Shown here: in pieces, positions 1 through 64,000 of the stretch
Layout of the letters: each line of letters begins with the position of its first letter
How positions within the stretch are numbered: position 1 is the first letter of the stretch
Source of the DNA: a virus
Lineage: Duplodnaviria; Caudoviricetes
Strand: one strand, 5' to 3'
DNA: 64,000 bases
IMG/VR virus record: IMGVR_UViG_3300020112_000486
Span: 6,651-70,650 of that record
Translations under genes and position numbers: made by a program
Notes under the pieces: generated by a model
The model's database searches: none
Told to the model about the DNA's origin: nothing
The model's input: only the letters and a program-made list of their open reading frames with translations

Positions 1-52
1 TCATTTTAATCTTGAAGATCTGTTCTGACTAATAAATACAAAAAGAGGAAAC

Positions 53-700
53 ATGAGTTTTAGAGATTTTTGTTCTAAGGAAAATTACACAATGCAAACT
101 AACCCAGCAGCTATTAGACGAGTGCCACCTAAGAAACCTGCACCTCAGCCAAAGCGTCCGCCGATGACTGAAAGCAGCGATATCTTGGCTGAATCTCAGG
201 AAATGATTGCTACATTGCAGGAAAAAATCCAGCAGGTATTTTACCGTTTTGGTATGGCAGGGCTTGAACGCCTTGATGAAGCTATCATTGATACATGTCA
301 GCAAATGATGTACCCTGATGGCGTACCGCAGTCAACTCGCCGAGCACCAGCAAAAGCAGCTGCCGCTAAACCAGCAGCAAGACCGCAGCCACAACAGCAG
401 CAACCGCGTCGTCCACAGACTGTCGCAGAAATTGCCGCAGCTGCATTAAGATCTATGCCGCCGATGTACGAAGAAGTCAATACTGCACCAGCAGCTAAAC
501 AGCCAGCACAGCCTACACCAGAAACTGCTGCACCTATGCCGGCTATGGACAGTTCACGCCGTGCATTTAATCCGTTGACTGATATGGCTCCACCTAAGGC
601 ACCGACCCAGACAGATTTTATGGCACAGTTTGCAGGTGAACAGCTGAGCGAAGAAGAACTAGCTATCCTTCAGCAAGGTTTAGCACAGGAAGCAAACTAA
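53..700 (+). CDS. Hypothetical protein, Pro/Ala/Gln-rich low complexity
   Basis: 215-aa ORF with AAGAGG SD and AATAAATA just upstream; no recognisable domain. Confidence 0.6.
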   Translation: MSFRDFCSKENYTMQTNPAAIRRVPPKKPAPQPKRPPMTESSDILAESQEMIATLQEKIQQVFYRFGMAGLERLDEAIIDTCQQMMYPDGVPQSTRRAPAKAAAAKPAARPQPQQQQPRRPQTVAEIAAAALRSMPPMYEEVNTAPAAKQPAQPTPETAAPMPAMDSSRRAFNPLTDMAPPKAPTQTDFMAQFAGEQLSEEELAILQQGLAQEAN

Positions 701-967
701 ATGTCAAAAAATAAACCTAACAAACTTGTAATCAAAGAAAAAGAATATAAAGACCTCGTAATTGTGAATGGGACGATTACCGAGGCACATGCCAATGCGA
801 TGTTCACTGTTGAACTTGACAATGGCGTGGAAGTTAAATTACCTATCTCAGGTAAAATACGAAAGTTCAAGGTTAAGATTACCCCGGGAGATAGGGTTCA
901 GGTTGGCATAAATACATATGATCTAACTAAGGGTCGTATTTTATTTAGGCTCAAAAAGGAAGAATAG
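701..967 (+). CDS. infA: Translation initiation factor IF-1
   Basis: GTITEAHANAMFTVELDNG...ISGKIRKFKVKITPGDRVQV...YDLTKGRILFR aligns by eye along the length of bacterial IF-1. Confidence 0.92.
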   Translation: MSKNKPNKLVIKEKEYKDLVIVNGTITEAHANAMFTVELDNGVEVKLPISGKIRKFKVKITPGDRVQVGINTYDLTKGRILFRLKKEE

Positions 968-969
968 GT

Positions 970-1188
970 ATGATTATTCCACCATATAAGCCGGATCATG
1001 AGTATTCCTATTGGGAGTTAGCAAACAAGCACCCTGAGTATGCGCAAATGCTCGGTAATGCTTGGGCTCCATACGAGGCAAAACCTGACCTCGCAGGTTT
1101 ACCCCCGGAAGTGGTGAAAATGATACCTCAGGAATGCCGCGAAGGCAAACCGAATGACCGTATAGATGCATGGATCTTAACCAAATAA
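970..1188 (+). CDS. Hypothetical protein
   Basis: 72-aa ORF packed between neighbours on the coding strand. Confidence 0.5.
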   Translation: MIIPPYKPDHEYSYWELANKHPEYAQMLGNAWAPYEAKPDLAGLPPEVVKMIPQECREGKPNDRIDAWILTK

Positions 1189-1195
1189 ATACTAT

Positions 1196-1753
1196 ATGGA
1201 AGAAGTGGAAGTAGCTTTAGACTTTTGGAATAAATTGAGCGAAGCGCTTGAAGACGAAAACGGCCTTAGCTGTTTACGCCGCGTGGTAAATAATGCACGT
1301 GTACTGAGCTCAATGATGGAAGCCAATGGCATGCTTACCGAAGCAAATAATCTTGTCAGCACAATGCAGACAATGAATAAGAAGTTGACGATGGCAACGC
1401 ATAATCGTTCGGTTGATAATGTGTTGGTATTCGTATTCCTTAAATCATTGCTTACTTTGCCAACAAGAACTAAAGCATTCCGACTTGGCCTAATTGATAA
1501 AGACGGTCGCCTTATTAAGCAGCCTAAAACAAAGGAAGAACATGACTGCATCTCAAATCTTGACTTGCTTATGTTCAAAATTCGTAAGTGGCTTGCTCCA
1601 AAAATGCAATTCTTAACCACCGTTTCTTGGCTAAAGAGTGCAGGAAACGATGCTCGTGTACAGAACTATTTCTCAAACACAGAAACTGTTTCAAGAACTT
1701 ATATGGTTAATCGCGTAAACAAAGATCTTGAACGAATTTTAGATAAGGGTTAA
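1196..1753 (+). CDS. Conserved T4-like phage protein of unknown function
   Basis: TLPTRTKAFRLGLIDKDGRLIKQPKT...LDLLMFKIRKWL resembles a recurrent T4-like phage family (A-x-x-LG-I/L-ID-x-x-G). Confidence 0.5.
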   Translation: MEEVEVALDFWNKLSEALEDENGLSCLRRVVNNARVLSSMMEANGMLTEANNLVSTMQTMNKKLTMATHNRSVDNVLVFVFLKSLLTLPTRTKAFRLGLIDKDGRLIKQPKTKEEHDCISNLDLLMFKIRKWLAPKMQFLTTVSWLKSAGNDARVQNYFSNTETVSRTYMVNRVNKDLERILDKG

Positions 1754-1755
1754 TT

Positions 1756-1983
1756 ATGGCTTGTCCTGAATGCGAAGCACAGCGTGCCGTTTACGGTTTT
1801 GTGTTAGAAGTTGGCGGAACATACATGACCAAGGTTGAAGAAATCAAGGCATGTTGCCCAGTTGAAGTTGAGGTAACTGAAATTACCACACTGGACGTCA
1901 AATTCACACACAAGGGTAAAACCTATAAAATGAACAAAAAGAAATTTCTTAGCTCAAGCTGGAGAAAATATGAGTCATATTAA
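1756..1983 (+). CDS. Hypothetical protein
   Basis: 75-aa ORF overlapping the next gene. Confidence 0.45.
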   Translation: MACPECEAQRAVYGFVLEVGGTYMTKVEEIKACCPVEVEVTEITTLDVKFTHKGKTYKMNKKKFLSSSWRKYESY

Positions 1984-2458
1984 AATGCAATTAAATGAGG
2001 CAATACAGATTCTTGAGGCTAATGGATTTGGCGCTGAAATTTCAAATAAGCGTTTGAGAAAAATGCTTAATGATGCCGGCTATTCCGATGTGCATCTTAT
2101 CAAAGGCGATGGTTATCTTTATGTAGACGCTGATGATGCACAACATCAGGACTGGTTGAACGCTTTGGACAGCACATCAATTTATCTCAATTCATTTAAT
2201 CAGCAGTCACCTGAAGAATGGTTCCAGGACATTATCATGATGCTTCGTAAAGGCCGTAATGCTTACATTGAAAAGCACCCTGACGGACCTGAAGATGTAA
2301 ATGAAGATTTTGGTATTGGCGTAGGCGGTATGACTGGCGCTGACCAAGGTATTCCAATGGGTGGTGACTGCAAAGCCGTTGTAGCAAAAAGAATGGACGG
2401 TGGAACACCTGCTTGCCGTTTTCGCAGAAGAATCAAGAAAAGAAGAAAAGCTAAGTAA
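1970..2458 (+). CDS. Putative internal head protein: leader tag + copy of the MCP N-arm + basic tail
   Basis: N-terminal LNEAIQILEANGF leader; NEDFGIGVGGMTGADQGIPMGGDCKAV matches the MCP at 62432-62512; ends RFRRRIKKRRKAK. Confidence 0.65.
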   Translation: MSHIKMQLNEAIQILEANGFGAEISNKRLRKMLNDAGYSDVHLIKGDGYLYVDADDAQHQDWLNALDSTSIYLNSFNQQSPEEWFQDIIMMLRKGRNAYIEKHPDGPEDVNEDFGIGVGGMTGADQGIPMGGDCKAVVAKRMDGGTPACRFRRRIKKRRKAK

Positions 2459-2943
2459 TGAACGAAGATTTTGAAAGAACAAGCGAAGTTGTAAACGGCT
2501 ATTTTTATACATACGCTTATAAAGCAACAAGCGCAGATCCAGCATACGATAGACTGCCGTTTATTTACTGCTTAGCCCCACATCCTAAAAGTCAGAATTG
2601 TTTCATTGGCATAAATCTTCACCATTTACCAACCAGTGAACGAATAGATTTTCTTGTTGAACTTGAAAGGCTATATCACATATTGGATAATGAAGAACGA
2701 GCCATTGTAGATATTGATGTTATTAGACGAACGATGCCTTCAGCCAAGCTTGCCTTGCGTGTTTATAACAGAAAAAATGTTAGCCGTTGCTATCGTGTTT
2801 TAAATAAAGCGGTTGGCAGATACATAGACAATGATGGCGATATTTACTTGGCTGAACCATCAACTATTATGAACAAGTATTGGACAAACTATGCTGGCGC
2901 TAAATCCGCCAAATCTCAGGAGCCTGAACAAAAGGAAGAGTAA
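2458..2943 (+). CDS. gp2: DNA end protector protein (T4 gp2-like)
   Basis: GYFYTYAY...YDRLPFIYCL...FIGINLHHLP matches the gp2 pattern (YD.FPL...GLNLHYLP). Confidence 0.75.
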   Translation: MNEDFERTSEVVNGYFYTYAYKATSADPAYDRLPFIYCLAPHPKSQNCFIGINLHHLPTSERIDFLVELERLYHILDNEERAIVDIDVIRRTMPSAKLALRVYNRKNVSRCYRVLNKAVGRYIDNDGDIYLAEPSTIMNKYWTNYAGAKSAKSQEPEQKEE

Positions 2944-2947
2944 TCGT

Positions 2948-3223
2948 TTGAATTACGGCTTAATTTATCATACACTGATTAGCCGCGCACAAACTCGAGA
3001 CGAATACATACCATATACCGAGCAGCATCACATACTGCCTCGGTCAGAAGGTGGATCTAATAAAAAATCAAATAAGGTGGAGCTTACGCCCAAAGAGCAT
3101 CACCTATGCCATTTGTGCTTAATAAGAATGGGCATGTGCTTAAAGTATTGTTTTAGACATTTGAATATCCGCGAGTATTGCGAAATGAAATACCAAGAAA
3201 AGAAAAAGAAGCATCTCATCTGA
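2948..3223 (+). CDS. Short free-standing HNH endonuclease (possibly a truncated remnant)
   Basis: (M)NYGLIYHTLISRA...EQHHILPRSEGGSNKKSNKVELTPKEHHLCH is the HNH homing endonuclease motif; probable TTG start at 2948; no C-terminal DNA-binding domain. Confidence 0.8.
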   Translation: MNYGLIYHTLISRAQTRDEYIPYTEQHHILPRSEGGSNKKSNKVELTPKEHHLCHLCLIRMGMCLKYCFRHLNIREYCEMKYQEKKKKHLI

Positions 3224-3228
3224 TTTTT

Positions 3229-3324
3229 GTTGCGGACAGATAGTTTACCCGCTATTTGCTGTTGCTTCCAACTGCAGCTAACGCAACTTTATAAATATAT
3301 TAGACGTATTTGGAAGATGCGTCT
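3229..3324 (+). promoter_or_regulatory. Hairpin module A + late promoter TATAAATA (3290-3297) + hairpin B
   Basis: GGACA-AGATAG/CTATTT stem, GCTG..CTTCCAA..CAGC, CTAAC, promoter, then stem 3302-3309/3317-3324 with loop TTGGAAG. Confidence 0.65.
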
Positions 3325-3344
3325 TAAAATAAAGCGAGGGTAAG

Positions 3345-4229
3345 ATGACATACAACATCTATAAATGTATTGTATGTGGCAAAGATTGTCACAACATTGG
3401 CAAACATATAGCCAAGCATGGTTTAACACCACAAGAGTATTATGATAAATTTTTAAAAACGGGCAATGAAGGAATCTGTCCCGTTTGTGGTGCGGAAACC
3501 AAATTTAAGAAAATTACACAAGGATATGCAGCATATTGCTGTTTTGAACATTTCCGTATTTCAGATTTAGTTAAAGAACACCGTAAAAACACAAATTTGG
3601 AAAAATTTGGTGTTGAAAATTGTTTTCAGTCGCATGAATGCATGCAAAAGGCTGATGAAACGAAACTGTTAAAATATGGTGATGCAAAATTTAGAAACGA
3701 AGTGAAAATACGAGAAACCTGTTTAACAAAGTATGGTTTTGAAAATCCTGCACAATCTGAAATGGTGAAACAGAAAATAAATGATAGCATGATAAAACAT
3801 TTTGGCTGTCATAACTCGCAGGATCCTGAATGTCGTAAACGCATGCGTACCAGATATACATATGAAAACATAAAATTTGATAGTTCATATGAAATAGCAT
3901 TTTATATCTGGAATAAAGATCATGGCATAAATGTTGAAAGATGCTATGATTCGTTTGAATACGAAGTAAACAGAAAAATACACAAATACTTTCCTGATTT
4001 TAAAATCAATGATTCATATTATGAAATAAAAGGAGAACATTTAATTACACAAGATAGGCAACATTTAATAGATCCACATAAACATAGCATAACTGATGAA
4101 ACAGAAGCCAAAATGCAATGCATTAGAAAAAATAACATTGAAATAGTTGATAAAGACAAAATAATTTTTTATATTAAATATGTTAAGCAAAAATATGGGC
4201 AAAACTATATAAAGCAATTTAAAAAATAA
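3345..4229 (+). CDS. Free-standing homing-endonuclease-like protein (Zn-ribbon, TxLxKYG repeats, PD-(D/E)xK nuclease)
   Basis: CxxC..H..H/CxxCG N-terminus, repeated T.L.K[FY]G, C-terminal FDSSYE...YFPDFKINDSYYEIKG. Confidence 0.75.
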   Translation: MTYNIYKCIVCGKDCHNIGKHIAKHGLTPQEYYDKFLKTGNEGICPVCGAETKFKKITQGYAAYCCFEHFRISDLVKEHRKNTNLEKFGVENCFQSHECMQKADETKLLKYGDAKFRNEVKIRETCLTKYGFENPAQSEMVKQKINDSMIKHFGCHNSQDPECRKRMRTRYTYENIKFDSSYEIAFYIWNKDHGINVERCYDSFEYEVNRKIHKYFPDFKINDSYYEIKGEHLITQDRQHLIDPHKHSITDETEAKMQCIRKNNIEIVDKDKIIFYIKYVKQKYGQNYIKQFKK

Positions 4230-4238
4230 AGGAACAAC

Positions 4239-6122
4239 ATGAGTAAAGCTTATGATGCTAGTGCGATTGACGTACTAAACGGTTTAACCGCAATAAGAAA
4301 GCGCCCTGACATGTATGTAGGCGCTACATCAGGCGACCCTGCTGCTGCGCTATACAGAATCTTGAGGGAAGCTATTGATAATTCTCTTGATGAATACCTT
4401 GGAGGATTTAACAAACAGTTGTATGTCTTTTATAACACACAGACATTTGAAACAACTGTACTTGATAATGGTCGTGGCATTCCGGTAGGTTGGAATGAAA
4501 AGGCTGGCATGGACGCATTAACCGCTGTTGTATCTCAGGTTCATGCTGGCGGTAAATTTGACCACGATGTGTATAAGACATCATCAGGTAAAAACGGCGT
4601 AGGTATCACTGCGCTCAATGCACTTTCTAAACGCTTGCAGGTTTGGTCAAACAACAGCAAGGGCAAAAAGTGGTATACACAGGTTTTTGAAAAGGGTGAA
4701 ATTAAATCAGAAGTTCTTCACAATGATCCGCCTAAGGAATTGAAGAGCTTAATTTCCACCACAGGTACAATTTTAAGATGGACACCTGACCCAACAATTT
4801 TCACAGATAGCTGCCGTCTTGATGTTGCCCGTTTGAAACACGAGCTTCATGACATTCAGTATCTGTGTCCATTCTTGCACATTCATATGATCATTGACGG
4901 TGAAGAAATTGAATTCTTCTCTGAAGATGGACTTGGTGAACTTGTCGCAAAGAATCCGACTGACGATTGCATCTTTTCTTATTCAGATGAATTTACCGAT
5001 GTAGCATTGAATTTTACAAAGGGCGATGGAACAACATTTAAGTCCTATGTGAATATCTGTTACACAAATCTTGGTGGTACACATCTTGATGGTTTGAAGA
5101 AGGCTATCACGAATGTTGTCAAGGATAATTCAAAACAGAAGATTACCAATGACGATATTCTTGAAGGTGTAATTGGTGCCATTCATCATCGCATGGCTGA
5201 ACCTCAATATCAGGGACAGACAAAGAACGAACTTACTAATTCCGAAGTTGAAAAGGAAATCATTGACAAGATGACACCTGCTTTGGAAAAGTTCTTCAAG
5301 AAGAACAAAGATGTTTTGAAGCGTATTGTTGAGTACGCTGAAAAGATGCTTGAACAAAGAAATAAGATGAAGGCATCTAAGGACTTGTTGAAAGGTCTTA
5401 AGACACTTAACGCATCCGCAAACAGAATCTCTGACAAATTCCTTGACGCTGACCGCCGTAAGTTCAAGAATCCAAAGGATTTGGAAATGTTCATTGTTGA
5501 AGGTGACTCCGCAGGCGGTCACTTTAAACAGGCTCGTGAAGGTTTCCAAGGCGAACTTAAGATCCGCGGTAAAATCATTAACGCTGCGAAAGCAAATCCT
5601 GAAGACTTGTTTGGCAAGCCGGGCAAGAAGGACGGAAAAGACGGTAACCGCGAAATCAAGGATCTTGTAGCTGCTTTAGGTTGCGGCGTTGGTGAAAATT
5701 ATGATGAAGCAAAACTTCGCTTCAACAAGGTTATTATTCTATCTGACGCCGATGTTGATGGACAACATATTGCTAACCTTTGTTTGGCATTCTTTATCAA
5801 CTATATGCCGGATCTTGTAAAGAACGGACATGTCTATATCATTGATGCACCGTTGTTTATTGCCACATCTGCAAAGCACAAAGTATTTGGTATGACTCGT
5901 GCTGAAGTTGATAATCAGATGAAGAAACTGAAATGTTCAGATTATACCGTTACACGGCTTAAAGGTTGGGGTGAAACTTCCGCTGAACAGTTGAGTGAAC
6001 TATGTCTAAATCCGAAGACAAGAAAACTCATTCAGATTAAATGGACTGACGCTACTGAAAAGATGTGCGAATCTACAATGGGTGGCGATGTTGCATTCCG
6101 TAAGGAACTGCTCGGAATTTAA
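4239..6122 (+). CDS. Type IIA DNA topoisomerase, ATPase/TOPRIM subunit (GyrB/ParE-like; T4 gp39+60 equivalent)
   Basis: RKRPDMY, EAIDNSLDE, DNGRGIP, HAGGKF, SGKNGVG, VEGDSAGG, DADVDGQHI, RLKGWGE. Confidence 0.95.
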   Translation: MSKAYDASAIDVLNGLTAIRKRPDMYVGATSGDPAAALYRILREAIDNSLDEYLGGFNKQLYVFYNTQTFETTVLDNGRGIPVGWNEKAGMDALTAVVSQVHAGGKFDHDVYKTSSGKNGVGITALNALSKRLQVWSNNSKGKKWYTQVFEKGEIKSEVLHNDPPKELKSLISTTGTILRWTPDPTIFTDSCRLDVARLKHELHDIQYLCPFLHIHMIIDGEEIEFFSEDGLGELVAKNPTDDCIFSYSDEFTDVALNFTKGDGTTFKSYVNICYTNLGGTHLDGLKKAITNVVKDNSKQKITNDDILEGVIGAIHHRMAEPQYQGQTKNELTNSEVEKEIIDKMTPALEKFFKKNKDVLKRIVEYAEKMLEQRNKMKASKDLLKGLKTLNASANRISDKFLDADRRKFKNPKDLEMFIVEGDSAGGHFKQAREGFQGELKIRGKIINAAKANPEDLFGKPGKKDGKDGNREIKDLVAALGCGVGENYDEAKLRFNKVIILSDADVDGQHIANLCLAFFINYMPDLVKNGHVYIIDAPLFIATSAKHKVFGMTRAEVDNQMKKLKCSDYTVTRLKGWGETSAEQLSELCLNPKTRKLIQIKWTDATEKMCESTMGGDVAFRKELLGI

Positions 6123-6131
6123 GGAGTGCTT

Positions 6132-6323
6132 ATGCCTAAGAAGGTAATGGTATTTTACAAGCCGTTGAACTGTTTAAGTAAGCCAGAATTTGATGTAGCC
6201 CACGAAGTTATCATACCTGATAGCTGGAGTGACGCAGTAATCAAAGAATGGTATACGAAAAGACATTCACACATTAACGGTGTTGGGATAAAAGTATTTG
6301 ATGTGACTTACTTAGATAATTGA
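6132..6323 (+). CDS. Hypothetical protein
   Basis: Small ORF with AAGGAG SD; ATG at 6132. Confidence 0.55.
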   Translation: MPKKVMVFYKPLNCLSKPEFDVAHEVIIPDSWSDAVIKEWYTKRHSHINGVGIKVFDVTYLDN

Positions 6324-6348
6324 CAAAGTTAATGTAAGTTAATATATT
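6320..6348 (+). promoter_or_regulatory. Host sigma70-type promoter, likely leaderless transcript
   Basis: TTGACA (6320-6325), 17 nt, TATATT (6343-6348); ATG at 6355 with no SD. Confidence 0.75.
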
Positions 6349-6354
6349 TACTAT

Positions 6355-6729
6355 ATGAACAGAGGTGATTTTATAAGCAAGATCTTACGCCGTTATGCGG
6401 CGTTTTATGACGAAAGACCATGTCCGATTGAATACAGGTCAGTCGCTATGCAATTTAACTGGAGGTGGGATACTTTGTTTGCTAATAAACCGTTGTTTAC
6501 AGCAGACAGTATTTTATATGACTATTCGTCGCTGCTTGACATGGAAGTTAACAGAGAGAACTATGAAAAGTTCTTGCGTGATCCGTGCATGGGTGTCAAA
6601 GCATTTGAAATAAGCAAAGTCTCGTATAGTAAAGCTGAAGAAATCATGCTGCGTAATTTACAAGCACACGAAAGATTTGAAAAGCTACTCGCAAAAGCAG
6701 AAACAATTAAATCAATCATGGAGGAATAA
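6355..6729 (+). CDS. Hypothetical protein
   Basis: 124-aa ORF directly after a sigma70 promoter, translationally coupled to the topoisomerase A subunit. Confidence 0.6.
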   Translation: MNRGDFISKILRRYAAFYDERPCPIEYRSVAMQFNWRWDTLFANKPLFTADSILYDYSSLLDMEVNRENYEKFLRDPCMGVKAFEISKVSYSKAEEIMLRNLQAHERFEKLLAKAETIKSIMEE

Positions 6730-8204
6730 TGGGTATCTCCGATTTTCTTGAAGTAGAAACTGATCCCAATCAAAAGACTGTTGATGCTGACAGCCTTTTA
6801 AAGAAAAACATTTATGATTACGGTATGGATGTTATCTCCGACCGTGCATTGTCTGATTATCGTGACGGTCTAAAGCCTGCACAAAGACGCTTGCTTAAGG
6901 CCGCCGAAGATCTTCATGCAACTTGGAACAATAAGACTGTTAAGTCAGCCCGTATCACAGGTGACTGTATGGGTAAGTATCACCCGCACAGCGCTGCTTA
7001 TGGTTCACTTGCCACAATGGCAACATGTGAATATCCGATCATTCATGGGCAGGGTAACTGGGGATCTTTGACTGATGGACCAGCTGCAGAAAGATATACC
7101 GAAGCGAAGATTTCACAGCTTGGCATGAAGATGCTTGAATGTAATGATGTCGCTGATATGGTTCCAAATTACACAGGTGAATTTATGGAACCTGTTGTCA
7201 TTCCGACTCGTTTTCCAAACTTCTTTGTCAATGAATGTTCAGGTATCGCTGTTGGTTTGTCTGTGAACATTCCGTCACACAACCTTAAGGAAATCGTCGA
7301 AGCGATGAAGGTTGTTGTTAAGAAGGGCCAGGCAACAAAGGTCAAGGATATTATGAAGTATCTGAAAGGACCTGATTACAAGTACGGCGGACATATCATT
7401 TCAACACCAGCTGAAATCGCAGAAGTATATGAAAAGGGTGAAGGCTCAATTAAGTATGAATGCGATTATACATTAAAGCCGGAAAAACGAAATGTACTTT
7501 TGACAGTCACTGGCTATTGTCCTGGCTTCTCGCCTAATGCTTTTATGAAAAAGATGGACGATCTTATTGATGAAAACATCGTCCTGTATGTTAACGATTC
7601 TTCAACCAAAACTGACCCATGTAAGATTGAGGTTTTGATTAAGTCAAAGGAAGACTTTGAAAAGAAGATTCATAAGCAGCTTATCAAAGCAGAATCTTAT
7701 CGCTTCTATGCTATTGAAAGAACAAAGTCTGACGCTGTTGAGAAGGATATTGATACATCTGTCTTGATTCCAAATATGGTTGACCTGATGAATATGTGGG
7801 TTGACTGGAGAAAGGAAATTGAGACTAAAATGTGTAATGTTGAAAAAGGCATTACACAGGACAGGAAAAAGAAAGCAGAATGGCGTCTTCTTGCAAGTAA
7901 GAATTTGAAGGTCATTATGAAGGGACTTGAAAGCGATGATCCCGTTACATACATTGCTGAAAATCTTCCTGGCTTAAAGGGTGAACCTGATGCAATGGAA
8001 GGAGCAAAGTATATCTGTGACCAGCGTGTAATTTCACTGCGTAAGATTGACCAGGAAAAAACTGAACAGGACATCAAGGATCTTCAAACTCACATTAATG
8101 AACTTGACTATGACATCGCACACATTGCTGATGTTGTCATTCGTGAACTTGACAAACTGAAACCGTTCTACCGTGACAGAAAATTGGCAGTCAATAATGA
8201 ATGA
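6729..8204 (+). CDS. Type IIA DNA topoisomerase, breakage-reunion subunit (GyrA/ParC-like; gp52 equivalent), no beta-pinwheel CTD
   Basis: RALSDYRDGLKPAQRR, KSARITGDCMGKYHPH, AAERYTEAK (catalytic Tyr), SGIAVG...IPSHNLKE. Confidence 0.95.
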   Translation: MGISDFLEVETDPNQKTVDADSLLKKNIYDYGMDVISDRALSDYRDGLKPAQRRLLKAAEDLHATWNNKTVKSARITGDCMGKYHPHSAAYGSLATMATCEYPIIHGQGNWGSLTDGPAAERYTEAKISQLGMKMLECNDVADMVPNYTGEFMEPVVIPTRFPNFFVNECSGIAVGLSVNIPSHNLKEIVEAMKVVVKKGQATKVKDIMKYLKGPDYKYGGHIISTPAEIAEVYEKGEGSIKYECDYTLKPEKRNVLLTVTGYCPGFSPNAFMKKMDDLIDENIVLYVNDSSTKTDPCKIEVLIKSKEDFEKKIHKQLIKAESYRFYAIERTKSDAVEKDIDTSVLIPNMVDLMNMWVDWRKEIETKMCNVEKGITQDRKKKAEWRLLASKNLKVIMKGLESDDPVTYIAENLPGLKGEPDAMEGAKYICDQRVISLRKIDQEKTEQDIKDLQTHINELDYDIAHIADVVIRELDKLKPFYRDRKLAVNNE

Positions 8205-9291
8205 GCTAACATTAAAGCCAGCGGTTGAATTTGAACATATAGGGACGAAGTATTGCTTTAATGTAATTGACTCCCTATACATTCAAGCTATACCCTTTGA
8301 GAAATTTGAGAAGGGTTATGCTTGGTTTTCTTGCCCATGCTTTTGCTATGCAAGTATCGTGAAGAAAATTCACGACCAGTATAATGATGTATGTAACTTT
8401 CCGTTAGAGATTCTTAATTCAGAAAAACGAATTGAATTCTTGAAACGAATTATTGAGCGAAAAGACTATAAAGACTGTTGGGGTTGTCCAAAACTTGAAA
8501 TGGCGCCAACAACAGGATTTTGGAATCGTGATGATTTTGAATACGCTTGGGGTGAGACAGGCATTGATATTTGGCGTCAGTATTCAAAGAAGAAACTGAC
8601 CAATCCATTGCCTTACACAATTGTGTTTAATCTTGACTCATCGTGTAACTTGAAATGCAAGACTTGCCGACCCGATTACATTCGTCATACATACGACATT
8701 ACTGAGGAAGACTCAACGCAGCTTATTGAAATGGCTAAGATGGTTCCTCACATTTCCATCGGCGGTGACGGTGAATTTTTCGCTAGTCATAACTATGATG
8801 CTTTGTTGGCAGCTGATTTGACTGAGAATAGTAAGCTCAGATATATAACACTGTATACGAACGGCACACTGATGAATGAAACGAACTGGAACAAAATCAA
8901 TCTTGCCACAAGACAGAAACTTATCAAGGAAATCAAGGTAAGTATGGACGCTGCTTGTGAGGAGACCTATTTGAAGGTTCGCGGTCCGTGGTGGAATCAG
9001 CTAATGAAAAACCTTGACTTCATTCGGCCTATCGCAAAAACATATGGCATTGAAATGTTCACGACATTTACTATAAGCAAGTATAATGTTCAAGATGTTT
9101 CAAAGTTTCATGACTTTGCTAAATCGTTAGGCTTTGACCGCGTAATGTTCCAGTTTGCTCGTGAGATATTCCACCCAGAGCTTGGGGAAGGTGAAGACTT
9201 CATTGTTCCGCCTGACCAGCGAAAGGATATTATGGACTATCTGCTTGAACTTCAAAGACAGGAAGGGCCAACGAAGGTAATCATTGAATGA
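8197..9291 (+). CDS. Radical SAM enzyme
   Basis: LDSSCNLKCKTCRP (CxxxCxxC), GGDGEFF, YTNGTL, VSMDAACEETYLKVRG; extra Cys cluster N-terminally; probable start ATG 8197. Confidence 0.85.
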   Translation: MNELTLKPAVEFEHIGTKYCFNVIDSLYIQAIPFEKFEKGYAWFSCPCFCYASIVKKIHDQYNDVCNFPLEILNSEKRIEFLKRIIERKDYKDCWGCPKLEMAPTTGFWNRDDFEYAWGETGIDIWRQYSKKKLTNPLPYTIVFNLDSSCNLKCKTCRPDYIRHTYDITEEDSTQLIEMAKMVPHISIGGDGEFFASHNYDALLAADLTENSKLRYITLYTNGTLMNETNWNKINLATRQKLIKEIKVSMDAACEETYLKVRGPWWNQLMKNLDFIRPIAKTYGIEMFTTFTISKYNVQDVSKFHDFAKSLGFDRVMFQFAREIFHPELGEGEDFIVPPDQRKDIMDYLLELQRQEGPTKVIIE

Positions 9292-9572
9292 TAAAACATA
9301 TTAAGATTAAAGCAAGTGAACTTACAGAGGAGATGGCATCGTCTCCTCTCTTTCCTAGTTTTGTAAGAAAGCAAATTGCTGACATAGCTGAAGCGATAGC
9401 TCGTGATAAGATTGCCATTTCACAGAACCCGTGGATGGACGAGAATAAAGAACTTTGGCTTAATAAATATGAACACATGGAATTGAGCTTTTATTATGAT
9501 GACAGTAATAACAATGACAAGCTGGCCAAAACGAATACACAGAGTGAAGCCAGCGATAGAACGCTTTCTTAA
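9288..9572 (+). CDS. Hypothetical protein
   Basis: 94-aa ORF coupled to the radical SAM gene (ATGA overlap). Confidence 0.45.
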   Translation: MIKHIKIKASELTEEMASSPLFPSFVRKQIADIAEAIARDKIAISQNPWMDENKELWLNKYEHMELSFYYDDSNNNDKLAKTNTQSEASDRTLS

Positions 9573-10854
9573 GCAGCAAACAATTAAGCCAGATTACTTT
9601 TATCTTTGGCTTGCAGAAAGCGAGTTCCCAAACAAAGAAAAGGACTTGCCAGCAACATTGATGCGTTGCTTGATAGACAATAACATTACATTGTGTTGGA
9701 CGCCCAACAATGAATACTGTCATAAGCGCTGGTATGTATACCCACGCCATTTTGATGATCTTGTTATTGCCATTGACGAGGACCAAGTTTATCCTGATGA
9801 TCTGATTAGACTCGTTAAGAATAGAATGAATGATTGCCCAGATACGATTATCACTATTGCCCGCACAGAATACAACAAGTTAACTTTCAATGATTCTTTC
9901 AGGCCGGTAATTGAACCAACTGAAAACTTACACATTGATACGCCGATGTTCTGCGGTCAGTGTGCTTTTCCGCCAGGTACATTTCCACTTGAAGCAGTAA
10001 TGCAAAAGTACCTTGGAATACGAGATGCTTTTACGCCTAAGTGCGATGAATGCTGGCTATTGCCTTGGCTTGTTAGGAATGGCAAATATGATATTACAAC
10101 GGTAACCAAATTAAATGAACTAGATGACGATGACACTGCATTGTATAAAGAACTTCGTGCTGTTAATTTGGAAACATGGAAAGAACCGAAGTGGATTTCT
10201 ATGTACAATGTGCTGAGTAAAATTGCAGCGTTGGATAAATGGCAGAAAATTTTCAAAGGTTACAGAGCCCCTAAGGTCAATGAAAAACGACAGGTTATTC
10301 TTGCTTTAAACTGCGGTTCAAATGATGTTCCTTGGAAGGTAAGGCAAATTATTGACTCAGCATTAAACGGCCTCTATGCGCCTGATAAAGTTATTGTAAA
10401 TCGTCCATTAGTTGATATGCCAGACAAAACTGAAACCATTATGGCTATGTCAATAAATGAAAATTGTGCAAGTAGAATAGCCGATAAGGATGCGATTATT
10501 GTTTCCGTTAGCACCAACTATGCTGAGTTCCGTAAGGATACCATTTCAACATTGCTAAAGACATACTTGAACGGAAACAAGCATGTTGTGTTTGGCGAAG
10601 AATTTAGAAAGTATGAAAACAACGGAAATGTATTCTACTCACCGCGTGTAATGCTTTTTGATAACTCGGCTAACATTGACTTCTATGATGTGCCTTATTT
10701 CAACCCTCATCTTGATACATGCCTGAAGGTTTGTCAAGCATATCATAATGATTTTGCGATAGCACCAACAAGCTTAGATAATGTAACCGAAGAATGGGAG
10801 AATTCTTCACCTGAATTTAAAGGAATGATTGAACATGCATATTTTAACACCTAA
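9496..10854 (+). CDS. Glycosyltransferase-like protein (GT-A fold)
   Basis: ITMTSWPKRI...FYLWLAESEFP...LVIAIDEDQVYP (DxD-type); paralogous N-terminus to 58932. Confidence 0.65.
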   Translation: MMTVITMTSWPKRIHRVKPAIERFLKQQTIKPDYFYLWLAESEFPNKEKDLPATLMRCLIDNNITLCWTPNNEYCHKRWYVYPRHFDDLVIAIDEDQVYPDDLIRLVKNRMNDCPDTIITIARTEYNKLTFNDSFRPVIEPTENLHIDTPMFCGQCAFPPGTFPLEAVMQKYLGIRDAFTPKCDECWLLPWLVRNGKYDITTVTKLNELDDDDTALYKELRAVNLETWKEPKWISMYNVLSKIAALDKWQKIFKGYRAPKVNEKRQVILALNCGSNDVPWKVRQIIDSALNGLYAPDKVIVNRPLVDMPDKTETIMAMSINENCASRIADKDAIIVSVSTNYAEFRKDTISTLLKTYLNGNKHVVFGEEFRKYENNGNVFYSPRVMLFDNSANIDFYDVPYFNPHLDTCLKVCQAYHNDFAIAPTSLDNVTEEWENSSPEFKGMIEHAYFNT

Positions 10855-11803
10855 GATTGATATTCCATATCAGACGAATACCAATGATAAAATTTATGAT
10901 CTTGAAATTTGCTTGCTTATAAAATCAAATAATGAACACGATTTTTTAACATGGCTTGATTGGCATTTTAATTACATCAAGATTGACCATTTATGGATTT
11001 ATGATAATGGTTGCACATTCAATTTACATGAAGCAGTAAAACCGTATAGCGATAAAGTAAGAATTACCAAAGTAGAGGGTACACCGCATCAGGCTGATAT
11101 CTATACTAATCATGTAAGAAACATCAGCAAAGCAAAATTTGTTTTGCCTATAGATGATGATGAATTTATTTTTTCAAATGTTGATTTTAAAACATACCTA
11201 CAAACAATGAACCTGCCAAAATTTGCTTTACGCTCTTTATTGATGGTTCCAAAAGATCCCGTTGAAAAGCGTGGTGATGAAAACATATTTCAGCTATGTG
11301 ACCATTTTGTGTTACAACATTGCCGTGAAAACCGTGAAGTAAAATGCGTGCTAAACACTGAGTATTCTCATTTTTATTTTGATGTAAAACGATATGAAGA
11401 CGCGACTCGACAACCAAATGGATACGCTGATTGGCGTGACGAACAAATTTCGCCTGACGATCAGATAAATGATAAAGAGCATAACATTGATTTTAATTAT
11501 ACACTATGTGGCAATGTTCATAATCCCATTACAACTGATGAAGTCGGAAATCGTATTCCAGCACTTGACATTTATTTAAATGAAGTTCACGGATTTCTTT
11601 CGCCTAATACCAACACACCTGGTGAAATTTTCTTAGCTCACATGAAAGTTCGCACGAAGGAAGAATGGGATTGGAAATGCAATGTAAGAAAAGTAGTTGC
11701 TGATATGCAGCCTGGCTATTATGATTCTCAATACCGTTTATATGATGATATTTATAAAGCAGAACGCCAGAAATTTACTGGGTTTTTAGAGCTGTATAAA
11801 TAA
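10829..11803 (+). CDS. Glycosyltransferase (GT92/GT2-like)
   Basis: ICLLIKSNNEHDFLTWLDWH...LWIYDNG...FVLPIDDDEFI. Confidence 0.75.
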   Translation: MNMHILTPKIDIPYQTNTNDKIYDLEICLLIKSNNEHDFLTWLDWHFNYIKIDHLWIYDNGCTFNLHEAVKPYSDKVRITKVEGTPHQADIYTNHVRNISKAKFVLPIDDDEFIFSNVDFKTYLQTMNLPKFALRSLLMVPKDPVEKRGDENIFQLCDHFVLQHCRENREVKCVLNTEYSHFYFDVKRYEDATRQPNGYADWRDEQISPDDQINDKEHNIDFNYTLCGNVHNPITTDEVGNRIPALDIYLNEVHGFLSPNTNTPGEIFLAHMKVRTKEEWDWKCNVRKVVADMQPGYYDSQYRLYDDIYKAERQKFTGFLELYK

Positions 11804-11806
11804 TAT

Positions 11807-12157
11807 ATGATAAACGAATTTAGTATATTTGGCAAAAAGAAGAATCAGGCAATTCCTATTAAACGCATCAAGGAATTGTTTAGCCAGTTTGGTTTTATCG
11901 TTTTTCAGGTTGATGACTATACTGGCTTTTTGTCAAGACCGCCTTATGATATTCGTTTTGCTCCAGTTGAATATAAAGACAAAATTGGAACTCGCTTAAC
12001 ATATAAGATCGGCAATAGCGTTCAGGAAGATTCTATATACTTCAATGAACACGACATTTTAGAGTTCTTGTATCAAAACAGTAATACCATACGCCGTGGT
12101 CATAAAGTTTTGGAAGATACATTCCAAGAAGATTTGTTGAGGTTCTTGCATGAGTAA
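11807..12157 (+). CDS. Hypothetical protein
   Basis: 116-aa ORF after a TATAAATA motif. Confidence 0.55.
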   Translation: MINEFSIFGKKKNQAIPIKRIKELFSQFGFIVFQVDDYTGFLSRPPYDIRFAPVEYKDKIGTRLTYKIGNSVQEDSIYFNEHDILEFLYQNSNTIRRGHKVLEDTFQEDLLRFLHE

Positions 12158-13460
12158 TTGGAAACAAGAAGGATATGATCCGTCGCAGCATGGCTGGCAC
12201 AAAGGCGAAATAGACGGTTTGCCTCGTGGCGGTTATGCAAAGAATTATTTCTTCGCAGATACATTCCGTTGTGTTGATACGGCCTTTGGTAATTTCTTCA
12301 ACAACATGCATATTTACCACTTTACCAAAGAAGGCGAACCTAAGAAGGAAATTGAAATTCCTATCAAGTATGGTCCAAGAACAAAAGCATTTGATTACCG
12401 TACTGAAAAGGAAACTGGTAAAAAGTATTATGTTCAGTTGCCTAACATCACATATCAGCAGACTGGTGCTCAATGGTCAGCTGAGCGTGCTGCAGGTCAG
12501 CGTGAAGTAAGAACATTCTATGCACAATTCTTTGACAAGAATGGCGTTGACTATACAATGCAGGAAAAATTCTGGAAAGATATTCAGCCAGTTCCGTATG
12601 ACATTACTTATGAGTTAGTTGGTCATTTTGAATTTCTAGATGACGCCAATCAATTCAGTGAACAGATCCTTGCTCGCTTTAGCCCGGAATGCTATTTGAA
12701 TGTTAAGGAATTTTGGTTCGCAAATATCCGTCGTTCATTGAAGATGAAACTTGAATCATATTCTCGTGAAGCAAACGTTGACTATCAAGAAGAAGAAAAA
12801 AGAGAAATCACTGTTACATTTGCATTCACCGTTGAAGCGATGTTCTATAAGCCTATTGAAGTTGGCTACATCATTGACCAAATCGTAACTACATTGAGGG
12901 TAAACAAAGGTGGTACAGATCATGCCTGGCAGTTTGGTATTAGCGGCAACTATGATGGTTCATTTGATAACCGACATAATTTCAAGGAAATATATGGGAC
13001 AAAGATTGGTCGTGTTTCAGCAGTAAAACCTGAGAGCACCATTCCTGACTATACATATAAAGGTAATGTTGCCCAGTCATGGTCGGCTAGATATGAATAT
13101 GAAGAATACGCTGACATTACGAATTATCCGTTTGGTGCTAAACAGTTCTATGGCATAAGTGCAGTTCGTGATGATGATAAGAGCATTTATAATTCATTAC
13201 TGAACGCAGATGGTTCACCTATAAACGCTGCTTGTTCAGCTATTGTTGCTCCAGAAGATAAAGACTTTACTTTCTGGCACGATGTCAGCTGGTCAAACTG
13301 CTATACAACCATCAAGACATACAAAGACCTATCTGGTTATGGCGATTTTACTTCCTCAACTGTTTTCCGCGCTGGTACAAAGGATGCCGACCTTGGCACA
13401 AGAGTTGTCAAAGATGCTCCGTATATTACTTCTGCCGGTATTTTACACGAGGATAAATAA
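12150..13460 (+). CDS. gp15: Tail completion / sheath stabilizer (T4 gp15-like) with C-terminal extension
   Basis: FGNFFNNM...IPIKYGPRTK...LPNITY...PVPYDITYEL...DDANQFSEQILARFSP. Confidence 0.8.
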   Translation: MSNWKQEGYDPSQHGWHKGEIDGLPRGGYAKNYFFADTFRCVDTAFGNFFNNMHIYHFTKEGEPKKEIEIPIKYGPRTKAFDYRTEKETGKKYYVQLPNITYQQTGAQWSAERAAGQREVRTFYAQFFDKNGVDYTMQEKFWKDIQPVPYDITYELVGHFEFLDDANQFSEQILARFSPECYLNVKEFWFANIRRSLKMKLESYSREANVDYQEEEKREITVTFAFTVEAMFYKPIEVGYIIDQIVTTLRVNKGGTDHAWQFGISGNYDGSFDNRHNFKEIYGTKIGRVSAVKPESTIPDYTYKGNVAQSWSARYEYEEYADITNYPFGAKQFYGISAVRDDDKSIYNSLLNADGSPINAACSAIVAPEDKDFTFWHDVSWSNCYTTIKTYKDLSGYGDFTSSTVFRAGTKDADLGTRVVKDAPYITSAGILHEDK

Positions 13461-13492
13461 ATAAATTAGGAGTTAATTTTTAGGAGATTTTC

Positions 13493-14011
13493 ATGAAGTA
13501 TAAGAAGTTGAACGAATGTGGTGTTAACCGCGACCAACTAGAGGACGCTATTGACACTTACATGGATCATTCTGATAAGTATGATGTTCCGTTTAGCCAC
13601 GCTGATATGCTAAAGTTTGTTGCTGAACAGCTCGGTCTTGATGAGGACACAGTTGACAATGAATTTGGTAAGATCATTGATGCAGCCGTCAATTTTGATG
13701 AAGATGCTTACATCAATGCTTGCGATGCTAAATTCCGCGAACAGGAACTAAAAGATTCTTTCATGGATTTTGTCCACAAGAAGCTTGCTCGTATGAACGA
13801 AGCTAAGGGACTTGATAAGGCTGAACTTATGAAGGATCCAGGCCTCGCTGCTTACCGCAAAACACAAGCATATCGTGCCTCTGACCAGGAAGGCAAATAC
13901 CGTATGTTATGGCGCTATATTGTCAGCGAACATAGTGCTAAAGTAAAATCTGAAGATGAACTTGCTGATGTATGCATGGAAATTGCCATGTACGACGAAC
14001 AACAGTTCTAA
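13493..14011 (+). CDS. Hypothetical protein, possible internal head protein
   Basis: Late promoter and SD upstream; KKLNE and RMNEA candidate protease sites. Confidence 0.55.
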   Translation: MKYKKLNECGVNRDQLEDAIDTYMDHSDKYDVPFSHADMLKFVAEQLGLDEDTVDNEFGKIIDAAVNFDEDAYINACDAKFREQELKDSFMDFVHKKLARMNEAKGLDKAELMKDPGLAAYRKTQAYRASDQEGKYRMLWRYIVSEHSAKVKSEDELADVCMEIAMYDEQQF

Positions 14012-14035
14012 TAAATAAAAGAAAGGAGATTTAAC

Positions 14036-14443
14036 ATGAGTTTTAAGACATGGCTTCATAACGATTACAAGGCAATGAACGAAGAAGTGGACCAGGGTCC
14101 ACTCGACGTTGAAGCTGCAGTTGACCAGCAGGCTACCGCAGCCGAAACAAATAAGCAGGGCGCAGCACCTTCCAAGTTTGGTGAATATCTTGTTGCTCAG
14201 GATTTGACTGAACATCTAGCAAAGCTTGGTTCCGATGTTGGTGACGCTGTTTTGAACTTCGCTACAAAGACATTCGTTAAGCCGGAAATGTTTGATAGCA
14301 AGGACGCTTATGATAAGTATATCAATGCTATGAATCAGAAGATTGGCCTTGACTATAAAAAGAAGATGATTGAAGTTTTGAGCAATGCTGGTGTCTTCAT
14401 TGAAAACACTAAGCGTTCTCTTGGTAAGAAATCTTCTACCTAA
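14036..14443 (+). CDS. Hypothetical protein with T4 CTS-like N-terminus
   Basis: MSFKTWLHNDYKAMNEE; late promoter, AAGGAG SD, terminator downstream. Confidence 0.55.
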   Translation: MSFKTWLHNDYKAMNEEVDQGPLDVEAAVDQQATAAETNKQGAAPSKFGEYLVAQDLTEHLAKLGSDVGDAVLNFATKTFVKPEMFDSKDAYDKYINAMNQKIGLDYKKKMIEVLSNAGVFIENTKRSLGKKSST

Positions 14444-14474
14444 GATTTTGCTTCTTAACTAATCAACTCCTTGG

Positions 14475-14503
14475 AAGACCGAGCAAATGCTCGGTCTTTT
14501 TTC
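14475..14503 (+). terminator. Intrinsic terminator
   Basis: AAGACCGAGC-AAAT-GCTCGGTCTT then T-run. Confidence 0.85.
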
Positions 14504-14531
14504 ATTGGATAAATATATTGGAGGATGATTT

Positions 14532-15032
14532 ATGATTAAAACCATTTACTTAGATATGGACGGCGTTTTGGCTGATTTTGAGAAAGGCTGCAAAGACGGC
14601 GGTATTATGGGTGACAATGGTAGACCCATTTGGCCTAAGCTTTTTAAAGCAGGCCCTGACTTTTGGGCTAACCTAGCATGGATGCCAGGTGCACAAACCT
14701 TCTATACATGGCTAAACAAGTTCTGTAAAGACAATAAGATTGACCTGTGCATTCTAAGTGCAGCTGGTAAAACAGGTTGGAAGGCTGCTGATACTGGTAA
14801 AAAGGATTGGTTGGCTAAGAACTGTCCTGATATTCCACAACAGAACATTTATATCGTTCAGACCGGCGATGGCGTATCTGCCGCTGAAAAGAAAGCAAAG
14901 CATGCAAAAGACAATGCACTGCTAATTGATGATTTTGGTAAGAACATCAATGCTTTCATTATGGCTGGTGGTCAGGCTATCAAATACGAAGATCCTAAAA
15001 AGGTAAGAGACGCTATCTTGGAGCTTGTATAA
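14532..15032 (+). CDS. HAD-family 5'(3')-deoxyribonucleotidase
   Basis: IYLDMDGVLADF, LSAAG, ALLIDD. Confidence 0.85.
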   Translation: MIKTIYLDMDGVLADFEKGCKDGGIMGDNGRPIWPKLFKAGPDFWANLAWMPGAQTFYTWLNKFCKDNKIDLCILSAAGKTGWKAADTGKKDWLAKNCPDIPQQNIYIVQTGDGVSAAEKKAKHAKDNALLIDDFGKNINAFIMAGGQAIKYEDPKKVRDAILELV

Positions 15033-15883
15033 TGACAGACTTTGCCTCAGAATTTGCTCGTGTATTTGGTAACGGCTGCGATGTCAAGAATACTGACTGG
15101 AACGGCAAGCGTTATTTTGATAGTCTTAATAATCCTGACTATGAAGCTGAACATGCACTAGCACAATCGCTTACTTCTGAGGCTTATATGCAGTCAGGTT
15201 TTAGCGTCCAGTATTTTATCAAGAAGAACTCGGTTGACCGCGATAAACTGTATGGTGAAGACGCTTTAGAAAACTTTGAAAGACGCTTTAAGCTACAGGT
15301 ATATGCCGACAGCGTGCCTGCTTTGCAGAAAATGTATCAACTGCAGGGTATGATCTATACTGAAATCGTTACAGTACAAGCAACCATCATGCATTTTGAA
15401 GAAGCGTCAACTGTTGACTTTGTTACTGGCGAAGCATCATGGCCGGCTGCTGTACCTGCTATTGGCGATGTAATGTATTTTCCTTGGTGCGACCTTTACT
15501 ATGAAGTTTTGAATGTAAAGGAATTTGCTGAAGGTACGGCATTCCTATCAAAGCCAATTACATATACATTCAGCTTGCGTGTTTGGCGTAATTCACATGA
15601 AGATGTTGATATTGCTAAAGCCAATGATGATAAGATGGAACACCTACGCAGCTATGTTGAACTGTCTGAAGTATTTGATATGAATCACAAGACTTCACCT
15701 ACTGAACATGAAAATGAAAGCCTTGGCATTGCTGAGGATATTCCATTACCTACTTCAAAGGTAAAAGCAGATGGCGATGTTTTGGCCATCAATCGTAAGC
15801 TAGAAAATGATACCAATTCACAAGTACTTTGGGAAGACCGCACTAAAGGCAAGCCGTCTGTTGACCCTTGGGCTGGCTGGTAA
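15032..15883 (+). CDS. gp14: Neck / head-closure protein (T4 gp14-like)
   Basis: SEAYMQSGFSVQYF...DKLYGEDALENF...IGDVMYFPW.DLYYEVLNV. Confidence 0.75.
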   Translation: MTDFASEFARVFGNGCDVKNTDWNGKRYFDSLNNPDYEAEHALAQSLTSEAYMQSGFSVQYFIKKNSVDRDKLYGEDALENFERRFKLQVYADSVPALQKMYQLQGMIYTEIVTVQATIMHFEEASTVDFVTGEASWPAAVPAIGDVMYFPWCDLYYEVLNVKEFAEGTAFLSKPITYTFSLRVWRNSHEDVDIAKANDDKMEHLRSYVELSEVFDMNHKTSPTEHENESLGIAEDIPLPTSKVKADGDVLAINRKLENDTNSQVLWEDRTKGKPSVDPWAGW

Positions 15884-15909
15884 TAAATAAATCAAAGAGG
15901 ATTTTTGTT

Positions 15910-17493
15910 ATGGCAACGAATAACATTAGAAATAAACTATTTGATAATGCAGTGGACTTAGCTGATGAAGACGGCTATATTGATGAAGTTGACCTTACCG
16001 TTCAACCGTGGAACAGAACAACGGTTGCTGATGGCCAATGGTTAAATGACCATGCCATTAAACCACTAAGCTCACGCGATTTGTTTCTAGCCGACTGCAT
16101 TGACGCAGCAAATTTACAAATTGAAACAATTTCAGCAAACCTTGCTTCTATTGGCGTTGGCGGAGCTGGTAGTGGATCATCTGGAACAAACGGTATAGTT
16201 GCTGGTAAGCTGGGAAGATCAAACGCAACATTCTCAGATAACAGCGATAACATGAGTGAAAAGAGTGTTGCTCGTGTTCCAGGAGGTCTTGCTGACACCA
16301 TTCAGCCGGCATATTCATTGCAGTATTTTGGTTTTGGCCCGCAGGCACGAGGTGCTGAAAAGTTAACAGGTTCAATTACGCAGAACAAAAACGCGATCAT
16401 TCAAGCAAACATGAATACAGGAATCGCTAGTCAGATTGCATTAACACCTAGCGGCATGTATTATCGTGGCATTGAATCCTTATCGCCGAACAACTATGAA
16501 GTACTAGAACCAAAAGATTTCTTACAAGTAATGATGAGCCCAGTTTTAACAGCTGATAAATCTGGTGTCATTACTTATAGTACAGACACAAATACATTTA
16601 ACATAGCTGCTTTGCCTGATGCTACAACAGCGGTAACTGGTGTTACAGGAAATCATCTTACATTAACTGAAAATAAAGTATGTTTTGCATCTGCTTTTGC
16701 CAGCGACAAATTATATTTTGTGTGTGAGTCCGGATTTAAGGAATATACAGCACCACAGCCGCAGTTAAAAACGGATGGTGGTCTTACTGCCGATGATCAA
16801 GGCAAACTTCAGCTCGCTATGCCACGGAATGGTGGAATGTTTGCTTTTAACTATAATAGTAACAGTAATACGATCACGCCTACATTATTTTCTCTGCCAA
16901 CATATGATACGGCAGATGATTGCTCACTTACAGCAAATACTCAAGGTAACTGGGTTGTTAACCGCGGCACGTATTTAACACTTGATACTACCGATAAAAA
17001 CCTTACTATAGATGTTACTGCATTAGCAGCTGGCATGAAATCTTATTTAGATATACCATCCTTCGCTTCTTCCGCTGCGATCCAGCCGACTGCAGCCAAT
17101 TCTAACGTATACGAACTGAAGTATATGTCAGGTCATTTTAAGACCGCTAATAATGAATTTCAGCTTAACCTAAAGAACAATGGCGGTATCATATCCGATA
17201 ACGGTTTATGTCTTTCACTATCAGGATTGTCTGCATTTAGCGCAGATGAAGTTAGCTCATTTACATATAATGGTTATATTGCTACTAAGGCTGGTACAAT
17301 TACACCATTTATTACTGTGAAAAACCCAGCAAACGAAGATCCTAATCAAGGAAGACTAGGCGTAAATGTTAATTTCCTTCTACATGGTTTTACTGTTAAG
17401 GATAATTCATCATTAGCTACAGTAATAGCCAATTTTGATCGACGCATCGCTGCACTGGAAGCAGCGAATAACGTAACGGATAATAACCAATAA
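15910..17493 (+). CDS. Putative virion structural / fibre protein
   Basis: T/S/N/G-rich, short repeats (LKTDGGLTAD, LKNNGGIISD), C-terminal RRIAALE coil; late promoter upstream. Confidence 0.5.
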   Translation: MATNNIRNKLFDNAVDLADEDGYIDEVDLTVQPWNRTTVADGQWLNDHAIKPLSSRDLFLADCIDAANLQIETISANLASIGVGGAGSGSSGTNGIVAGKLGRSNATFSDNSDNMSEKSVARVPGGLADTIQPAYSLQYFGFGPQARGAEKLTGSITQNKNAIIQANMNTGIASQIALTPSGMYYRGIESLSPNNYEVLEPKDFLQVMMSPVLTADKSGVITYSTDTNTFNIAALPDATTAVTGVTGNHLTLTENKVCFASAFASDKLYFVCESGFKEYTAPQPQLKTDGGLTADDQGKLQLAMPRNGGMFAFNYNSNSNTITPTLFSLPTYDTADDCSLTANTQGNWVVNRGTYLTLDTTDKNLTIDVTALAAGMKSYLDIPSFASSAAIQPTAANSNVYELKYMSGHFKTANNEFQLNLKNNGGIISDNGLCLSLSGLSAFSADEVSSFTYNGYIATKAGTITPFITVKNPANEDPNQGRLGVNVNFLLHGFTVKDNSSLATVIANFDRRIAALEAANNVTDNNQ

Positions 17494-17505
17494 TTTAATT
17501 CAAAT

Positions 17506-17533
17506 AAGACGGCGTTTCTACGCCGTCTTTTTG
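17506..17533 (+). terminator. Intrinsic terminator
   Basis: AAGACGGCGT-TTCT-ACGCCGTCTT + T-run. Confidence 0.85.
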
Positions 17534-17623
17534 TGTTTGCATTCTAATAAATAAAATAAATTAGTTCAAAAAATGTGAGTGAGTGATTTTATTAGATGTT
17601 TAATTTGCTAAAAGAGGTATTTT

Positions 17624-20600
17624 ATGGCAAAGTATTCAGTTCCGGGAATTAGATTCACCGAGATTGATAATTCTGTCCGTACCAACGCCGAACCAGGCCT
17701 TGGTATTGGTGCTATCGTCATGAAGTCCAATAAGGGCCCTGTTAACCAGCGCATTATGACTTCCTCTTACGATGAATTTACAAGAATTTTTGGCCAGCCT
17801 GAAGAATTGACTGACTATGGTCACTTCGCTGCTGAAAATTATCTTACTAACTCAAATCAGCTTTTCGCTATCCGTGCTACAATGGGTGATGAACAGTACG
17901 CACAGATTCAGTATCCTTATACTGATGCTGAAGCAGACTATCGTTATCAGTCACAGGATGTAGCTCAGTTCAAGTATATCAGCAACGAAGATGCATCTGA
18001 TCTCGTTTTGCTTGACCCACTTGATGGTTCTGACCCAGTCGCCGACTTGCATACATTCACTGGTAGCAATGAATATACTGCACCTAACGCTGACAGACAT
18101 TTTTATCTTAATCAAAAAGCTCAGTTCTGCACTATTAAAGATTTGATTACAGACGCTGCTCCAGCTATTGCCGTGTTCAAGACAGTTGGTGATGGTACTC
18201 AGTCTATGACTGATATTGCTCCGGTCTCAGCAGGCGCTGGTGTTTATGTTGAATATGCACAGAACGTTGCTAAAGACGGCACAATCACTAAGAAATATGA
18301 TGACCTTATTTTTAAGAAAAGCGTTTGGGACGATACATCTAAAAAGATTGCAGCAAATCAGTGCATTATTCCTACAACTGCTTATGTTGAAACCGATCCA
18401 CAGGGCGTTGAAGTAAAGGGATATAAGGTACAGTTCACAGTTCCTTCTGCTGATACATTGGACGAACACAATGTAGCAGTTACCTGTTGGCTTACTGATT
18501 CCTGCGTTGTTGATCTTTCAGCTGGTAACCTATCATACGCTGAAGTATTTAGAAATAGCAACTTCTATAAAGGTAAGCTTGATACTTCCGCTCTTGGTTT
18601 CTGTGAAGATCCAGCCCCTGCTACAAAACTTGAATTCTTAGACTGGGATGATATGAATACCAAAACTTATTATGTTAAGAACGACGAAATCGCAAACACA
18701 GTTGGCCAGGCTGCTGCTATCGCATACCGTGAATATGGCATGGCTGATACAGCTGAAGCACTTGTGATGGCTGATGAAGGCCACTATAAGTTGAATGTCA
18801 GAAAGATCCCTGATGTTGTTCGTCAAGAAGAAAAACTCAGCCCTGAAGGTGTTGTTATTGAAGAAGATGGCCGTAAGTTCATGACTCGTATTGCATCTGA
18901 ATATGGTCTTGAATTGGCTGACATCAATAACGATAAGTACTCATTGCTTGAATACTGCGACGTATGGAGCGGTAAGCTAAATGATACTAGCGATACGGAA
19001 CAAAAGGCATACGCTGATGAAATCCGTTGCTACAAGATCATCTATAGCGATTCTATGGACGGATATTTTAGCGATCCTACTAAGTACAATGAAAACTTGT
19101 TCTGGATCATCTCTAAGAAGGATTCTCGTAAGGCACAGGCCTTGTCTGTTTACACAGCAGCTTTGCCTGATCTCGTAACCGTTCCATGGCAGGACGGCAT
19201 GATTAACGATCATGCATCTGATGCAAACAAAACCGCAATTACAAAGATGATTGCTTACCCAACATCTGAAGTATTGAACGGCACAAACGGCACATACAAA
19301 GACGGTTACACTATGACTATGGAATCTGATGAAGAACCTGGTAACGGTGACGTTGAACAGTATGTTTCAAATAAACAGAATCAGTTGATTATTACATCTA
19401 TTGGTCCTGGTAAATACGGTAATGATATTGGCGTTAGCATTATCACTACTGAATGTGCTGATGTACCTGCACTCAACCATCAGAACGCTTTCTGCTGGAA
19501 GTACAAATACGATGACGAAGATCTCGTAAATGCTGATGATCCGTCTGTTGACTTCACATGGAAGAAGGTTTACCGTATCAATGTTTACGCTAAGCTCAAG
19601 ACACAGACTGCTGAAGCTGCTTGGGGTACTGGTATGGACGCATTGCTTAAGGATCCTGTTGAATCCTGGTTCGTTTCTAACGATCCTCAGGCTAAGGATG
19701 GTGAAGGCAATAGCTTGTACGCACCGAACGTTATCAACGGTCATTCTGAATACATCTATGTTAGCCGTGCATCAGTAACTGATGCAATGACAGGCAATGG
19801 TCAGTACGCTCAACCTGTTCAGACATACGCTATCTATGGTTTGACTGGTGGTACAAACTCTAAGAAGAACAATATCGCTGAAAAGACTGCTGCATTGAAG
19901 CTCTATGCTGACCGTCAGAAGTCTGATTTTGATATCTTGTTCAACGTTGAAGCTATTGATACATTCAATGGTAAACAGCGCTATGCATCTCATCAGCGCA
20001 AGATTGCTGAAATCGCTGCTGCAAGAACAATGGACATCGGCGTTGTTCAGCTTACATCTAAGGAATCTAAGACTGTTAAGCGTCAGTTGAGTGAAGGTAA
20101 GGGATTCTCCTTCAACAATGGTTCTTATGTGGCACCATACGCTGGCTATGATAAGTACTATAACAGCGTGCTTGCATCATGGATTTACTTGCCGAAGTCA
20201 ATCGCTGGTGCTTGCGCTATGGCAAACTGCGATATGCGTTATTATCCGTGGATGGCACCGGCTGGTGTTCAGCGCGGTACTATCACATATACCAGCAACC
20301 AGCTTGCTCGTTTGAGCGATGATGAAATTGGTCAGTTGTACGACAACAACATCAATACATCTCGTCTCTGCGGTGCTTACGGTGAAGTTCTTTGGGGTCA
20401 GAAAACTGCTCTTAAGAAGGAATCCGCTTTGAACCGTATCAACGTTCGCCGTTGCATGAACTACATTGAAAAGCAGCTTGAACAGATGATGACACCGTAC
20501 TTATTCCAGCAGAACACAGCAAATACTCGTGCATCTGCTAAGAACTCTATTGATTCCTTCTTGAGCCGCGTCAAGGCTGCTGAAGGTGTCATTGATTACG

Positions 20601-20737
20601 CAACATCAGTTGTTGAAGATGCCGATGATCCGCATATCATGCTCGTTAACATCACTGTTAAGCCTGCTGAATCTATCGAGTTCATCGATGTTAAGATTAC
20701 CGTAACTCGTGATTCTGTAACTACTGAAGAAGGCTAA
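17624..20737 (+). CDS. gp18: Tail sheath protein with large central insertion
   Basis: YSVPGIRFTEIDNS..KGPVN..FGQP N-terminus; PWMAPAGVQRG, LYDNNIN, WGQKT, RINVRR, KPAESIEFI C-terminus. Confidence 0.93.
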   Translation: MAKYSVPGIRFTEIDNSVRTNAEPGLGIGAIVMKSNKGPVNQRIMTSSYDEFTRIFGQPEELTDYGHFAAENYLTNSNQLFAIRATMGDEQYAQIQYPYTDAEADYRYQSQDVAQFKYISNEDASDLVLLDPLDGSDPVADLHTFTGSNEYTAPNADRHFYLNQKAQFCTIKDLITDAAPAIAVFKTVGDGTQSMTDIAPVSAGAGVYVEYAQNVAKDGTITKKYDDLIFKKSVWDDTSKKIAANQCIIPTTAYVETDPQGVEVKGYKVQFTVPSADTLDEHNVAVTCWLTDSCVVDLSAGNLSYAEVFRNSNFYKGKLDTSALGFCEDPAPATKLEFLDWDDMNTKTYYVKNDEIANTVGQAAAIAYREYGMADTAEALVMADEGHYKLNVRKIPDVVRQEEKLSPEGVVIEEDGRKFMTRIASEYGLELADINNDKYSLLEYCDVWSGKLNDTSDTEQKAYADEIRCYKIIYSDSMDGYFSDPTKYNENLFWIISKKDSRKAQALSVYTAALPDLVTVPWQDGMINDHASDANKTAITKMIAYPTSEVLNGTNGTYKDGYTMTMESDEEPGNGDVEQYVSNKQNQLIITSIGPGKYGNDIGVSIITTECADVPALNHQNAFCWKYKYDDEDLVNADDPSVDFTWKKVYRINVYAKLKTQTAEAAWGTGMDALLKDPVESWFVSNDPQAKDGEGNSLYAPNVINGHSEYIYVSRASVTDAMTGNGQYAQPVQTYAIYGLTGGTNSKKNNIAEKTAALKLYADRQKSDFDILFNVEAIDTFNGKQRYASHQRKIAEIAAARTMDIGVVQLTSKESKTVKRQLSEGKGFSFNNGSYVAPYAGYDKYYNSVLASWIYLPKSIAGACAMANCDMRYYPWMAPAGVQRGTITYTSNQLARLSDDEIGQLYDNNINTSRLCGAYGEVLWGQKTALKKESALNRINVRRCMNYIEKQLEQMMTPYLFQQNTANTRASAKNSIDSFLSRVKAAEGVIDYATSVVEDADDPHIMLVNITVKPAESIEFIDVKITVTRDSVTTEEG

Positions 20738-20767
20738 TCGCTAACTTAATCAAAACGGACAATTTTG

Positions 20768-20796
20768 AACCTGCTCAGAAATGGGCAGGTTTTTTG
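20768..20796 (+). terminator. Intrinsic terminator
   Basis: AACCTGCTCA-GAAA-TGGGCAGGTT + T-run. Confidence 0.85.
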
Positions 20797-20846
20797 TTAT
20801 ATTTTGTTGGTATAAATACTATATAAATTTATTAGTGAGGTGATTT

Positions 20847-22121
20847 ATGTGTGACATTAGATGGGTATCATTTCAGCCGCTCGTGGGAGGAATGGTTCTC
20901 GGCGCAGAAAATGCTTTTGGCTGCAAGCCGGTTTGTAACATTGACTTTGAAGGCCCAGATAAAGGCAATTCGTCTGCCTATATGTATTATCAGAACGAAG
21001 TAAAGAAGGCTAATTTGAAGCACTTGATTCTTAATGGTGGTATTCTTTCAATGAGCACTGAATTTAAGGATCCAGCTGACGAAGAATGGTTTGTTAAGAA
21101 CTGCCAGAACATTGATGTTGTTTCAGCAGTGCCTATCTGCTCAGGTTTGTCTGCAGCTAACGCAGTTAATGATAGTTCAAAGTCTACTAAGCGTGGTGCT
21201 GATGCCCAGCAGAATAACAATATGTATGGTATCGCAAAGATGACTTTTGAACGCATCAAGCCAAAGGTATTCATCTTTGAAAATGCTCCTGCTTTGTTTA
21301 CCAACTGTGGCAAGCCTGTCCGTGATAAGATTATGGAAATGGGCACCGCAAATGGCTACTGCGTTACTTGGGTAAAGACAAATACCAATAAGCACGGCAA
21401 CCCGCAGTATCGTTCTCGTACATTTGGTATCTTCTGGAAGGATACACAGACACCGCAGCTTAAGTATGTGAATAAGCCGCATGCTTCTATCATTGAATAC
21501 CTAAGCGCCATTGACCCTAAGGCAGAATACAATACATTGGAATATGCCAATAACACAAAAGTTGGCGAAAGCGGTTGGTATAAGTACGCTAAGGCTAAGT
21601 TTGGTGACAACTGGCGTGACTGTATCGCTGGTAAGCTTGGATTCTGGGCACCGTTCCTTTCTGAATTTAGCAAGACAGGCAAATATGACTTCTCTGAACT
21701 TAAGCCTTATCTGAATGAAAAGGAATTGAAGATGGTTGAACACATTGAATATAAGCTCTCAATTCATAAGGGCTTTATGGACTGTTCAACACCTGTCTAT
21801 AAGGGACCAAACGATATTCCGACCGTATTCCACCGCCATATTCAAACGCTTGTACACCCAACAGAACTTCGTGGTTACACACTTCGTGAATTGATGAAGT
21901 TCATGGGTATGCCTGATGATTTCGTCTGGCCGAACGCTAAGAAGACACATATTTGGGTATCGCAGAACGTTCCTGTTGTTACTTCTCAGGATTGGCACGC
22001 TCAAATTCGTGAATACCTTGAAGGAAAGCTTCCGGGCACAGGCGAAAAGGAAACATACTTTAACAATGAAAAGGGTGAACCTGAAAAATCATTGTTAGAA
22101 GACATGTTGAATAACGGTTAA
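20847..22121 (+). CDS. DNA (cytosine-5)-methyltransferase, divergent motifs
   Basis: FQPLVGG (motif I variant), VPICSGLS (IV), FIFENAPAL (VI), PQYRSRTF (VIII), RELMKFMGMPDDF (IX), SQNVP (X). Confidence 0.8.
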   Translation: MCDIRWVSFQPLVGGMVLGAENAFGCKPVCNIDFEGPDKGNSSAYMYYQNEVKKANLKHLILNGGILSMSTEFKDPADEEWFVKNCQNIDVVSAVPICSGLSAANAVNDSSKSTKRGADAQQNNNMYGIAKMTFERIKPKVFIFENAPALFTNCGKPVRDKIMEMGTANGYCVTWVKTNTNKHGNPQYRSRTFGIFWKDTQTPQLKYVNKPHASIIEYLSAIDPKAEYNTLEYANNTKVGESGWYKYAKAKFGDNWRDCIAGKLGFWAPFLSEFSKTGKYDFSELKPYLNEKELKMVEHIEYKLSIHKGFMDCSTPVYKGPNDIPTVFHRHIQTLVHPTELRGYTLRELMKFMGMPDDFVWPNAKKTHIWVSQNVPVVTSQDWHAQIREYLEGKLPGTGEKETYFNNEKGEPEKSLLEDMLNNG

Positions 22122-22228
22122 TAAACTGTACATAGACGGTCAATAAGAATTGGCCGTCTTTTTAGTCTTAAGAAATTATTTTGTTATCAGTTTAGCAAAA
22201 CCAACATAAACTTTATTAAATTTGTTAT

Positions 22229-23986
22229 ATGAATAAAGAAGAAATCATTGAACAATGTGAAACATGGGCGAAGGCCAACCTTGACCCAGACTTTGAATTT
22301 AGAAAATACCAGCTTGAGTCAATAGTCTGCATTATTGAGCGTGTTATTGGTAAAGTAAAAACACAAGTCATGAATGCACCAACAGGCTCAGGCAAATCGC
22401 TGACTGCTATTATTGCGGCTGGCGTGCTTTGGGAGTATTATAAGAAAAGAACATACATTCTTGTTTCTGACCTTAGCTTGTTTGACCAGTATGAACAGGA
22501 TCTTGCTCGCTATAACCTTCCTTGGGGTCACCTCAAAGGTAAAGACAATTATGTTTGTGCAAGAAATGGCAATATCGTCAGTTGTGGTGAATGTGCTTTG
22601 AATATGGTGGGTACAACTGTCCTTAGTGACGAGGCTCAGGCAGCCCAGCGTGGTTATGACTGTGCTAAAAACTGTGAATACATCAAGATGCGAAATCTTG
22701 CTATCAAGGCACCTGTCACTGTTATGACATACCAGCTGTATTTGATACAAAGGAATTATGTTGACACAATGATGGCTGCCGCAACAGGTGAAGCACCGTT
22801 TCCAGCCCGTGATTTTGTTATCTGCGATGAAGCTCATAAACTGCCTGATATTATTCAGAACCACTTCGCACCTCGTATTCCGACTAAAGAACCTGAATTT
22901 ATGAAGACGCTGAATGAATATGCTAAGAAGCATAAACTAGCTGTTCCGAATAGCAAACAGGTTACCACTATTTCAGCTAACATACAGGCAACTGATAATC
23001 ATAATGCTATCATTGCTATTATGCAGCGTTATAGCAACCTATTGTCGCAGTATACTTCCATTAACGAAGAAGTTCGCAAGTTTGCCCAGGCGTCAAAACA
23101 GTTTAAGACACTGAACAAATACCTAGCTGCTGGAAATCTTGCTAGGGAATGTAATTGTAAGTTTGGTGACTTCCTTGCTTTGTGTGGTGAACTAGGTAAT
23201 TCTATTGCCGTAAAAACTGATGGTGAAGATGAAACGGTAATCAACTGTACTTATGAAGGACAAATGATTACGAAGTACTTCCATAATGTCAGTGAATGTG
23301 AATTGCTTATGAGTGCTACTTTAGGAAACCTCCAAATGTACCGCGAATGTATCGGGCTAAAGAATGCTGATGATGATATGTATAGAGGGTTGGATATTCC
23401 GTCTACATTTGACTTCAGTAAATCACCTATCTATTTCAGCGACAAGAACCCGATGAGCTATAAGGAAAAAGCAACAAGCATTGGACCAATTTGTCAGCAG
23501 ATAGCCGCTATTATTAAGACCCACAAGGGACAGCGAGGTATTATCCAAACGGGTAATTACGAGAACTCACGAAAGCTCATGGAGAAGCTTCCAGCCGATC
23601 TTAAAAAGCGCATTATTCTTTACGGTTCAGCAAAAGAGAAAAATTATGCAATGTCAAAATACCTAAATTCCACTGACGGCATTCTTGTTGGACCTACATT
23701 GCTTGAAGGCTTGAACTTTGATGGCGATAAATGCAGGTTCTGTATTTGTATGAAATTGCCGTATGGTAATTTGTCCAATAATCTTGTGGCAGCTAAAATG
23801 AAATTGATACCTGATTGGTATAGCTATGACTGTGCGGCTCGCCTTGAACAAGGCTTTGGCCGAGGCGTTCGTTATAATGGTGACTGGTGTGTAAACTATA
23901 TCCTAGATGGCTGCATAGCCAATTTCCTACGATACAGTTCAAATCAGTTTAGTAGAAACACAATGGCAAGGTTTAAAAAACTATAG
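22229..23986 (+). CDS. DinG/YoaA-like SF2 helicase
   Basis: NAPTGSGKS, LKGKDNYVC + Cys cluster, ICDEAHKL, MSATL, EGLNF, QGFGRGVR. Confidence 0.88.
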   Translation: MNKEEIIEQCETWAKANLDPDFEFRKYQLESIVCIIERVIGKVKTQVMNAPTGSGKSLTAIIAAGVLWEYYKKRTYILVSDLSLFDQYEQDLARYNLPWGHLKGKDNYVCARNGNIVSCGECALNMVGTTVLSDEAQAAQRGYDCAKNCEYIKMRNLAIKAPVTVMTYQLYLIQRNYVDTMMAAATGEAPFPARDFVICDEAHKLPDIIQNHFAPRIPTKEPEFMKTLNEYAKKHKLAVPNSKQVTTISANIQATDNHNAIIAIMQRYSNLLSQYTSINEEVRKFAQASKQFKTLNKYLAAGNLARECNCKFGDFLALCGELGNSIAVKTDGEDETVINCTYEGQMITKYFHNVSECELLMSATLGNLQMYRECIGLKNADDDMYRGLDIPSTFDFSKSPIYFSDKNPMSYKEKATSIGPICQQIAAIIKTHKGQRGIIQTGNYENSRKLMEKLPADLKKRIILYGSAKEKNYAMSKYLNSTDGILVGPTLLEGLNFDGDKCRFCICMKLPYGNLSNNLVAAKMKLIPDWYSYDCAARLEQGFGRGVRYNGDWCVNYILDGCIANFLRYSSNQFSRNTMARFKKL

Positions 23987-24076
23987 TAGAAAATTATGTC
24001 TTTAAACATTGAACGACTCAATGATGACATTGGGCATTATGAAAGAGTCCAAAAGGCTGAAAGCTAAGTAGCACCT

Positions 24077-24115
24077 AACTAAACCTCTAGTAATAAATAT
24101 ATTAGAGGTTTAGTT
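24077..24115 (+). promoter_or_regulatory. RBS-occluding hairpin with late promoter in the loop
   Basis: 13-bp AACTAAACCTCTA/TAGAGGTTTAGTT; loop contains AATAAATA; 3' arm holds GAGG SD of gp13. Confidence 0.8.
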
Positions 24116-24116
24116 T

Positions 24117-24986
24117 ATGATGAATTTTAAAGATCCGCGTCCTGTGCCGCCATCTCCGGCTCCATACGATCCTAAGCGTCAGCCGGATCCACAGCCAGGC
24201 AATTATTGTGCAGCCCAAGATGGCTTTATGGCTGCTCATCGTATTCAGAATGTAGCTGAACTGCGTGCTTATATCAAAAGACAGCTTGGTTCTCCTGTTA
24301 TTTGTGTTGAAATTTCTGACGAACAGCTAGATGATGTTATCCGCGATACTGTTCAGTATATTCAGCGCTATTATCTAGGTCAGGGTAATTACAGCGATTA
24401 CCTTATTATGGAATTGCAGCCAGGTGTTTCCAAGTATAAATTGTGTCAGGAATTAGAGTCAGTTGTTGACTTCAAGACTTCCAATTATTTTGGCGGCATT
24501 AACGAACTTTTCACCGTTCCGCATGCTTTGCTATATGACCAGGTTATGGGCATGAACTGCTGGCAGGGTAACTGCTTTGGTAACTCAGCTTCCTATGGTA
24601 ACATTTTGGGTAACTGGAAGGCAACCTTGACATGGCTTGCTGAAGCTGACGAAATGTTTGGTGAACATTATGTTGTTCGCTACAATGAAAAAGAAAAAGA
24701 GCTTGAAGTTATGCCTCCGCCAAAAACACCAGTTAAGGGTATGCTGAAGGTTTACAAGCGTCAGCGTTCAGAAAAGATTTTCAATGACTGGATGTTCAAA
24801 AGAATGGTTGTTGCTGCTGCAGGTATGGTATGGACCAACGCCCTTAGAAAATATCAGTTAGCAATTTCTGGTGGTGGTTCCTTGAACGCTGACTCACTTT
24901 ATACAACATACAAAGAAAACTGGGATTGGTGCGTGGAACACATTGAACTTGAAAGTCCTAATGGGCATTGTTTCGCCGTCGGCTGA
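24117..24986 (+). CDS. gp13: Neck protein (T4 gp13-like)
   Basis: LRAYIKRQLGSPVICVEISDEQLDDVI...WTNALRKY...GGGSLNA. Confidence 0.85.
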   Translation: MMNFKDPRPVPPSPAPYDPKRQPDPQPGNYCAAQDGFMAAHRIQNVAELRAYIKRQLGSPVICVEISDEQLDDVIRDTVQYIQRYYLGQGNYSDYLIMELQPGVSKYKLCQELESVVDFKTSNYFGGINELFTVPHALLYDQVMGMNCWQGNCFGNSASYGNILGNWKATLTWLAEADEMFGEHYVVRYNEKEKELEVMPPPKTPVKGMLKVYKRQRSEKIFNDWMFKRMVVAAAGMVWTNALRKYQLAISGGGSLNADSLYTTYKENWDWCVEHIELESPNGHCFAVG

Positions 24987-25023
24987 TTTTTTGATGCTAA
25001 CTTTATCATATTTTTGTATCCTT

Positions 25024-25057
25024 TATAAATAAATTAGACGAACTGGTAATTCGTCTA
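25024..25057 (+). promoter_or_regulatory. Late promoter + hairpin B (loop CTGGTAA)
   Basis: TATAAATA 25024-25031; TAGACGAA/TTCGTCTA perfect 8-bp stem. Confidence 0.7.
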
Positions 25058-25067
25058 TAAATAAAGG

Positions 25068-26093
25068 ATGCAAAACATGGGTAAAAATGTAGATTTTATT
25101 ATAGCAGTCAAGTCACAAGCTGACTTGACTTTTGCGAAAACAACATACAGTAATAAAACAAAAATTCTCGTTCATTGTTCTGATTGTAATATACCGCTTT
25201 TAAAAGCGCTGAAGAAAATTGATAAAAATGATACTTTAGACGATTTGCGGTGTAGACGCTGTGGTATAAGACACGCTGTGTTTCAAAAATATGGCTGCGT
25301 AAATGTTTTTCAGTTAGCAACAGTAAAAAATAAGTCAAAAGAAACATCATTTCAAAACTGTGGTTTTGAATATGCGTCACAGTCACCCGAGTTCCGAGCA
25401 AATGTAAAAAATACATGTATGCGGAAATACGGTGTTGAAAACATTACTCAATCTGAATTTTTTAAAGAAAAAGCACGTGAAACTAGACTTTTGAAAAATG
25501 AAGGACAATATAGGAACAAAACTGAAATAGAAAAACAGCAAGAAACCTGCCTTAGTAAATATGGCACAAAAGCGTGCTGGAATTTACCAGAAGTTAGAAA
25601 GACACAAAAAGCTACATTTCTCGCAAGATACGGCAAAACTCATTTTTTACATACAGAAAAATATATTGATGTAATGACTGAGAAATATGGTGTAAGTAAT
25701 CCTGATTATTCGCATGAAATTAGAACAAAAATGCGACAAAAGTATCTGTATAAAAACGTCGGATTTGATAGCAGCTGGGAATTAGCACTTTATATTTGGT
25801 TAGAAGATTCATCCGTGCCGTTTATATACCAACCACCTGGTATATCATACATGCATAATAATGAGCCGCATACTTATTATCCTGATTTTTTACTAGCCGA
25901 TGATACTTATATAGAAATAAAAAATCCTGCATTATTATTGAGGATGCAAAATGAAACATCACTAGAACATTCAAAATACCTATGTATGATTAACAACAAT
26001 GTACAAATTATATCAAACTGTGATGAATATCTTAAATATGTTACCCATAAATATGGTAAGAATTATCTAAAAAGTTTTAAAAAGGACAAGTAG
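25068..26093 (+). CDS. Free-standing homing-endonuclease-like protein (TxLxKYG repeats + PD-(D/E)xK nuclease)
   Basis: Repeats TCMRKYGV/TCLSKYG/TFLARYG; FDSSWELALYIW...YYPDFLL...YIEIK; C-terminus KYGKNYLKSFK shared with 3345. Confidence 0.75.
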   Translation: MQNMGKNVDFIIAVKSQADLTFAKTTYSNKTKILVHCSDCNIPLLKALKKIDKNDTLDDLRCRRCGIRHAVFQKYGCVNVFQLATVKNKSKETSFQNCGFEYASQSPEFRANVKNTCMRKYGVENITQSEFFKEKARETRLLKNEGQYRNKTEIEKQQETCLSKYGTKACWNLPEVRKTQKATFLARYGKTHFLHTEKYIDVMTEKYGVSNPDYSHEIRTKMRQKYLYKNVGFDSSWELALYIWLEDSSVPFIYQPPGISYMHNNEPHTYYPDFLLADDTYIEIKNPALLLRMQNETSLEHSKYLCMINNNVQIISNCDEYLKYVTHKYGKNYLKSFKKDK

Positions 26094-26154
26094 GTTTACA
26101 TGTTTTGCCTACCTGGAGACTCTTTACCAGAGAGTCTCCTAACTTTTATAAATA
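26084..26154 (+). promoter_or_regulatory. Hairpin module A (loop TTACCAG) + late promoter
   Basis: GGACA-GTAGG/CCTAC stem, GGAGACTCT/AGAGTCTCC stem, CTAAC, TATAAATA 26147-26154. Confidence 0.7.
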
Positions 26155-26158
26155 TGAT

Positions 26159-26824
26159 ATGGATGGTAAAATGCTATTATCTGAAGCAAATCAAATACTT
26201 AATTCGGCTGGGTATAGCCTTATCTGTGAGGAGTTTGAAAAGGTAACTCCTGAAATCCTAGATAAGGTTACTCAGCGTGTTTCTGACCATATTACTCGTG
26301 TTAAGCATTTCTATAATGTGTTGCTTAATAGTAATATGATTCCTGCTGAATACAAAAATACAGCAAGCGTAATGAAACATGACCGAGACAAGCTAGATCC
26401 GCGTAATCTTAAAAGACAAGCATTGCGTTACTGCTATACTGAAGAAGAAATGACACCTGAAATTAAGCATGAAATTAACGCAGTGGTTCATGAACACGTA
26501 ACTGCTAATAAGCATCACGCTGAATACTGGTGGTCAGGTGACTGGAAAGACAGGAATCAAGACTGTACATCAATGCCGCTTGAATACATTTATGAAATGA
26601 TGGCTGATTGGGCTGCTACTGCGGAAGAGCGTGGAACCTCGTTAGTCAAATGGTATAAAGACGGCGTAGTTAATGTTGGCGGTGTTCATTGGAAATTTAC
26701 TGATGAGGCTGCTGCTGAAATTGCTAAATGCGTCAATTTCCTTAAAGACAAAATTGACCCATCAATGAAAAGAAACTATGGGCTAACACAAATCGCATCA
26801 TTGACGGCGATGTTAGCTAAATAA
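26159..26824 (+). CDS. HD-like (DUF5662-type) protein with leader tag
   Basis: LLSEANQILNSAGY leader; H..RV, KHDRDK, HEH...KHHAEYW, MPLEYIYEMMADW. Confidence 0.6.
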   Translation: MDGKMLLSEANQILNSAGYSLICEEFEKVTPEILDKVTQRVSDHITRVKHFYNVLLNSNMIPAEYKNTASVMKHDRDKLDPRNLKRQALRYCYTEEEMTPEIKHEINAVVHEHVTANKHHAEYWWSGDWKDRNQDCTSMPLEYIYEMMADWAATAEERGTSLVKWYKDGVVNVGGVHWKFTDEAAAEIAKCVNFLKDKIDPSMKRNYGLTQIASLTAMLAK

Positions 26825-26859
26825 TTTGTCCCGGAGATAGTGCTCTGGAACTTACCCAG

Positions 26860-26889
26860 GCTAGGGAACTTTTGTTCCCTAGCTTTTTT
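26860..26889 (+). terminator. Intrinsic terminator
   Basis: GCTAGGGAAC-TTTT-GTTCCCTAGC + T-run; near-identical stem at 41887. Confidence 0.85.
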
Positions 26890-26945
26890 AGTTTATAGTT
26901 GATTTTTCGCGGCAGTTATATAAATAAATCAAAGGAGATTTTAAT

Positions 26946-27731
26946 ATGGTAGACGCTAAATATCTTTTGCAGGAAGCCAACCTAGGCGACCAGCGCTCAA
27001 TCTGCGAAGACTATAACGGCGAAAAATTCATGTACTTGGAAGGTCCGTTCCTTGGTGCTGAAAAACGTAACCGTAATGGTCGCATTTATAAGCGTTCTCT
27101 TATTGAACGCGAAGTTAACAAGTTCCAGGGTATGATTAAGAATTGTGAAGCTTTTGGTGAATTGAACCACCCAGATTCAGCAGTTCCTAATCCTGACCGT
27201 TTTGGTGTTTTGATTACCAAGCTTGAAATGGATGGTGACCTTGCTATTGGTAAGGCTCGTGTTTTGGAAGAAACACCTTGTGGTCACACAATTCGTGGCA
27301 TTATCCGTGGCGGTGGCCGTTTGGGTATGAGTTCTCGTGGTACAGGTTCTCTAGGCGCAGACAACGTTGTTTGTGAAGACTATAACCTTATCACCATTGA
27401 CTGCGTATTCATGCCTTCTTGCCCAGATGCTTATGTTAACGCTGTTAATGAAAATACCAAGTGGGTTCTTGACGAATCTACTAACCTTTATGTTGATGCA
27501 CAGGTTATTGCTGAAAACAATGCTCGCCGTGCTCAGTCTGGTGGTATCATCAAGCCTATTTCTTCTAATGGTAATGAAGTAATCTACGATGCTGGTAAAG
27601 AATTCAATGCAGCTATCGCAAAGAACGCTTCAAGCGAAAGCATTAAGAAGGCTATGGTTGAATACATCAATACCATCGCTAAGGTAAAGAAAAAGACCTT
27701 CGAAGACAATTTCAGAGATTTCCGTGTATAA
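26946..27731 (+). CDS. gp21: Prohead core protease
   Basis: LEGPFLGAEKRNRNGRIY, GELNHP, GKARVL, GMSSRGTGSL, DCVFMPSCPDAYV. Confidence 0.93.
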   Translation: MVDAKYLLQEANLGDQRSICEDYNGEKFMYLEGPFLGAEKRNRNGRIYKRSLIEREVNKFQGMIKNCEAFGELNHPDSAVPNPDRFGVLITKLEMDGDLAIGKARVLEETPCGHTIRGIIRGGGRLGMSSRGTGSLGADNVVCEDYNLITIDCVFMPSCPDAYVNAVNENTKWVLDESTNLYVDAQVIAENNARRAQSGGIIKPISSNGNEVIYDAGKEFNAAIAKNASSESIKKAMVEYINTIAKVKKKTFEDNFRDFRV

Positions 27732-27740
27732 GGAGAAAAT

Positions 27741-28457
27741 ATGAAATTGAGTGAAGCAAAAGAAATTCTAAAGAAGAACGGATGTATTCTTTCTGAAAAG
27801 AAAACTGATCTTGATGAATCATTCAAGGAATTTGCTGAAAAACAGGGTTATTCATTTATAAATGAAGCTAAGAAAACTGTGACCAAAGTTTTCTTCAAAT
27901 TTACAAAGAGTTCACTTCAGGAGATTGGTATTGACGCTGAAGAATTAAGCGCAGATCCAATTATTGGTAAGTATATTGATTCATCAGAAGACCCTTATTA
28001 TATTTGGGCAGACAATGTGCCAGTCAAGACTGCTAAAGAATGGACTGATAAAAACTATTCAGATGAAGATCAAAAAGAAAAGTGGAATTGGTCACTAAAT
28101 TCAATTTTCAGCAATGAATTTAGCGATACGGTTTATATTTATGAAGCCGGGCAAGGGTGCCCAGATTGGTCTTCAGTTGAAGCTAATGTAAATACACCAC
28201 GCTATGTTGCTTTAGCCGTTAGCACAAAGGGTCTTAAGTACGAACACAATAAAACGATCGCCAATATGCTATATGATGTTGGTGTAGGTGAAGTTATTGA
28301 CGATTATGAAGATGGATATGTATTTGGCGATATTCCGATGAAGGGACTTAAACAGGTTATTGCAAGAATCAAAGTTGAATATCCTGTTTATGGCAAGCGT
28401 CTAAAAGTATTTACTAATGGACAGTTGTCAAAAGACATTACATCTAAATTCGTTTAA
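27741..28457 (+). CDS. Putative internal head protein with leader tag
   Basis: MKLSEAKEILKKNGCILSE. Confidence 0.6.
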   Translation: MKLSEAKEILKKNGCILSEKKTDLDESFKEFAEKQGYSFINEAKKTVTKVFFKFTKSSLQEIGIDAEELSADPIIGKYIDSSEDPYYIWADNVPVKTAKEWTDKNYSDEDQKEKWNWSLNSIFSNEFSDTVYIYEAGQGCPDWSSVEANVNTPRYVALAVSTKGLKYEHNKTIANMLYDVGVGEVIDDYEDGYVFGDIPMKGLKQVIARIKVEYPVYGKRLKVFTNGQLSKDITSKFV

Positions 28458-28549
28458 TAAGATTGTTCCCTGGGCGCGAGCTCGGGACTTACCCGGGTGG
28501 GGGAGGGAAGACAAGGCTCTCCCCACTTTTATCCAAAGGAATTTAATAT

Positions 28550-29149
28550 ATGAATGAAGGATTCTTTAAATCTGCTTACGAACGCTATGTTCAAAAAGTT
28601 CTAAAGCTAGCTGCTAAATTCGCTGGACAACCTATTGAACTAAATGCCAGAGTTGAAGATTGGATTAAAGATTTCTATGAAGATAAATTTGACCCTATAG
28701 ACTGTGCTCGCGCTGTTGCTGACCACTGTCTTAAAGAAGGTTATATAAATACTACCCAAACGTTAAAAGAAGAGGTTAATATGAATAGTGAAGAAGAGTT
28801 GATGATCGCAAAACGCACTGCTGAACGCGCTGGCTACAAGGTTGAAATGCCAAAGCCTTCTGCTCGTGGTGCTATCGCAGATAACGCTGCACGCATTGCA
28901 GCTGCAAAGGCACGCTTTGGTTATGGCGCCGCACCGCAGGCAGCACCTGCTAGATCTGTTGCAGATGATTTGGACCGCTTAGCTTTGGCCGCTCGTACTG
29001 CAGAAAAGGCTGGATATACGGTTCGTAAGATTGACGCTGCCCCGGCACCTGCTCCTGAACCAGCACCTGCACCGCAGGGTGAACCTACTAAGAAGGAATA
29101 CTCTCCTTGGCTTGCTGGCGCTGCAAAATTTATGAGTCGTGAACAGTAA
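28550..29149 (+). CDS. Putative internal head protein with nested in-frame gene
   Basis: Internal TATAAATA (28744), GAGG, in-frame ATG 28781; repeat RTAE(R/K)AGY x2. Confidence 0.55.
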   Translation: MNEGFFKSAYERYVQKVLKLAAKFAGQPIELNARVEDWIKDFYEDKFDPIDCARAVADHCLKEGYINTTQTLKEEVNMNSEEELMIAKRTAERAGYKVEMPKPSARGAIADNAARIAAAKARFGYGAAPQAAPARSVADDLDRLALAARTAEKAGYTVRKIDAAPAPAPEPAPAPQGEPTKKEYSPWLAGAAKFMSREQ

Positions 29150-29302
29150 CGCTAAAAAGAAAATTTTTAGGCGGTCGGTAAATCCGGCCGTCTTTTTTTA
29201 TATTTACATCAGGATTTAATGTAACTGCCTAATAAATAAATCACCATCAAATTTAGTATGTTTATTTGACGTGAATTTATTGTTAGGATAAAAGAGGATA
29301 AT

Positions 29303-31765
29303 ATGATTAAAAATGTAAAGAAGCGTGACGGGCGTTCACGAGTTTTTAATGCAGAAAAAATCGTTAATGCGATTAACTATGCTTTTAAGGAATCTAAAGA
29401 ATGCATTGAAAACGAACGGCTTGACCACATTATTGAGCGAACCCTTGAAGATGTAGAAAAGCTCGGTAAGAAAACTGTTCAGTCCGCTGCGATTGAAAAG
29501 ATCATCAAGGAACTCTTGATGAATCACGGCTATCATCAAACTGCTGAAGCGTATATTTTGTTCAGTGCTGAAAAACAAAGGGTTCGTGAAACTAACTCAG
29601 AACTTTTCAAGACAATTCGCGAAATTGGCGCAGCTGACCTTAAGAACTCCAGTTTGCTTAGAGACAATGGAAATGTCAATGGTGCTACTGTTGCATCAAG
29701 CTATGCTAAGGCAGGCGGCGAAGCTTGGAAAACATACAATCTTATGACCCATATCAAGCCAGCAAACCGCATTGCTCATTTGAATGGTGACTTGCATATT
29801 CATGACCTTGATTACTATTCATTGACGATGAACTGCTTGTTCATTCCTCTAGCTGATTTGCTAAAGCGCGGATTTGATACAGGTAACGGCTATATTCGTC
29901 CTCCGCACTCAATTGGCTCAGCTGGTGCTTTGGCTGCAATTCTCATTCAGTCATCACAGAACCAGATGTTCGGCGGTCAGGCATTTGCTCATCTTGATGA
30001 TGATCTTGCACCGTATGTAAACGAATCATTCAAGAAGCATCTAAAGGCTGAAGTGAAGGCATGGCGTAAGTATGCTAATGTTAGCGACCAGACCATTGAA
30101 GCTCACACAGTCAATGATAAGAATCTTGACATTAACGATCCTATTCAGCTATGGCATTTGCCTGAACTTGTTGTTAAGGAAGCAATTCTTAAAACTGACA
30201 AAGAAACATATCAGGCTATGGAAGCTCTCGTACATAACCTCAACAGTTTATTCAGCCGTTCAGGTAACCAGCTTCCGTTCAGCTCAGTAAACTTTGGCTT
30301 GAATACAACACGCGCCGGCCGTATGGTTTCACAAAACCTTTTGAAAGCTACTGAAGCAGGTATGGGTGACGGTTCAACCGCAATCTTCCCAATCAGCATT
30401 TGTAAGATGATGATGGGCATTAACGTTGACCCAAGTGACCCTAACTACGACATCTGGGAAAAATCATGTGAAATTTGTGCTAAGCGTTTCTATCCGAATT
30501 TCGTAAACGCTGACGCTTCCTACAATAAGCCTGGTATTCGTTATGATGAAAAGGTCATTGAATGGAACAAGGATATTATTTGGAAGAGAATCGGTACCGA
30601 TGAATTGCTTTCATGCTTGCCTGATGATGTTGCTGATTATGAAGGCGACCATTCTTTAGCAACTGAAGAAATTGGAAAGGCTGAAACAAAGATTGGTAAT
30701 TTGTGGTATACATTGACTGCTGTCAATGGACGCAATTTTACCGTCAAGAGAATTCTTCCTGAAAGCGTTATCGCAACTATGGGTTGCAGAACACGTTCAT
30801 ACGAAGATGTAAATGGCGTTACTCAGACTGATGCAAAGGGTAACCTTTGGTTCACAACAATTAACCTTCCTGCTATCGCTATTCGTGCTAAGAAGGCAAA
30901 AGATCCTATTGAAGCATTCTTCACTGAATTGCAGCAGCGTTGCGAACAGTGCCGCGACATTATGGAAGATCGTTATGAACTTATCGCAAAACGCCATTAT
31001 GAAAACTTCCCGTTCTTGATGCAGCAAGGCGTCTATATGGATTCTGACCCGGCTAACCATAAGCCTGAAGATGAAATTCGCGAAGTGCTAAAACATGGCT
31101 CAAACGCTATTGGCTACATCGGTATCTACGAAGTTTGTAAGCTATTGCTTAATAAGACACTTGGTGTTGACCAGGAAGCTTTTGACCTTGGCTATCGCAT
31201 TGTAAAGCACATTCGTGATTACACCGATAAGGTAAAGAAAGAAACTCATCAGAACTGGTCTTGTTTCGCAACACCAGCAGAAAACGTTTGCGGACGCTTT
31301 GCTGAACTCGATAAGAAGCGCTATGGTGAAATTCCTGACATCACTGATAAAGGCTATTATACCAATAGCCACATGCTACCGTTTGATTTGAAAACAACTC
31401 TAGCAAATAAGCTCAAGAACGAAGCTCCGTTCCACAAGCTTTCCAATGGTGGACACATTTTCTATCATAAGCTTGATGGTAATCCTGCTATGAATGTTGA
31501 AGCGGTCAAGAAAGCAATTCGTGCTATGTATGACGCTGACTTAGGATATTTCACTATAACATTCGACCAGGATAGATGCCGTAAGTGCGGACATATTGGT
31601 ATCATCGCTGATGAATGCCCTAACTGCGGCGCTAAGGACGACGGCGTTAACATTTTGAGAATCCGTCGTATTACGGGATATCTCGTCGGTAGGCCAGGGC
31701 AATCCATTGAAAAGTCTTGGGGTACTGGAAAACAAAATGAATTGAAAAAACGAGTAAACATTTAA
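29303..31765 (+). CDS. nrdD: Anaerobic ribonucleoside-triphosphate reductase with ATP cone
   Basis: VKKRDGR ATP-cone, HIHDLDY, NQMFGGQ, MGCRT, TPAENVCGRF, YYTNSH, CxxC..CxxC, RRITGYL. Confidence 0.96.
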   Translation: MIKNVKKRDGRSRVFNAEKIVNAINYAFKESKECIENERLDHIIERTLEDVEKLGKKTVQSAAIEKIIKELLMNHGYHQTAEAYILFSAEKQRVRETNSELFKTIREIGAADLKNSSLLRDNGNVNGATVASSYAKAGGEAWKTYNLMTHIKPANRIAHLNGDLHIHDLDYYSLTMNCLFIPLADLLKRGFDTGNGYIRPPHSIGSAGALAAILIQSSQNQMFGGQAFAHLDDDLAPYVNESFKKHLKAEVKAWRKYANVSDQTIEAHTVNDKNLDINDPIQLWHLPELVVKEAILKTDKETYQAMEALVHNLNSLFSRSGNQLPFSSVNFGLNTTRAGRMVSQNLLKATEAGMGDGSTAIFPISICKMMMGINVDPSDPNYDIWEKSCEICAKRFYPNFVNADASYNKPGIRYDEKVIEWNKDIIWKRIGTDELLSCLPDDVADYEGDHSLATEEIGKAETKIGNLWYTLTAVNGRNFTVKRILPESVIATMGCRTRSYEDVNGVTQTDAKGNLWFTTINLPAIAIRAKKAKDPIEAFFTELQQRCEQCRDIMEDRYELIAKRHYENFPFLMQQGVYMDSDPANHKPEDEIREVLKHGSNAIGYIGIYEVCKLLLNKTLGVDQEAFDLGYRIVKHIRDYTDKVKKETHQNWSCFATPAENVCGRFAELDKKRYGEIPDITDKGYYTNSHMLPFDLKTTLANKLKNEAPFHKLSNGGHIFYHKLDGNPAMNVEAVKKAIRAMYDADLGYFTITFDQDRCRKCGHIGIIADECPNCGAKDDGVNILRIRRITGYLVGRPGQSIEKSWGTGKQNELKKRVNI

Positions 31766-31783
31766 GATAAAAAATGTTTCCAA

Positions 31784-31819
31784 TATAAATAAAAGGTAGG
31801 GCCGGTACGCCCTACCTTT
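31784..31819 (+). promoter_or_regulatory. Late promoter + perfect 10-bp hairpin
   Basis: TATAAATA then AAAGGTAGGG-CCGGTACG-CCCTACCTTT. Confidence 0.65.
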
Positions 31820-31844
31820 ACTATTATATATCGTTGGAGGATAT

Positions 31845-33734
31845 ATGACAGCTGAATTATTTATATGTAAGATATGCAATAGTCGCGTTGGCTATAAAGG
31901 TGCTTGTTCGCACCTTAAAATACATGGTCTAACTGTACAACAGTATTATGACCAATATGAGAACCCTGTTAAAATATGTTCATGTGGCGCTGATGTAAAA
32001 TTTATATCATTGCGGGAAGGCTATGCTAAACTCTGTACTAAATGTGCTAGAAGACAAGCAAAAGAAAAATCAGAACAAACACAATTACAGAAATACGGTG
32101 TTAAACATTTTTCAAATCCAGAAAAGACAGCTAAAACGAAATTAAAAAAATATGGGAATGCTGGATATAGTAATACTGAAAAACGTAAAAGAACATGTTT
32201 ACAGAAATATGGAACCGAATTCCCATCACAAAATGAAGAAATTAAATTAAAGATTAAATCCACTAACATAGACAAATACGGTGGAATAGGTTTTTCTTCA
32301 AATATGTTAGCCGAAAAAGTTCAAGCCACCTGCGTTGAAAAATATGGTGTTGATAACTTTTCAAAAACCAACACATTTAAAGACAATCTTAAATTGCATA
32401 ATTTAGAAAAATATGGGGTGGAACATTACTTTCAGACTGTTGAGTGTAAAGAAAAAACAAAGCAGAATAATTTAGAAAAGTATGGAGTAGAGCATTACTT
32501 TCAGTCAAAAGAATGTGAAGAAAAATTACGTGCAAAACTTGACGGTAAACGCGGTGCCGCTTCTATTGCTGTTCAGGACGCAATGAAACAAACATGTCTA
32601 TCTAAATACGGTGTAGAACATCCAATGCAGCTACATGAAATATCAAGCAGATGTCATCACAAGTATTCGTTTGATGGAAAGATGTTTGATAGTGCATGGG
32701 AACTAATTTACTACATCTGGCTAAAAGATCATAACATAAGTTTTGTGTTTCAACCTAAAGCATCATTCACCTATACATTTAATAGCAAAGAACATACATA
32801 CAACCCAGATTTTTTAGTTGAAGGAAACTATATTGAATTAAAGGGTTTACAATTCTTTAATAATAAGAACATAAACGAAAAAATGATAAATCCTTTTGAC
32901 AGATCATTAGACGATCTATATGAAGCTAAACATCAATGCATGTTAGCTAATGGCGTGAAAATCATATCTGATATAAGTGAATATGAAAAGTATGTTAATA
33001 CCACATATACACCTGATTTTATTCATTTATTTAAAACCGATGTTGAATTTCCATATCCAAATAATGAAATTATTAAGCGGTTTCATCATAGCATTTATAC
33101 TGCACATGTAGGCAATAAACCTTCGCCCGTTGAAGCATGGCAAAATAAAGACTTAGTTTATAAAACAGCGCTTAACCGTTTAAAATATGTTAAGCGCTGT
33201 AAGCCATCTGACATAGTACAAGGATTTAATGTTAGCAAAATAGCTCCTAAAGTTTCAGTTTTTAAACGATCAGTAGCAAAACACATCGTAGAAACTTATC
33301 TTTCCGAATTTCATACTGTGTTTGACCCATTTAGTGGATTCAGCGGTAGAATGTTAGGCGTTACTGATTGTGAAAAACGTTACATTGGACAAGACATTAA
33401 CGAAACGCATGTAAAAGAAAGCAATGAAATCATTAAAACATTTGGCTTAAACGCCACTGTTATATGTAAAGACATTTTTGAAAGCGAAGGCGAGTATGAA
33501 AGTATGTTTACATGTAGTCCGTATCATTTAAAAGAAATCTGGAACGAAAATGAAACTGATATGAGCTGTGATGAATGGATTGATGAATGCCTTAAACGTT
33601 TTAAATGTAAACGATATGTGTTCGTGGTTGATGAAACTGAAAAATATAAAGATAAAATTGTTGAAACAATCACCAATGAAAGCCATTTTGGAAAAAATAA
33701 TGAATATGTTATTGTGATAGAGCAAATGAACTAA
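31845..33734 (+). CDS. Zn-ribbon/repeat/PD-(D/E)xK nuclease fused to a DNA amino-methyltransferase-like domain
   Basis: Many TxLxKYG repeats; FDSAWE...YNPDFLV...YIELKG; then VFDPFSGFSGR, YIGQDIN, FTCSPY. Confidence 0.7.
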   Translation: MTAELFICKICNSRVGYKGACSHLKIHGLTVQQYYDQYENPVKICSCGADVKFISLREGYAKLCTKCARRQAKEKSEQTQLQKYGVKHFSNPEKTAKTKLKKYGNAGYSNTEKRKRTCLQKYGTEFPSQNEEIKLKIKSTNIDKYGGIGFSSNMLAEKVQATCVEKYGVDNFSKTNTFKDNLKLHNLEKYGVEHYFQTVECKEKTKQNNLEKYGVEHYFQSKECEEKLRAKLDGKRGAASIAVQDAMKQTCLSKYGVEHPMQLHEISSRCHHKYSFDGKMFDSAWELIYYIWLKDHNISFVFQPKASFTYTFNSKEHTYNPDFLVEGNYIELKGLQFFNNKNINEKMINPFDRSLDDLYEAKHQCMLANGVKIISDISEYEKYVNTTYTPDFIHLFKTDVEFPYPNNEIIKRFHHSIYTAHVGNKPSPVEAWQNKDLVYKTALNRLKYVKRCKPSDIVQGFNVSKIAPKVSVFKRSVAKHIVETYLSEFHTVFDPFSGFSGRMLGVTDCEKRYIGQDINETHVKESNEIIKTFGLNATVICKDIFESEGEYESMFTCSPYHLKEIWNENETDMSCDEWIDECLKRFKCKRYVFVVDETEKYKDKIVETITNESHFGKNNEYVIVIEQMN

Positions 33735-33778
33735 AGAAACGCGTTAACATTTAATCCCAATAAACATACAATAAATTT

Positions 33779-33809
33779 GAGCCACAGCGAAAGTTGTGGC
33801 TCTTTTTTT
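33779..33809 (+). terminator. Intrinsic terminator
   Basis: GAGCCACAGC-GAAA-GTTGTGGCTC + T-run. Confidence 0.85.
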
Positions 33810-33964
33810 AGTATACGGTTTTTGAACCCGTAAAGCGTGTTTAATGTATTCAATTTCAAAAGCAATTTAATTATTCAGCGTGCTAAAACAAGGCGTCTAC
33901 ATTCATTTATCAGCGTCATCACCACTGCTTTGGAAACGTAATAAATAAATCAAAGGAGAAATTT

Positions 33965-34510
33965 ATGAATCTCAATGAAGCATTGAACATTCTTGAAAAG
34001 CACGGATTTATTGCTGAGGCTGAAGAACCTGGCTATATGCACGGTGATATTTCAGCCTGGGACCGTGAAAAGATTAAAAAAGGCCAAACACCAAGATGGG
34101 CTAAGAAGGTAACTGAAATTGGTCCTCGTAAGAAAGAACTTCGCCAGTCAAGCTCTTATTCTGAAATTGCTATGAGAAGCGTGAATGCTCCTGATGGCAA
34201 AGCAAAGAAGCCTTATACCGAATCTGATTGGCGCCGTGATAAGGAAAATGCAACAGCAATGAATCAGCGTATTGCTGATGCGGTAGCAGACTTGCTTTCA
34301 AAATTTGAACCGTTTGACCATACTGACGCAAACCAAGAATATGCATCTATTTATGTTAAAGCTGAAGACGGCCAGTTAGATGAATATCGCATATACGGCC
34401 GTATGCGTGGTTATATGGTAAAGTTCATCGGACATGAATCTGTATTCAGCCGCAAATCGGAAGCAGTTGAAAATATCAATGCGGTAGCAATTTACATTAG
34501 AAACGGATGA
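33965..34510 (+). CDS. Putative internal head protein with leader tag
   Basis: MNLNEALNILEKHGFIAE; late promoter and AAGGAG SD. Confidence 0.6.
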   Translation: MNLNEALNILEKHGFIAEAEEPGYMHGDISAWDREKIKKGQTPRWAKKVTEIGPRKKELRQSSSYSEIAMRSVNAPDGKAKKPYTESDWRRDKENATAMNQRIADAVADLLSKFEPFDHTDANQEYASIYVKAEDGQLDEYRIYGRMRGYMVKFIGHESVFSRKSEAVENINAVAIYIRNG

Positions 34511-35139
34511 GAAATCTAATGCTATTATCTGAAGCAAAAACCATTCTTAAGAATAATGGTTACATTGTAGAAAGCAATGTAAAAGGCGATTTTGTTAAAG
34601 GCGAGCGTGGTGGCGAAAAATTCAAAACCCTTTCAAACGATTATACATACGATGATGCAAGACGCTATTTTGCTTCAGCTATCATTGGTGAAGAAAAAGC
34701 CAATGATGAAACTTATTTGAACAACTGGTGGGACGGCATCATGCGTAAGAGCCGTAAGAATCAATTTGAAAAGACTTACGCTGCCTTTGAAAAAATTAAA
34801 GCCGCGGGTAAAGCAAAACTATACCGCGGTGTTATCGTAAATAAAGGCGAAGAAATTGATACTGAACATGCCGGTGTTTGTTGGTCATTCAGTGCCAGCA
34901 TGCCTCGCCGTTGGGTTGAAGACATTTGGGATAAAATGGTCTATAACCATGTTATAAATAATTCAGAGCTTGAAGACTGTGTAAAGGTTATTTTCTCAGC
35001 AACTACTTCTGTTGATAATATGTTACTTCCATATTCGTTCTGGCTTGCCGGACGATTTGAAAGACCTGAATGGGAAATCAGACTAAAAGATGAAAACGCA
35101 GTAGGAAACATTACACAAAGAAATCTTGATGAGGAGTAA
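34507..35139 (+). CDS. Leader-tagged protein, possible ADP-ribosyltransferase fold
   Basis: LLSEAKTILKNNGY; LYRG...GVCWSFS...EWEIRL fits the R-S-E arrangement. Confidence 0.5.
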   Translation: MRNLMLLSEAKTILKNNGYIVESNVKGDFVKGERGGEKFKTLSNDYTYDDARRYFASAIIGEEKANDETYLNNWWDGIMRKSRKNQFEKTYAAFEKIKAAGKAKLYRGVIVNKGEEIDTEHAGVCWSFSASMPRRWVEDIWDKMVYNHVINNSELEDCVKVIFSATTSVDNMLLPYSFWLAGRFERPEWEIRLKDENAVGNITQRNLDEE

Positions 35140-35731
35140 TATGCTATTAAAAGAAGCTAAAGAAATTCTGAAAAAGAATGGTTATCGTCTCGTTGAAGAT
35201 ACTGAAGATTCGGAAGATCTTGAAATTGAAAAAGACGAATTTGCTCGTCGTGTAAAGAGACGCAAGGCTACAATGAAGGGCCAGTTTGATATTTACGATC
35301 ATGAAGATAAAGAATCGCTTCGTCACCCAGATCTTACTGATAAAATTGCTGCTGCTAAGAACTTCAATGGCGGCATTACGGCTAGCGGCGATGTAAAGAA
35401 TGATTTCGTCGTTGAAATTGAGGATCTTGGATGGGAAGTCGCTGGTCAAGATACCTATGGTGACGACGCTCATTTGAGTACTTTGCATGACGCATGGTGC
35501 AAGAAAATCGGCAAGCAACATGTATTCATTTACGTTCATTTCTACAAAGATGGTACTAAGGCACACTATGAAATTGATGCATCTACTAGAACAAAGAGCA
35601 CTAGACATCAGAAGACTGTTGACATTGACGATGGCGTCCAGTTTGCTGATATGCTAGATAATTTGGCAACAACAATGGCGGAGGGTTAATATGCTATTAA
35701 AAGAAGCTAAAGAAATTCTGAAAAAGAATGG
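35137..35731 (+). repeat. 45-nt perfect direct repeat encoding the leader tag (35137-35181 and 35687-35731)
   Basis: TAATATGCTATTAAAAGAAGCTAAAGAAATTCTGAAAAAGAATGG occurs twice. Confidence 0.9.
35141..35689 (+). CDS. Putative internal head protein with leader tag
   Basis: MLLKEAKEILKKNGYRLVED; GAGGAG SD. Confidence 0.6.
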   Translation: MLLKEAKEILKKNGYRLVEDTEDSEDLEIEKDEFARRVKRRKATMKGQFDIYDHEDKESLRHPDLTDKIAAAKNFNGGITASGDVKNDFVVEIEDLGWEVAGQDTYGDDAHLSTLHDAWCKKIGKQHVFIYVHFYKDGTKAHYEIDASTRTKSTRHQKTVDIDDGVQFADMLDNLATTMAEG

Positions 35732-36140
35732 CTACATTCTAGAGTCAGAAGAAATTAGCATTGGTGATCTTGTTGCTTTTGCTAAACTTAATTGTTCAAA
35801 AGCAATGGGTGCTGCTGTATCAGTTAAAGACCGATGCGAATGGCCACTTGTAGAAATTGACATCACAGGTGATGCTGTGTTTAAGAAATACAATGGCACT
35901 TGTATTACTGGTTACTTTAAAGAAAGAACTGGAGCTGGTGCTCGTCGCGGTGCTTCAAAGTATTTTTCAATTTTTCCGGAAGAAGGCAAACTTGTTGTAG
36001 GTCCTGGCACAAGCGAAAGAGTAAATGGAAAACTTTGTCGTTTAATTACCAATGAATATACATACAATTCATGGGACGACTTAATTAAGTTCTTCAATCG
36101 TAATAATTTTAACACAACAAAATTGCCAAAAAACATTTAG
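35691..36140 (+). CDS. Putative internal head protein with leader tag
   Basis: MLLKEAKEILKKNGYILESEE. Confidence 0.6.
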   Translation: MLLKEAKEILKKNGYILESEEISIGDLVAFAKLNCSKAMGAAVSVKDRCEWPLVEIDITGDAVFKKYNGTCITGYFKERTGAGARRGASKYFSIFPEEGKLVVGPGTSERVNGKLCRLITNEYTYNSWDDLIKFFNRNNFNTTKLPKNI

Positions 36141-36453
36141 CGAAGCTAAAGAAATCTTGGAAAAGAATGGGTACCTGTTGGAAAATGATTTTTCATCTGA
36201 CCTTGCATTAAAGAAACTTGATGTTAAAGATGGTGATTTGTATGCAACATTTGACATTGTAGAAACTGAATACTCCGAAGCACTCATCAAATACTATAAC
36301 ATTTTTCCAGGTGACGAATTTACTTCTAAGGTAAGATTCAGCGACAAAGGTGAACCTTACGTAACCGGCTTAAACCACGCGAATTATAGATGGTACTTTA
36401 ATCCGGAAGATTCTCAGAAAATCAGAACTGCTGCTCGTAGCTTGCGTCGTTAA
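36130..36453 (+). CDS. Leader-tagged ORF lacking an ATG before its tag
   Basis: Frame reads KTFSEAKEILEKNGYLLEND; first canonical start is TTG 36157, inside the tag. Confidence 0.5.
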   Translation, partial: KTFSEAKEILEKNGYLLENDFSSDLALKKLDVKDGDLYATFDIVETEYSEALIKYYNIFPGDEFTSKVRFSDKGEPYVTGLNHANYRWYFNPEDSQKIRTAARSLRR

Positions 36454-36462
36454 AGGTGCATT

Positions 36463-37131
36463 ATGAATCTGATTATTAAGTCATCAACAATCAATACATC
36501 TTCAAAGAAAAACCGTGAAATTAAGTTCATCGTAATTCATTATACCGCTGGCGTTACATCAGCAGGTAAAAGTGATGAAAACACAGCAGCTTGGTTTAAA
36601 CGCCTTGAAACAAAAGCTTCATCAGATTATATTGTTGATGATGATTCAGTAACGCAGTTCAACACTGACATTAAGAACCGATATACATGGCACTGTGGCG
36701 GTTCATTATACAAGACAAAAGGCGGTTCTTATTTCAACATATGCAAGAACTCAAACTCTATTGGTGTTGAAATCTGTTCAAACAATGCAACGAAGAAAGT
36801 AACAAACGCAAATGACGCCAATTGGTATTTTACAGAAGAAACTTTGAATAACGCTGTAGAATTAGTTAGACAGTTAATGCAAGAATATAACATTCCAATT
36901 GAGAATGTTATCCGTCACTATGATGTAAACGGTAAACCTTGCCCAGGCATTGTCGGCTGGAACGCTGACACAGGTGATGAATCTAAATGGAATGCTTTCA
37001 AGGCTAGCTTAGTTGATACTCCTGCATGTAATCATGAAAACGAAATTGAGAAACTTAAAGCTGAAGTAGAACTTTGGAAGTATAAATATATTGAGCTAAA
37101 AAACAAGCTTAAATTGCTTACGGAGGAATAA
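36463..37131 (+). CDS. N-acetylmuramoyl-L-alanine amidase (Amidase_2; endolysin candidate)
   Basis: FIVIHYTAG, NSIGVEIC, VIRHYDVNGKPCPG; coiled-coil C-terminus. Confidence 0.9.
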   Translation: MNLIIKSSTINTSSKKNREIKFIVIHYTAGVTSAGKSDENTAAWFKRLETKASSDYIVDDDSVTQFNTDIKNRYTWHCGGSLYKTKGGSYFNICKNSNSIGVEICSNNATKKVTNANDANWYFTEETLNNAVELVRQLMQEYNIPIENVIRHYDVNGKPCPGIVGWNADTGDESKWNAFKASLVDTPACNHENEIEKLKAEVELWKYKYIELKNKLKLLTEE

Positions 37132-37132
37132 G

Positions 37133-37216
37133 ATGAAACACGTTGATACCGCTGACTTTGATCCTCGTAATACTCCGAGCATCATTGAATGGATTCTTGA
37201 CCACATTGAGAGGTAA
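37133..37216 (+). CDS. Small hypothetical peptide (27 aa)
   Basis: GGAGG SD, ATG 37133, fills the gap exactly between amidase and 37220. Confidence 0.4.
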   Translation: MKHVDTADFDPRNTPSIIEWILDHIER

Positions 37217-37219
37217 TAA

Positions 37220-38110
37220 ATGAAAGTAAAAGGCGATAAAGTTTACTTTGAAGCTGATGATTATAAACTAGCTAAAGAATTGCTTAATAAGCGTGTTGTA
37301 ATTCATGCTGATGGAACTGGCCCATTTGGTGAAAACGAAGGCGCTCATGTCACTGGCATGGATGTGGACTATGCTGATAACATTGAGAATTATGACAGTC
37401 TTGAAGGAAAAGGCTGGGACGATCTCGATGATGAAGAAAAAGAATGGTTTGATGGCGAAGACGACTTTGAACAGCTAAATCCATTCTGGGCAGATGGCAT
37501 TGTTTGCATTGACAAAGATCTTGGTCAGTCAGGTATTAACTGGTGTGACTGGGAAATGATTTATGCAGATCTTTGGGTTGAAAAAGAAGATTATGATAAA
37601 GTAAATAAAGTACACACCGTGCATTATGACATGGAAGTTGAAAGTACAAAGTATAGAAGTACAGGTATGTTGCTATCAGAAGCAAAAGAAATCTTGAAAA
37701 AGAATGGTTATAGACTTGTTGAAGATACTGACGATTCTGAAGGTATGTCACTTAGAGATAAAATCGCTATGGCAAAGAAGTTTAATGACGGTCCTGCGCC
37801 TGCCAATAAACCGGCATTTAAATGGACAGGCACTAGGTTCTATAATGCCATTGTTGATGCAGTGAAAGCGCGTGGCCTTAAAGCAAAACGTGACTTAAAT
37901 TGCATCATTGTACGCGGCGTTGGAGACTTTGATTTTGATGGCGGCGATGATTTGATGTATAGAGCCCCTGAAGATGTTGGAAGAATGCGTGTTTATGTTA
38001 ACGGGGATCCGCAAGAATTTGAAGTATTTAATTTTGATATGCAGGATTTGCAGTCATGCATTGATGAAATTGCGGATTTCATCTGTAACTATAAAGGCGA
38101 TGAAGACTAA
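37220..38110 (+). CDS. Two-module protein with an internal leader tag
   Basis: Acidic N-module; internal MLLSEAKEILKKNGYRLVEDTDDSE at ATG 37667, close to the 35141 protein. Confidence 0.6.
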   Translation: MKVKGDKVYFEADDYKLAKELLNKRVVIHADGTGPFGENEGAHVTGMDVDYADNIENYDSLEGKGWDDLDDEEKEWFDGEDDFEQLNPFWADGIVCIDKDLGQSGINWCDWEMIYADLWVEKEDYDKVNKVHTVHYDMEVESTKYRSTGMLLSEAKEILKKNGYRLVEDTDDSEGMSLRDKIAMAKKFNDGPAPANKPAFKWTGTRFYNAIVDAVKARGLKAKRDLNCIIVRGVGDFDFDGGDDLMYRAPEDVGRMRVYVNGDPQEFEVFNFDMQDLQSCIDEIADFICNYKGDED

Positions 38111-38165
38111 TCAAAAGAATTTGTAGCTCCAAGCCTGATAAGATCGGACACGTTTCAAGCTACAG

Positions 38166-38195
38166 CCCTGGGCAGACCGCCCAGGGTTTCTTTTT
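38166..38195 (+). terminator. Intrinsic terminator
   Basis: CCCTGGGC-AGACC-GCCCAGGG + TTTCTTTTT. Confidence 0.85.
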
Positions 38196-38402
38196 ACATT
38201 TGAAAACCTAATTTTTCAAAAAATAAGCAAAAATCCATTCTTAAATTTCATAAATTTAAGCAATTTTATTACAGTTTTTCGTCAAAAACATCTGTAATTG
38301 TGTTGAAAATCATTATTACGGTCAATTATCAAGCAAAACACGAAAACTGTGGTTTTTCTCCCATTTTGCTGTAATAAATACATTAGTGAGGTTTCCTATA
38401 TT

Positions 38403-39305
38403 ATGTTTAAGAAAAATGAAAATTTGAAGGCAGCTGGCGAAAAAATCCAAATGACACCTGAGCAAGTTCAGGAGTACATTAAGTGCCGTCGTGACATTTT
38501 CCATTTTGCGAATTATTTCACAATTATGGCTGAAGACGGTGAACATCCGATTAAGCTGCGTGGCTATCAGAAAAAGTTGGTAAAGTCAATTACAACCAAA
38601 GTACCAGAAAAGAATAACAGAATCATTATGATGGGTCGTCAGTCAGGTAAGACGACTATTGCTACTTTGTATCTTACTTGGTTTGCATTATTCAACAAAG
38701 CAAAGATTATCGCTGTACTTGCTAACAAAGCATCACAGGCTGATGAAATCATGCTTCGTATTCAGCAAGCATATATGAACTTGCCGTTATGGTTACAGCA
38801 AGGAATTATGAAATGGAACCAATCTGAATTTATTCTTGAAAATAAAACACGAGTATTTTCAGCAGCTAGTTCCTCAAGTTCTATTCGTGGTAAAACCGTT
38901 GACCTTGAACTTGTGGACGAATTTGCTCACTTGGACGATAACATGGCTGACGCATTTATGGCGTCTGTGTTCCCTACACAAGCATCTAGACCTGACTCAA
39001 TGCTTTTGCTAATTTCAACGCCTAAGGGTATGAACCATTTCTATGATATTTGGCAGAAAGCTAAATCCGGCCGTAATTCATTTATACCATGTAAAATCCA
39101 ATGGTGGGAAATTGATGGTCGTGACGAGAAATGGAAAGAACGAGTAATTCGTGATAACGGTATCAAATACTTTAACCAGGAATTTGCTTGTGTAACTGGT
39201 GAGACGCAAATAACAGTAAAAGATGATACCGGCAAAGTAAAAACTGCCTCAATCGCTGAAATTTGTGATTGGTTAAAAGACGTAAACTCACTCCAGACGG
39301 CTTAA
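38403..39305 (+). CDS. gp17: Terminase large subunit, N-terminal ATPase half fused to a split-intein N fragment
   Basis: MGRQSGKTT (Walker A), SIRG, LVDEFAH (Walker B), ISTPKGMNHFYDIW, FNQEFA; then CVTGETQITV... and stop; no nuclease domain. Confidence 0.92.
   Translation: MFKKNENLKAAGEKIQMTPEQVQEYIKCRRDIFHFANYFTIMAEDGEHPIKLRGYQKKLVKSITTKVPEKNNRIIMMGRQSGKTTIATLYLTWFALFNKAKIIAVLANKASQADEIMLRIQQAYMNLPLWLQQGIMKWNQSEFILENKTRVFSAASSSSSIRGKTVDLELVDEFAHLDDNMADAFMASVFPTQASRPDSMLLLISTPKGMNHFYDIWQKAKSGRNSFIPCKIQWWEIDGRDEKWKERVIRDNGIKYFNQEFACVTGETQITVKDDTGKVKTASIAEICDWLKDVNSLQTA
39189..39302 (+). mobile_element. Split intein N fragment (38 aa)
   Basis: CVTGETQITVKDDTGKVKTASIAEICDWL is intein block A (C-x-x-G-D/E-T-x-I/V), at the QEFx|C TerL site. 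Confidence 0.8.
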
Positions 39306-39325
39306 CTTACTTTATATGAAAAACA

Positions 39326-39358
39326 TAACCTCTATCTAAATAAATAATCTAGAGGTTA
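39326..39358 (+). promoter_or_regulatory. RBS-occluding hairpin with late promoter in loop
   Basis: TAACCTCTA/TAGAGGTTA 9 bp; loop has AATAAATA; GAGG SD in the 3' arm. Confidence 0.75.
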
Positions 39359-39362
39359 AAAT

Positions 39363-40772
39363 ATGTTTACTTGTAAAATTTGTAATGAAACATTTGAAAA
39401 AATCAATGGTTTACTAACACATATACAATTCAACCACAAAGAACATTCGCCTGAGTCTTACTATAGACAACATATCATGGCTGTTGGTGAAGGCTTTTGT
39501 AAAACATGTGGTAAGCTAACAAAGTTCAATGGTATCAAAAACGGCTATCAAACATATTGTAATCGTAAGTGCGTATGGGCTGATCCTGAAATCAAAGCAA
39601 AGCGTAAAATTACAAATAGCGCCAAGACTAATTCTGAAATTCTTGAATGGAAAATAAGAAATAAAGAATCCCGCTTGAAAAAGAATAACGGTAATTATTC
39701 GCCGTTACATGACTTAGCCAAAAGACAGGAAATTAGCGAAACACATTTTAAGGAATACTTTGCTAAGTGTAACTGCGAATTTATTAAGTATGATGATAAA
39801 GTTCACTTTCGCTGCAATAAATGCGGCTGTGAAGATGCATTTACTCGTAGTGTAATTGACCGTTATGACAGAACTAATGATTATGACGTTTGCCACTATT
39901 GTAATGATAGACGATTTGTTAGTTCGCCTGAACGCGAAATACGCAAATACATAGAAACGTTTTATGAAGGCAAGATAATTTCAGGCGATAGACATGTTTT
40001 GAATGGAAAAGAACTAGATCTCTATTTTCCTGACAAAAAACTCGCTATTGAATATGATGGTTTTCATTGGCATAATGAAAACCGCATTCCCGCAGGCTAT
40101 CATCTGGAAAAAACAAATGCATGCGAAGCAAACGGTATTCAACTTATTCATATATTTGAAACTGAATGGTTGAATAAGCCAGAAATCGTTAAAAGCAGAA
40201 TACGAAACTTATTTGAAGGTAACAATAGGATCTTTGCACGTAAATGCAGTATTAAGGAAATATCAGCAGATGCCGCGAAAGCTTTTTTACAGCAGAATCA
40301 TATACAGGGGTGGTGTTGCTCAAAATGGCGATATGGTCTTGAATACAATGGCGAGCTAGTTTCGCTTATGACATTTGGTAAATCACGTTTTAAAGATGAA
40401 TATGAACTTTTAAGATTTGCGAATAAGCTAGATACGAATGTTATTGGCGGAGCATCAAGACTTTTTAAACACTTTGTCAATGACCATTCAGAAATAAAGA
40501 AAATCATTTCTTTTGCTGACCGCAGATGGAGCGTTGGCAACTTATATGAAAAAATTGGTTTTACTAAAATTGGTACAACGCCACCATCATACTTCTACAG
40601 AATAGACAATGAACTTAAGAACCGAGTCAACTTTCAAAAACATAAGCTCGTTGCTAATGGTGCTGACCCTAGTAAGACGGAACATGAGATTATGAAAGAA
40701 CGCGGGTATCTAAGAATATATGACTGTGGCTGTCTTAAGTATGAATGGACTGACGATTCACAATCAGTATAA
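39363..40772 (+). CDS. Free-standing Vsr/EDxHD-like homing endonuclease with Zn-ribbons and GNAT-like C-terminal region
   Basis: SSPEREI...GKELDLYFPDKKLAIEYDGFHWH...QLIHIFETEW; C-terminal YELLRFA...GGASRLF...SFADRRWS...RIYDCG. Confidence 0.8.
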   Translation: MFTCKICNETFEKINGLLTHIQFNHKEHSPESYYRQHIMAVGEGFCKTCGKLTKFNGIKNGYQTYCNRKCVWADPEIKAKRKITNSAKTNSEILEWKIRNKESRLKKNNGNYSPLHDLAKRQEISETHFKEYFAKCNCEFIKYDDKVHFRCNKCGCEDAFTRSVIDRYDRTNDYDVCHYCNDRRFVSSPEREIRKYIETFYEGKIISGDRHVLNGKELDLYFPDKKLAIEYDGFHWHNENRIPAGYHLEKTNACEANGIQLIHIFETEWLNKPEIVKSRIRNLFEGNNRIFARKCSIKEISADAAKAFLQQNHIQGWCCSKWRYGLEYNGELVSLMTFGKSRFKDEYELLRFANKLDTNVIGGASRLFKHFVNDHSEIKKIISFADRRWSVGNLYEKIGFTKIGTTPPSYFYRIDNELKNRVNFQKHKLVANGADPSKTEHEIMKERGYLRIYDCGCLKYEWTDDSQSV

Positions 40773-40779
40773 ATAAAAT

Positions 40780-41103
40780 ATGGCAAACATAACATATCGT
40801 TCAAATTTTCTAAAAGATGTTGACGTTGATGACATTGTTCAGAAAGACATGTCATCAATGAATTTTGGCGATTTTGATTTTGGGCCGATTAGTTATTATA
40901 AATGTTCAAATTTTGATGTCGGCCGACCAGACCTAATTTCATATAAGATTTATGGAACCACTAACTACTGGTGGTTCTTAATGTGGTTTAATGGCGTTTC
41001 TGATGTATGGAATGACATACGAGAAAATATGTTAATTGCTTTTCCCGCATTAGAAATGGCTCGTGAAGGATTAAAGTTTGCTAGAAAGAGGAGTAATAAG
41101 TAA
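40780..41103 (+). CDS. Baseplate wedge protein (gp53-like, LysM-type)
   Basis: RPDLISYKIYGTTNYWWFLMWFNG. Confidence 0.65.
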   Translation: MANITYRSNFLKDVDVDDIVQKDMSSMNFGDFDFGPISYYKCSNFDVGRPDLISYKIYGTTNYWWFLMWFNGVSDVWNDIRENMLIAFPALEMAREGLKFARKRSNK

Positions 41104-41450
41104 TGAAACTTACAGAAGCATTTCATATTCTTTCTAAGAATGGATACGAATTTACTCGCTTGAATGAAAACAATGATTTAAGTGATTATTTACTTCAGCG
41201 AGTATATCAAGTAGCCACTGAAATTTATACCAGGGAGATTGCGGATCATGCACCTAATCTTGATTCTACAAATCGTCCTGACCATGATTATCTGCAGCGA
41301 TTTGACTATCTTTCTGATAGTTTGAAAGCTGCAGTAAAACGCGCGGCAGTCGCTCTGAAAAATGACCTCGCTGCTGAAGGTTTTGATATTCACGAACGGA
41401 ATGTTGAAACCGAAATCTTTGACGCATTGAAACTTTACGCCAAGGATTAG
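41103..41450 (+). CDS. Putative internal head protein with leader tag
   Basis: MKLTEAFHILSKNGYEFTRLNE. Confidence 0.6.
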   Translation: MKLTEAFHILSKNGYEFTRLNENNDLSDYLLQRVYQVATEIYTREIADHAPNLDSTNRPDHDYLQRFDYLSDSLKAAVKRAAVALKNDLAAEGFDIHERNVETEIFDALKLYAKD

Positions 41451-41485
41451 AATAAATAAAACAAAAGCTCATTTAAGGAGATGAT

Positions 41486-41854
41486 ATGAATAATCTTTTT
41501 GAACAGTACATTAAGAATGCCTGCCGTTTTGTTAACGAAGGCTTAGAAGATGAACTCCCAGCTGAAGCTCCAGCCGAACTTCCTGCTGAAGGTGGTGAAG
41601 AACTTCCTGCTGAAGGTGAAGAAGAACTCCCTGCTGAAGGTGAAGACGCTGAATGCGAAGAATCTATGGAAGATCTTAAGGCACAGATTGCTGACCTTCA
41701 GGGTCAGGTCACAGAATTGCTTGAACTTGTCCAGTCATTGACAGGCGAAGCTGCTGAAGGTGCTGATGATCTTGCTGGTGAAGACGAACTTCCTGCCGAA
41801 GGCGGTGAAGAACTCGAAGGCGAAGATCCTGCCTTCGAAGACGAAGACATGTAA
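41486..41854 (+). CDS. Acidic prohead-core-like protein with ELPAE(G) repeats
   Basis: MNNLFEQYI..FVNE, repeated ELPAE, central coiled coil. Confidence 0.55.
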   Translation: MNNLFEQYIKNACRFVNEGLEDELPAEAPAELPAEGGEELPAEGEEELPAEGEDAECEESMEDLKAQIADLQGQVTELLELVQSLTGEAAEGADDLAGEDELPAEGGEELEGEDPAFEDEDM

Positions 41855-41886
41855 TTTTCAGTTTTCACGAGAAAGGCTATACATAG

Positions 41887-41916
41887 GCTAGGGAAATAAA
41901 ATTCCCTAGCTTTTTT
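41887..41916 (+). terminator. Intrinsic terminator
   Basis: GCTAGGGAA-ATAAAA-TTCCCTAGC + T-run. Confidence 0.85.
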
Positions 41917-41957
41917 ATGTCTAAAAAATGATTATATTTGATACTGTAAAATTATTA

Positions 41958-42240
41958 AGCCGTTTCCTCGGAACGAAACTCAACCCAATGACGCTGTCGG
42001 TAGAGGGACGCCATTTGAGCTAGAATTGCTTAGCTCGTGAATAGAAATGCAAATGCAATAGCGAAGTGGAAACTAGCCCTTTCCACACATAGCCGCCAAT
42101 AGCATTATGGGATGTAGCCGGAATACAGGTTGACCGCTCCGTAAGCCCATAAGTGAGTCTACTTACAACGTCATACGGTTCACCAGTCAAAACAAAGACT
42201 CGGAATTTCTGACGGTAAGCTCTACCGGGCTTACTGTCTC
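41958..42240 (+). ncRNA. Putative structured non-coding RNA, class unknown
   Basis: No + strand ORF in the track; many complementary segments, including long-range and pseudoknot pairings (see findings). Confidence 0.55.
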
Positions 42241-42289
42241 CGGTTACCATATCAAACAAAGAATAAATAATAAAAAGGAATTGTTTGAT

Positions 42290-42907
42290 ATGGGAATTAA
42301 ATCAATTTGGGATAACACATTTTATCAAAAACCACCATTACCAAAGTGGTGTTTTGAAGTTGTGTTTGAATCATTATTTAAGAATCATCCTCAGTATGCG
42401 ACAACATTAAACCATGCTATTATAAATTGCCAGTGGGGCAAAAGAGAAATAAGCATCGTTAAAACTTATTATGCTGGCATTGAGGCAAACTATCCTGGCC
42501 GTGTTCAAAATACAGGTGAACTTAATTTAACTTTTAATGAAAATACTGGTATGGAAGTTTCTCGTATTCTTGAGGAACTTTTCAACGGTGAATGTTCTAA
42601 TGACCGTTATTTTGATGATAAGAGCCGTGATAGAGGATACATTTACAATAAAGACTTTACAAAAATCGGGCGAAACATTACTTTAAGAATTTATCGTCCT
42701 GATGTTAATATGGAAATGAACCAGGATGGTGCTGAGGCTGTATGCGGCGAGGTTACATTTTATAACTGTATTTTAACATCAATCAATGAAGAAGAATTTA
42801 GCTATGAAAGCGTTGATGATACAGTTACACGTACCGCAAGATTTTCATATGATTATATGATTGATAATCGTAAGAAATTTTCTGGCCGCCCAATGAATGG
42901 AGGTTAA
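42290..42907 (+). CDS. Tail-tube-fold baseplate protein (gp19/gp54-like paralog)
   Basis: P...WCFEVVF, YYAGIEANYPGR...GELNLTFNE, YNCILTSI..FSYES...FSYDY. Confidence 0.6.
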   Translation: MGIKSIWDNTFYQKPPLPKWCFEVVFESLFKNHPQYATTLNHAIINCQWGKREISIVKTYYAGIEANYPGRVQNTGELNLTFNENTGMEVSRILEELFNGECSNDRYFDDKSRDRGYIYNKDFTKIGRNITLRIYRPDVNMEMNQDGAEAVCGEVTFYNCILTSINEEEFSYESVDDTVTRTARFSYDYMIDNRKKFSGRPMNGG

Positions 42908-42911
42908 ATAA

Positions 42912-43550
42912 ATGTGGGCTAAAGCTAAATCACCTAACCGAGCTGCGCCTGGGTCAAATACTTTACTTGAAAGTAAAGATATCAATGGTTCATTTACTAA
43001 GTATCAAATGCACGGCGGCATGGCATCACCTGTGCCTAACTGGTTATTTGATGTAAAGTTTCAATGGTCTAAGTGGGCTAAAGAAACATTTGATATTGCT
43101 GACGGCGACAATTTAAACGATTCATTTAAGTGCATAAAAGCAGATCTTCCTGAATACTCACAAGCAACAAAAGAAGTTTGGTATTTTGGTACCAAAAAGA
43201 CATTCGTGATAGGCCGTGATATGTCAGGCGAAACTGTACTTGAATTTTGGCTTCGTAAAAGTGCACAACTTAAAGACGATGACGACGATGATAAACTTGA
43301 ACTTTTAGATGTTCTTGTGCCTGACCGTTCTATGAACCGTCAAGATAAATATCAACACTATGAATGGGTTCGTTTATTTGATGCAATAGAAATTAACATG
43401 CTTAACATTGATACTGATGTGCATAGAACCTATAAATTGATTAACCCAATAGTTACCAATTTTTCACATAGTGGTGAATTGAACTATGAAGGTGAAGAAG
43501 GATTAAAAATTTCTATTACTGTTCATTATGATATGTGGGAGCAACACTAA
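42912..43550 (+). CDS. Tail-tube-fold baseplate protein (second paralog)
   Basis: PNWLFDVKF, KADLPEY, WYFGTKKTF, NPIVTNF..ELNYE..ITVHYD. Confidence 0.55.
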   Translation: MWAKAKSPNRAAPGSNTLLESKDINGSFTKYQMHGGMASPVPNWLFDVKFQWSKWAKETFDIADGDNLNDSFKCIKADLPEYSQATKEVWYFGTKKTFVIGRDMSGETVLEFWLRKSAQLKDDDDDDKLELLDVLVPDRSMNRQDKYQHYEWVRLFDAIEINMLNIDTDVHRTYKLINPIVTNFSHSGELNYEGEEGLKISITVHYDMWEQH

Positions 43551-44975
43551 ATGTCAGCAGGTTCTATTTTTTGTGAATACATTTATGGCTCATTTTTGTT
43601 AGTGTCGGCTGCACTTGAAGTTGGCATGTCATTAGCAAAGACAACTTTATCAATGCTATCTACTATGTTTGACGCATGCATAAGTTTATTCAGATTTACT
43701 ATTGATGTTGGTTCAAAGGCTATTATAGATGGTGTTAAAGTACTGCAAAAACAATTGGTTGACTTAATTTGGGATGGGTACCAAGAGGAAGAAGAGCTTG
43801 ACCCTGAAACTGGTGAAATGGTTAAAACTGGTAAAAAGAAATCAAAGTTCTGTAATAACTTGTATAAATGTAACATCTTCATTGAAGAACTGACAGACAG
43901 TAATTCATTGATTTGTAAGACACTTATTTCATTAGGCGTTATCACACCTGAACAACAGCAATATGTTAATGAAATCATTTCTGAATATGATGAATTCATG
44001 AACACAATTTGTACTTATGGCTTTACATTCAATTTTGGTATCTCAGCATTAAAGAAACTGCTTAATTGGTATAAGAAACAATTAAATGGTTTTCTTGATA
44101 CCATTGAAAGAAAAAAGGAAGACATACGAAGATTTATTCAAAAGTACATGAATAAGTTACAAGACTCAGGCATTTTTGATTTAATGGCCAAGTTAAGAAA
44201 ATTCTTTAACTGTATTCTTGAACAAACCGATTCTTGTACATCATTGAAAACAACTGAAAACTTTTATACCAATGCGTTGAAGAAAATGAAAATTGAAGAA
44301 TCGGGCACAGGCGGCTATAAGCTCGAGTCAAGCACTAATAATTCAATGATGAATGCGTTTGACTCTCGTCTTAACCAGCTTAACAATGTTAAAGACGAAA
44401 TTCAAAAAAGCATTGATGCTTTGGTTAGTCCGTCTGCAGCCAGAGCTGCGTCAAAAGCATTTAACTTATCAAAACATGTATTTCCTGGTGGCATGAGCTG
44501 GAATGATATTAAACACGGCCGTTGGCAAAAGAATTCAATGGTTCATTACTTTACTGCTAAAAAGGATAAATTCATGGAAGTATTCATGGGAAGACATGGG
44601 TCAAAATTACCAGGCGATACATCAACTGAATTTGTACTTAGCGGTATGAAAATTAATGATAAGACTGGAAAGATAGTTGTTGATGTAAATGGCGTACATG
44701 AAGAAATAGATGTGAATGATCCTGTGATGATGCGTGCATACTCTGGTGCAGTTACATTAAATATACTAGATACACCAATAGAGTATTACGTTGAAGGCGA
44801 TGAAAATGCTGATGCACCTGATTCATTCTTTTATAACGGTGAAATTATTTCCGCTCTTCGCGCATCAATTATGATATCTGTTGAAGGCGATACCGAACTT
44901 GAAAAATTCTGTAATGAACGTGTTGCTGGTGTTGCTGGCAGATTGCGTGAAGATCAGTTAATGGTTGAATGGTGA
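43551..44975 (+). CDS. Hypothetical protein (baseplate neighbourhood)
   Basis: 474-aa ORF in an operon with tube paralogs and gp25. Confidence 0.6.
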   Translation: MSAGSIFCEYIYGSFLLVSAALEVGMSLAKTTLSMLSTMFDACISLFRFTIDVGSKAIIDGVKVLQKQLVDLIWDGYQEEEELDPETGEMVKTGKKKSKFCNNLYKCNIFIEELTDSNSLICKTLISLGVITPEQQQYVNEIISEYDEFMNTICTYGFTFNFGISALKKLLNWYKKQLNGFLDTIERKKEDIRRFIQKYMNKLQDSGIFDLMAKLRKFFNCILEQTDSCTSLKTTENFYTNALKKMKIEESGTGGYKLESSTNNSMMNAFDSRLNQLNNVKDEIQKSIDALVSPSAARAASKAFNLSKHVFPGGMSWNDIKHGRWQKNSMVHYFTAKKDKFMEVFMGRHGSKLPGDTSTEFVLSGMKINDKTGKIVVDVNGVHEEIDVNDPVMMRAYSGAVTLNILDTPIEYYVEGDENADAPDSFFYNGEIISALRASIMISVEGDTELEKFCNERVAGVAGRLREDQLMVEW

Positions 44976-44979
44976 TTTT

Positions 44980-45360
44980 ATGAGTAAAGCAGAAAAACAA
45001 AGAGACATACTTTTTGAAGCATGCAAAAAGATAGCAACAAATAAAAGAACACCTGATTGGATCTCAGGTGCTCTTACACAAGCCGTTATGGCAGCAAAAG
45101 CGGTGCAAGATGATATATGGGACGAAGGTCTCAATTCAATTACTGAACCAAAAGTTCAGTTACCTCCTGCGGTTGGTAAACTTGCACACATTGACATGCT
45201 TGACAATTTGCCATATAAGATAAAGCTTTTGAGCGAAAGCGAAGAAGTTGAAGGCGTAAGACTATGGCATGTACAAATTGTTGAAGGTACTGGGCCACAC
45301 AAAGTTGGCGCAATAGTTTATAATGTTCCTGAAACATGGATTCATGATGTGGAGGCATAA
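44980..45360 (+). CDS. Hypothetical protein
   Basis: ORF coupled to gp25 (TAATG). Confidence 0.5.
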   Translation: MSKAEKQRDILFEACKKIATNKRTPDWISGALTQAVMAAKAVQDDIWDEGLNSITEPKVQLPPAVGKLAHIDMLDNLPYKIKLLSESEEVEGVRLWHVQIVEGTGPHKVGAIVYNVPETWIHDVEA

Positions 45361-45767
45361 TGTTACCATTATCAGCAAATAATGATTTTAAAAATCAAGG
45401 TGCTAAAAGCGAAAACCCATTTCGTGATTGGAACGGTGAATCATTGGTTAACCATGCCGAGATATTTGGTACTGATGCTATAGACCAAGCTATTGAAGCA
45501 GTAATTGTTACTGAGCCTTATGAACGACTGTTTAACCCAGAATTTTGTTCGCCATTTTATAGACTTTTATTCCAAAATGAAAATGATGCTGAAGCAATCA
45601 TTGAAGAAGTGTTTAACCGTATAGAACTATGGTGCGGAATTGAAGTTGCTCGTGATGAAGCACTTGTTGAAATTGACTCGGCAAATCATTCCGTTGAGTT
45701 AACTATACCTTATTATTACAATAACCGCTTAAGTAAACACGTATTCTCAAGAGCTATATCAGCATAA
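45360..45767 (+). CDS. gp25: Baseplate wedge protein gp25-like
   Basis: AIDQAIEAVIVTEPYERLFNPEFCSPFYRLLF...IELW...LTIPY. Confidence 0.8.
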   Translation: MLPLSANNDFKNQGAKSENPFRDWNGESLVNHAEIFGTDAIDQAIEAVIVTEPYERLFNPEFCSPFYRLLFQNENDAEAIIEEVFNRIELWCGIEVARDEALVEIDSANHSVELTIPYYYNNRLSKHVFSRAISA

Positions 45768-45793
45768 TAAATAATTCAAAAGGTTGATACATT

Positions 45794-46237
45794 ATGCAGC
45801 AGTTTATGTCATTTAGTGATTATGTTCAGGCACAAATGAACCAAGCGTATAACCGCGAGGACATTCGTGAAACGCCTACAGTAAATCCAGAGACTGATAA
45901 GCCGTCTGGTGTTATGGCAAAACTGAACCCTAAGACATGGAACGCAAAAATCATTGGTGATGAAAAGTATCTGTTCTTTAATAACCATCAGTTGAATGTA
46001 TCAAAACTTAAAGACAAAATACAGCAACTATACAAAGCCAAAGGTTATGAACACTATGGCTTTAGTAAGCTTGGCGAGAGTGAGCTTGTGAGATACAAGA
46101 CACTTAGAGATATCCTAATGTCAGAATTCCTTCGTTACGATACGAACGATGAGCTCGACCCTGCGGAAATAGCACAAATCATTTTTGACCACGAGGCTAA
46201 GGACTTTACTTGGCAGCCTGAGCCTTTAACGTTATAG
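45794..46237 (+). CDS. Hypothetical protein, CTS-like N-terminus
   Basis: MSFSDYVQAQMN; late promoter upstream. Confidence 0.55.
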   Translation: MQQFMSFSDYVQAQMNQAYNREDIRETPTVNPETDKPSGVMAKLNPKTWNAKIIGDEKYLFFNNHQLNVSKLKDKIQQLYKAKGYEHYGFSKLGESELVRYKTLRDILMSEFLRYDTNDELDPAEIAQIIFDHEAKDFTWQPEPLTL

Positions 46238-46248
46238 GAATTTTTCTC

Positions 46249-46665
46249 ATGACAAGCACAACAAATAAATTACTTGAAGTCAGACTAAAAGTTGATGCGT
46301 GGATAATTGAAGAAACACTAACACGCATGGGTATCCCTGACATCAAGAATAAAGTTTTATACCAGTCCTGCCATTTACTTAAACAGTTTGGCACATATTA
46401 TCTTGCACATTTTAAACAACTTTTTGTACTTAGCCGTGGTAAAGACGGTTATCCTGGTTTTGGTAATGTTTCTCTTGAAGACATTGAGCGTCGTAATTCC
46501 ATTGCATTTTGTTTGTTGAAATGGAATATGATTGAAATCGTTGAACCAGAAGAAATAGAAGAACACTCAACACGCATCTTTGTTTTACCGCATGCTGAAA
46601 AACATAACTGGCAACTAATCAAGAAGTTTAATGTTAAAAATTTAGATAGCGAGTATATTCAATGA
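46249..46665 (+). CDS. regA: Translational repressor RegA
   Basis: ETLTRMGI..KNKVLYQSCHLL..YYLAHFKQLF...EDIERRNSIAFCL..WNMIEIV closely follows T4 RegA. Confidence 0.93.
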   Translation: MTSTTNKLLEVRLKVDAWIIEETLTRMGIPDIKNKVLYQSCHLLKQFGTYYLAHFKQLFVLSRGKDGYPGFGNVSLEDIERRNSIAFCLLKWNMIEIVEPEEIEEHSTRIFVLPHAEKHNWQLIKKFNVKNLDSEYIQ

Positions 46666-47741
46666 TTAAGAAAAGAATGCTTAATGAAGCTGAATTTAGC
46701 GATGGTTTTAAACTGTCTGACGATAAGAAAACAATCGTCGGATTTAATGATCAGTCTGCTGCTAATGAATTTGGTAACAAGTTTAAAAAGGATGAAACTG
46801 GCAAATGGAAGTTTGAAGGTAAAAAACACAGCTATGCCGTTTCTGATGATATGCAAGATAAAATTGCACAACTTGTTGATAAATGGAAAAAGAATAATAA
46901 AAGCAGCCATAATAACAATGAATATAATACACCATCTACATGGGAAAACATTGGTAAGTCATTATGCTTCTTAGTTATTCATAACTTAACTGATGGTAAG
47001 ATGAAAGGGTTTGAGGCTAGTGGCGGCGATAAAAACATCAGTGGCGAAAAATTTGCCGAGAGCGTTAAACCTGAGGATATGCTTGACCGCTTCAAAAATG
47101 CATTTAAAAACATTGATGAAATTGATGATAATTTCCTTAAGAAGAATAACATCTTCCAAATCATGGATAACTTCGCGGCGCGTGCAGCATATCACGAAGC
47201 AAAAAATGAAGATAAACTAAATCAGGACCAACTTGACAAATACGGCACTGAAGAAGATGGCAAATTTAAATACAACATTGATTTTATTAAGTCAAACACA
47301 GCAACCAAATCTTATTACACAAAAATCTTTAATGAATTTCAAGACGCATTAGATGAAGGTGTAAAGGCTGGTAAAGCTGAAGTTGATAAGTTAAAATCTG
47401 GAGAAGGCGGTAAAGTAAAGGATCCGCTAACTGGTCAAACTGTTAGTGTTGATAAAGACAGTTTTAAAAAACAACTTGCAAAAGGCGCATTAAATAAAGC
47501 AGGCGAAATTGCTGGAGATTTACTTGGCATTAATGATGGCAAAGATATTTTCAGCATGGCTATTAGAGGCGTTATCGGAATGATTAAAGATAACGGCGGC
47601 ATTCGCAAAGTTTTAAAAATGGGTAAACAAATTGCTTGGAAACAGAATGGAAAACTAAAAAACAAAGATGTTAAAAAACACGTTGATGATCTAAACAAAG
47701 ACATTGAAAAACGAGCTAAGAATAAGGAAATTCCAGAGTAA
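46662..47741 (+). CDS. Hypothetical K/D-rich protein, possible internal protein
   Basis: MIKKRMLNEAE N-terminus. Confidence 0.55.
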   Translation: MIKKRMLNEAEFSDGFKLSDDKKTIVGFNDQSAANEFGNKFKKDETGKWKFEGKKHSYAVSDDMQDKIAQLVDKWKKNNKSSHNNNEYNTPSTWENIGKSLCFLVIHNLTDGKMKGFEASGGDKNISGEKFAESVKPEDMLDRFKNAFKNIDEIDDNFLKKNNIFQIMDNFAARAAYHEAKNEDKLNQDQLDKYGTEEDGKFKYNIDFIKSNTATKSYYTKIFNEFQDALDEGVKAGKAEVDKLKSGEGGKVKDPLTGQTVSVDKDSFKKQLAKGALNKAGEIAGDLLGINDGKDIFSMAIRGVIGMIKDNGGIRKVLKMGKQIAWKQNGKLKNKDVKKHVDDLNKDIEKRAKNKEIPE

Positions 47742-47752
47742 GAGGTTAACAC

Positions 47753-49303
47753 ATGGCTGATAAAAAACAAGATCAGTTTGCTGAAATCAATAAAAAGGTT
47801 AAAGATCAGGTTGCGGAATGTTTTAATCTAATCTGGGGTAAGCATATTGCCCATTTTGGACTAGCGGATATACCAATTGGCGATGGAGCTTCAGCTTCAG
47901 GTGAAGAAATTTTTCTTACTGAGAAAAATGATGAACAAAAAACTGTTTTCATGCTTCAGCCATCATACGCAGATAAAGGAACATCTTTTGTAAATCACAA
48001 TAAGAAACTTTTATCAGAAGCTATTGGCATATATTTGGATTTTTACAACAAGTCATTAAAACGGTCAAAAACTTGGAGATCACAAAAGGCATTTGAAGGT
48101 GCTAAGGGCGATTATATTCTTAAAGGCGAATCATTAAAGCTAAAAGACAAAGTTGAATTTGAAAACCCTGAGGACGAAAAGACTGCATTAGCTAAAGCTA
48201 GCGAAATTGAAAAACTTTTTGAAATAATCAATAATTACCAGCTTAATAGAATAGCTGAATATGCAAATGAAAAAGCCGCTGCTGAACTAACAAAATTCAA
48301 ACAGGAACTTGATGGCATTAAAATTGAAAACTTTGAAAATCCTATTCCTGTTAAAATAATCGGCGAAGAAAATAAAGACGACGAACAAGAAATACCGCAG
48401 GAAGTTGAAAAAGATGCAGGTAATGCAATAAAAAGCACAATGGCTATGCCTCAACATGTGGCTGATAATGACTATGATAAGAAGCTTGCGGCAACAAAGA
48501 AACAAATTGAAGAAGGCCGTAAAGCATTAGAAGACTGGATGAATAATGATGAGGACGCTAAAAACCTTATCATTAAAGCAGCAAAGCCTTTTGAAAAATA
48601 TGCTAAGCAAATGCTTCCACAAGTTTGGCTATTTGCTCATGTGAATAAACTAAAGGCTATGTTTGAATCATTGTTGGAATACAATGAAATGTACAACTTG
48701 TTACTTGAAGCTGGCGAAGAAACTGGTGAAGGCGATTCATCAGAACAACCCAGTGATGCTGAACCTAGTGGTAATGGCGCACCTGAAAATGATGCTGCTG
48801 CCAAGGGCAATGATGACCAGGCAAATAAAGAAAAAGAAGAATGGAAGAAAAAAGCCAATGAACTGCTTAAAGGCATTGACGAAATTCTAAAGAAAGAAAA
48901 ACCATCTGAATTTGCTTCTGCTTATGAATCCTGGGGTAAGGCGGTTACTGAATTATTTAATAACATGGCCGCGAATGATAAGCTGAAAGAAAAATTAGCT
49001 GAAATCAAGGATGAAGACCCGTACGTCAAACTTTGTACTGTAGGTCATATTGTTACCGCTAAAGAAGGCGAAGGCGATATGGATCCTAAGGAAGCTGAAG
49101 AAAAAATCAAGGCTGCCCTTAAGGGTAAGAACCCTGATGATTTGACTGACGAAGAAAAGGGTGCTATGCTTTCTGGACTACAAGGCAATGGCGTTCCAGA
49201 AGATATCATTAAAAAGACACTAAATATGGGTGAAGCTTTCACAAATAAAAACTTCTTAACAACACTACGAAGTTTCTTAAAAGAATCAGCTAAGCGAGTA
49301 TAA
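47753..49303 (+). CDS. Hypothetical K/E-rich helical protein
   Basis: 516-aa ORF with GAGG SD; LSEA, LLEA, LKES sites. Confidence 0.6.
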   Translation: MADKKQDQFAEINKKVKDQVAECFNLIWGKHIAHFGLADIPIGDGASASGEEIFLTEKNDEQKTVFMLQPSYADKGTSFVNHNKKLLSEAIGIYLDFYNKSLKRSKTWRSQKAFEGAKGDYILKGESLKLKDKVEFENPEDEKTALAKASEIEKLFEIINNYQLNRIAEYANEKAAAELTKFKQELDGIKIENFENPIPVKIIGEENKDDEQEIPQEVEKDAGNAIKSTMAMPQHVADNDYDKKLAATKKQIEEGRKALEDWMNNDEDAKNLIIKAAKPFEKYAKQMLPQVWLFAHVNKLKAMFESLLEYNEMYNLLLEAGEETGEGDSSEQPSDAEPSGNGAPENDAAAKGNDDQANKEKEEWKKKANELLKGIDEILKKEKPSEFASAYESWGKAVTELFNNMAANDKLKEKLAEIKDEDPYVKLCTVGHIVTAKEGEGDMDPKEAEEKIKAALKGKNPDDLTDEEKGAMLSGLQGNGVPEDIIKKTLNMGEAFTNKNFLTTLRSFLKESAKRV

Positions 49304-49358
49304 ATAAGTATAGCGTGGAAATAAAACTCCACGCTATCTTTATGATGAAAGGTGGTTT

Positions 49359-49667
49359 ATGACTGATAGTGAAATTGATGAATGTTTGTCTGAAATAAAG
49401 GCTATCCTAGAAGATGTTTCAGTTTTAAAAAGCCACGGCATTTCATATGAACAGGTATGCAGCGTTCCGCAATTCTCAAATATGATATTGCTGTTTAATT
49501 ACTGGGGTTTATATGAATCTGACCCCGAACTAATTAAGTTAGCTCTGTATTATGCAACGAATGACAACTGGGATTACATTAACGAGAAAATTTCAGATAT
49601 ATGGCTTAAAAAAGCTAACCTTGAAATTGAGCAAATTATTAAGGAAATTGAAAATTCTTCAGACTGA
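49359..49667 (+). CDS. Hypothetical protein
   Basis: 102-aa ORF with AAGGTGG SD. Confidence 0.5.
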   Translation: MTDSEIDECLSEIKAILEDVSVLKSHGISYEQVCSVPQFSNMILLFNYWGLYESDPELIKLALYYATNDNWDYINEKISDIWLKKANLEIEQIIKEIENSSD

Positions 49668-49703
49668 TAACCTTTATAAATACAATATAGAGGTAAAGAC
49701 GGT

Positions 49704-50753
49704 ATGATTTACGAAAACAATCCAGCAAGACCAGGATACGTTCCTTTCCCGGAACCGCATCATGTTCGCCAGCCATATCCGTACCCGGTTCCACCCCGTC
49801 ACATGAGTGACTTAGAACCGGCTTTTGTTGTACGCCCTGGTGAAGACTGTTGCCCAGACCCGCAGCCTGAATGTGAATGCGTTACAACAGGCGATGTTAT
49901 GCGTTGGAACCATGCCGCTGATATTACCGAAAGTTTGACTGAAGAACAAATTGCGGGTTTAACTTCAATCCCTGATGTATCTGAAATTATTGCATCAGCA
50001 TCAGCTTGGAATAACTGCTATGATACTGTTTCTGCAAATTCTGCAGACTGGGAAGAAATTCGTAAGCTATCAAGTTTCTCAGCTGATACACTGAATAAGT
50101 TTGATGAAATTGAAAGTGCATTTGATAATGTAAATAAAAACATTAGCGCTGTAGAGAAAAAGATACCTGATTATCATTTTGATGTTTCAGGATACTTTCC
50201 TTCAATGACAGGTGATGGTTCTAGCGGTGCACCATACGGCGTTAAAGATTGGCAATCATATGCAAATTTAAGAACTGATTTAAATGACATATATTCTCAT
50301 ATCATTGAAATTCCAGCATCAGACGGATATGCAAAACGATGGATTTTTGATGGCACTAAAGCATACGTCACTGACATCAATACCAGATTTTCAAGGGTTG
50401 ATGAACATGATGATGAACAAGATGGAGAGATCAAACAATTATGGGATGAACTCAGCGGCACTAAGAAATATGCACAATCTGCGCTTAATGAAGTAAAAAC
50501 ATATTTACCAGGACATGGCATTTCAATTTTACCTTATTCAGTAGGTGAAACGAATGAATATGTTATTGCCATTAAACCAGGCGATCTTGATTATGTAATT
50601 CATGACCAAGTTAAAGAAATTGCTACTGAAACAACTAATGACATTTTAAACGGTAAACGATATGTAGAATTTGTAAAACTTAGTAACTATCCAAAAACAA
50701 CAGCTGACATCATCAATTCTACTGCTAATAAAACAATTTATGTTGCAGTTTAG
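49704..50753 (+). CDS. Putative virion structural protein (Pro/Cys-rich N-terminus, coiled segments)
   Basis: PYPYPVPP..DCCPDPQPECEC resembles the Pro-rich N-extension on gp13 here; late promoter hairpin upstream. Confidence 0.45.
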   Translation: MIYENNPARPGYVPFPEPHHVRQPYPYPVPPRHMSDLEPAFVVRPGEDCCPDPQPECECVTTGDVMRWNHAADITESLTEEQIAGLTSIPDVSEIIASASAWNNCYDTVSANSADWEEIRKLSSFSADTLNKFDEIESAFDNVNKNISAVEKKIPDYHFDVSGYFPSMTGDGSSGAPYGVKDWQSYANLRTDLNDIYSHIIEIPASDGYAKRWIFDGTKAYVTDINTRFSRVDEHDDEQDGEIKQLWDELSGTKKYAQSALNEVKTYLPGHGISILPYSVGETNEYVIAIKPGDLDYVIHDQVKEIATETTNDILNGKRYVEFVKLSNYPKTTADIINSTANKTIYVAV

Positions 50754-50761
50754 GTAATATC

Positions 50762-51178
50762 ATGGACATCGCACAAGTTCTTAATGCATTGCTTTCAAGT
50801 GGAAACGCCGTTGGCCTTACACTTTTCAGCATTTGTTATCTTATCATTTATTTTCAGCGTAAATCTACTGGTGAAAAACGTAACAAGGTTGAAGACGAAT
50901 TACGTCTTCAAATTAAACTAGCTAATGACAAAGCAGACGCCGCTGAACTAGCAGCCCAACAGAAAATTGAAGAAGCTGTTGAGGAAATGCAAGAAGAAAT
51001 AAATACATTAAAGACAGAGAGGCTTCTGATGGCAAAAGACATTGAAGTTCTTAAGAACGATGTTGGCGGCGTTAAAGAAGATGTTAAGGAAATCAAATTA
51101 ACATTGAGCAATATCGCCGTTTCAATAGCCGAACTTGCTGCAGCTGCTAAAGTTAGAAACGAAGAAAAACAAGGGTAA
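50762..51178 (+). CDS. Single-TM coiled-coil protein (holin-like candidate)
   Basis: Hydrophobic AVGLTLFSICYLIIYF then basic residues and a long coiled coil. Confidence 0.45.
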   Translation: MDIAQVLNALLSSGNAVGLTLFSICYLIIYFQRKSTGEKRNKVEDELRLQIKLANDKADAAELAAQQKIEEAVEEMQEEINTLKTERLLMAKDIEVLKNDVGGVKEDVKEIKLTLSNIAVSIAELAAAAKVRNEEKQG

Positions 51179-51180
51179 GT

Positions 51181-51594
51181 ATGGACAAAACTTTTAGTCA
51201 ATTTTTAGCTGAAAGTAAGGTGTTCACATCAAAGGAAGATAACCCTTTGATTTACACACTAATCATACCAAAGCTAGTTCAGTATGATGGTTGTAAAGAC
51301 ACCGTAAAGGATGATAAGGCGCTTTTTGAACTCGTCAATAAAGTTGAAAAACTGATGAGTAAACTTGACGTTAAACAGCTTAAAAAGTTATATAATCCTG
51401 TAGTAATGTTTAACGTGTTTGAACAAGAAAGCACGAAGAAAGCAACCAAAGAATTTGTGCTTCAATACTTTACTGAGTTTGAACAGCAAATTGCTGGCGA
51501 AGAGGTTACTTTTGAAGGTGCATATAAAATACATTCCACATTTAAGCAGTTAAAGGATAGCGAAGAATTTAAAGCATATCTGCAATCCTTATAA
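51181..51594 (+). CDS. Putative internal head protein with T4-type CTS
   Basis: MDKTFSQFLAES parallels the T4 CTS MKTYQEFIAE. Confidence 0.6.
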   Translation: MDKTFSQFLAESKVFTSKEDNPLIYTLIIPKLVQYDGCKDTVKDDKALFELVNKVEKLMSKLDVKQLKKLYNPVVMFNVFEQESTKKATKEFVLQYFTEFEQQIAGEEVTFEGAYKIHSTFKQLKDSEEFKAYLQSL

Positions 51595-51626
51595 ATAAAA
51601 TATAAAAGGTTTTAGGAGATCTAAAA

Positions 51627-52385
51627 ATGGCAAAGAAACAACAGAAGGCTACTCGCCGTAAGACAAATTTGTATGAAGGATTCCTTGATGGTGCTGAAGA
51701 CGAAGTAAAGACACCAGAGGAAGCTCCTGTTGAAACATCTGAAGAAGAAGGTGCAGAAGGCGCTGAAGAAGAAAACGACATCGCTGAAGAACCTTTAGGC
51801 GATGATGAACTCGACGGTAATGGCGACGGCGAAGCTGATGACGCTGCATCTAACGAAGAAGCTGGCGTTGAACCTGAAGGTTCTGAAGCTGAAGACAATT
51901 TACAGGATACATTGCAGACACTTATCACTGCTGTTCAGGGTTTGACTGACCAAATCGCAAAACAGAACGGTGAAGGTGGTGATGACGAATCTACAGGTGA
52001 TGATGATTCCGCTGGTGCTGAAACATCTGACGAAGAAACAGCTGAACCTGAAGAAGATGATTCTGATTTTGAAGGCGATGAAGAAACATCTGAAGAAAGT
52101 TCTGATGAAGAATCAAGCGAAGAAGAAAGCTCTGATGAAGAAAGCTCAGACGACGAAACTACAAACGAAATGTTGAAACCTTTCTATAAGCGCGGCAAAA
52201 TGCTTCACGAAGATTCTTCTTACTTGCTAGGTAAGCTTGAACATTATCGCTTTGACAAGCTTGAACCTGTTATCATGGCTATCGCTGAGTCAAAGATTCG
52301 CCGTCGCATTGAAGGCGCCAAGTCTCAATTCCGCCAGGAAGCTATTGCTGCTCGTTTGAACGGCATCTCTTCCGACGAAGAATAA
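51627..52385 (+). CDS. Highly acidic prohead-core-like protein
   Basis: E/D-rich, central short coiled coil, LYEG and LHED sites. Confidence 0.55.
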   Translation: MAKKQQKATRRKTNLYEGFLDGAEDEVKTPEEAPVETSEEEGAEGAEEENDIAEEPLGDDELDGNGDGEADDAASNEEAGVEPEGSEAEDNLQDTLQTLITAVQGLTDQIAKQNGEGGDDESTGDDDSAGAETSDEETAEPEEDDSDFEGDEETSEESSDEESSEEESSDEESSDDETTNEMLKPFYKRGKMLHEDSSYLLGKLEHYRFDKLEPVIMAIAESKIRRRIEGAKSQFRQEAIAARLNGISSDEE

Positions 52386-52458
52386 TCGTTAAACATTTCT
52401 AAAACCTATTAAACGGTGGTCGGTTTCCGGCTGCCGTTTTTTCATATATAAATACTAT

Positions 52459-53064
52459 ATGAAACAGTTTGATAAATTATGTGATACATTCAATATAGAT
52501 GGCGTAAGCGAAAGCGTCATTAATGCTGCAATAGCACCTCCGGCACCAGTTGTAGTTCCCGATGAAGACGAGGACGAAACTGATGAATCCCCTGAGACAC
52601 CTGAACCTCAACCGCAGCTAACCTATAAAGGTCAAAAATATACACTTGACTCATTCCGCTATATGAAGTCTTTGCTACAGCAAAAGATTCAAACGGACAG
52701 TGATGTTTTGGCTACAATGCAACAGATGTGTAAGGTTGGTGCTAACGCTCGTCTATTTGAAGTATATGCAACTTTATCAAATACTGTTGCGGCACAAATT
52801 AAACAGCTGCAGGATATGGAAAAGGTGATGACTGACTATCAGGTCACTGAAGAACGCGAAAAAATGCAGCGCGAAAACATGGCTCAAAAGGAACGCCTTT
52901 TACAGATTAAAGCTGAAGCTGGTGCTGGTGGCAATACTTATAACATTCAAAATAACACAAACCTTTGCTTAACCTCAACTGAGCTCGAAGCAATGCTTGA
53001 AAAGGCAGACACAGATCGGCAAATAAATACTGCACAGATTTCAACGGATTTTGATTTAGAATAA
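52459..53064 (+). CDS. gp16: Terminase small subunit (gp16-like)
   Basis: ARLFEVYATL...QLQDMEK...NIQNNTNLCLTSTELEAML parallels T4-like TerS (PRAYEV...NNALFVGST.EL). Confidence 0.65.
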   Translation: MKQFDKLCDTFNIDGVSESVINAAIAPPAPVVVPDEDEDETDESPETPEPQPQLTYKGQKYTLDSFRYMKSLLQQKIQTDSDVLATMQQMCKVGANARLFEVYATLSNTVAAQIKQLQDMEKVMTDYQVTEEREKMQRENMAQKERLLQIKAEAGAGGNTYNIQNNTNLCLTSTELEAMLEKADTDRQINTAQISTDFDLE

Positions 53065-53065
53065 G

Positions 53066-54106
53066 ATGGTTAAGTATTCAACTTTTTATAGGATTCAAGA
53101 ACGCGATAAGTTCTTCAACAGCTTTTGTAAGCGATACATAAAGACGAATGACGAGTCTTTACGCGAAAGCATGGAAGACACTGCTTTTGAGCTTATGGAA
53201 GTTATTGTGAAGATGCTTCTTGATGACAACCTTGATGATTTAGTTTATATCTTGTCAAAGCAAAATGCTAAACACGCTCGAGTTTTCTTTGACTATTTCA
53301 CTGGCCTAAAAACAAAACATATGAAAAAGGCCGATATCGTTTCGAGTGTGAATGAATTTTTTGACCAAAAGGAGAAAGACATGAAAGACATTGCGGCTTA
53401 CCTTAAGGAAACAGTCAAGCCTGTAAAGCTTGAACTAAAGTATAAGCCATTTAAGTTGAATGAAGCTGACGATGATGGCGGCGATATGGGTGGTGACGAC
53501 GCTGGTGGTGATGATCCGTTTGGTGATGACGCTGGCGGAGATGATCCATTCGGAGATGATGCTGGCGGAGATGATCCGTTTGGCGACGGCGGAGACGACG
53601 CTGGTGGCGATGATTCTAGCGGCGGTGACGACGATGAAGAAAAGGACGGCGACGACGAAGAAACTGAAGAAGATGAATACGATATTGAAGGCCACGAAGA
53701 CGATCCTGAATTTAAGGGCGTTCAGAAAACAGGCGATGTCGTAAAGCCGGCAGCTGCTGCAGCTTGCGTTGTTAGCATTGATGAAGTGATGGTTGCTTTG
53801 AATGCAATGATTAACTCATTGCCTGATAATCAGCTTGCTGAAATTGAAGCAGTTAAGAAAGCCGTTACTTTGATTTTCAATGGTAAGATTCTTAAGCCTG
53901 AAGATGTTACATTCCAGAATCCTAAGAATGCTGCATTCCTAATCAAAAAGCTAAGCGATAACTTGAATGAAAAAACACGCCATTATTTGGTCCGCAAAAT
54001 CAAGGAGCCTTTGATTAAGCTCCGTGACCAGAACAAGGAAGAACTGGCTGCTATGAAGAACGATACTCAGAATATCAGATCTACCTTGTCCAAAATGGAC
54101 ATGTAA
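53066..54106 (+). CDS. Two-module protein with GDDAGGDDPF repeats; possible nested start at 53381
   Basis: Internal AAGGAG + in-frame ATG (MKDIAAYLKET); acidic Gly-rich repeats. Confidence 0.6.
   Translation: MVKYSTFYRIQERDKFFNSFCKRYIKTNDESLRESMEDTAFELMEVIVKMLLDDNLDDLVYILSKQNAKHARVFFDYFTGLKTKHMKKADIVSSVNEFFDQKEKDMKDIAAYLKETVKPVKLELKYKPFKLNEADDDGGDMGGDDAGGDDPFGDDAGGDDPFGDDAGGDDPFGDGGDDAGGDDSSGGDDDEEKDGDDEETEEDEYDIEGHEDDPEFKGVQKTGDVVKPAAAAACVVSIDEVMVALNAMINSLPDNQLAEIEAVKKAVTLIFNGKILKPEDVTFQNPKNAAFLIKKLSDNLNEKTRHYLVRKIKEPLIKLRDQNKEELAAMKNDTQNIRSTLSKMDM
53492..53581 (+). repeat. 30-nt coding tandem repeat x3 (GDDAGGDDPF)
   Basis: Three copies with synonymous variation, followed by a degenerate copy. 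Confidence 0.85.
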
Positions 54107-54114
54107 TTAACAAA

Positions 54115-54201
54115 GGACAGATAGGCTACTACCCCTATTTGGCGTGCTGTTGCCTCAGCACGCCTAACTTTTATAAATATCAAAATGGTAGGCAAACCAT
54201 T
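54115..54201 (+). promoter_or_regulatory. Hairpin module A (loop TTGCCT) + late promoter + hairpin B (loop AGGCAA)
   Basis: GGACA-AGATAGG/CCTATTT; GGCGTGCTG/CAGCACGCC; CTAAC; TATAAATA 54172-54179; AATGGT/ACCATT. Confidence 0.75.
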
Positions 54202-54217
54202 AAATGAAGGTAGTAAT

Positions 54218-55309
54218 ATGATACAAGAAATATGTCTTGAATGCGGGCAAATTGCTGTATTAAATAAGCATGTTAGAAAACATGGCTTAACATCCGAAGA
54301 GTATTACAGAAAATGGCTAATGAAACCAAATGAAGGTTTCTGTAAAGTATGCGGTAAACCAACAAAGTTTTGTGGCTTATCTGAAAAATGTTTTCAACCA
54401 TACTGTAGTAATAAATGTCATAATAATGATGCTGAATACTTAGCTGACCGTAGCGAAAAACGCAAAAATCTTTCACCCGAAGCAAAGGCCGCTATTCGTG
54501 CCAAACAGATTAAAACTTGGGAAACAACTATGGGCAATGATTGGGCAAAGATTATGGCACATAACGGTTTTGAAACTTATAAGAAACGTACAGGCTATGA
54601 TACACCGTGGCATGATCCGGCAGTAAAACAAAAATGCCGTGAAAGATGGAATAATGAAAATTCGCCGGCATGTTTAGCTGATGTTAAAGAAAAGATTTCA
54701 AAAAGTACCAAGACTTATTTTGATGAAACCAAAGAAGAACGCATTGCTTTACAGTTAAAACATTTACAAGAAAAGTGTAAAGACTTGATAGCTATTGACG
54801 GCAATTGGAAAATTTACAAATGTCCGAACTGTGGCGCTGAAACAAAAATAGGATCTAAGGCTATTGGAACTGCTGTTAAATATAATGATTTTAATCATTT
54901 ATGCAGCAAGTGCCATTGCATGAATGGCACATCATTTAAGGAACAGGAACTGATATCATTTTTAAAAACATTTGACGAAACTATTATAGAACATGATAGA
55001 ACTATTTTAGCAGGTAAAGAGCTAGACGCGTATATGCCAAATTTAAATGTAGCATTCGAGTTTGATGGTACTTATTGGCATGCCGATCCGCGATTTTTTA
55101 ATGAAGACGCGATTATGCGTTATAATCATGATGGATCACCTTTAACTGCTGGAATGATTTGGACCTATGATAATGAAAAAACTTTACTATGCCAAACAAA
55201 AAATATCAAGCTAATACGCATACAAGAATATGATTGGATAAATAATCGTGAATATATAAAAAACAAAATCAGTGAGGTTATTAACAATGTTAAATGCAAC
55301 AACGAATGA
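54218..55309 (+). CDS. Free-standing Vsr/EDxHD-like homing endonuclease with Zn-ribbons
   Basis: CLECG..H..KHGLTSEEYY..CKVCGKPTKF; SFKEQE...GKELDAYMP..VAFEFDGTYWHAD...LIRIQEYDW; probable start ATG 54218. Confidence 0.8.
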   Translation: MIQEICLECGQIAVLNKHVRKHGLTSEEYYRKWLMKPNEGFCKVCGKPTKFCGLSEKCFQPYCSNKCHNNDAEYLADRSEKRKNLSPEAKAAIRAKQIKTWETTMGNDWAKIMAHNGFETYKKRTGYDTPWHDPAVKQKCRERWNNENSPACLADVKEKISKSTKTYFDETKEERIALQLKHLQEKCKDLIAIDGNWKIYKCPNCGAETKIGSKAIGTAVKYNDFNHLCSKCHCMNGTSFKEQELISFLKTFDETIIEHDRTILAGKELDAYMPNLNVAFEFDGTYWHADPRFFNEDAIMRYNHDGSPLTAGMIWTYDNEKTLLCQTKNIKLIRIQEYDWINNREYIKNKISEVINNVKCNNE

Positions 55310-56474
55310 TGGTAAAAATTTAGCACTAATCCTATACGGCGACACAAGCGGCTGCTCACACTACAGGCTCCGTTGGAACGCTTTGTATTATGCCGGACAT
55401 GAACATCTTGGCTTTGTACCTTTGCTTATGCCATTTCCAATCTTTGATGGCAATTACCTAGCTCGTGCAAAGGTCATCATCATGCAACGCCCAGTTGCAA
55501 GAGAACATATTGAAATTGTCAAGCGATACAAGGCACTGCAGCCTAAGTTTGGTTATAAACTTGTATTTGAAGTTGATGACCAAGTTTTCCAGATTGATGG
55601 TCAATGCGTGCCTGAATACAATTCAGCATCATTGCATTTTGATGGCAAAGACACGACCGAAGTTTGCCGTGAAGTTCTACCGATGTTTGATGAAATCGTT
55701 GTTTCAACAGATTACTTAAAACAGAAGATGGAAGAAATTTTTGATGTGCACAATGTAACTGTTATTCGTAATGTTGTGCCTCGCTTCCTTTGGTCTTATC
55801 CTCGCAAGCAGGAAATTACCGAAGACATCAAAAAGCCAACGGTTGTTTACTCAGGTTCGCCTTGCCACTATCGTAACCCTGTTCCTAAGCGTGATCCGTC
55901 CCCGCTGGAGCCTAAAGGCTTCCCAGGTATTTCACCGTTGAAAGGCGATATGGATAATGCTTGGTGTGATTGGGTTGTCAAGAATGTTCGTGAAGATAAA
56001 ATTAACTTTGTTGTAATGGGTGCATTGCCTTGGTTCTGGGAGTGCATCAAAGACAAGATTAAGTTTATCCCGTGGGTTGACTGCAATAGCTTCCCAAGAC
56101 AGGTAATGGAAACTGGCGCTGATTTTAGTTTCGCACCGCTTGTAAACAATACATTTAATAAGTGTAAATCAAGCCTTCGCTTTACTGAATCTTGTGCCGC
56201 TGGACAGGTATTCTTGGGAACTGTATTCACAGCTGATAAGTATAGTCCATACGAAGAAATTCATGAACTAGGTAAAGTTCCTGATAATGCAACTGTTGAA
56301 CAGATTGATGAAAAGTTCTGGAATCTTTGTAAAAAGGAAAACTATAATAAGGTACTTAACTGGCAGTATGATTTCATCAATAATGCAGGCTACTGGCTCG
56401 AAAGCGATAAGCATGCAAATCAGTGGCTATCAATGGTTGATAGTGGCGCGGTTTGCAAGACGCCGTTTATCTAA
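55287..56474 (+). CDS. Glycosyltransferase (GT-B fold)
   Basis: SGCSHYRL, IIMQRP, FEVDD, IVVSTDYLK, VIRNVVP, VVYSGSPCH, FAPLVNNTFNKCKS. Confidence 0.75.
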   Translation: MLNATTNDGKNLALILYGDTSGCSHYRLRWNALYYAGHEHLGFVPLLMPFPIFDGNYLARAKVIIMQRPVAREHIEIVKRYKALQPKFGYKLVFEVDDQVFQIDGQCVPEYNSASLHFDGKDTTEVCREVLPMFDEIVVSTDYLKQKMEEIFDVHNVTVIRNVVPRFLWSYPRKQEITEDIKKPTVVYSGSPCHYRNPVPKRDPSPLEPKGFPGISPLKGDMDNAWCDWVVKNVREDKINFVVMGALPWFWECIKDKIKFIPWVDCNSFPRQVMETGADFSFAPLVNNTFNKCKSSLRFTESCAAGQVFLGTVFTADKYSPYEEIHELGKVPDNATVEQIDEKFWNLCKKENYNKVLNWQYDFINNAGYWLESDKHANQWLSMVDSGAVCKTPFI

Positions 56475-56551
56475 TCATATAGAACCATTTATGAGGGGAC
56501 TTAGGTCCCCTCTTTTTGTGTATAAATACAAAAAAAGGAGAATGGTATCTA

Positions 56552-57304
56552 ATGGATTGGTCTGAATATCTAAATCAGCAACTGACTGAAACCCTTAAGA
56601 AGAAAGTAGTCATTCGTAATTCAAAGAAGGTCTATAAATGGGTTAGCTCAGACCCTGATAAGTATGATGTCGTTCGTGATGCAAATGGCAACTTTCACGA
56701 AGTACCGCGTGATAAAGCATTGGACAAGAAAAAGTCGTTAATCGCAAAAGTTGTTCAAAAAACAGCAAAGAGTAAAGGCAAAGCGAAACGAGCAGCATCC
56801 TTTAAAGCGCGTGAACGCGTTGGCCTTGAATACAATAAAGAAATGCCTGACATCGTTAGATCTCGTGGCCCAGGCGGACATGTACCGGGTGGCCCGATGA
56901 AAGAAGCTACTTTGAATGAAGCACCACATTCATACTTATATAGTGATGATGCCGGGGATCATATCTGGGACTTTTATGCTGAAATCAGAAACGACTGCAG
57001 TTGGCTTCTTGATGTAGTTTCAATTTATCAAGATCGTAAGTTAATGACTCAGGACGGTGGTGCTCAAGAAAACGAAGAGCTACTTGATATTCCTGAAGAA
57101 GCACTTCCTGAGATTACTGACAATCTAATGTATAACATTGAGTTCTTGCTTATTGCTGCGAAAGATTTCGTAAGAGCTCCAATGGACATTAAAAACAAGT
57201 TCAAAAATGGCATTCCTGTTAAACTTTTTGATGCGTTGAAACCATACATTGATAAGATGCAACGCAAAACTCCGCTGTCCGACTATCAGGACGACAATAA
57301 ATAA
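56552..57304 (+). CDS. Prohead core protein (gp68-like) with C-terminal extension
   Basis: LTE-TLKKKVVIRNSKKVYKW...basic KAKRAASFKARERVGL resembles the gp68 pattern. Confidence 0.5.
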   Translation: MDWSEYLNQQLTETLKKKVVIRNSKKVYKWVSSDPDKYDVVRDANGNFHEVPRDKALDKKKSLIAKVVQKTAKSKGKAKRAASFKARERVGLEYNKEMPDIVRSRGPGGHVPGGPMKEATLNEAPHSYLYSDDAGDHIWDFYAEIRNDCSWLLDVVSIYQDRKLMTQDGGAQENEELLDIPEEALPEITDNLMYNIEFLLIAAKDFVRAPMDIKNKFKNGIPVKLFDALKPYIDKMQRKTPLSDYQDDNK

Positions 57305-57324
57305 ACTAGCAGTGAGGATATAAA

Positions 57325-58932
57325 ATGGATTTTCAATTATGGAACCCGTTCTCTAGCCGATTCTTGCAGGTGATACCTGATAAGGCACAGACTAGAGAAA
57401 AAGAAACAAAGCTAAATTCATACGGTGTTGGTGAAGACACACTTGACTTGGGTAAGCTCATTCGCGGCTATTCAAATTCAAGCACAGTAACCACATACCC
57501 ATTTGAACAGAATAACATTGTCTTTGATACCTTGTTCACAACAAAGCGTCAGCGCGTGAACTGGTACCGCACAATGTCAAACTATTCATTCGTCAAGAAA
57601 CTTATCAATATCATTTGTAATGAATGTGTTGCTAAGGGCGTAAACGGCGAAATGGCAAGGCTAGAAATTGACCCTGCATATCGCGACCAGTTTACTGATT
57701 ATGAATACAATTCATTGGTCAAGGAATTTAACTACATCATTAACGCTGTGCTTCAAAAGAATAAGCTCAAAAAGCTTTTCCGTAAGTGGCTTATTGACGG
57801 TGAATTATTCCTTGAAGTTTGCTTGAATGATGAAGGCGACTGTATCGCTGGTGTTAAAGCATTGCCTCCGTACTGCACGCTTTGTGTTTACAATGAAGGC
57901 ATTTTGACTGGCTTTGTTCAGGACCCATCTTTGATTAGCCCAGAACATTCAAAGAATGAAATTAAAACATTTACACGAAACCAAATCGCTTATTCAAATT
58001 ACGGCGTTTACGGCAATAACCTTAATGATGTCAAGGGACACCTTGAGGCTGCCATTCGTCCAGTGAATATGCTTCGCGCTTTGCAGGACGCACAGAACGT
58101 TTATTTCCAGACCCGTGCTCCTGAAAAACGAATTTGGAAAATTGCTGCTGGTAGTAAGCCTCCTGCTCAGCAACAGGAATACTTACAACAGTGCATCTAT
58201 CAGTATCGTCAAGATCTTCGTTTGGATCCTCATACAGGCCTTGTAAACGGTGCACAAAATACACAAGCATTGACTCAGGACTTCTGGTTTACAACTGACC
58301 GTAATGGCCAGGGTTCAACGGTTGAAACATTCCAGGGTGGACAAACACTTCAGGGTTTGACTGAATCTATTCAGAGCTATCGTGAAGAAGTTGCTGATGC
58401 TATGGAAGTTCCGGGTACTCGTTGGAAGGGTGAACCGGGTTCATCACAGTATGTTCAGGGCGTTGAAGGTTTGAGCATTGATGAAAGCTCATTCCAGTTA
58501 CGCTGTGATGAATGGGCTAGCGATTTTGTTGAAATCATTAAGCAGCTTCTTATCGTTCAGCTACAGGTTGCTGGCTACGATGAAAAGTATTTGGACAATA
58601 AGATTTACAACATCTCATTGATTCCTGCTACTGATACAACAAAATATCGTGAAATGGCTCTCGCAGAAAAACGCGCTGCTGTTCTTGGTTCTGTTGCTAC
58701 TATGATGCCTACCAGAGCTAATATCAAGGACAATGGTGACGAAGCTCCTCCGATGTTTGCTACTAACTTCGTATTGGGAGAAATGTGTGGTTATTCAACT
58801 GAACAGTTAATGAAGAATCGCCAGTCTCTTGAAAACGAAATCGCTGAAATGAGAATTAAGGCTGAAGCTGCTAAGGAAGAAGGCGGCGACGATTCTGAAG
58901 ATGGCGGCGATGACGGAGACATGGACTTCTAA
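57325..58932 (+). CDS. gp20: Portal protein
   Basis: FRKWLIDGELF, RAPEKRIW, QDFWFTTDRNGQGSTVETFQGGQ, IDESSF; acidic tail. Confidence 0.92.
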   Translation: MDFQLWNPFSSRFLQVIPDKAQTREKETKLNSYGVGEDTLDLGKLIRGYSNSSTVTTYPFEQNNIVFDTLFTTKRQRVNWYRTMSNYSFVKKLINIICNECVAKGVNGEMARLEIDPAYRDQFTDYEYNSLVKEFNYIINAVLQKNKLKKLFRKWLIDGELFLEVCLNDEGDCIAGVKALPPYCTLCVYNEGILTGFVQDPSLISPEHSKNEIKTFTRNQIAYSNYGVYGNNLNDVKGHLEAAIRPVNMLRALQDAQNVYFQTRAPEKRIWKIAAGSKPPAQQQEYLQQCIYQYRQDLRLDPHTGLVNGAQNTQALTQDFWFTTDRNGQGSTVETFQGGQTLQGLTESIQSYREEVADAMEVPGTRWKGEPGSSQYVQGVEGLSIDESSFQLRCDEWASDFVEIIKQLLIVQLQVAGYDEKYLDNKIYNISLIPATDTTKYREMALAEKRAAVLGSVATMMPTRANIKDNGDEAPPMFATNFVLGEMCGYSTEQLMKNRQSLENEIAEMRIKAEAAKEEGGDDSEDGGDDGDMDF

Positions 58933-59639
58933 TGGAATACCAAGGACAAAAAGCAATAATTAGCCTAACTTCCTGGAAAGGAAGAATAGGCTTTACAACA
59001 CCAGTAGCAATTTATAACCTAATTAACAAATGCCCAGATTTTCATATTGTGCTATGCTTAAGCGAAGATGAATTTCCGCAGAAAGAAAAAGATCTTCCGT
59101 TACTAATACAGCAGCTAGCAGAAACACGCATTGAAATTTTATGGGTAAAACGAAACTATAAAACACTTAAAAAGGTTTTGTTTACGATGGCTAAGTATCG
59201 TAATGTGCCTGTTATTTCTGCTGATGATGATTTACTATACACGTGTAATTATGCTCAAGCTTTGTATGATGCGTGGGTAAACAGCCGAAATAAAATTGTG
59301 ACTATGGGATTAGAAGATTTCCGCAATGGAAATTACACCGCCGGCTGTGGGACTTTATATTCACCTGGTTGTTTTGAAGATCTAGATGATATTATCACTA
59401 GTATAAATAAACCTGAAAACGAAATATACTTTGATGATGACGACGCATTTATGGAAGTTCAGCGCTGTAACCATCTTATCGTTCCTGAACACGTTCATTT
59501 TGATGGTCCGACATATGAACAGTTAGCAACAACGGCACATCAATATGAAGTTTATACTGTTGCAGAATTACATGGTAAGATTAGAATGAAACAGGGTAAA
59601 GACACAAACGGTTTCATCTTTACTTACTTAGGACTGTAA
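58932..59639 (+). CDS. Glycosyltransferase-like protein (paralog of 9496)
   Basis: IISLTSWKGRI...CLSEDEFPQKEKDLP...ISADDDLLY; TAATG-coupled to portal. Confidence 0.65.
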   Translation: MEYQGQKAIISLTSWKGRIGFTTPVAIYNLINKCPDFHIVLCLSEDEFPQKEKDLPLLIQQLAETRIEILWVKRNYKTLKKVLFTMAKYRNVPVISADDDLLYTCNYAQALYDAWVNSRNKIVTMGLEDFRNGNYTAGCGTLYSPGCFEDLDDIITSINKPENEIYFDDDDAFMEVQRCNHLIVPEHVHFDGPTYEQLATTAHQYEVYTVAELHGKIRMKQGKDTNGFIFTYLGL

Positions 59640-59675
59640 ACATTATAAATAAAATATAGAAAGGAGATTTTAATC

Positions 59676-60257
59676 ATGGCCGAAAACAATATGAGCGTTT
59701 TTACTACTAAGATTAAGAACTTAGAAGACCTTGCTAAACAGTATCTATTTCAGGTAACATTCAAGTTTGATAATAAAGCACTAGCTGATATGCTTGGCAC
59801 TGAAGATTTGATGCTTCGTGCTAAGACTGCATCTATGCCTGCTAAATCATTCGGTGAATTAACCACTGAATATATGGGCTCAAAGCTTGTTTACCCTGGT
59901 AAGGCAACTGTAGATGGTGACCTTTCCATTACATTTGATGAATTCCAGGATATGACAATTTCTAAGACATTCCATCGCTGGCAGAACTTGATGTTTAACC
60001 ATGCCATTGATGATGACATTGATGCACAAGGCACCACAGGTGGCGCATATTCAAATATGCTTAAGGATTATACTGCAACTATCACTGTTGACTTGTATGA
60101 TTCTACTTTGACTACAAAGCTACCTATTTCCTATGAATTCAAGTTTGCATGGCCTAAGGAATTTACATCTGCAGAATTGAATATGGAAGGTGACGGCAAG
60201 ATTCAGCGTTCTGTCACATTTAAGTATTCTACTTATAAAGTAATTTCAAACCGTTAA
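59676..60257 (+). CDS. gp19: Tail tube protein
   Basis: LAKQYLFQV, AKTASMP, YMGSKLVYPG, ITFDE, WQNL, FAWPK, VTFKY. Confidence 0.85.
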   Translation: MAENNMSVFTTKIKNLEDLAKQYLFQVTFKFDNKALADMLGTEDLMLRAKTASMPAKSFGELTTEYMGSKLVYPGKATVDGDLSITFDEFQDMTISKTFHRWQNLMFNHAIDDDIDAQGTTGGAYSNMLKDYTATITVDLYDSTLTTKLPISYEFKFAWPKEFTSAELNMEGDGKIQRSVTFKYSTYKVISNR

Positions 60258-60267
60258 GAGGTAAACA

Positions 60268-60615
60268 ATGGATTTAGCACAGTACGCCATCAGCGAGTTG
60301 GAAAGCACTCGCCCCGTAAATGAATCTACATCGGTCTACGGTAAGACTGATGTATTCAAGGGTGATAAGTACTGCGGTCCTCACCATCACGATTACGTTT
60401 TGTGGGCACCCCAGATTGGTTGGGGCAAGACCGGTGACGCATTAGACGATCCTGAAAAGGGCAAGATCTGTGCTGGAACCCATGAACATATGATTGTGGA
60501 TGGTAAGGTACTTGAAGCATTTGGGCATACTCATAAGCTTCTTGCAGGTACTAATGTTCTAGATACAAACCCTGCTCCAATGCAGGCAACAAAGGTAGTG
60601 GAGGTTGACGACTAA
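60268..60615 (+). CDS. His-rich putative metal-binding protein
   Basis: HHHDY...GTHEH...GHTHKL spacing; VNES candidate cleavage site. Confidence 0.5.
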   Translation: MDLAQYAISELESTRPVNESTSVYGKTDVFKGDKYCGPHHHDYVLWAPQIGWGKTGDALDDPEKGKICAGTHEHMIVDGKVLEAFGHTHKLLAGTNVLDTNPAPMQATKVVEVDD

Positions 60616-61088
60616 TGGAAAACGAAGTTCAAATTGAAGTTCAGACAACTGCTCAGAAAGAACAGGTTCCAACCGACTTCCTCTCATTCCTTGCTAGCAC
60701 AACAGACAATGAATGTTCAAAACTTTACACCTTTGCAGTTGATGCACTAACATTTTCAAACAAAGTAAACATTTATCATTGGACTTGTAAGTCCGGTTTC
60801 CAGCATACACACTTTGAAGAAGTTTACGAAATTATCAGAAAGTTTGCTGACAAGCTCGTTGAAACGGTCATGTCAATGGGTTACGAATTTAAGATCGAGT
60901 CAAAGAACTATCTGATTAACGGTGAACTATTTGATTTTGAAGGTGCTATGCTAAAGCTTCAGGCATTCCGAGATGAGCTAGAAGCGAAAAAGAAACAATA
61001 CTCTACAAAGATTTCTTTGGATAATCTCTTTGGTGATACCATTGAGGCGTTAGATAAGGAAATTGGACTCTTGAAGAATTTTACCTAA
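60615..61088 (+). CDS. Ferritin/Dps-like four-helix protein (DUF5856-type)
   Basis: IYHWTCKSGFQHTHFEEVYE...DKLVE. Confidence 0.65.
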   Translation: MENEVQIEVQTTAQKEQVPTDFLSFLASTTDNECSKLYTFAVDALTFSNKVNIYHWTCKSGFQHTHFEEVYEIIRKFADKLVETVMSMGYEFKIESKNYLINGELFDFEGAMLKLQAFRDELEAKKKQYSTKISLDNLFGDTIEALDKEIGLLKNFT

Positions 61089-61235
61089 GGGTTTAAAACA
61101 TACTGCCGTGGACTGAAACATGTCCACGGTTTTTCAGACTTATAAACCTAGGATATTTGGTTTGAAAACCTAATAAATAATTTAAGAGTATGGAAATAAC
61201 ACATCTCGGTGTATAAAACAAATTGGAGGATTAAC

Positions 61236-62198
61236 ATGGATAAGATTATTGAAAAACTTGCTGGTGTCCTTTCCGCAGAAGACTTGAATGAAGTCAAGGC
61301 TGCATTTGAGGCTGCTGTTACTGAACGCTTGCAAGCTAAACTCGATGAAGAAACTTCAAATCTTGCCAAGAAAGCTGAAGAATTCTGCCAGTTGAGAATC
61401 AAGGAAGCAGTTGAAAAGAAGACTGCTGAATTGGAAAACCTTGCTAATAAGTATTGTGAAGAACGCTGTGCCAAGATTACTGAAAAGGCACAGGCTCGCC
61501 TTGATGCTCAAACCAAGCAGTTGGAAGAAGCAGCTCAGCAATACATTTACATGTTCTTTGAAGAAAAGTATCAGGAACGTTGCGGCGAGGATCTCAAAGA
61601 GCTCGAAGAACGCTTGATTGGTAACCTTGACAATTATCTTGAATATACTATCTCCGAAAAGATTAGTCCTGCACTCATCAAGAAGACTGCTATCAACGAA
61701 ACATATGAACCGATCATTAAGCTCATTCAGAATGCTTTTGAAGACAAGTTTGTGCCGCTTGACACAACTGGTACTCGTAAGATTCAGGAATGCAAGGTTG
61801 AAAATGCTCAGTTGAGAAAGGATCTTGCTACACAGTGCAACGAAGTTCACCGCTTGAATGAAATGGTGGACAAGGCTAATAAGCGTGCCCTTATCGCTGA
61901 AAAGACTGCAGGCATGACACCTAACCAGGTTGCTCGTGTTAAGAACATCTTTGAAAGCAAGAGCTATGCTACTACAAAGAAGGAAATTGATTCCTATGTT
62001 GAAGTTATGAATGAACGCGCCCCTATCATGAAGAGACCGACTCAGCGCCTTCAGGAAAACACAACATTGAAAACAAAATCCTTGAATGTAGAAGATACCA
62101 CGGAAGATATCATTACTGAAAAATTCCAGCCAAAGAAGAAAATGTCACAGACGGATTCCTTCTTGCTCCAGGCTGCTCACTTTTCAAGAGAAAAATAA
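61236..62198 (+). CDS. gp22: Prohead core scaffolding protein
   Basis: Long coiled coil (FEAAVTERL, LDNYLEY), directly upstream of the MCP. Confidence 0.8.
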   Translation: MDKIIEKLAGVLSAEDLNEVKAAFEAAVTERLQAKLDEETSNLAKKAEEFCQLRIKEAVEKKTAELENLANKYCEERCAKITEKAQARLDAQTKQLEEAAQQYIYMFFEEKYQERCGEDLKELEERLIGNLDNYLEYTISEKISPALIKKTAINETYEPIIKLIQNAFEDKFVPLDTTGTRKIQECKVENAQLRKDLATQCNEVHRLNEMVDKANKRALIAEKTAGMTPNQVARVKNIFESKSYATTKKEIDSYVEVMNERAPIMKRPTQRLQENTTLKTKSLNVEDTTEDIITEKFQPKKKMSQTDSFLLQAAHFSREK

Positions 62199-62281
62199 AA
62201 AGTCAAATAATAAATAAAATAAAATGACAAGCTAAATAGTTTGTCCCAGTGATTTAATTCAAAAACTCATCGGAGGATTAA

Positions 62282-63565
62282 ATGAGAGGAATCAGACAAG
62301 AAATCGTTGAGCGCTGGACAAAGGAAGTTCCGGAAGGAATTTCTGTTGCCGACATTCAGAATCGCTATATCCGCGAAAACGTCGCTCAGTTGATGGAAAA
62401 CCAGCAGAATGATGCAATGCATTCTACATTGAACGAAGACTTTGGTATTGGCGTGGGCGCTCCGCTCGGTGCTGACCAGGGTATCCCACACGGTGGTGAC
62501 GCTAAGGCAGTTTTTGCTCCAGTTTCACTTGCACTCGTTCGCCGTGTGTTCCCGCAGTTGTTCGCAAACGTTCTCGTTGGCGTTCAGGCAATGCAGGGTC
62601 CTGTAGGTCTTGCTTACGCTATGCGTACAGTTTATAAGGACGAACTTGACCAGGGTAAGGTTGTTGAAGCTGCATGGAAGGACGTTCCAGAATACTCTGG
62701 CTTCACAGGTTCTACTGCTAACACAAGCGGCAAGATTGACGCAGGTACTGCAGTTGAAACTCAGGCTGCTGAAGGTTGGTCTATCAATGATCATGACAAG
62801 CAGGGTAAGATCCCTGAATTGGCTATCATGTTCAGCCGTCAGGCTATCGTAGCTGGCACTCGTAAGATTGCTTCTAGCTTCAGCCTTGAATCTATTGATG
62901 ACATCAAGAAGATGCAGGGTGTTGACATGGTTAACGACATGGTTAACGTTCTTCAGTACGAATTGACTGCTGAAATTGACCGTGAAACAATCGCTCGTTG
63001 TAAGGCTCTTACCAAGCTCAAGACAATCCGTCCTGCTGCTGAAGCTGCTACTGACGGTTGGTCTGGTCGTTGGTCTCAGGAACGTTTGAGCAACATTGTT
63101 ACTCACATTATCGCTGCTTCTAACGATATTGCTATCGCAACTCGTAAGGCACCTGGTAACATTGCTGTTGTTTCTCCTGCTGTCGCAACTGCTCTTCAGT
63201 CTGCAACACAGTTCTTCAACAAGATCACACACGAAGTAACAGGTTCTACTGCAACAGTTGAAGTTGGTGCTTTGAACGGTGGTCAGATTAAGGTTTACCG
63301 CGATGCTTACGCTGTAAATAAGGGCGTTGATAACGAAGAAGTTCTCATCGCTTACAAGGGCGCATCTAACGATGACGCTGGCGTAATCTTCTGTCCGTAC
63401 GTTACTGGCGTGGTTAACCAGGCTATTGACCCGAATACATTCAGCCCTCGTATCGGTATCATGACTCGCTATGCATTCGCTAACAACATGCTCGGCGCAG
63501 ACAACTACTACCGTACATTGAAGTTCGAAGGTCTTGCTGGTAAGATTGCTGGTGATACATACTAA
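62282..63565 (+). CDS. gp23: Major capsid protein
   Basis: AQLMENQ..LNE propeptide, LVRRVFP, VGVQAMQGPVGLAYAMR, ELTAEIDRE, IFCPYV, FSPRIGIMTRYA. Confidence 0.96.
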   Translation: MRGIRQEIVERWTKEVPEGISVADIQNRYIRENVAQLMENQQNDAMHSTLNEDFGIGVGAPLGADQGIPHGGDAKAVFAPVSLALVRRVFPQLFANVLVGVQAMQGPVGLAYAMRTVYKDELDQGKVVEAAWKDVPEYSGFTGSTANTSGKIDAGTAVETQAAEGWSINDHDKQGKIPELAIMFSRQAIVAGTRKIASSFSLESIDDIKKMQGVDMVNDMVNVLQYELTAEIDRETIARCKALTKLKTIRPAAEAATDGWSGRWSQERLSNIVTHIIAASNDIAIATRKAPGNIAVVSPAVATALQSATQFFNKITHEVTGSTATVEVGALNGGQIKVYRDAYAVNKGVDNEEVLIAYKGASNDDAGVIFCPYVTGVVNQAIDPNTFSPRIGIMTRYAFANNMLGADNYYRTLKFEGLAGKIAGDTY

Positions 63566-63616
63566 TCGGTAGACGGTAAATTAACAAGAAACATTTTTTC
63601 ATAGGAGAAATAAAAT

Positions 63617-64000
63617 ATGAAACCTACAGTTCAAGCTCCTGACTTCTACAAGATTGGTAATGACTACGTTCAGGCACCGCTTTCTAGCTTCTACGACATG
63701 ACACCGCTCACACTCGAAGATGCTATCGCTCGTGGCAATTCTGCTCTCGAAGGTGAACCTAAGTACTATCAGGATGGCATCTATACTAAGCTTGCTGCTG
63801 ATCTCGCAGCTGGCGAATACAGCGCTACTCCGTTCAAGAATCCGGCAGGCTTTAACAAGCGCCGCGTATTCGTTGACAATACTGATGCAAATCTTCCTGA
63901 AGGTGTTGTTTTCAATACTACAGAAAACAACGAAACCCAGCCTGCAGTTCGTGAAGAACAGTATGGCAAGGGAGATATCATCGTTGATGGCATTAACGAA
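63617..64000 (+). CDS. Partial ORF after the MCP (runs off window), probable head-associated protein
   Basis: AGGAG SD, ATG 63617, open to 64000 (MKPTVQAPDFYK...). Confidence 0.6.
   Translation, partial: MKPTVQAPDFYKIGNDYVQAPLSSFYDMTPLTLEDAIARGNSALEGEPKYYQDGIYTKLAADLAAGEYSATPFKNPAGFNKRRVFVDNTDANLPEGVVFNTTENNETQPAVREEQYGKGDIIVDGINE

Follow-up and report, generated by a model that had tools for sequence, protein, structure and literature searches.

The small gene described here is a late gene of an uncultured T4-like gut phage. It lies in an operon near the start of the window, by which we mean the whole 64,000-nucleotide stretch of DNA that was analysed. The parts of the gene, its neighbours and the head genes that bear on its interpretation are as follows.

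1184-1191, plus strand: late-promoter-like octamer just 5' of the operon, differing from the T4 late consensus TATAAATA at one position (weak; motif scan, by consensus match alone).
1196-1753, plus strand: ORF185, homologous to the N-terminal domain of the "long" gp61.1 of Straboviridae (phrog_2086 positions 3-78, E 2e-7).
1756-1983, plus strand: ORF75, a small Cys-containing protein kept between ORF185 and the module gene in L001, L032, L177, L078, L018 and L106.
1970-2458, plus strand: ORF of the small protein, 162 residues; an alternative start at 1985 is the one used by relatives.
1985-2035, plus strand: N-terminal leader of the type L-x-E-A-x-x-I-L-x-x-N-G-(F/Y), a candidate capsid-targeting sequence (CTS), from a six-frame motif scan.
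2036-2296, plus strand: folded acidic middle domain (AlphaFold2), variable or absent in relatives.
2297-2305, plus strand: V-N-E, a predicted prohead-protease site with the cut after E112, aligned with L-N-E of the major capsid protein (MCP).
2306-2386, plus strand: near-copy of residues 1-27 of the MCP in its predicted mature form, equivalent to the N-fist (pairwise comparison with the MCP).
2387-2455, plus strand: linker and polybasic tail, 23 residues with 12 K/R and pI 12 (composition).
2458-2943, plus strand: gp2-like DNA end protector (phrog_429, E 2e-15; the L001 orthologue matches Pfam Phage_T4_gp2).
26946-27731, plus strand: T4 gp21-type prohead serine protease (Pfam Peptidase_S77, E 7.6e-27).
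61209-62198, plus strand: gp22-type scaffolding protein (Pfam T4_CASP, E 1.5e-13), with 16 (L/I)-x-E sites.
62282-63565, plus strand: MCP, 427 residues (Pfam Gp23, E 3.3e-68), with L-N-E at 62429-62437, followed by the N-fist equivalent (62438-62518).

A GGAG sits 6 nt 5' of the ATG at 1970, the stop codon of the small ORF overlaps the ATG of the gp2-like gene (TAATG), and the gene order ORF185, ORF75, module gene, gp2 is kept in all subclades examined, one clade having another downstream gene. ORF75 has no family match in Pfam or PHROG. ORF185 aligns with the long gp61.1 of an Acinetobacter phage (BLASTP, E 6e-10), and together with its orthologues in L032 and L078 it matches phrog_2086 positions 3-85 with E values of 1e-10 to 6e-7. 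Beyond the module gene, a small HNH-like ORF (2891-3223; also L018:6566-6799 and L078:5412-5681; G-G-S-N-K-K-S-N-K-V ... H-H-x-C-H) overlaps the 3' end of gp2, a position that is kept in distant relatives. It is followed by a 294-residue zinc-ribbon/nuclease-like ORF (3345-4229) that is absent from a near-identical 266-kb relative (L137:585-2885), where a GyrB-like gene stands directly next, and which looks like a mobile insertion.

A recount of the resemblance between the small protein and the MCP gives the 22 of 27 identical residues claimed in an earlier reading of the sequence alone (the sequence-only reading), with N-E-D-F beginning at 2300 in the small ORF and at 62432 in the MCP. By BLASTP, 23 of 30 residues are identical (pair E 6e-12), spanning P3 to P27' of the MCP site, and these two copies are the only ones in the 70.6-kb contig that holds the window, a third having been sought there and not found. 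T4 gp21 cleaves gp23 after (I/L)-x-E. The L-N-E of the MCP lies at exactly the same offset from the conserved V-R-R motif as does L-T-E, the known gp21 cleavage site, in T4 gp23; therefore, the 27 shared residues are the first 27 of the predicted mature MCP. All of the 120 MCP relatives among the matches listed retain this N-terminal segment, at overall MCP identities of 54-93%. The nearest cultured MCPs are merely ~31% identical, and megablast and tblastn searches with the locus gave no match in cultured phages.

The small protein has no match to the Gp23 Pfam family and its similarity to the MCP is confined to 30 residues, so that it lacks the HK97-fold body that would mark it as a gp24-type vertex protein or an MCP paralogue. 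AlphaFold2 folds residues ~20-102 into a small alpha/beta domain (pLDDT 84-91), for which Foldseek found no fold match in the PDB or the ESM Atlas, and leaves the MCP-like copy disordered (pLDDT <50). The C-terminus is polybasic as the sequence-only reading had it, the last 23 residues holding 12 K/R. The ~50-residue peptide that it envisaged, beginning with the neo-N-terminus of the MCP, corresponds to a predicted mature product of 50 residues with a pI of 10.97 (13 K/R, 4 D/E), and a T4-type protease gene is present. No gp24-like paralogue was found with the MCP as query in contigs of 290-410 kb, in which the matches were the MCP and the small protein alone; therefore, the vertices in this clade may be formed by the MCP itself, an arrangement reported for cyanophages.

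Relatives of the small protein are numerous. A word-indexed search returned 32, and a profile search of 1.8 billion cluster representatives returned 90 clusters, ~75-80 of which are non-MCP proteins of 52-602 residues; the segment is thus conserved in relatives. What is conserved is the C-terminal module, the N-terminal regions being unrelated or shuffled even in close relatives. The x-N-E site that the sequence-only reading saw in the single pair has a counterpart in nearly all relatives, where an (L/V/I)-x-E site precedes the segment: P1 is Glu in 78 of 80 cluster representatives and P3 is L, V, I or M in 72 of 80. The small protein itself has Val at P3, where the T4 consensus is L or I. A basic run (at least 6 K/R within 8 residues) follows the module in 57 of the 80 representatives, and 27 of them bear a separate leader that is common to other ORFs. 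The module stands at the N-terminus of 31 representatives, at the C-terminus of 27 and in the middle of 22, joined to unrelated partner domains in proteins of up to 602 residues. At the other extreme, minimal forms of 52-57 residues (e.g. L078:4784-4957, 57 residues) comprise a five-residue leader ending in I-L-E, the copy and the basic run, and nothing else.

Several members of this set stand apart. In a distant subclade (P0194-P0224; L195:1311-2858) the module is N-terminal on proteins of 230-515 residues without a strong basic run, and since several different such proteins occur, the module may serve there as a leader for several cargos. A 578-residue ORF with an internal module (D-E-V-N-E, then D-F-S-M-G-I-G) on L145 (JBJFGR010000055.1) is the longest such context among the contigs from metagenome-assembled genomes (MAGs), and a 592-residue representative, P0172, is similar-looking. 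Phage contigs of the clade of 170-266 kb (L136-L143; JAFRFB010000097.1, JAZLKX010000052.1, JAFQXD010000042.1) have been placed in public MAGs that bear the names Methanobrevibacter sp. and "Bacilli bacterium"; they are probably mis-binned phage genomes, and the names say little about the host.

The sequence-only reading took differences at synonymous sites as a sign of protein-level selection. In the window, 60 of 81 nucleotides are identical over the 27 codons and the same codon is used at just 14 of the 21 conserved residues, which bears this out. We collected ten pairs of small protein and MCP on the same contig, from scans of IMG/VR and GTDB contigs with a degenerate DNA pattern for the Q-G-I-P motif and from whole-record searches. 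In all ten, 20-21 of 27 residues are identical; the same codon is used at 6-14 of ~20 conserved residues, and the nucleotides are 64-74% identical. Because amino acid identity is kept while codons diverge, it is selection on the protein, rather than recent gene conversion, that maintains the resemblance. Together, these comparisons support the view that the small gene is real and that its segment is conserved under protein-level selection.

Co-variation of the copy with the MCP, which the sequence-only reading had suggested as a check, turned out to be only partly present: it is seen between deep lineages but not between close relatives, where cognate and non-cognate pairs score alike. Among the same-contig pairs the cognate mean is 17.9/27 and the non-cognate mean 17.3/27 (one pair being misaligned), and a further matrix of copies against MCPs agreed. 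In a clade whose MCP has T-Q at positions 4-5, for example, the small proteins retain G-I or S-M. At the larger scale, identity of copy to MCP is 12-15/32 within Straboviridae proper, 19-23/32 within this clade and 2-6/32 across both. Within the clade the copies are nearer to the MCPs (19-23/32) than to each other (17-18/32), a pattern to be expected if the MCP segment evolves slowly and the copies drift away from it independently and faster. Derived states common to unpaired small proteins and MCP subclades (G-L-N-Q with N-G-G-D; G-G-P-G-K-G-V-L-P; E-T-F) hint at a finer tracking of the MCP by the copies. The second of these states is that of the distant subclade mentioned above (P0194-P0224; L195:1311-2858), which shares it with one MCP subclade (P0150-P0152), the two being unpaired by contig.

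The type of leader found on the small protein also stands at the N-terminus of at least eight other ORFs of the window, most of which then show (I/L)-x-E, and by analogy with T4, where gp61.1 bears the CTS of the internal proteins, we infer that it acts as a CTS. ORFs with this leader (M-x-L-x-E-A-x-x-I-L-x-x-N-G-Y) lie at ~26171-26824, 33971-38110 and 41109-41450, with unrelated sequence past (I/L)-x-E. Five of them form a tandem array (33971-38110) that resembles the internal-protein locus of T4, and the one at 26171-26824, which carries DUF5662, is just upstream of the prohead protease.

A search of the T4 genome with gp23 residues 55-100 identified, besides gene 23, a 54-codon ORF with E 4.7e-6, which is gene 61.1. 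Residues 2-38 of gp61.1 align with residues 57-93 of gp23 (17/37 identical, pairwise E 6e-9), and its first ten residues are 7/10 identical to the published CTS of the internal proteins (IPs), including positions 4 and 7, reported as important for targeting, and positions 8 and 10, reported as important for processing. In T4 gp61.1 an IP-type CTS and an I-K-E site precede the gp23 N-fist copy, and K-K-K-K follows it. The gene occurs in 1389 phage records. The T4 protein has 54 residues (NP_049649.1, phrog_1823) and the long forms of other Straboviridae ~160-190 (phrog_2086), and all are annotated as hypothetical. No PDB entry models gp61.1, and our literature search found it in gene tables only, with no paper describing it. 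The view that the design has no described equivalent thus needs qualifying, given that T4 gene 61.1 and its many orthologues share it; it holds to the extent that these are annotated as hypothetical and that no paper on them was found. In some GenBank phage records (H59, H66, H67, H78; L201:2474-2953) gp61.1 homologues are labelled "major capsid protein" or "putative capsid component". On proteins of ~55-160 residues these labels are mis-annotations, presumably from pipelines that picked up the N-fist similarity.

The long forms tie the T4 gene to the operon of the window. T4 gp61.1 matches the last third of phrog_2086, and the first half of that family matches ORF185 and its orthologues. When translated, L201:2474-2953 (Acinetobacter phage) and L200:2501-3064 (Cronobacter phage S13) comprise a domain resembling ORF185, an (L/F)-x-E site, an N-fist copy matching their own MCP and a K-run; a K/R-rich run follows the copy in the T4, Acinetobacter and Cronobacter forms alike. 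Since long gp61.1 consists of an ORF185-like domain plus the module, ORF185 and the module gene correspond to its two halves. The small protein and its module have no match to the phrog_1823 or phrog_2086 HMMs, whereas T4 gp61.1 matches both, and comparisons of T4 gp61.2 with ORF185, and of the N-domain of the small protein with that of long gp61.1, revealed no relation. It is the architecture and the neighbouring ORF185 that point to a link between the small protein and gp61.1.

The reading that we favour, with a probability of roughly 0.5, is that the gene is this clade's counterpart of T4 61.1 and encodes a prohead-targeted, protease-trimmed minor head pre-protein that gives rise to a basic internal peptide mimicking the MCP N-terminus. 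Packaging, cleavage, retention and docking would be its steps. The leader, and perhaps the MCP-like segment too, would take the pre-protein into the assembling prohead core. The gp21-type protease would cut it after V-N-E112, as it would the MCP after L-N-E, and so free a 50-residue peptide of pI ~11 whose first 27 residues are those of the mature MCP N-terminus and whose last 23 are the polybasic tail. This peptide would remain in the head; its MCP-like end could fill the sites of the MCP N-terminus, either before expansion, on the scaffold core, or in the shell at places that lack an MCP N-terminus, and its tail would bind DNA. In favour of this reading are the design of the sequence and its conservation, the near-invariant site with the basic run behind the copy, the protease and scaffold genes, the occurrence of the leader on at least eight other ORFs, and the parallel with T4 gp61.1. 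Val at P3, the failure of the small protein to match the gp61.1 HMMs and the lack of fine-scale co-variation with the MCP count against it. The disorder of the copy in the AlphaFold2 model is as expected for a segment that becomes ordered on binding only. In the T4 prohead, the N-terminus of gp23* is disordered and internal and is thought to contact the scaffold core, and after expansion its 25-residue N-fist is externalised and contacts four subunits (PMC9546572, PMC9958956). Docking in the shell meets two further objections: as the T4 N-fist ends on the outer surface, an internal peptide would need to be threaded through the shell to reach the sockets, and with an N-fist supplied by each MCP, there may be few free sockets, if any.

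One alternative, unlikely in our view, is that the module acts as a protease decoy or timer. In copying the MCP junction it would serve as a competing substrate or exosite ligand that paces or localises MCP processing, the tail being merely a core anchor. In support of this, the copy covers P3-P1 as well as the P' side in full and is disordered, as a substrate would be, and T4 already has a minor head protein, inh, annotated as a protease inhibitor. T4-type protease sites, however, need little past (L/I)-x-E (PMC9026906), so that 27 conserved P' residues seem excessive, and a decoy would not explain why a basic run is conserved or why some relatives have large C-terminal cargos.

Similarly unlikely is the idea that the MCP-like segment is a portable tag, a capsid-incorporation signal that binds the partners of the MCP N-terminus and whose payload is whatever is attached to it, be it the acidic domain, the basic tail or, elsewhere, large domains. 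The varied position of the module among the representatives (N-terminal in 31, C-terminal in 27, central in 22), its unrelated partners of up to 602 residues and the shuffling of N-domains even between close relatives would all be in keeping with a tag. Against this, 27 of 80 members already have a separate leader common to other ORFs, a cut at the conserved site would part the N-domain from the module, and the minimal forms have no payload save the basic run.

A more ambitious proposal, which we likewise regard as unlikely, is that free copies of the MCP N-terminus complete the lattice where an N-fist is missing, at the portal and perhaps at the vertices, and that their basic tails hold DNA there. 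If this were true, gp61.1-type peptides would have escaped notice as a part of T4-like heads with a structural and DNA-tethering function, conserved in phages ranging from T4 to 400-kb gut phages. Lastly, although a partial MCP duplication is the simplest origin of the segment, it is hardly credible that the segment is a functionless remnant of one, or that its similarity is kept by gene conversion, given its retention in ~75-80 protein clusters across phages whose MCPs are just 54-93% identical, the scrambled synonymous sites in 10/10 pairs and the conserved synteny and operon structure.

The design of the small protein can be read as a variation on the CTS-targeted internal head proteins, with a predicted mature end that mimics the MCP, and it seems to be undescribed in the literature that we searched. 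Assembly of the T4 head is among the best-studied of such pathways, yet a CTS-bearing small protein with a copy of the MCP N-terminus appears to be unstudied. The gp61.1-type design spans T4 (1389 phage records) and uncultured jumbo phages of the gut and rumen (~75-80 protein clusters). It implies that the N-terminal segment of the MCP is a binding module in its own right, and points to a missing player in core assembly, maturation timing or DNA anchoring. Because T4 has a counterpart, T4 itself offers a way to test for a role in head assembly.

Among known systems, the N-arm or N-fist of T4 gp23* is like the segment of the small protein in its place relative to the cleavage site, in its length of 25-27 residues and in being disordered until bound; it differs in that the segment in the window stands alone, without an HK97-fold body. 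A view of the gp23 N-terminus as a portal-binding "N-whisker" was considered and rejected, the whisker belonging to the portal protein (PMC7136217). T4 IPI, IPII, IPIII and Alt likewise carry a short N-terminal leader found on unrelated proteins, together with an (L/I)-x-E site, and their mature part is basic; they are expected to be built into the scaffold core and to stay with the DNA (PMC9026906, PMC3012670). The internal proteins do not resemble the MCP, whereas the predicted product in the window is a 50-residue peptide, rather than a folded protein, whose mature N-terminus copies that of the MCP. A packaged modulator of the prohead protease may have a precedent in Inh of T4, a minor component of the head whose annotation is that of a gp21 inhibitor. 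We know of no mimicry of the MCP site by Inh.

The closest parallel is gp61.1, from which the window protein nonetheless departs in several respects. The module sequences of the two are unrelated (2-6/32), each resembling its own MCP, and the identity of copy to MCP is ~80% in the window phage and ~46% in T4. The window protein has a far more basic tail and an inserted folded domain of 90 residues. Its gene adjoins gp2 in a late structural operon, whereas gp61.1 is encoded beside the primase gene 61 in T4, Cronobacter phage S13 and the Acinetobacter phage, and the domain that the long forms fuse to the module is, as ORF185, a separate gene in the window. What they have in common is the arrangement of parts: a leader (in the window protein a candidate one) of the internal-protein type peculiar to the phage, then an (L/I/V)-x-E site within a stretch that copies the junction and first ~27 mature residues of its own MCP, and lastly a K/R run, together with the homology of the extra domain of long gp61.1 to ORF185, which lies two genes upstream of the module gene.

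Follow-up and report, generated by a model that had tools for sequence, protein, structure and literature searches.

The window analysed here is a stretch of 64,000 nt from a 70,650-nt IMG/VR record, the completeness of which was estimated at 21% by CheckV; related contigs of 105 to 185 kb reached 31 to 54%. The major capsid protein is gp23-like, with approximately 31% identity to the gp23 of cyanomyoviruses. The T4-type late-promoter box TATAAATA occurs 22 times in the window against an expectation of 4.8, and 20 of these boxes are located on the coding strand, mostly immediately 5' of ORF starts. The gp23-like capsid together with the enrichment of the box ahead of ORF starts suggests that the record derives from a distant T4-like phage, probably a jumbo phage. 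By analogy with T4, the box would serve as late promoter in this phage as well. A megablast search with positions 2000–6000 against sequenced phage genomes yielded no match, and a tRNA scan of the window detected no tRNA genes. Near-identical DNA was present in 20 sequencing runs. In one RNA-library run a contig covered positions 53949–55667, comprising module A, promoter, hairpin B and nuclease gene of the third locus described below, a finding which proves neither transcription nor strand nor transcript ends.

Three genes for free-standing nucleases are encoded on the plus strand of the window. HEG1 (3345..4229, 294 aa) combines a zinc-finger N-terminus with a DUF7487/PD-(D/E)XK-like nuclease. 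Its C-terminal nuclease is common to HEG2 (25077..26093, 338 aa, a DUF7487 nuclease) with 35% identity, and its N-terminal zinc finger is common to HEG3 with 28% identity. HEG3 (54218..55309, 363 aa) affiliates with the homing-endonuclease families PHROG 3339/559 and carries a ROS/MucR-like zinc finger. Each gene is associated with a bipartite element consisting of a module A and a hairpin B. The first-pass annotation of the window had reported three copies of A, recognizable by GGACA at 3234, 26084 and 54115, and a B hairpin just 5' of each nuclease ORF. Both observations were confirmed: R2, a covariance model of module A alone, detected exactly these three copies and no others in the 70,650-nt record (E values from 5e-17 to 1e-9), and the ORFs behind the B hairpins gave DUF7487 and/or PHROG homing-endonuclease matches.

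Module A forms a three-way junction in the order P0, GAC, P1, P2, UAA, P0', with the late-promoter box TATAAATA directly after it. In most copies the outer helix P0 reads AAAG/CUUU, the T-run that immediately precedes the promoter being its 3' strand. P1 and P2 abut without a linker. GAC and UAA, the junction strands, hardly vary, with UUA replacing UAA in a few copies, and the base of P1 consists of a conserved A-U and a G.U pair, the latter being replaced by A.C at locus 2. The boxes GGACA and CTAAC proposed initially correspond to P0 (AAAG/CUUU) plus the junction strands GAC and UAA, and the single G interpreted as a spacer between the stems is actually the first base of P2. The outer helix P0 and the contact between the P1 loop and the Shine-Dalgarno (SD) and AUG region had both gone unrecorded in the first-pass annotation.

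At locus 1, module A (3229..3287, plus strand as all features below) scored 44.5 bits with R2 (E 3e-9), and its minimum free energy (MFE) fold shows the junction. P0 pairs 3229–3234 with 3282–3287 as the compensated variant GUUGCG/CGCAAC, which accounts for the odd CTAAC-GCAAC insertion of this locus. The junction strands are GAC at 3235–3237 and UAA at 3279–3281. P1 pairs 3238–3243 with 3252–3257 around a loop (3244–3251) containing UUACCC (3245–3250), and P2 pairs 3258–3264 with 3272–3278 around the loop CUUCCAA (3265–3271). The earlier reservation that CTTCCAA partly overlaps a local GTTG/CAAC stem applies to an alternative register; the register consistent with the family frees CTTCCAA as a 7-nt loop. 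The box TATAAATA (3290..3297), assigned by box enrichment, lies between A and B. Hairpin B (3302..3324) has a stem of 3302–3309 with 3317–3324 and the loop UUGGAAG (3310–3316), the exact complement of the P2 loop. In the start region (3338..3347, AUG at 3345), GGGUAA (3338–3343) is complementary to the UUACCC of the P1 loop.

Locus 3 is organized in the same manner. Module A (54112..54171, 70.7 bits with R2) consists of P0 (54112–54115 with 54168–54171), the junction strands GAC (54116–54118) and UAA (54165–54167), P1 (54119–54125 with 54134–54140, loop CUACUACC at 54126–54133) and P2 (54141–54149 with 54156–54164, loop UUGCCU at 54150–54155). The downstream half (54172..54220) starts with the late promoter (54172–54179), followed by hairpin B (54184–54189 with 54196–54201). 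Its loop AGGCAA (54190–54195) is fully complementary to the P2 loop, and the P1 loop CUACUACC is complementary to GGUAGUA (54209–54215), just ahead of the AUG at 54218.

At locus 2 the parts occur in a permuted order: late promoter (25024–25031), hairpin B, HEG2 and then module A (26080–26147), which is placed 1 kb downstream of its B. The 5' control region (25024..25079) was recovered as a weak hit (24960–25079) of the whole-cassette model R1. It contains hairpin B (25035–25042 with 25050–25057, loop CUGGUAA at 25043–25049), the SD sequence AAGGA (25064–25068) and the start word CAAAACAUG (25071–25079) with the AUG at 25077. Module A (26080..26154 including the adjoining promoter, 63.6 bits with R2) adopts the junction in the MFE fold of A alone: P0 pairs 26080–26084 with 26143–26147, GAC lies at 26085–26087 and UAA at 26140–26142, P1 pairs 26088–26094 with 26108–26114 with one A.C mismatch (loop UUUACAUGUUUUG at 26095–26107), and P2 pairs 26115–26123 with 26131–26139 (loop UUACCAG at 26124–26130). 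The late promoter of the next gene (26147–26154) follows directly. P2 and B have exactly complementary loops, and the P1 loop UUUACAUGUUUUG is complementary to CAAAACAUG, the start codon region 1 kb upstream. The stop codon UAG of HEG2 (26091–26093) lies inside the 5' arm of P1.

A pattern derived from the conserved ends of the element retrieved 47 stretches from IMG/VR, 53 from JGI and 15 from GTDB, about half of which were true homologues. This pattern search and the models R1 and R2 together yielded approximately 40 distinct copies on IMG/VR, JGI and GTDB contigs, which belong to rumen and gut T4-like phages. In these genomes every intact copy precedes an endonuclease-like gene, which belongs either to the HNH type (PHROG 655) or to the DUF7487/PHROG 3339 type and in the latter case has PD-(D/E)XK- or Vsr-like ends; all downstream genes tested were HEG-like, and no fewer than two nuclease families are represented among them. 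Of the 51 DUF7487 loci from IMG/VR, only about 10 carry A, in all cases upstream, which indicates that the module is specific to a clade and not general to this nuclease family. The box TATAAATA is positioned between A and the start codon at loci 1 and 3 and in approximately 35 homologous cassettes, but not at locus 2, where A is downstream of the gene. Three to four orphan copies of A are devoid of B (L033, L043, L133), and for L033 and L043 neither a partner hairpin nor a partner start region was found up to 0.9–1.9 kb upstream. For L033, a loss of B and the HEG from the site is the more plausible reading.

The three stems of module A are all variable and covary, while the junction bases remain fixed, which extends the covariation initially noticed in one stem. 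In a plain MAFFT alignment made without structural information, 93.4% of the cells were paired and 165 cells had changed on both sides; none of 500 shuffles reached this value, and slid registers gave 39–57%. The model-fitted alignment attained 99.2% paired cells with 204 double changes (again 0/500 shuffles), and across both alignments slid registers ranged from 32 to 57%. These counts are inflated by the relatedness of the sequences and, for one alignment, by its being fitted to the model. Compensated variants of P0, besides that of locus 1, were AUGCAGG/CCUGCAU, AAAUCGG/CCGAUUU, ACAG/CUGU, AAGAAG/CUUCUU and UAUGAAG/CUUCAUA. Isolated A sequences were folded into the junction by ViennaRNA.

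A TATAAA motif is frequent just 5' of GGACAG in the family but was not seen in any of the three window copies. It had been considered as a weak promoter of a small A RNA, but more probably it lengthens P0 by pairing with the UUUAUA of the promoter itself. A pairing of AAAGGAC with the 3' arm of B (GUCUUU) was likewise discarded, as no such pairing is possible with GACU-type B stems and covariation was lacking.

The near invariance of GAC, UAA and the A-U and G.U pairs at the base of P1 could be expected if the junction were a self-cleaving ribozyme of a new kind, a processing site for an RNase or a protein-binding site, with the loop contacts serving only to position it. A search of the window and six related loci against Rfam 15 at gathering score gave no family match to the elements, all known ribozyme classes included, and hits at E values up to 10 remained at chance level. 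The ribozyme or processing signal initially offered as one option thus found no counterpart among known families. The conserved core is moreover very small, and a catalytic or binding function of the junction predicts none of the complementarity to the SD sequence, which makes this explanation extremely improbable. The conservation of GAC, UAA and the G.U pair is nevertheless not accounted for by a translation lock alone.

Two long-range contacts emerged from the comparison of the cassettes, the first between the loops of P2 and B and the second between the P1 loop and the start region of the HEG. Since copies are offset by 1 nt in their loop registers, a register-free test of exact complementarity with permuted partners was chosen, in which the P2 apex was compared with the first 38 nt after the promoter. 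For 28 non-redundant cassettes the mean P2/B complement was 6.75 nt in cognate pairs and 3.87 nt in permuted pairs (0/20000 permutations). Exact complements of 6 nt or more occurred in 93% of the cognate but only 4% of the non-cognate pairs (28–29 non-redundant cassettes). The match lay in the loop of hairpin B, with a stem of 5–10 bp, and was realized with 22 different loop words; the complement was limited to 4–5 nt in the L030 and L057 cassette types, and in the variants L012 and L035 (at 9799) the B loop pairs with the P1 loop instead. For the P1 loop, the complement to SD, spacer and often AUG had a mean length of 7.39 nt versus 4.32 nt in permuted pairs (0/20000), with 27 different words and always over SD, spacer and AUG. 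Among the close relatives L173, L175 and L178 the changes were compensated as ACCACACC/GGUGUGGU, ACCACUCC/GGAGUGGU and AUCACUCC/GGAGUGAU. Within the window, cognate P2/B pairs extend over 6–7 nt and P1/start pairs over 6–10 nt, while cross-locus matches do not exceed 5 nt; the private character of the loop complements, exact at all three loci, was therefore rightly noticed at first inspection. The suggestion that the hairpins are DNA ends of a mobile element gained no support, as the complementarity to the ribosome-binding site points to a role at the RNA level.

The arrangement suggests that the element is a cis-acting RNA translation lock on the free-standing HEGs of a T4-like phage clade from rumen and gut whose members are uncultured and probably jumbo, a reading to which we assign a probability of about 0.78. 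Its basis is comparative or thermodynamic throughout and comprises the sequences themselves, the covariation of stems and contacts, box position and the linkage to HEGs. In such a lock, the P2 loop (6–7 nt) would kiss the loop of hairpin B, and the P1 loop (6–10 nt) would pair with the SD and spacer of the HEG and often with its AUG as well; as judged from complementarity, both contacts would form in the RNA and block binding of the 30S subunit. In the standard layout of loci 1 and 3, read-through transcripts from upstream genes would carry A and be locked. Late transcripts would start at the foot of B, which begins 4–5 nt after the TATAAATA box, and would thus be free of A, leaving the ribosome-binding site accessible. 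Hairpin B probably stays on them as a 5'-terminal stabilizing hairpin. P2 together with UAAC-U(3-5) may also be a leaky terminator for upstream transcription: P2, followed by UAACUUUU, passed a loose terminator scan at loci 2 and 3, but UAAC intervenes before a run of only 3–5 U.

Folding predictions restricted to nested structures are consistent with this lock. The mean probability of the SD word being unpaired was 0.16 in read-through RNA versus 0.66 in RNA that begins 6 nt downstream of TATAAATA (n = 28, Wilcoxon p = 8e-7). The P1 stem and the P1-loop/SD pairing are incompatible in a nested fold, so that either a pseudoknot or a switch between two states would be needed. Because the anti-SD sequence is the loop of P1, the stem of which covaries, the contact would be a pseudoknot or a loop-strand pairing. 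Simple helix geometry, by our rough estimate, makes a stacking of P1 on P2 seem strained where the B-to-SD spacer is short. At locus 3 the genes upstream also have late promoters, so that the lock there would not be purely an early/late timer; it probably insulates the nuclease from an abundant polycistronic mRNA rather than only timing its synthesis. The kissing-loop read-through switch proposed in the first-pass annotation is favoured for loci 1 and 3, where loop-loop covariation over about 22 words in the family and the box between A and B agree with it, but not for locus 2, where A forms the 3'-terminal part of the nuclease mRNA.

Module A could also act in trans, as an antisense RNA that forms the stable 3' end of transcripts stopping at the P2 terminator and binds late HEG mRNAs. 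It would stem from the mRNA of the upstream gene in the standard layout and from the HEG mRNA in the permuted one, the kissing loop would make the first contact and the private words would prevent cross-talk. P2 resembles a terminator in the scan mentioned above, with UAACUUUU behind it, and A ends just before the T-run and promoter in every layout, as a 3' terminus could. Loop words differ between cassettes of one record, as seen in the window (cross-locus matches of at most 5 nt) and in L026, L018 and L080, which possess two cassettes each. The permuted form shows that A and B need not lie side by side. Fully complementary loops of 6–7 nt are typical of bimolecular antisense recognition. RNAI/RNAII of ColE1 and CopA/CopT of R1 are kissing-loop antisense RNAs which are transcribed from opposite strands and act in trans. 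They share these loops with the present element as recognition step and differ from it in that both partners are here located on the same strand, usually within 110 nt, with a complementarity limited to the loops. In approximately 35 of 40 copies, A, B and SD are found within about 110 nt on one strand, a distance at which an intramolecular contact would outcompete the bimolecular one; in addition, the T-run is 4 nt away from P2, hence termination may be weak, and the diversity of loop words could result from drift with compensation. An action mainly in trans is consequently unlikely.

A cis-acting lock would operate differently at locus 2. There, A would fold back over approximately 1 kb onto B and the start region, and since A overlaps the stop codon of the HEG, every full-length mRNA would carry its own lock at the 3' end. 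In the unconstrained MFE structure of the 1114-nt HEG2 mRNA, 25065–25078 was indeed paired with 26100–26114. A long local hairpin at 25012–25075, in which UCCUUUAU pairs with AUAAAGGA (dG -23 kcal/mol, z -5.9), is predicted to cover the SD in read-through RNA. HEG2 is located between a gp13-like gene (24117–24986) and the gp21 protease region, and gp13 and gp21 (PF26809, PF03420) also flank orthologous HEG loci. A locus search with HEG2 alone found no related loci; the relatives were obtained by protein searches. Two of them, L116 and L172, show the same permuted order of promoter, B, HEG and A at the same gp13-HEG-gp21 site, with the HEG stop codon inside P1 (P1 loop). The HEG of L116 is 52% identical to HEG2, and that of L172 is 57% identical to the HEG of L116. 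In both, the P2 loop UUACCAG is complementary to the B loop CUGGUAA, and the stems P0, P1 and P2 all differ from those of locus 2. The P1 loop of L116, UUUAGCUAAUU, matches its own start region AAUUAGCUA, and that of L172, CUAGCUAAU, matches its own start region AUUAGCU. In the three permuted loci the P1 loop thus covaries with the start region of its own HEG approximately 1 kb upstream. Other orthologues at the same site (L173–L178) have the standard order, and L172 possesses a plain terminator-like hairpin, AAAGGACGGU...ACCGUCCUUU, at the usual position of A.

The recurrence of a 3'-located A with a P1 loop that tracks the HEG start about 1 kb upstream seems to be new. In the mRNA of hok, the 3' element fbi pairs with the 5' element tac, and in MS2 a long-distance interaction closes the replicase start. 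The complementarities of the permuted form suggest a comparable, hok-like fold-back lock, in which a 3'-terminal element would pair with the 5' start of the same mRNA across the reading frame of a potentially harmful product. Unlike the one linear 5'-3' helix of these systems, two separate junction contacts are predicted here, and the stop codon within the 3' element suggests a re-opening by terminating ribosomes and not by 3' trimming as in hok. Termination inside P1 suggests that translating ribosomes would transiently open the lock. More tentatively, and with less than even odds, the junction may be regarded as a portable, addressable distance lock. The permuted mRNA would then be a 5'-3' loop that is re-opened by terminating ribosomes and translatable only while it is being translated, and the module may additionally act in trans, with the private loop words as addresses against cross-talk.

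The borders of the cassette behave as recombination points, and the permuted order may stem from a duplication followed by a deletion or from a circular intermediate. The PeSLs of T4-type phages are composite terminator/early-promoter motifs which mediate modular shuffling (PMC2839356, PMC4122927). With them the cassette shares a conserved stem-loop and promoter unit beside variable genes and the signs of recombination at its borders. The element might then be mainly a PeSL-like recombination cassette at the DNA level, the ends of which (AAAGGACAG and CTAACTTTTTATAAATA) provide short homologies for the shuffling of HEGs, with secondary RNA pairings. In line with this, locus 2 is located between late-promoter repeats and is circularly permuted relative to its same-site orthologues, L003 contains a duplicate of the gp13 3' end after the HEG that extends exactly up to GGACAGAT (also given as GGACAGAU), and L033 retains A and the promoter after the loss of B and HEG. 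Shuffling by homology leaves unexplained why, over dozens of different words, the address loops keep matching the ribosome-binding site and the loop of B and why three stems covary around fixed junction bases; furthermore, the late promoters of the window away from module A lack CTAAC. We consider a primarily recombinational function very unlikely. PeSLs also differ in their composition, as they combine an early sigma-70-type promoter with one stem-loop, whereas the cassette combines the late promoter TATAAATA with gene-specific address loops, and PeSLs are not known to carry sequences complementary to the downstream ribosome-binding site. A search for sigma-70 promoters at the element gave no good match, hence the early promoter characteristic of PeSLs was not found.

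For a cis-acting lock the closest known systems are the T-even structures that sequester ribosome-binding sites and contain an embedded late or middle promoter, described for I-TevI, I-TevII, I-TevIII, segB, Aeh1 mobE, e, soc and 49 (PMC2988022, PMC3014915). They concern the same class of genes, homing endonucleases of T4-like phages, and the bypass by the late promoter would be common to both: long read-through transcripts hide SD and AUG, and the inner TATAAATA promoter gives rise to a shorter RNA with a free ribosome-binding site. The logic is thus that of the known T4 late promoter inside a sequestering structure, while the hardware differs and comprises a junction, one kissing loop and one anti-SD loop. 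In the T-even structures a simple local hairpin has the SD as one of its arms; in the present element the anti-SD sequence is the loop of an arm of a three-way junction, and the second arm would kiss the separate hairpin B. A simple local hairpin over the SD was found only at locus 2, in addition to the element. The element furthermore constitutes one recognizable sequence family across unrelated nuclease families and also exists in a 3'-located form. In the literature we found no paper that combines the junction, the kissing loop and the anti-SD loop.

Homing endonucleases need to stay quiet in order to be tolerated by their phages. T-even phages meet this need with a simple hairpin over the ribosome-binding site, and the phages studied here would meet it with a compact conserved RNA device that is absent from Rfam 15. 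The device has two programmable address loops, and the dozens of natural variants in which they covary are equivalent to a mutagenesis series already carried out. At one and the same genomic site the lock lies before the gene in some relatives and behind it in others, a natural experiment on action across a whole reading frame. As a small natural design of junction, kissing loop and anti-SD loop, it may be reusable as a modular translational switch. For uncultured jumbo T4-like phages, the element provides a signature by which free-standing endonuclease genes and late promoters may be found.

The loop-loop addresses of the cassette differ between relatives. In two variant cassettes on other contigs (L012:187-305 and L035:9799-9915), the loop of hairpin B is complementary to the P1 loop of module A, the three-way junction RNA, instead of to its P2 loop. 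The complements are CGCC with GGCG in L012 and UACCAC with GUGGUA in L035, which indicates that the address assignment can be swapped. A further nuclease-like gene of the window (31845-33734) has at its 5' end a late promoter and, after it, a strong hairpin (AAGGUAGGGC...GCCCUACCUU; 31784-31850, plus strand), yet it lacks module A. B-like 5' hairpins therefore also exist apart from the lock, the proposed block of nuclease translation by module A.

At locus 2, where module A (A2) lies downstream of the homing-endonuclease gene (HEG), the interval 26155-26173 just 3' of A2 and promoter contains the sequence UGGUAAA (26164-26170), immediately before the AUG (26171) of the next gene, DUF5662. The P2 loop of A2 finds an exact complement in this heptamer as well, and the corresponding place in L172, a related locus of the same permuted order, reads GGUAA. 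A2 might thus additionally contact the start of the downstream gene; the match may also have arisen by chance. Within the 3' half of the hairpin at locus 2, a second TATAAATA (25056-25063) results from the palindrome around B. A transcript from this box would carry a leader without SD, so the box probably remains unused.

The locus 1 cassette is immediately preceded by an ORF of 110 aa (2891-3223, plus strand). It is similar to HNH homing endonucleases (PHROG 655, E 1e-21) in their N-terminal region alone, and resembles a nuclease gene that has been truncated. Elsewhere in the window, a full-length, intergenic Rfam match to the cow-rumen-2 RNA (RF02947; 42060-42165, plus strand) scored 105.6 bits versus a gathering score of 66. 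By this sequence match, the orphan motif is located in a T4-like phage genome.

The gap between the gp13-like gene and gp21, the site of locus 2, is variably occupied. In L003 (10160-10960), the forward HEG is followed by a second copy of the gp13 3' end reaching GGACAGAU, and then by a second HEG, of the zinc-finger type and in reverse orientation. At the same site L033 (760-1190) has kept module A and the promoter and lacks both B and the HEG. The gp13-gp21 gap is thus a hot spot at which nuclease genes are gained and lost.

Follow-up and report, generated by a model that had tools for sequence, protein, structure and literature searches.

A recent insertion lies between two head and neck genes of an uncultured T4-like phage, within the window, i.e. 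the whole 64,000-nucleotide stretch of DNA that was analysed. The inserted block, which we call locus 2, carries a nuclease gene of the free-standing homing-endonuclease type, late promoter boxes facing into and out of the block, and two RNA modules whose hairpin loops are complementary to each other and to the start site of the nuclease gene. We consider it probable, though far from assured, that locus 2 is a recently mobile, self-contained cassette of ~1.18 kb with a rearranged two-loop RNA lock, acting by 3' fold-back or in trans, and with an outward promoter. Locus 2 is a rearranged member of an uncatalogued, recurrent family of homing-endonuclease leaders.

The cassette and its insertion site

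The features of the locus are listed here in coordinates of the window.

24117-24986, + strand: gp13-like neck / head-tail adaptor gene, the upstream host gene (phrog_211 match, 3e-17)
24994-24999, + strand: orphan ATGCTA, left copy of the 6-bp direct repeat; it is what remains of the start codon region of DUF5662 where the cassette went in
25000-26176, + strand: inserted homing-endonuclease cassette, 1,177 bp (a boundary of 24994-26170 is equally good)
25002-25026, + strand: 5' anti-TIR arm, in read-through transcripts only; listed as inverted repeat I3 by the repeat finder
25024-25031, + strand: late promoter box P1, TATAAATA, read from the sequence, in the 3' end of the 5' arm
25035-25057, + strand: hairpin B, with stems TAGACGAA (25035-25042) and TTCGTCTA (25050-25057) and loop CTGGTAA (25043-25049)
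25056-25063, + strand: second TATAAATA (P2), read alongside L086 and L087
25061-25079, + strand: translation initiation region (TIR) of the nuclease, with SD AAGGA (25064-68) and AUG (25077-79), the predicted target of the 5' arm and module A
25077-26093, + strand: free-standing homing-endonuclease-like gene, 338 aa, with Zn-ribbon, DUF7487 repeats and PD-(D/E)XK domain
26084-26146, + strand: module A, comprising GGACA (26084-26088), hp1, hp2 and the tail CTAAC
26090-26112, + strand: hp1 of module A, with 5' stem GTAGG including the nuclease stop codon; anti-TIR 26099-26108, extendable to 26114
26115-26139, + strand: hp2 of module A, with stems 26115-26123 and 26131-26139 and loop TTACCAG (26124-26130)
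26147-26154, + strand: late promoter box P3, read from the sequence, outward-facing toward the DUF5662 gene
26155-26170, + strand: leader and SD region that the cassette newly provides for DUF5662, missing from the empty allele
26171-26824, + strand: DUF5662 gene, the downstream host gene (Pfam DUF5662, 1.9e-16); its first 6 nt are the right ATGCTA copy

The nuclease ORF starts at ATG 25077 (or 25068) and ends with a TAG stop at 26091-26093. Its product matches Pfam DUF7487 (7e-26) and, weakly, Phage_endo_I, and falls in PHROG families annotated as homing endonuclease. The profile of the nuclease matches T7 endonuclease I at 1e-4, and D270, E280 and K282 are invariant across its alignment. Two properties that characterize free-standing homing endonucleases are found here, i.e. 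a nuclease gene with an intact catalytic motif placed between gp13 and DUF5662, and presence/absence polymorphism at the same site among close relatives. Judged by its sequence the cassette is of this type, with cleavage of the empty allele as a putative activity.

The site exists in at least three states. The first is an empty allele, found in at least three contigs of ~97%-identical phages (encoding P0121, P0141 and P0152; the DUF5662 protein of the window is 97% identical to P0121). It was deduced from the N-termini of the contigs' proteins, not from DNA letters. These three proteins start as the +1-frame 3' end of gp13 fused to MLLSEANQ; the empty allele reads ..SPSANF followed by MLLSEANQ.., while that frame of the window gives ..SPSADFLML. 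The deduced junction would be GGC-TAA-TTTT-ATGCTATTA, i.e. the gp13 stop codon, 4 nt and then the ATG of DUF5662. An earlier note on this DNA had expected a single TATAAATA to lie between gp13 and DUF5662 in an empty site, but the three contigs have only the 4 nt; the promoter at the position of P3 is missing from them. The second is the occupied allele, also present on the contigs of P0147, P0149 and P0153 with a nuclease that is 97% identical. The translation across module A, compared as one translated frame of 22 codons, is identical in these other occupied contigs. The third allele is that of L222, which has a different nuclease in a canonical cassette at the same site, with flanks of 90-95% DNA identity to the window. 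Homology between the window and L222 stops at the gp13 stop codon and restarts 4 nt before the DUF5662 ATG, and the L222 cassette is bounded by a 10-bp direct repeat TTTACATTAA. The gp13-like protein of the window is 97% identical to that of L222, and has 60-63% identity to the upstream genes of L001-L003.

The ends of the insert are marked by the 6-bp repeat ATGCTA, at 24994-24999 and 26171-26176, and the left boundary precedes P1 by 25 nt while the right one follows P3 by 16 nt. Since the ATGCTA boundaries are outside both promoters, P1 and P3 are cargo and not target sites. Integration at late-promoter boxes, as the earlier note had proposed, is thus contradicted for this insertion; empty alleles whose boundaries are unrelated to the promoter repeats are among the outcomes that the note itself had named as refuting it. 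On the sequence comparison, the unit at ~25000-26176 is a single 1,177-bp insertion.

Searches for relatives elsewhere gave little. Scanning the nuclease and DUF5662 proteins singly against viral contigs found no relatives, the DNA of the region had no match among GenBank phages in near and distant modes, and the DUF5662 protein (P0146), used as the query in protein mode, had no match either. The donor locus was not found; the best match to the locus-2 nuclease in the L222 genome is only 35% identical.

Complementary loops in a family of leaders

Direct reading of the sequence bears out exactly what had been described before, i.e. hairpin B, module A with its overlap of the nuclease stop codon, the 7-nt complementary loops and both promoter boxes. 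The longer promoter string CTTTATAAATA spans 25021-25031, and the string CTTTTATAAATA at 26143-26154 contains P3. The unit is indeed flanked by these direct repeats, but what they have in common is short, 10 identical bases (TTTATAAATA) or, at 87% identity, 15 nt. P2 is probably a mere variant of TCTtTAAATAAAGGAG, the conserved spacer that separates B from the SD, and any transcript initiated there would lack an SD.

The hp2 loop TTACCAG and the B loop CTGGTAA are exact reverse complements over 7 nt. We have observed a second pairing that is absent from the earlier note. The hp1 loop CATGTTTTGC (26099-26108) exactly complements the 10 nt GCAAAACATG (25070-25079), which comprise the spacer and the start codon. 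Module A is located 1.02 kb 3' of these targets, past the nuclease stop codon. Downstream, TGGTAAA at 26164-70 complements the hp2 loop plus one base. The two hairpin regions are more stable than their shuffles (z = -4.1 and -3.2).

We compared cognate with non-cognate combinations of 24 independent modules, scoring both pairings with a cut-off of 6 nt. Both reached at least 6 nt in 24/24 cognate pairs, against 5/552 non-cognate pairs, so chance complementarity is excluded. Locus 2 scores 10 nt for hp1-TIR and 7 nt for hp2-B, and no non-cognate pair reached 10 for hp1-TIR. An exhaustive scan for 6+6-nt complementarity over distances of up to 3 kb proved uninformative (49,177 matches, with 27,650 in shuffles). 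The region is AT-rich, and 1.8 kb of it contain six further perfect inverted matches, each 10-11 nt long.

Canonical modules with differing but matched loops are found in L001, L002, L003, L008, L081, L085-L088, ~15 further loci and L222. L085 and L088 have an identical B hairpin, and L086 and L087 have a variant with a compensated loop. The compensation involves a single change, from CTGGTAA/TTACCAG (window and L085) to CCGGTAA/TTACCGG (L086 and L087), with B otherwise identical. The loop complementarity described in the earlier note is therefore conserved among homologues, in all 24 modules and with compensatory changes. A search of Rfam at E up to 1 found no match for the leader family.

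Locus 2 shares with the canonical two-loop leader a GGACA(G) start, two hairpins and the tail CTAAC-TTT(T)ATAAATA. In both, the hp1 loop is complementary to the RBS or start and the hp2 loop to the loop of a downstream hairpin; the loop sequences are different in every copy, yet they always match. The difference lies in the order. Canonical members have A, late promoter, B, RBS and ORF, with A upstream of the ORF, whereas locus 2 has promoter, B, RBS, ORF, A and promoter. The permutation that had been noticed (B-ORF-A) is real, and locus 2 is the only case of A downstream of the ORF among ~50 distinct modules and ~100 nuclease loci examined. Because it is the sole permuted copy, selection for the 3' position of A is not demonstrated. 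L022 was considered as a second case, having a 12-nt anti-TIR just past the stop codon, but the hairpin that contains it includes a duplicated TIR-like copy and is no module A; the element is probably a tandem remnant. Neither of the orphan modules, in L123 and L135, has a cognate partner within its locus.

Predicted control of the nuclease start site

The place usually taken by module A upstream of the ORF is held at locus 2 by a long hairpin of the I-TevI type that buries the SD and spacer, with P1 in its 5' arm. Nucleotides 25012-25026 pair with 25061-75 (15 bp, one G-U), and 25002-25007 with 25081-86 (6 bp). For the read-through leader (24996-25092) the MFE is -27.1 kcal/mol (z = -5.86), with 0/200 shuffles as good, and folding predicts that in read-through RNA the SD and start region are paired in a stable stem. 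P1 overlaps the 3' end of the arm. We take its transcript start to be ~25037, from what is known of T4 late promoters, and RNA beginning there folds with the TIR open. Hairpin B is accordingly placed at the predicted 5' end of P1 transcripts. The sequence CTAACTTTAT at 24997-25006 was examined as the tail of a deleted upstream A. However, its CTA belongs to the duplicated ATGCTA and the remainder pairs within the 5' arm; its origin as a remnant is only a possibility.

The homing-endonuclease genes of T-even phages (I-TevI, I-TevII, I-TevIII, segB and Aeh1 mobE) have hairpins that sequester the RBS and contain an embedded late (or middle) promoter, and endonuclease genes can carry promoters for downstream genes (PMC2988022). 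In control of the I-TevI type, read-through RNA hides the SD and start in a stem, and the late promoter embedded in the arm frees the RBS. Locus 2 matches this exactly over 25002-25086, but adds, at the gene's 3' end 1 kb further downstream, a bipartite two-loop anti-TIR element. The canonical relatives depart from the I-TevI type in another way, blocking by loop-loop and loop-RBS contacts and not by one continuous hairpin.

The possible action of the 3' element was modelled by thermodynamics alone, with kinetics, ribosomes and pseudoknots outside the models. Module A folds with -22.9 kcal/mol. In the modelled full-length late mRNA, 25070-78 pairs with 26100-08 at a probability of ~0.79, and the SD pairs with 26112-14. 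The probability that the spacer and AUG are unpaired is 0.63 without A and 0.15 with A, compared with 0.40-0.64 for eight shuffled versions of A. The loop duplexes have energies of -11.6 and -7.4 kcal/mol, and the duplex of A with the 5' UTR has -32.2, against -17.1 +/- 3.2 for shuffles (0/500 as good). hp2 was flagged as terminator-like. According to these models, the completed mRNA probably closes its own start site by folding back. A may nevertheless be redundant for the nuclease, given that the 5' arm is there, and be kept solely as a terminator/promoter module.

A related closure is described for the hok mRNA of plasmid R1, where in tac/fbi fold-back a 3' element pairs with the 5' TIR (PMC9841398, citing Thisted 1995 and Franch 1997). 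As with hok, the product of the locus-2 gene is potentially harmful to the host, and its full-length mRNA is predicted to be closed by pairing of a 3' element with the 5' TIR. Locus 2 differs in that it has no sequence or family relation to hok and no known antisense RNA partner or evidence of 3' processing, and its contacts are hairpin loops. The earlier note had offered pairing between the 5' and 3' UTRs as one of two readings, and that half is supported by the complementarity and the thermodynamic modelling. It had also called this a system that it did not recognise; what we find resembles instead an I-TevI-type hairpin lock plus a fold-back of the hok tac/fbi kind.

The expression of a homing endonuclease has to be high enough for it to spread and low enough to spare the phage. 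In T4 this is known to be solved by a simple hairpin, which a late promoter bypasses. In the mechanism that we propose, read-through RNA from gp13 would be translationally silent by virtue of the 5' arm, following I-TevI-type logic, and P1 transcripts would start at hairpin B with the start site open. Once RNA polymerase had passed the stop codon, module A would be able to fold back. The hp2 loop would then kiss the B loop, and the SD-to-AUG region would be paired with the hp1 loop and its flanking sequence. After termination at hp2 the A RNA could work in trans too. The fold-back would shut translation, limiting the nuclease to a short co-transcriptional pulse in the manner of the 3' fbi of hok mRNA. 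The 3' module, with its terminator-like hairpin, P3 and new SD, would insulate and re-express the DUF5662 gene, since the cassette has uncoupled it from gp13. More tentatively, and with rather less than even confidence, we suggest that the two-loop lock is position-independent. It could act as part of the mRNA's 3' end, or in trans as a small RNA released from there, closing the start after the transcript is complete, and would be heritable with the cassette.

Origin of the permuted order and what it implies

The most likely source of the permuted order is a tandem or circular version of the canonical cassette that existed before the insertion, since the inserted block already includes the 5' arm. 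A rather unlikely alternative, though one to be taken seriously, is that the 3' A no longer regulates the nuclease. It would have been left by out-of-register resolution of a tandem or circular canonical cassette and kept as terminator, P3 and SD for DUF5662, with a complementarity that is merely young. The 5' arm alone does form a complete I-TevI-type lock, hp2 has its terminator-like score, and locus 2 is the sole permuted case found. Moreover orphan A-promoter modules persist without a nuclease in L123 (after gp13) and L135, and nuclease ORFs that abut the A of the next cassette are common in tandem arrays (L099, L117, L195 and L204). However, the 21-bp arm inside the insert means that the design is older than the insertion, yet at least 17 complementary positions of A are all intact. 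The nuclease stop codon is part of the hp1 stem, and in the ensemble model it is A specifically that closes the TIR. The closest homologue of the nuclease, P0002 (52% identical), ends in ..KKDRQF, as a same-frame reading into a GGACAGACAG.. module would. A search of viral contigs with P0002 gave only loci of 48% identity or less, one on the contig of L081, and P0002's own contig was not among them.

The other half of the earlier reading fares much worse. It held that the element excises as a circle with an A-TATAAATA-B junction and integrates at resident late-promoter boxes, and we regard it as very improbable. The gene order is a unit-length circular permutation with TTTATAAATA on both sides, the ORF-to-A junction (AAAAAG joined to GACA) is that expected from a circle or tandem of the canonical unit, and in L057/L058, the closest relative by gp13 in IMG/VR (75% identical), gp13 is followed immediately by a single TATAAATA. 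There is also a precedent in the PeSL cassettes of T4-type phages, promoter-terminator units that recombine into mini-circles (PMC2839356). But the ~4-nt empty allele in the three or more ~97%-identical phage contigs is promoterless, and the ATGCTA boundaries exclude both promoters from the junctions. Nor do the boundaries of canonical relatives fall at promoters, the presence/absence boundaries of L066 compared with L070/L071 being where A starts and where the ORF ends. The promoter copies share just 10 nt, and the loop complementarity is an inverted and not a direct repeat, and so is unable to drive excision. The PeSL cassettes themselves are short stem-loop and promoter units flanking accessory ORFs in variable regions, with modular shuffling and proven small circles (PMC2839356, PMC4122927). 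Locus 2 resembles them in having short composite stem-loop-plus-promoter cassettes beside an accessory ORF. Yet PeSL promoters are of the early sigma-70 type and those of locus 2 are T4 late-type TATAAATA boxes; sigma-70-like sites at locus 2 (14) are not above the shuffle expectation of 10.4 +/- 3.6. In addition, PeSL empty alleles keep one chimeric cassette whereas that of locus 2 keeps none, and complementarity of a loop to a neighbor's RBS, as at locus 2, is not described for PeSL. We give still less credence to a transposon-like insertion, in which the flanking 6-bp repeat would be a target-site duplication and a perfect 10-nt inverted repeat close to both ends (I18; 25004-13 and 26150-59) the termini, even though the L222 cassette is also flanked by a direct repeat, of 10 bp. 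The two copies of the inverted repeat are subterminal and, at 4 and 11 nt from the ends, out of register, and chance 10-mers are frequent because the region is AT-rich. The lengths of the flanking repeats vary between cassettes (2, 6 and 10 bp), so that microhomology-mediated joining fits better than a fixed staggered cut. The sole ORF is of the PD-(D/E)XK homing-endonuclease type; terminal inverted repeats, a fixed target duplication and a transposase, by which a DNA transposon or insertion sequence is recognized, are all lacking at locus 2.

We return to the cassette with a rearranged two-loop lock. Three alleles, i.e. empty, permuted, and canonical with a different nuclease, at one site in ~97%-identical phages make a clean case of homing-endonuclease turnover, and the cassette illustrates the supply of promoters both for itself and for the gene that it uncoupled. 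The two-loop lock is widespread in uncultured T4-like phages and has no Rfam entry. Locus 2 is a natural rearrangement experiment on this covarying lock, with the cognate element 1 kb downstream, definable boundaries and an empty allele. If the 3' copy is active, the lock acts over a long range or in trans, and would newly exemplify 5'-3' mRNA closure as a means of controlling phage genes. If the proposed mechanism is true, it would be a phage-encoded fold-back timer like hok fbi, restricting a homing endonuclease to a co-transcriptional pulse.

Organization of locus 2 and its nuclease

The window covers 64 kb of the 70.65-kb contig of an uncultured T4-like phage, and contains about 25 late-promoter boxes of sequence TATAAATA. 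On reading the sequence directly, the coordinates that the earlier note assigned to locus 2 were all correct. The features are as follows.

24117-24986: gp13 neck gene (phrog_211 match)
25024-31: late promoter box P1, TATAAATA, 3' of gp13
25035-57: hairpin B, loop CTGGTAA
25056-63: P2, a second TATAAATA-like box; the SD (AAGGA) comes next
25077-26093: nuclease ORF, 338 aa, with its TAG stop inside the 5' stem of hp1
26084 onward: module A, with GGACA at 26084, hairpins hp1 (26090-112) and hp2 (26115-139, loop TTACCAG), then the tail CTAAC
26147-54: late promoter box P3, TATAAATA, into which module A runs directly
26171: start of the DUF5662 gene

A single base separates P2 from the conserved spacer between B and the SD in L087 (L-numbers denote related loci on other contigs). 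A transcript from P2 would be without the SD, and P2 is therefore not counted as a working promoter. CATAAATA at 26046-26053 has one mismatch from the late promoter box and sits within conserved KYG codons ~40 nt 5' of module A; several relatives (e.g. L025) have a perfect TATAAATA at this motif. If active, the CATAAATA box would lead to a short RNA made of module A alone.

The encoded protein combines DUF7487 repeats with a PD-(D/E)XK domain at its C-terminus, which is related to T7 endonuclease I; its catalytic D, E and K do not vary among the homologues. The PHROG families that it matches are annotated as homing endonuclease. It is 35% identical to the nuclease of locus 1 elsewhere in the window, and unrelated to that of locus 3.

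Predicted pairing of the nuclease start with its 5' arm and module A

The 7-nt complementarity between the loops of hp2 and hairpin B claimed by the earlier note is real and cognate. The loop of hp1, CATGTTTTGC, is moreover exactly complementary to GCAAAACATG (25070-79), the spacer together with the start codon. Scans based on alignments of the nuclease and of gp13, and on two DNA patterns, yielded ~100 nuclease loci related to this one and ~50 distinct modules of type A. Wherever the module is real, loop 1 matches the RBS/start of its own gene and loop 2 matches the loop of hairpin B, and the loop sequences differ in almost every copy. For 24 independent modules, both pairings reach at least 6 nt in 24/24 cognate vs 5/552 non-cognate combinations; locus 2 scores 10 and 7 nt. 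L085/L088 have a hairpin B and a loop pair identical to those of the window, and in L086 and L087 CCGGTAA is paired with TTACCGG, a compensated single change. An Rfam search of the leader gave no match. Among all these modules and loci, that of locus 2 is the only one with its partner upstream of module A, and on this comparison its permuted order appears to be new.

TTTACCA (the hp2 loop plus one base, 26123-26129) also complements TGGTAAA at 26164-26170, directly 5' of the DUF5662 start codon, a match to be read against the 13/552 non-cognate control pairs that reach at least 7 nt. Module A might also mask the DUF5662 start on read-through transcripts.

The usual place of A is taken by an arm of 25 nt before P1, complementary to the translation initiation region. 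Nucleotides 25012-26 pair with 25061-75 (15 bp, one G-U) and 25002-07 with 25081-86, in a stem that encloses hairpin B and buries the SD and spacer. The read-through leader folds with −27.1 kcal/mol vs −10.8 ± 2.8 for shuffled sequences (z −5.86). In the predicted RNA starting just after P1 only hairpin B remains, and the start site is open. This matches the arrangement known from I-TevI, I-TevII, I-TevIII, segB and Aeh1 mobE (PMC2988022).

The ensemble was modelled, using pseudoknot-free models, for an RNA of 1,114 nt that begins at the predicted P1 start and ends with A. Nucleotides 25070-78 pair with 26100-08 with a probability of ~0.79, and the SD bases AGG with 26112-14. The mean unpaired probability of the spacer plus AUG is 0.63 if the RNA ends before A and 0.15 with A; eight shuffles of A in its place give 0.40-0.64. 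The loop duplexes have energies of −11.6 and −7.4 kcal/mol, the loop-loop kiss itself being beyond pseudoknot-free models. The earlier suggestion that 5'-3' pairing loops the mRNA is supported in silico. The combination of hp2 and TAACTTTTAT was flagged as terminator-like, and so the nuclease mRNA could end in module A, or A could be released from that mRNA. The functional analogue of such a 3' module A would be the tac/fbi fold-back of hok (PMC9841398).

Alleles between gp13 and DUF5662

The DUF5662 protein belongs to a 90%-identity cluster of 20 members. Three members on different contigs, the related proteins P0121 (32 kb), P0141 (48 kb) and P0152 (2.9 kb), are N-terminally extended, reading ..MGIVSPSANF directly before MLLSEANQ... 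The extension results from translating the final 45 nt of gp13 in the +1 frame, in which the window gives LNLKVLMGIVSPSADF, and this leaves only ~4 nt between the gp13 stop and the DUF5662 ATG. These phages would thus have the gp13 stop (TAA), ~4 nt (TTTT) and then the ATG, and the protein N-termini point to an empty allele without nuclease gene, hairpins or TATAAATA.

The left junction of the window reads TGA-TTTTTTG-ATGCTA-ACTTTATC. The orphan ATGCTA at 24994-99 matches the opening six bases of the DUF5662 ORF and recurs at the true start (26171-76), so that the 1,177-bp insert would span 25000-26176 and have a 6-bp direct repeat at its ends. Within it are P1, B, the nuclease gene, A, P3 and, for DUF5662, a new leader of 16 nt. 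A perfect 10-nt inverted repeat, TATCATATTT / AAATATGATA (25004-25013 and 26150-26159), lies 4 and 11 nt inside the two cassette ends; in read-through RNA it might act as a closing helix, or it may be a chance match, the sequence being AT-rich.

The occupied allele recurs on other contigs: in P0147 and P0149 the read-through N-terminus has the same translation of the A/P3 region as the window, and P0153 is the nuclease with 97% identity. L222 provides a third allele, readable as DNA, on a 266-kb NCBI MAG contig (JAZLKX010000052.1) that is binned as a 'Bacilli' MAG and is evidently a mis-binned phage genome. Its gp13 and DUF5662 are 97% and ~98% identical to those of the window, and the flanking DNA keeps 90-95% identity as far as the gp13 stop and regains it 4 nt 5' of the ATG. 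The cassette at L222:1095-3000 is a different one, of canonical A-promoter-B order, and its loops match their own partners (9 and 6 nt); it encodes a 583-aa nuclease/methyltransferase-like protein and is flanked by the 10-bp direct repeat TTTACATTAA. L001, L081, L002 and L003 are canonical orthologues at the same site, and L070/L071 and L067/L074 are nuclease-less alleles whose deletion begins with A and extends to the end of the ORF.

Several further arrangements were observed. L064:4346-4552 is a decayed cassette after gp13, in which the two hairpins of A are fused to the last ~25 nuclease codons, with promoter, B and most of the nuclease gene deleted. An orphan A plus late promoter follows gp13 at L123:880-1190, one base different from the intact L089 cassette, and another lies on the minus strand of L135 (1926-1989 on the reverse complement); neither locus has a hairpin B, nuclease gene or cognate partner anywhere within it. 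L022:3296-3360 has, 2 nt 3' of the nuclease stop, a 12-nt perfect complement of its own RBS/start, which forms a hairpin with a near-copy of the start region, and is possibly the remnant of a tandem cassette. L099, L117, L195 and L204 are tandem arrays, where an upstream nuclease-like ORF terminates at the GGACAG that opens the next cassette's A, or a few bases into it. The closest gp13 relative in IMG/VR (L057:4397-4424, 75% identical) is without the nuclease gene and DUF5662; directly after its gp13 stop there is one TATAAATA, and then the prohead-protease gene.

Possible origin and role of the permuted module

The earlier note proposed a circle that integrates at late-promoter boxes, and predicted exactly one TATAAATA in empty alleles. 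The empty allele appears to have none and the ends of the insert are the ATGCTA repeats rather than promoter boxes, which goes against integration at promoters; we regard it as very improbable, and a transposon-like reading of the insert as slightly more so. A circular or tandem precursor is still a reasonable origin of the permuted order, with PeSL mini-circles a proven precedent for circular forms (PMC2839356), and the ORF-to-A joint AAAAAG-GACA is the product expected from such a form. Any such event predates the present insertion because the element replacing A upstream is already inside the insert.

On balance we lean towards module A being a functional 3' lock. The arm lies inside the insert, which makes the design older than the present insertion, yet no complementary position of A has been lost; the nuclease stop codon is part of hp1. 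The closest homologue, P0002 (52% identical), ends ..KKDRQF, as expected from reading AAAAAG-GACAGACAG.. in the frame of the window, and could be a second permuted case. That module A is a relic, or acts as an insulator only, is a less probable reading that nevertheless deserves some weight: the permuted module is a single example, the nuclease may have no need of A given the 5' arm, A-promoter orphans survive at other loci that have no nuclease gene, and the sequence is AT-rich with several chance 10-11-mers.

Locus 2 belongs, in rearranged form, to an uncatalogued leader family of homing-endonuclease genes, and joins a textbook I-TevI-type 5' lock to a cognate 3' element and a promoter that faces outward. 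The defined empty, permuted and canonical alleles add to its usefulness.

Follow-up and report, generated by a model that had tools for sequence, protein, structure and literature searches.

The gap in front of a tail-tube-like gene of a giant T4-like gut phage holds what is almost certainly a gene for an enlarged cow-rumen-2 RNA. The gap ends at the ATG at position 42290 of the 64,000-nt stretch of DNA that we analysed (the window), and the sole above-threshold Rfam match in a scan of the whole window lies within it: RF02947 (cow-rumen-2), at 42060-42165 on the plus strand, with 105.6 bits (gathering score 66), an E value of 2e-19 and coverage of model positions 1-106. An earlier description of this DNA, made from its letters alone (the sequence-only reading), had proposed a compact, pseudoknotted non-coding RNA of unknown class at 41958-42240. 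The class can now be named: the Rfam scan which that reading had suggested finds a full-length RF02947 member covering the middle third of its region. The rest of this description stands, as the RNA lies on the plus strand, folds better than shuffled sequences, is conserved in 45 clusters of relatives and has a core pseudoknot that covaries.

The sequence-only reading could not match the region to tRNA, tmRNA, RNase P or intron cores, and our searches agree. The window contains no tRNA, and neither models nor detectors returned a match for self-cleaving ribozymes, RNase P, tmRNA, tRNA, group I or II introns, pRNA, ROOL or GOLLD; at E<=1, Rfam gave besides cow-rumen-2 one chance-level sRNA match (17 bits against a cut-off of 128).

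Weinberg et al. 2017 reportedly included cow-rumen-2 among their 224 candidates, and to our knowledge it has stood for years as a 106-nt orphan motif with neither an organism nor a function assigned to it. It is listed as RF02947 in the Rfam 15 paper (PMC11701678), and in the literature we found no description of the enlarged form or of its function.

Setting and fold of the locus

The locus is framed by the following features:

41885-41912, plus strand: intrinsic-terminator-like hairpin, an 11-pair stem with 5 G-C pairs followed by a T run, which ends the upstream acidic-protein gene
41933-41940, plus strand: promoter-like box TATATTTG
41945-42262, plus strand: whole conserved RNA, about 300-320 nt, with ends deduced from conservation
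42290-42907, plus strand: tail-tube-like gene, with matches to phrog_45 and phrog_4542

The open reading frame 5' of the RNA (window positions 41486-41854) encodes a highly acidic protein of 122 amino acids with a repeated E-L-P-A-E-G-type unit, has a GC content of up to 0.51 and is without a PHROG match. The sequence-only reading had placed its RNA, about 280 nt, between a terminator and a late promoter, and candidates for both are present: the terminator-like hairpin at 41885-41912 and, at 42262-42269, a box matching TATAAATA at 7 of 8 positions. Its remark that the region is richer in GC than the flanks holds on the downstream side (0.47 for 41980-42259 versus 0.31-0.37) but not upstream, where the acidic reading frame is higher. 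All the pairing motifs that it listed are present in the sequence where it placed them. The comparison of folding energy with shuffled sequences, also its suggestion, gives a minimum free energy (MFE) of -84.2 kcal/mol for the plus strand of 41958-42240 (z -2.95, equalled by 0 of 200 shuffles); the minus strand folds with a z of -1.88.

The window contains 22 exact copies of TATAAATA where 4.8 are expected, and 20 of them lie on the plus strand, an enrichment consistent with T4-type late promoters across the window's structural-gene block. The window's capsid protein is gp23-like, with about 31% identity to capsid proteins of T4-like cyanophages, and this and the TATAAATA enrichment together identify the source as a T4-like jumbo phage. 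The virus record that holds the window is 70.6 kb long and was judged 21% complete.

Relatives of the RNA

Relatives were gathered with a degenerate core pattern, which returned 40 loci in IMG/VR, 11 on large gut-MAG contigs and 102 in metagenomes, the last mainly from ruminant gut. Clustering at 93% identity sorts the 107 distinct extended sequences into 45 groups; most come from ruminant-gut samples, and a large part of them lie on contigs of jumbo phages. The earlier reading had named homologue collection and covariation as a further check, and in this collection the core, the pseudoknot PK1 and the 5' arm all covary.

Two complete terminal-repeat genomes of 415,750 and 424,163 bp carry four copies of the RNA each, all above the Rfam cut-off, and a 248-kb genome carries one. 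Among nine fragments with a related capsid (MCP) gene, six have an RNA match at E<=0.001, five of these above the Rfam cut-off. A blastn search of the RNA region against deposited phage genomes gave no match, and no relatives of the tail-tube protein were found in viral contigs.

Large contigs assigned to bacterial or archaeal MAGs hold one or two RNA copies apiece. On one of them, of 266 kb (JAZLKX010000052.1), there are two (loci L042 and L043), and over 5 kb L043 shares 94.7% identity with the window. Seven further loci (L044-L049 and L052) place the phage RNA on contigs labelled as Methanobrevibacter MAGs, two of them of 173-191 kb. These bacterial and archaeal MAG contigs look like mis-binned jumbo-phage contigs. 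One core match came from a non-gut source, a 65-kb contig of an activated-sludge metagenome (L104).

Extent of the RNA and its promoter-like box

Across the 45 clusters, conservation begins at about 41945-41955 and runs to about 42262, far outside the Rfam model; nucleotide similarity to loci L017, L027 and L032, the nearest relatives, begins at 41948. The RNA therefore does not stop at 42240, where the sequence-only reading had ended it.

The box upstream fits the Bacteroidota -7 consensus, TAnnTTTG (PMC7366714), and also a generic TAnnnT -10. At a fixed position 5' of the RNA, TTATATTTG is 70-90% conserved in the 45 clusters. As a genome-wide promoter signal TAnnTTTG was rejected: it occurs 63 times in the window against 77 expected, and in the absence of enrichment the box counts only by its fixed position 5' of the RNA. 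Since it also fits a generic -10, both its promoter function and the host are things that we infer. At 15 of 42 loci the nearest upstream reading frame is divergent, so that at those loci the RNA needs a promoter of its own, and we consider it quite likely that the RNA has one.

An antisense reading frame was considered and rejected. The minus strand is often open, over 77 codons in the window, but L017 keeps only 45, and both L017 and L027 depart from the window by indels of 1-2 nt; such indels among close relatives rule out a reading frame. That the RNA lies on the plus strand follows from its G-U pairs and from the orientation of the Rfam match.

Core and pseudoknots

The core is made up of the following elements, to which a pseudoknot and a candidate pseudoknot are added:

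42060-42165, plus strand: cow-rumen-2 core, full-length RF02947
42066-72 with 42080-86, plus strand: core hairpin of RF02947
within 42060-42165, plus strand: single-stranded core segment AUAGCCGCCA
42100-03 with 42157-61 and 42105-11 with 42146-52, plus strand: core stems of RF02947
42119-23 with 42138-41, plus strand: inner hairpin of the RF02947 core
42061-63 with 42135-37, plus strand: pseudoknot PK1 (G42061-C42137, C42062-G42136, G42063-C42135)
42128-33 (GGUUGA) with 42221-26 (UCUACC, the loop of the 3' hairpin), plus strand: candidate loop-loop pseudoknot PK2

In the 45 clusters, 92.5% of the cells at core pairs are paired, versus 65.7% after shuffling, and 21 of the 25 pairs have changed on both sides; the covariation score is 0.739, versus 0.219 for shuffled alignments and at most 0.139 with the partners slid. 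The core has 34 invariant columns, including GCCG.CA, AU.UAGC.GG, UACAGG.UGACC and CC.UAAG, and many of its invariant bases sit at formally unpaired positions.

The sequence-only reading had chosen other pseudoknots, and the well-supported one, PK1, is absent from it. PK1 is paired in 98.5% of cases, its three pairs being UA (26), GC (12), AU (6) and GU (1); CG (32), UA (11) and UG (2); and GC (43). PK2 stays a candidate. The identity of its variable core base follows that of the partner in the 3' hairpin loop, with A-U in most clusters, G-C in L078, L141 and L154, U-A in the window, L017 and L027, and eight exceptions; complementarity of at least 5 pairs is found in 89% of cases versus 37% of controls, with an ambiguous register. 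RNAalifold also suggests a pairing of AGCC (42091-94) with GGCU (42228-31), which we set aside because both strands are invariant.

5' arm and variable hairpin

The 5' part of the RNA contains these elements:

41959-42012, plus strand: 5' arm of type A, which folds on itself into four helices, P0-P3
41959-63 with 42008-12, plus strand: P0, with 4.27 of 6 pairs formed versus 3.01 +/- 0.17 in shuffles
41965-69 with 42003-07, plus strand: P1, within the covarying 5' arm
41974-78 with 41994-99, plus strand: P2, within the covarying 5' arm
41980-82 with 41989-91, plus strand: P3, closed by the conserved loop AACCCAAU
42017-42036, plus strand: variable hairpin GAGCUA/UAGCUC, an expansion site

For P1-P3, 94.4% of the cells are paired versus 84.2% after shuffling, and the covariation score of 0.336 (versus 0.153) was reached in 0 of 500 shuffles. 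Loci that share this core carry 5' arms of at least three unrelated types: type B occurs at L147, L060, L067, L069, L081, L086, L101 and L128, and type C at L148 and L061. The type B arm holds GGUCUUCCUAAAGG, an echo of the UUCCU loop of the 3' hairpin. L120 (2471-2901) and L137 have an insertion of about 90 nt at the site equivalent to 42017-36.

Three helices of the sequence-only reading are upheld by compensatory changes: GAGCTA/TAGCTC, replaced by GGGTA/TACCC in L017 and L027; GTGGAAA/TTTCCAC, 96.8% paired in nine relatives with both sides changed in 6 of 7 pairs; and TTATGGG/CCCATAA, 93.5% paired in the nine with both sides changed in 7 of 7. The two closing stems on which its fold depends, and its crossing helix, were rejected on the same nine relatives, in which the 5' arm is folded on itself. 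The closing stem AGCCGT/ACGGTT is 83% paired, shows no compensatory change and competes with the covarying P0; the adjacent closing stem ATGACGCTG/CAACGTCAT is 61.7% paired, its inner pairs broken in 4-7 of the 9 sequences; and the crossing helix GAGTCT/AGACTC is 53.7% paired. The loop pseudoknot that it drew between CTCTACCGG and TCGGTAGAG (41997-42005) is 75% paired and was matched by 14-26 of 500 shuffles. The single-sequence nearest-neighbour MFE fold, which includes these closing stems, reaches -101.8 kcal/mol, and the nested fold supported by covariation -82.5 kcal/mol.

3' tail and twin repeat

Beyond the core, the tail contains two near copies of one segment, X and X', and two hairpins:

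42170-98, plus strand: twin X, the segment after the core
42183-88 with 42197-203, plus strand: hairpin P-x, with purine loop AAAACAAA
42201-42242, plus strand: 3' hairpin, GACGGUAAG (42211-19) with CUUACUGUC (42230-38), which may extend to CGGA/UCCG
42236-62, plus strand: twin X', near copy of X after the 3' hairpin

The P-x stem covaries (CCAGUC/GACU-GG, CAGCAG/CUGCUG, CACC/GGUG and AUGU/ACAU). In the 3' hairpin, the 3' strand GGCUUAYUGUCUC is near-invariant in the family; the variants seen are a change from G-U to A-U in L120 and GGAGA/UCUCC in L141, L154 and L078. This hairpin had been drawn in the sequence-only reading and is compatible with the alignment, being 84.4% paired in nine relatives of the subfamily, but its changes are one-sided only. 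In the same nine, its strand 42211-19 can pair instead with 42162-72 (82.7%); the two tail folds lie about 4 kcal/mol apart, and the alternative helix was matched by 55 of 500 shuffles. RNAalifold proved unreliable on raw MAFFT alignments of the tail, because the architectures of the subfamilies differ.

Every subfamily has an X/X' pair with a sequence of its own, X and X' being about 70% alike. Aligned with its own X', X scores 17.2 on average (39 clusters; 22 in the window) versus 11.8 +/- 2.7 across loci. Each twin starts with GUC directly after a helix, and two hairpins have near-identical purine loops. A search of the window with the reverse complement of 42183-99, for a trans target of the X loop, gave no convincing second site. 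At loci of the L003 type (e.g. L003, L105, L150, L005 and L002) there is a conserved AACGUGUG beyond the twin, some 20 nt downstream of GUCUC, and that of L105 can pair with CAUAUG of the downstream start.

The ribozyme, RNP scaffold and virion RNA put forward in the sequence-only reading stay conjectures, and the tail and core bear on three alternatives to a binding RNA. The RNA might be a self-cleaving or processing ribozyme, with cleavage or processing at the two GUC-led twin segments freeing the 3' hairpin or defining the 3' end. The GUC after each helix, the many invariant bases at unpaired core positions and the lack of a terminator of the RNA's own in the window would suit this. However, at E<=1 there is no match to any ribozyme family, the sequence gives no hint of a specific cleavage chemistry, and the twin is compatible with other readings, so that we hold a ribozyme to be highly unlikely.

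Scarcely credible is an element acting at the DNA level, such as a replication origin or recombination cassette, with an incidental RNA fold. Dispersed copies, up to four per genome, a locus-specific direct repeat and the joining of one core to at least three unrelated arms, which suggests modular exchange, could be read in this way; the compensatory changes and the G-U pairs on one strand show instead that selection acts on the RNA fold, and twins only about 70% alike make a poor substrate for recombination.

Very unlikely, in our judgement, is an RNA that assembles with itself or into the virion by intermolecular loop-loop contacts, be it an RNA-only multimer like ROOL and GOLLD or a packaging or structural RNA like the pRNA of phi29. 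PK2 tracks its variable base and could form between molecules, the purine loops of two hairpins are near-identical, the locus lies among structural genes, and the phage-associated ROOL forms a cage (PMC13622246). Against this, no pRNA, ROOL or GOLLD model matches, and the register of PK2 is ambiguous. Moreover, we know of no requirement for RNA in T4-type terminases or packaging.

A probable start-site mask at the tail-tube gene

The end of the RNA runs into a further hairpin, just outside the region of the sequence-only reading:

42247-59 with 42281-93, plus strand: putative mask hairpin, 13 perfect pairs, with its 5' strand in X'

Its loop holds AATAAATA (42262-69, the 7/8 match to TATAAATA) and AAAGGA (42274-79), and its 3' strand contains the ATG at 42290. 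The hairpin has a folding energy of -15.9 kcal/mol (z -5.05), equalled by 0 of 200 shuffles. Equivalent hairpins have 9 pairs in L017 and 10 each in L027 and L120, that of L120 involving codons 5-8 and not the start region.

In the leader hairpins of T4 gene e and I-TevI a late promoter lies in the loop, and the start region is masked in upstream-initiated transcripts (PMC3014915). The same layout is found here, with the 5' strand upstream of the TATAAATA-type box, that box in the loop and the start codon within the 3' strand. Given this likeness, only upstream-initiated transcripts would be masked. We thus propose that the hairpin at 42247-42293 is probably a start-site mask. A coupling of the tail switch to the mask was rejected, as the mask forms in both modelled folds.

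Neighbouring genes and proposed function

In a crude survey of the nearest open reading frame on each side (41 loci downstream, 42 upstream), the downstream gene is co-oriented with the RNA at 34 of 41 loci, in many cases only tens of bases away, and convergent at 7, where terminator-like hairpins follow X'. The neighbours include genes for baseplate hub, tail tube, GroEL, lysins and SbcC-like proteins, with no constant protein partner.

These counts bear on whether the RNA is a cis leader, a riboswitch-like sensor whose core would sense a ligand or protein, reset the 3' tail and time the downstream late gene. The co-oriented and close downstream gene also suits such a leader, the tail merges into a start-masking hairpin, and strand 42211-19 has two partners in folds of similar pairing and energy. 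However, the constant leader position and coherent gene set of a riboswitch or cis leader are not seen in the survey: at 7 of 41 loci the gene is convergent and terminators follow the RNA, and the downstream families differ and are unrelated. Furthermore, the switch does not reach the mask, which is present in both conformations, the alternative helix is no better than shuffles, and the putative mask is seen only at those tail-tube loci that were checked. We therefore regard a cis leader as unlikely, and a leader of one particular gene as less likely than a trans-acting binder. A bolder version, which seems to us clearly improbable, would make these RNAs gene-specific phage riboregulators: a doubly knotted sensor core would read a cellular or phage signal, a bistable tail, with the twins as its alternative partners, would set the timing of the late structural gene next to the RNA, and a genome would hold up to four such sensors, each tuned to its locus.

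In the account that we favour, and think probable on the sequence evidence, the locus is a free-standing gene for a structured RNA, about 300-320 nt long, whose core binds in trans and whose tail doubles as a read-through mask. The RNA would be transcribed from its own conserved box, probably by the host polymerase, before the late genes are switched on, and its knotted core would act in trans by binding a protein or a small ligand. For the role of trans-acting binder taken by itself our confidence is lower, and we offer it tentatively. Since the RNA has no terminator in the window, its transcript would read through into the tail-tube gene; X' would then pair with the start region and keep the read-through RNA untranslated, and translation would be left to late transcripts that start inside the mask loop, as in T4 gene e. 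The twin repeat is not accounted for by the trans-binder reading. The locus offers defined helices, a pseudoknot, a putative regulatory hairpin and ends drawn from conservation, which do not themselves reveal the function.

Comparison with known systems

The RNA is a further conserved, phage-associated structured RNA besides ROOL and GOLLD. ROOL is described as large, phage-associated, unexplained and GOLLD-like (PMC5737381), and the RNA described here shares with both a large, conserved, multi-helix structure, a bacterial or phage association and an unexplained function. It differs from them in having no sequence or model similarity to either, in being about half their size or less, and in its position, which is not adjacent to tRNA genes but between structural genes of lytic T4-like phages.

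The pRNA of phi29 is a phage-encoded structured RNA with covarying loop-loop contacts, located beside structural and packaging genes. Our RNA is likewise phage-encoded, structured and beside structural genes; its loop-loop pairing is a candidate only, and the phi29 family gives no Rfam match here.

The putative mask differs from the hairpins of T4 gene e and I-TevI in that the gene concerned encodes a tail-tube-like protein and the late box matches at 7 of 8 positions. In addition, the strand that would do the masking forms the final element of a structured RNA gene and has its duplicate, twin X, inside that RNA. The 3' end of the RNA appears linked to T4-style masking of the translation of a late structural gene.

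With the cow-rumen-2 model the RNA shares the UAGC-loop hairpin, the long interrupted stem and the inner hairpin, as well as the invariant strings AGCCGCCA, GAUGUAGCCGG, ACAGGNUGACC and CCGUAAG. The model's structure line lacks PK1, which is present here, and pairs 42122 with 42138, whereas the covarying pair is 42123-42138, with A42122 bulged. The 106 nt of the model account for the middle third of the conserved RNA, which measures about 300 nt and also has the 5' arm, variable hairpin and 3' tail, so that the known motif is only the core of a larger knotted RNA with a promoter-like box. It can now be placed in T4-like jumbo phages of the ruminant gut, with up to four paralogous copies per genome.
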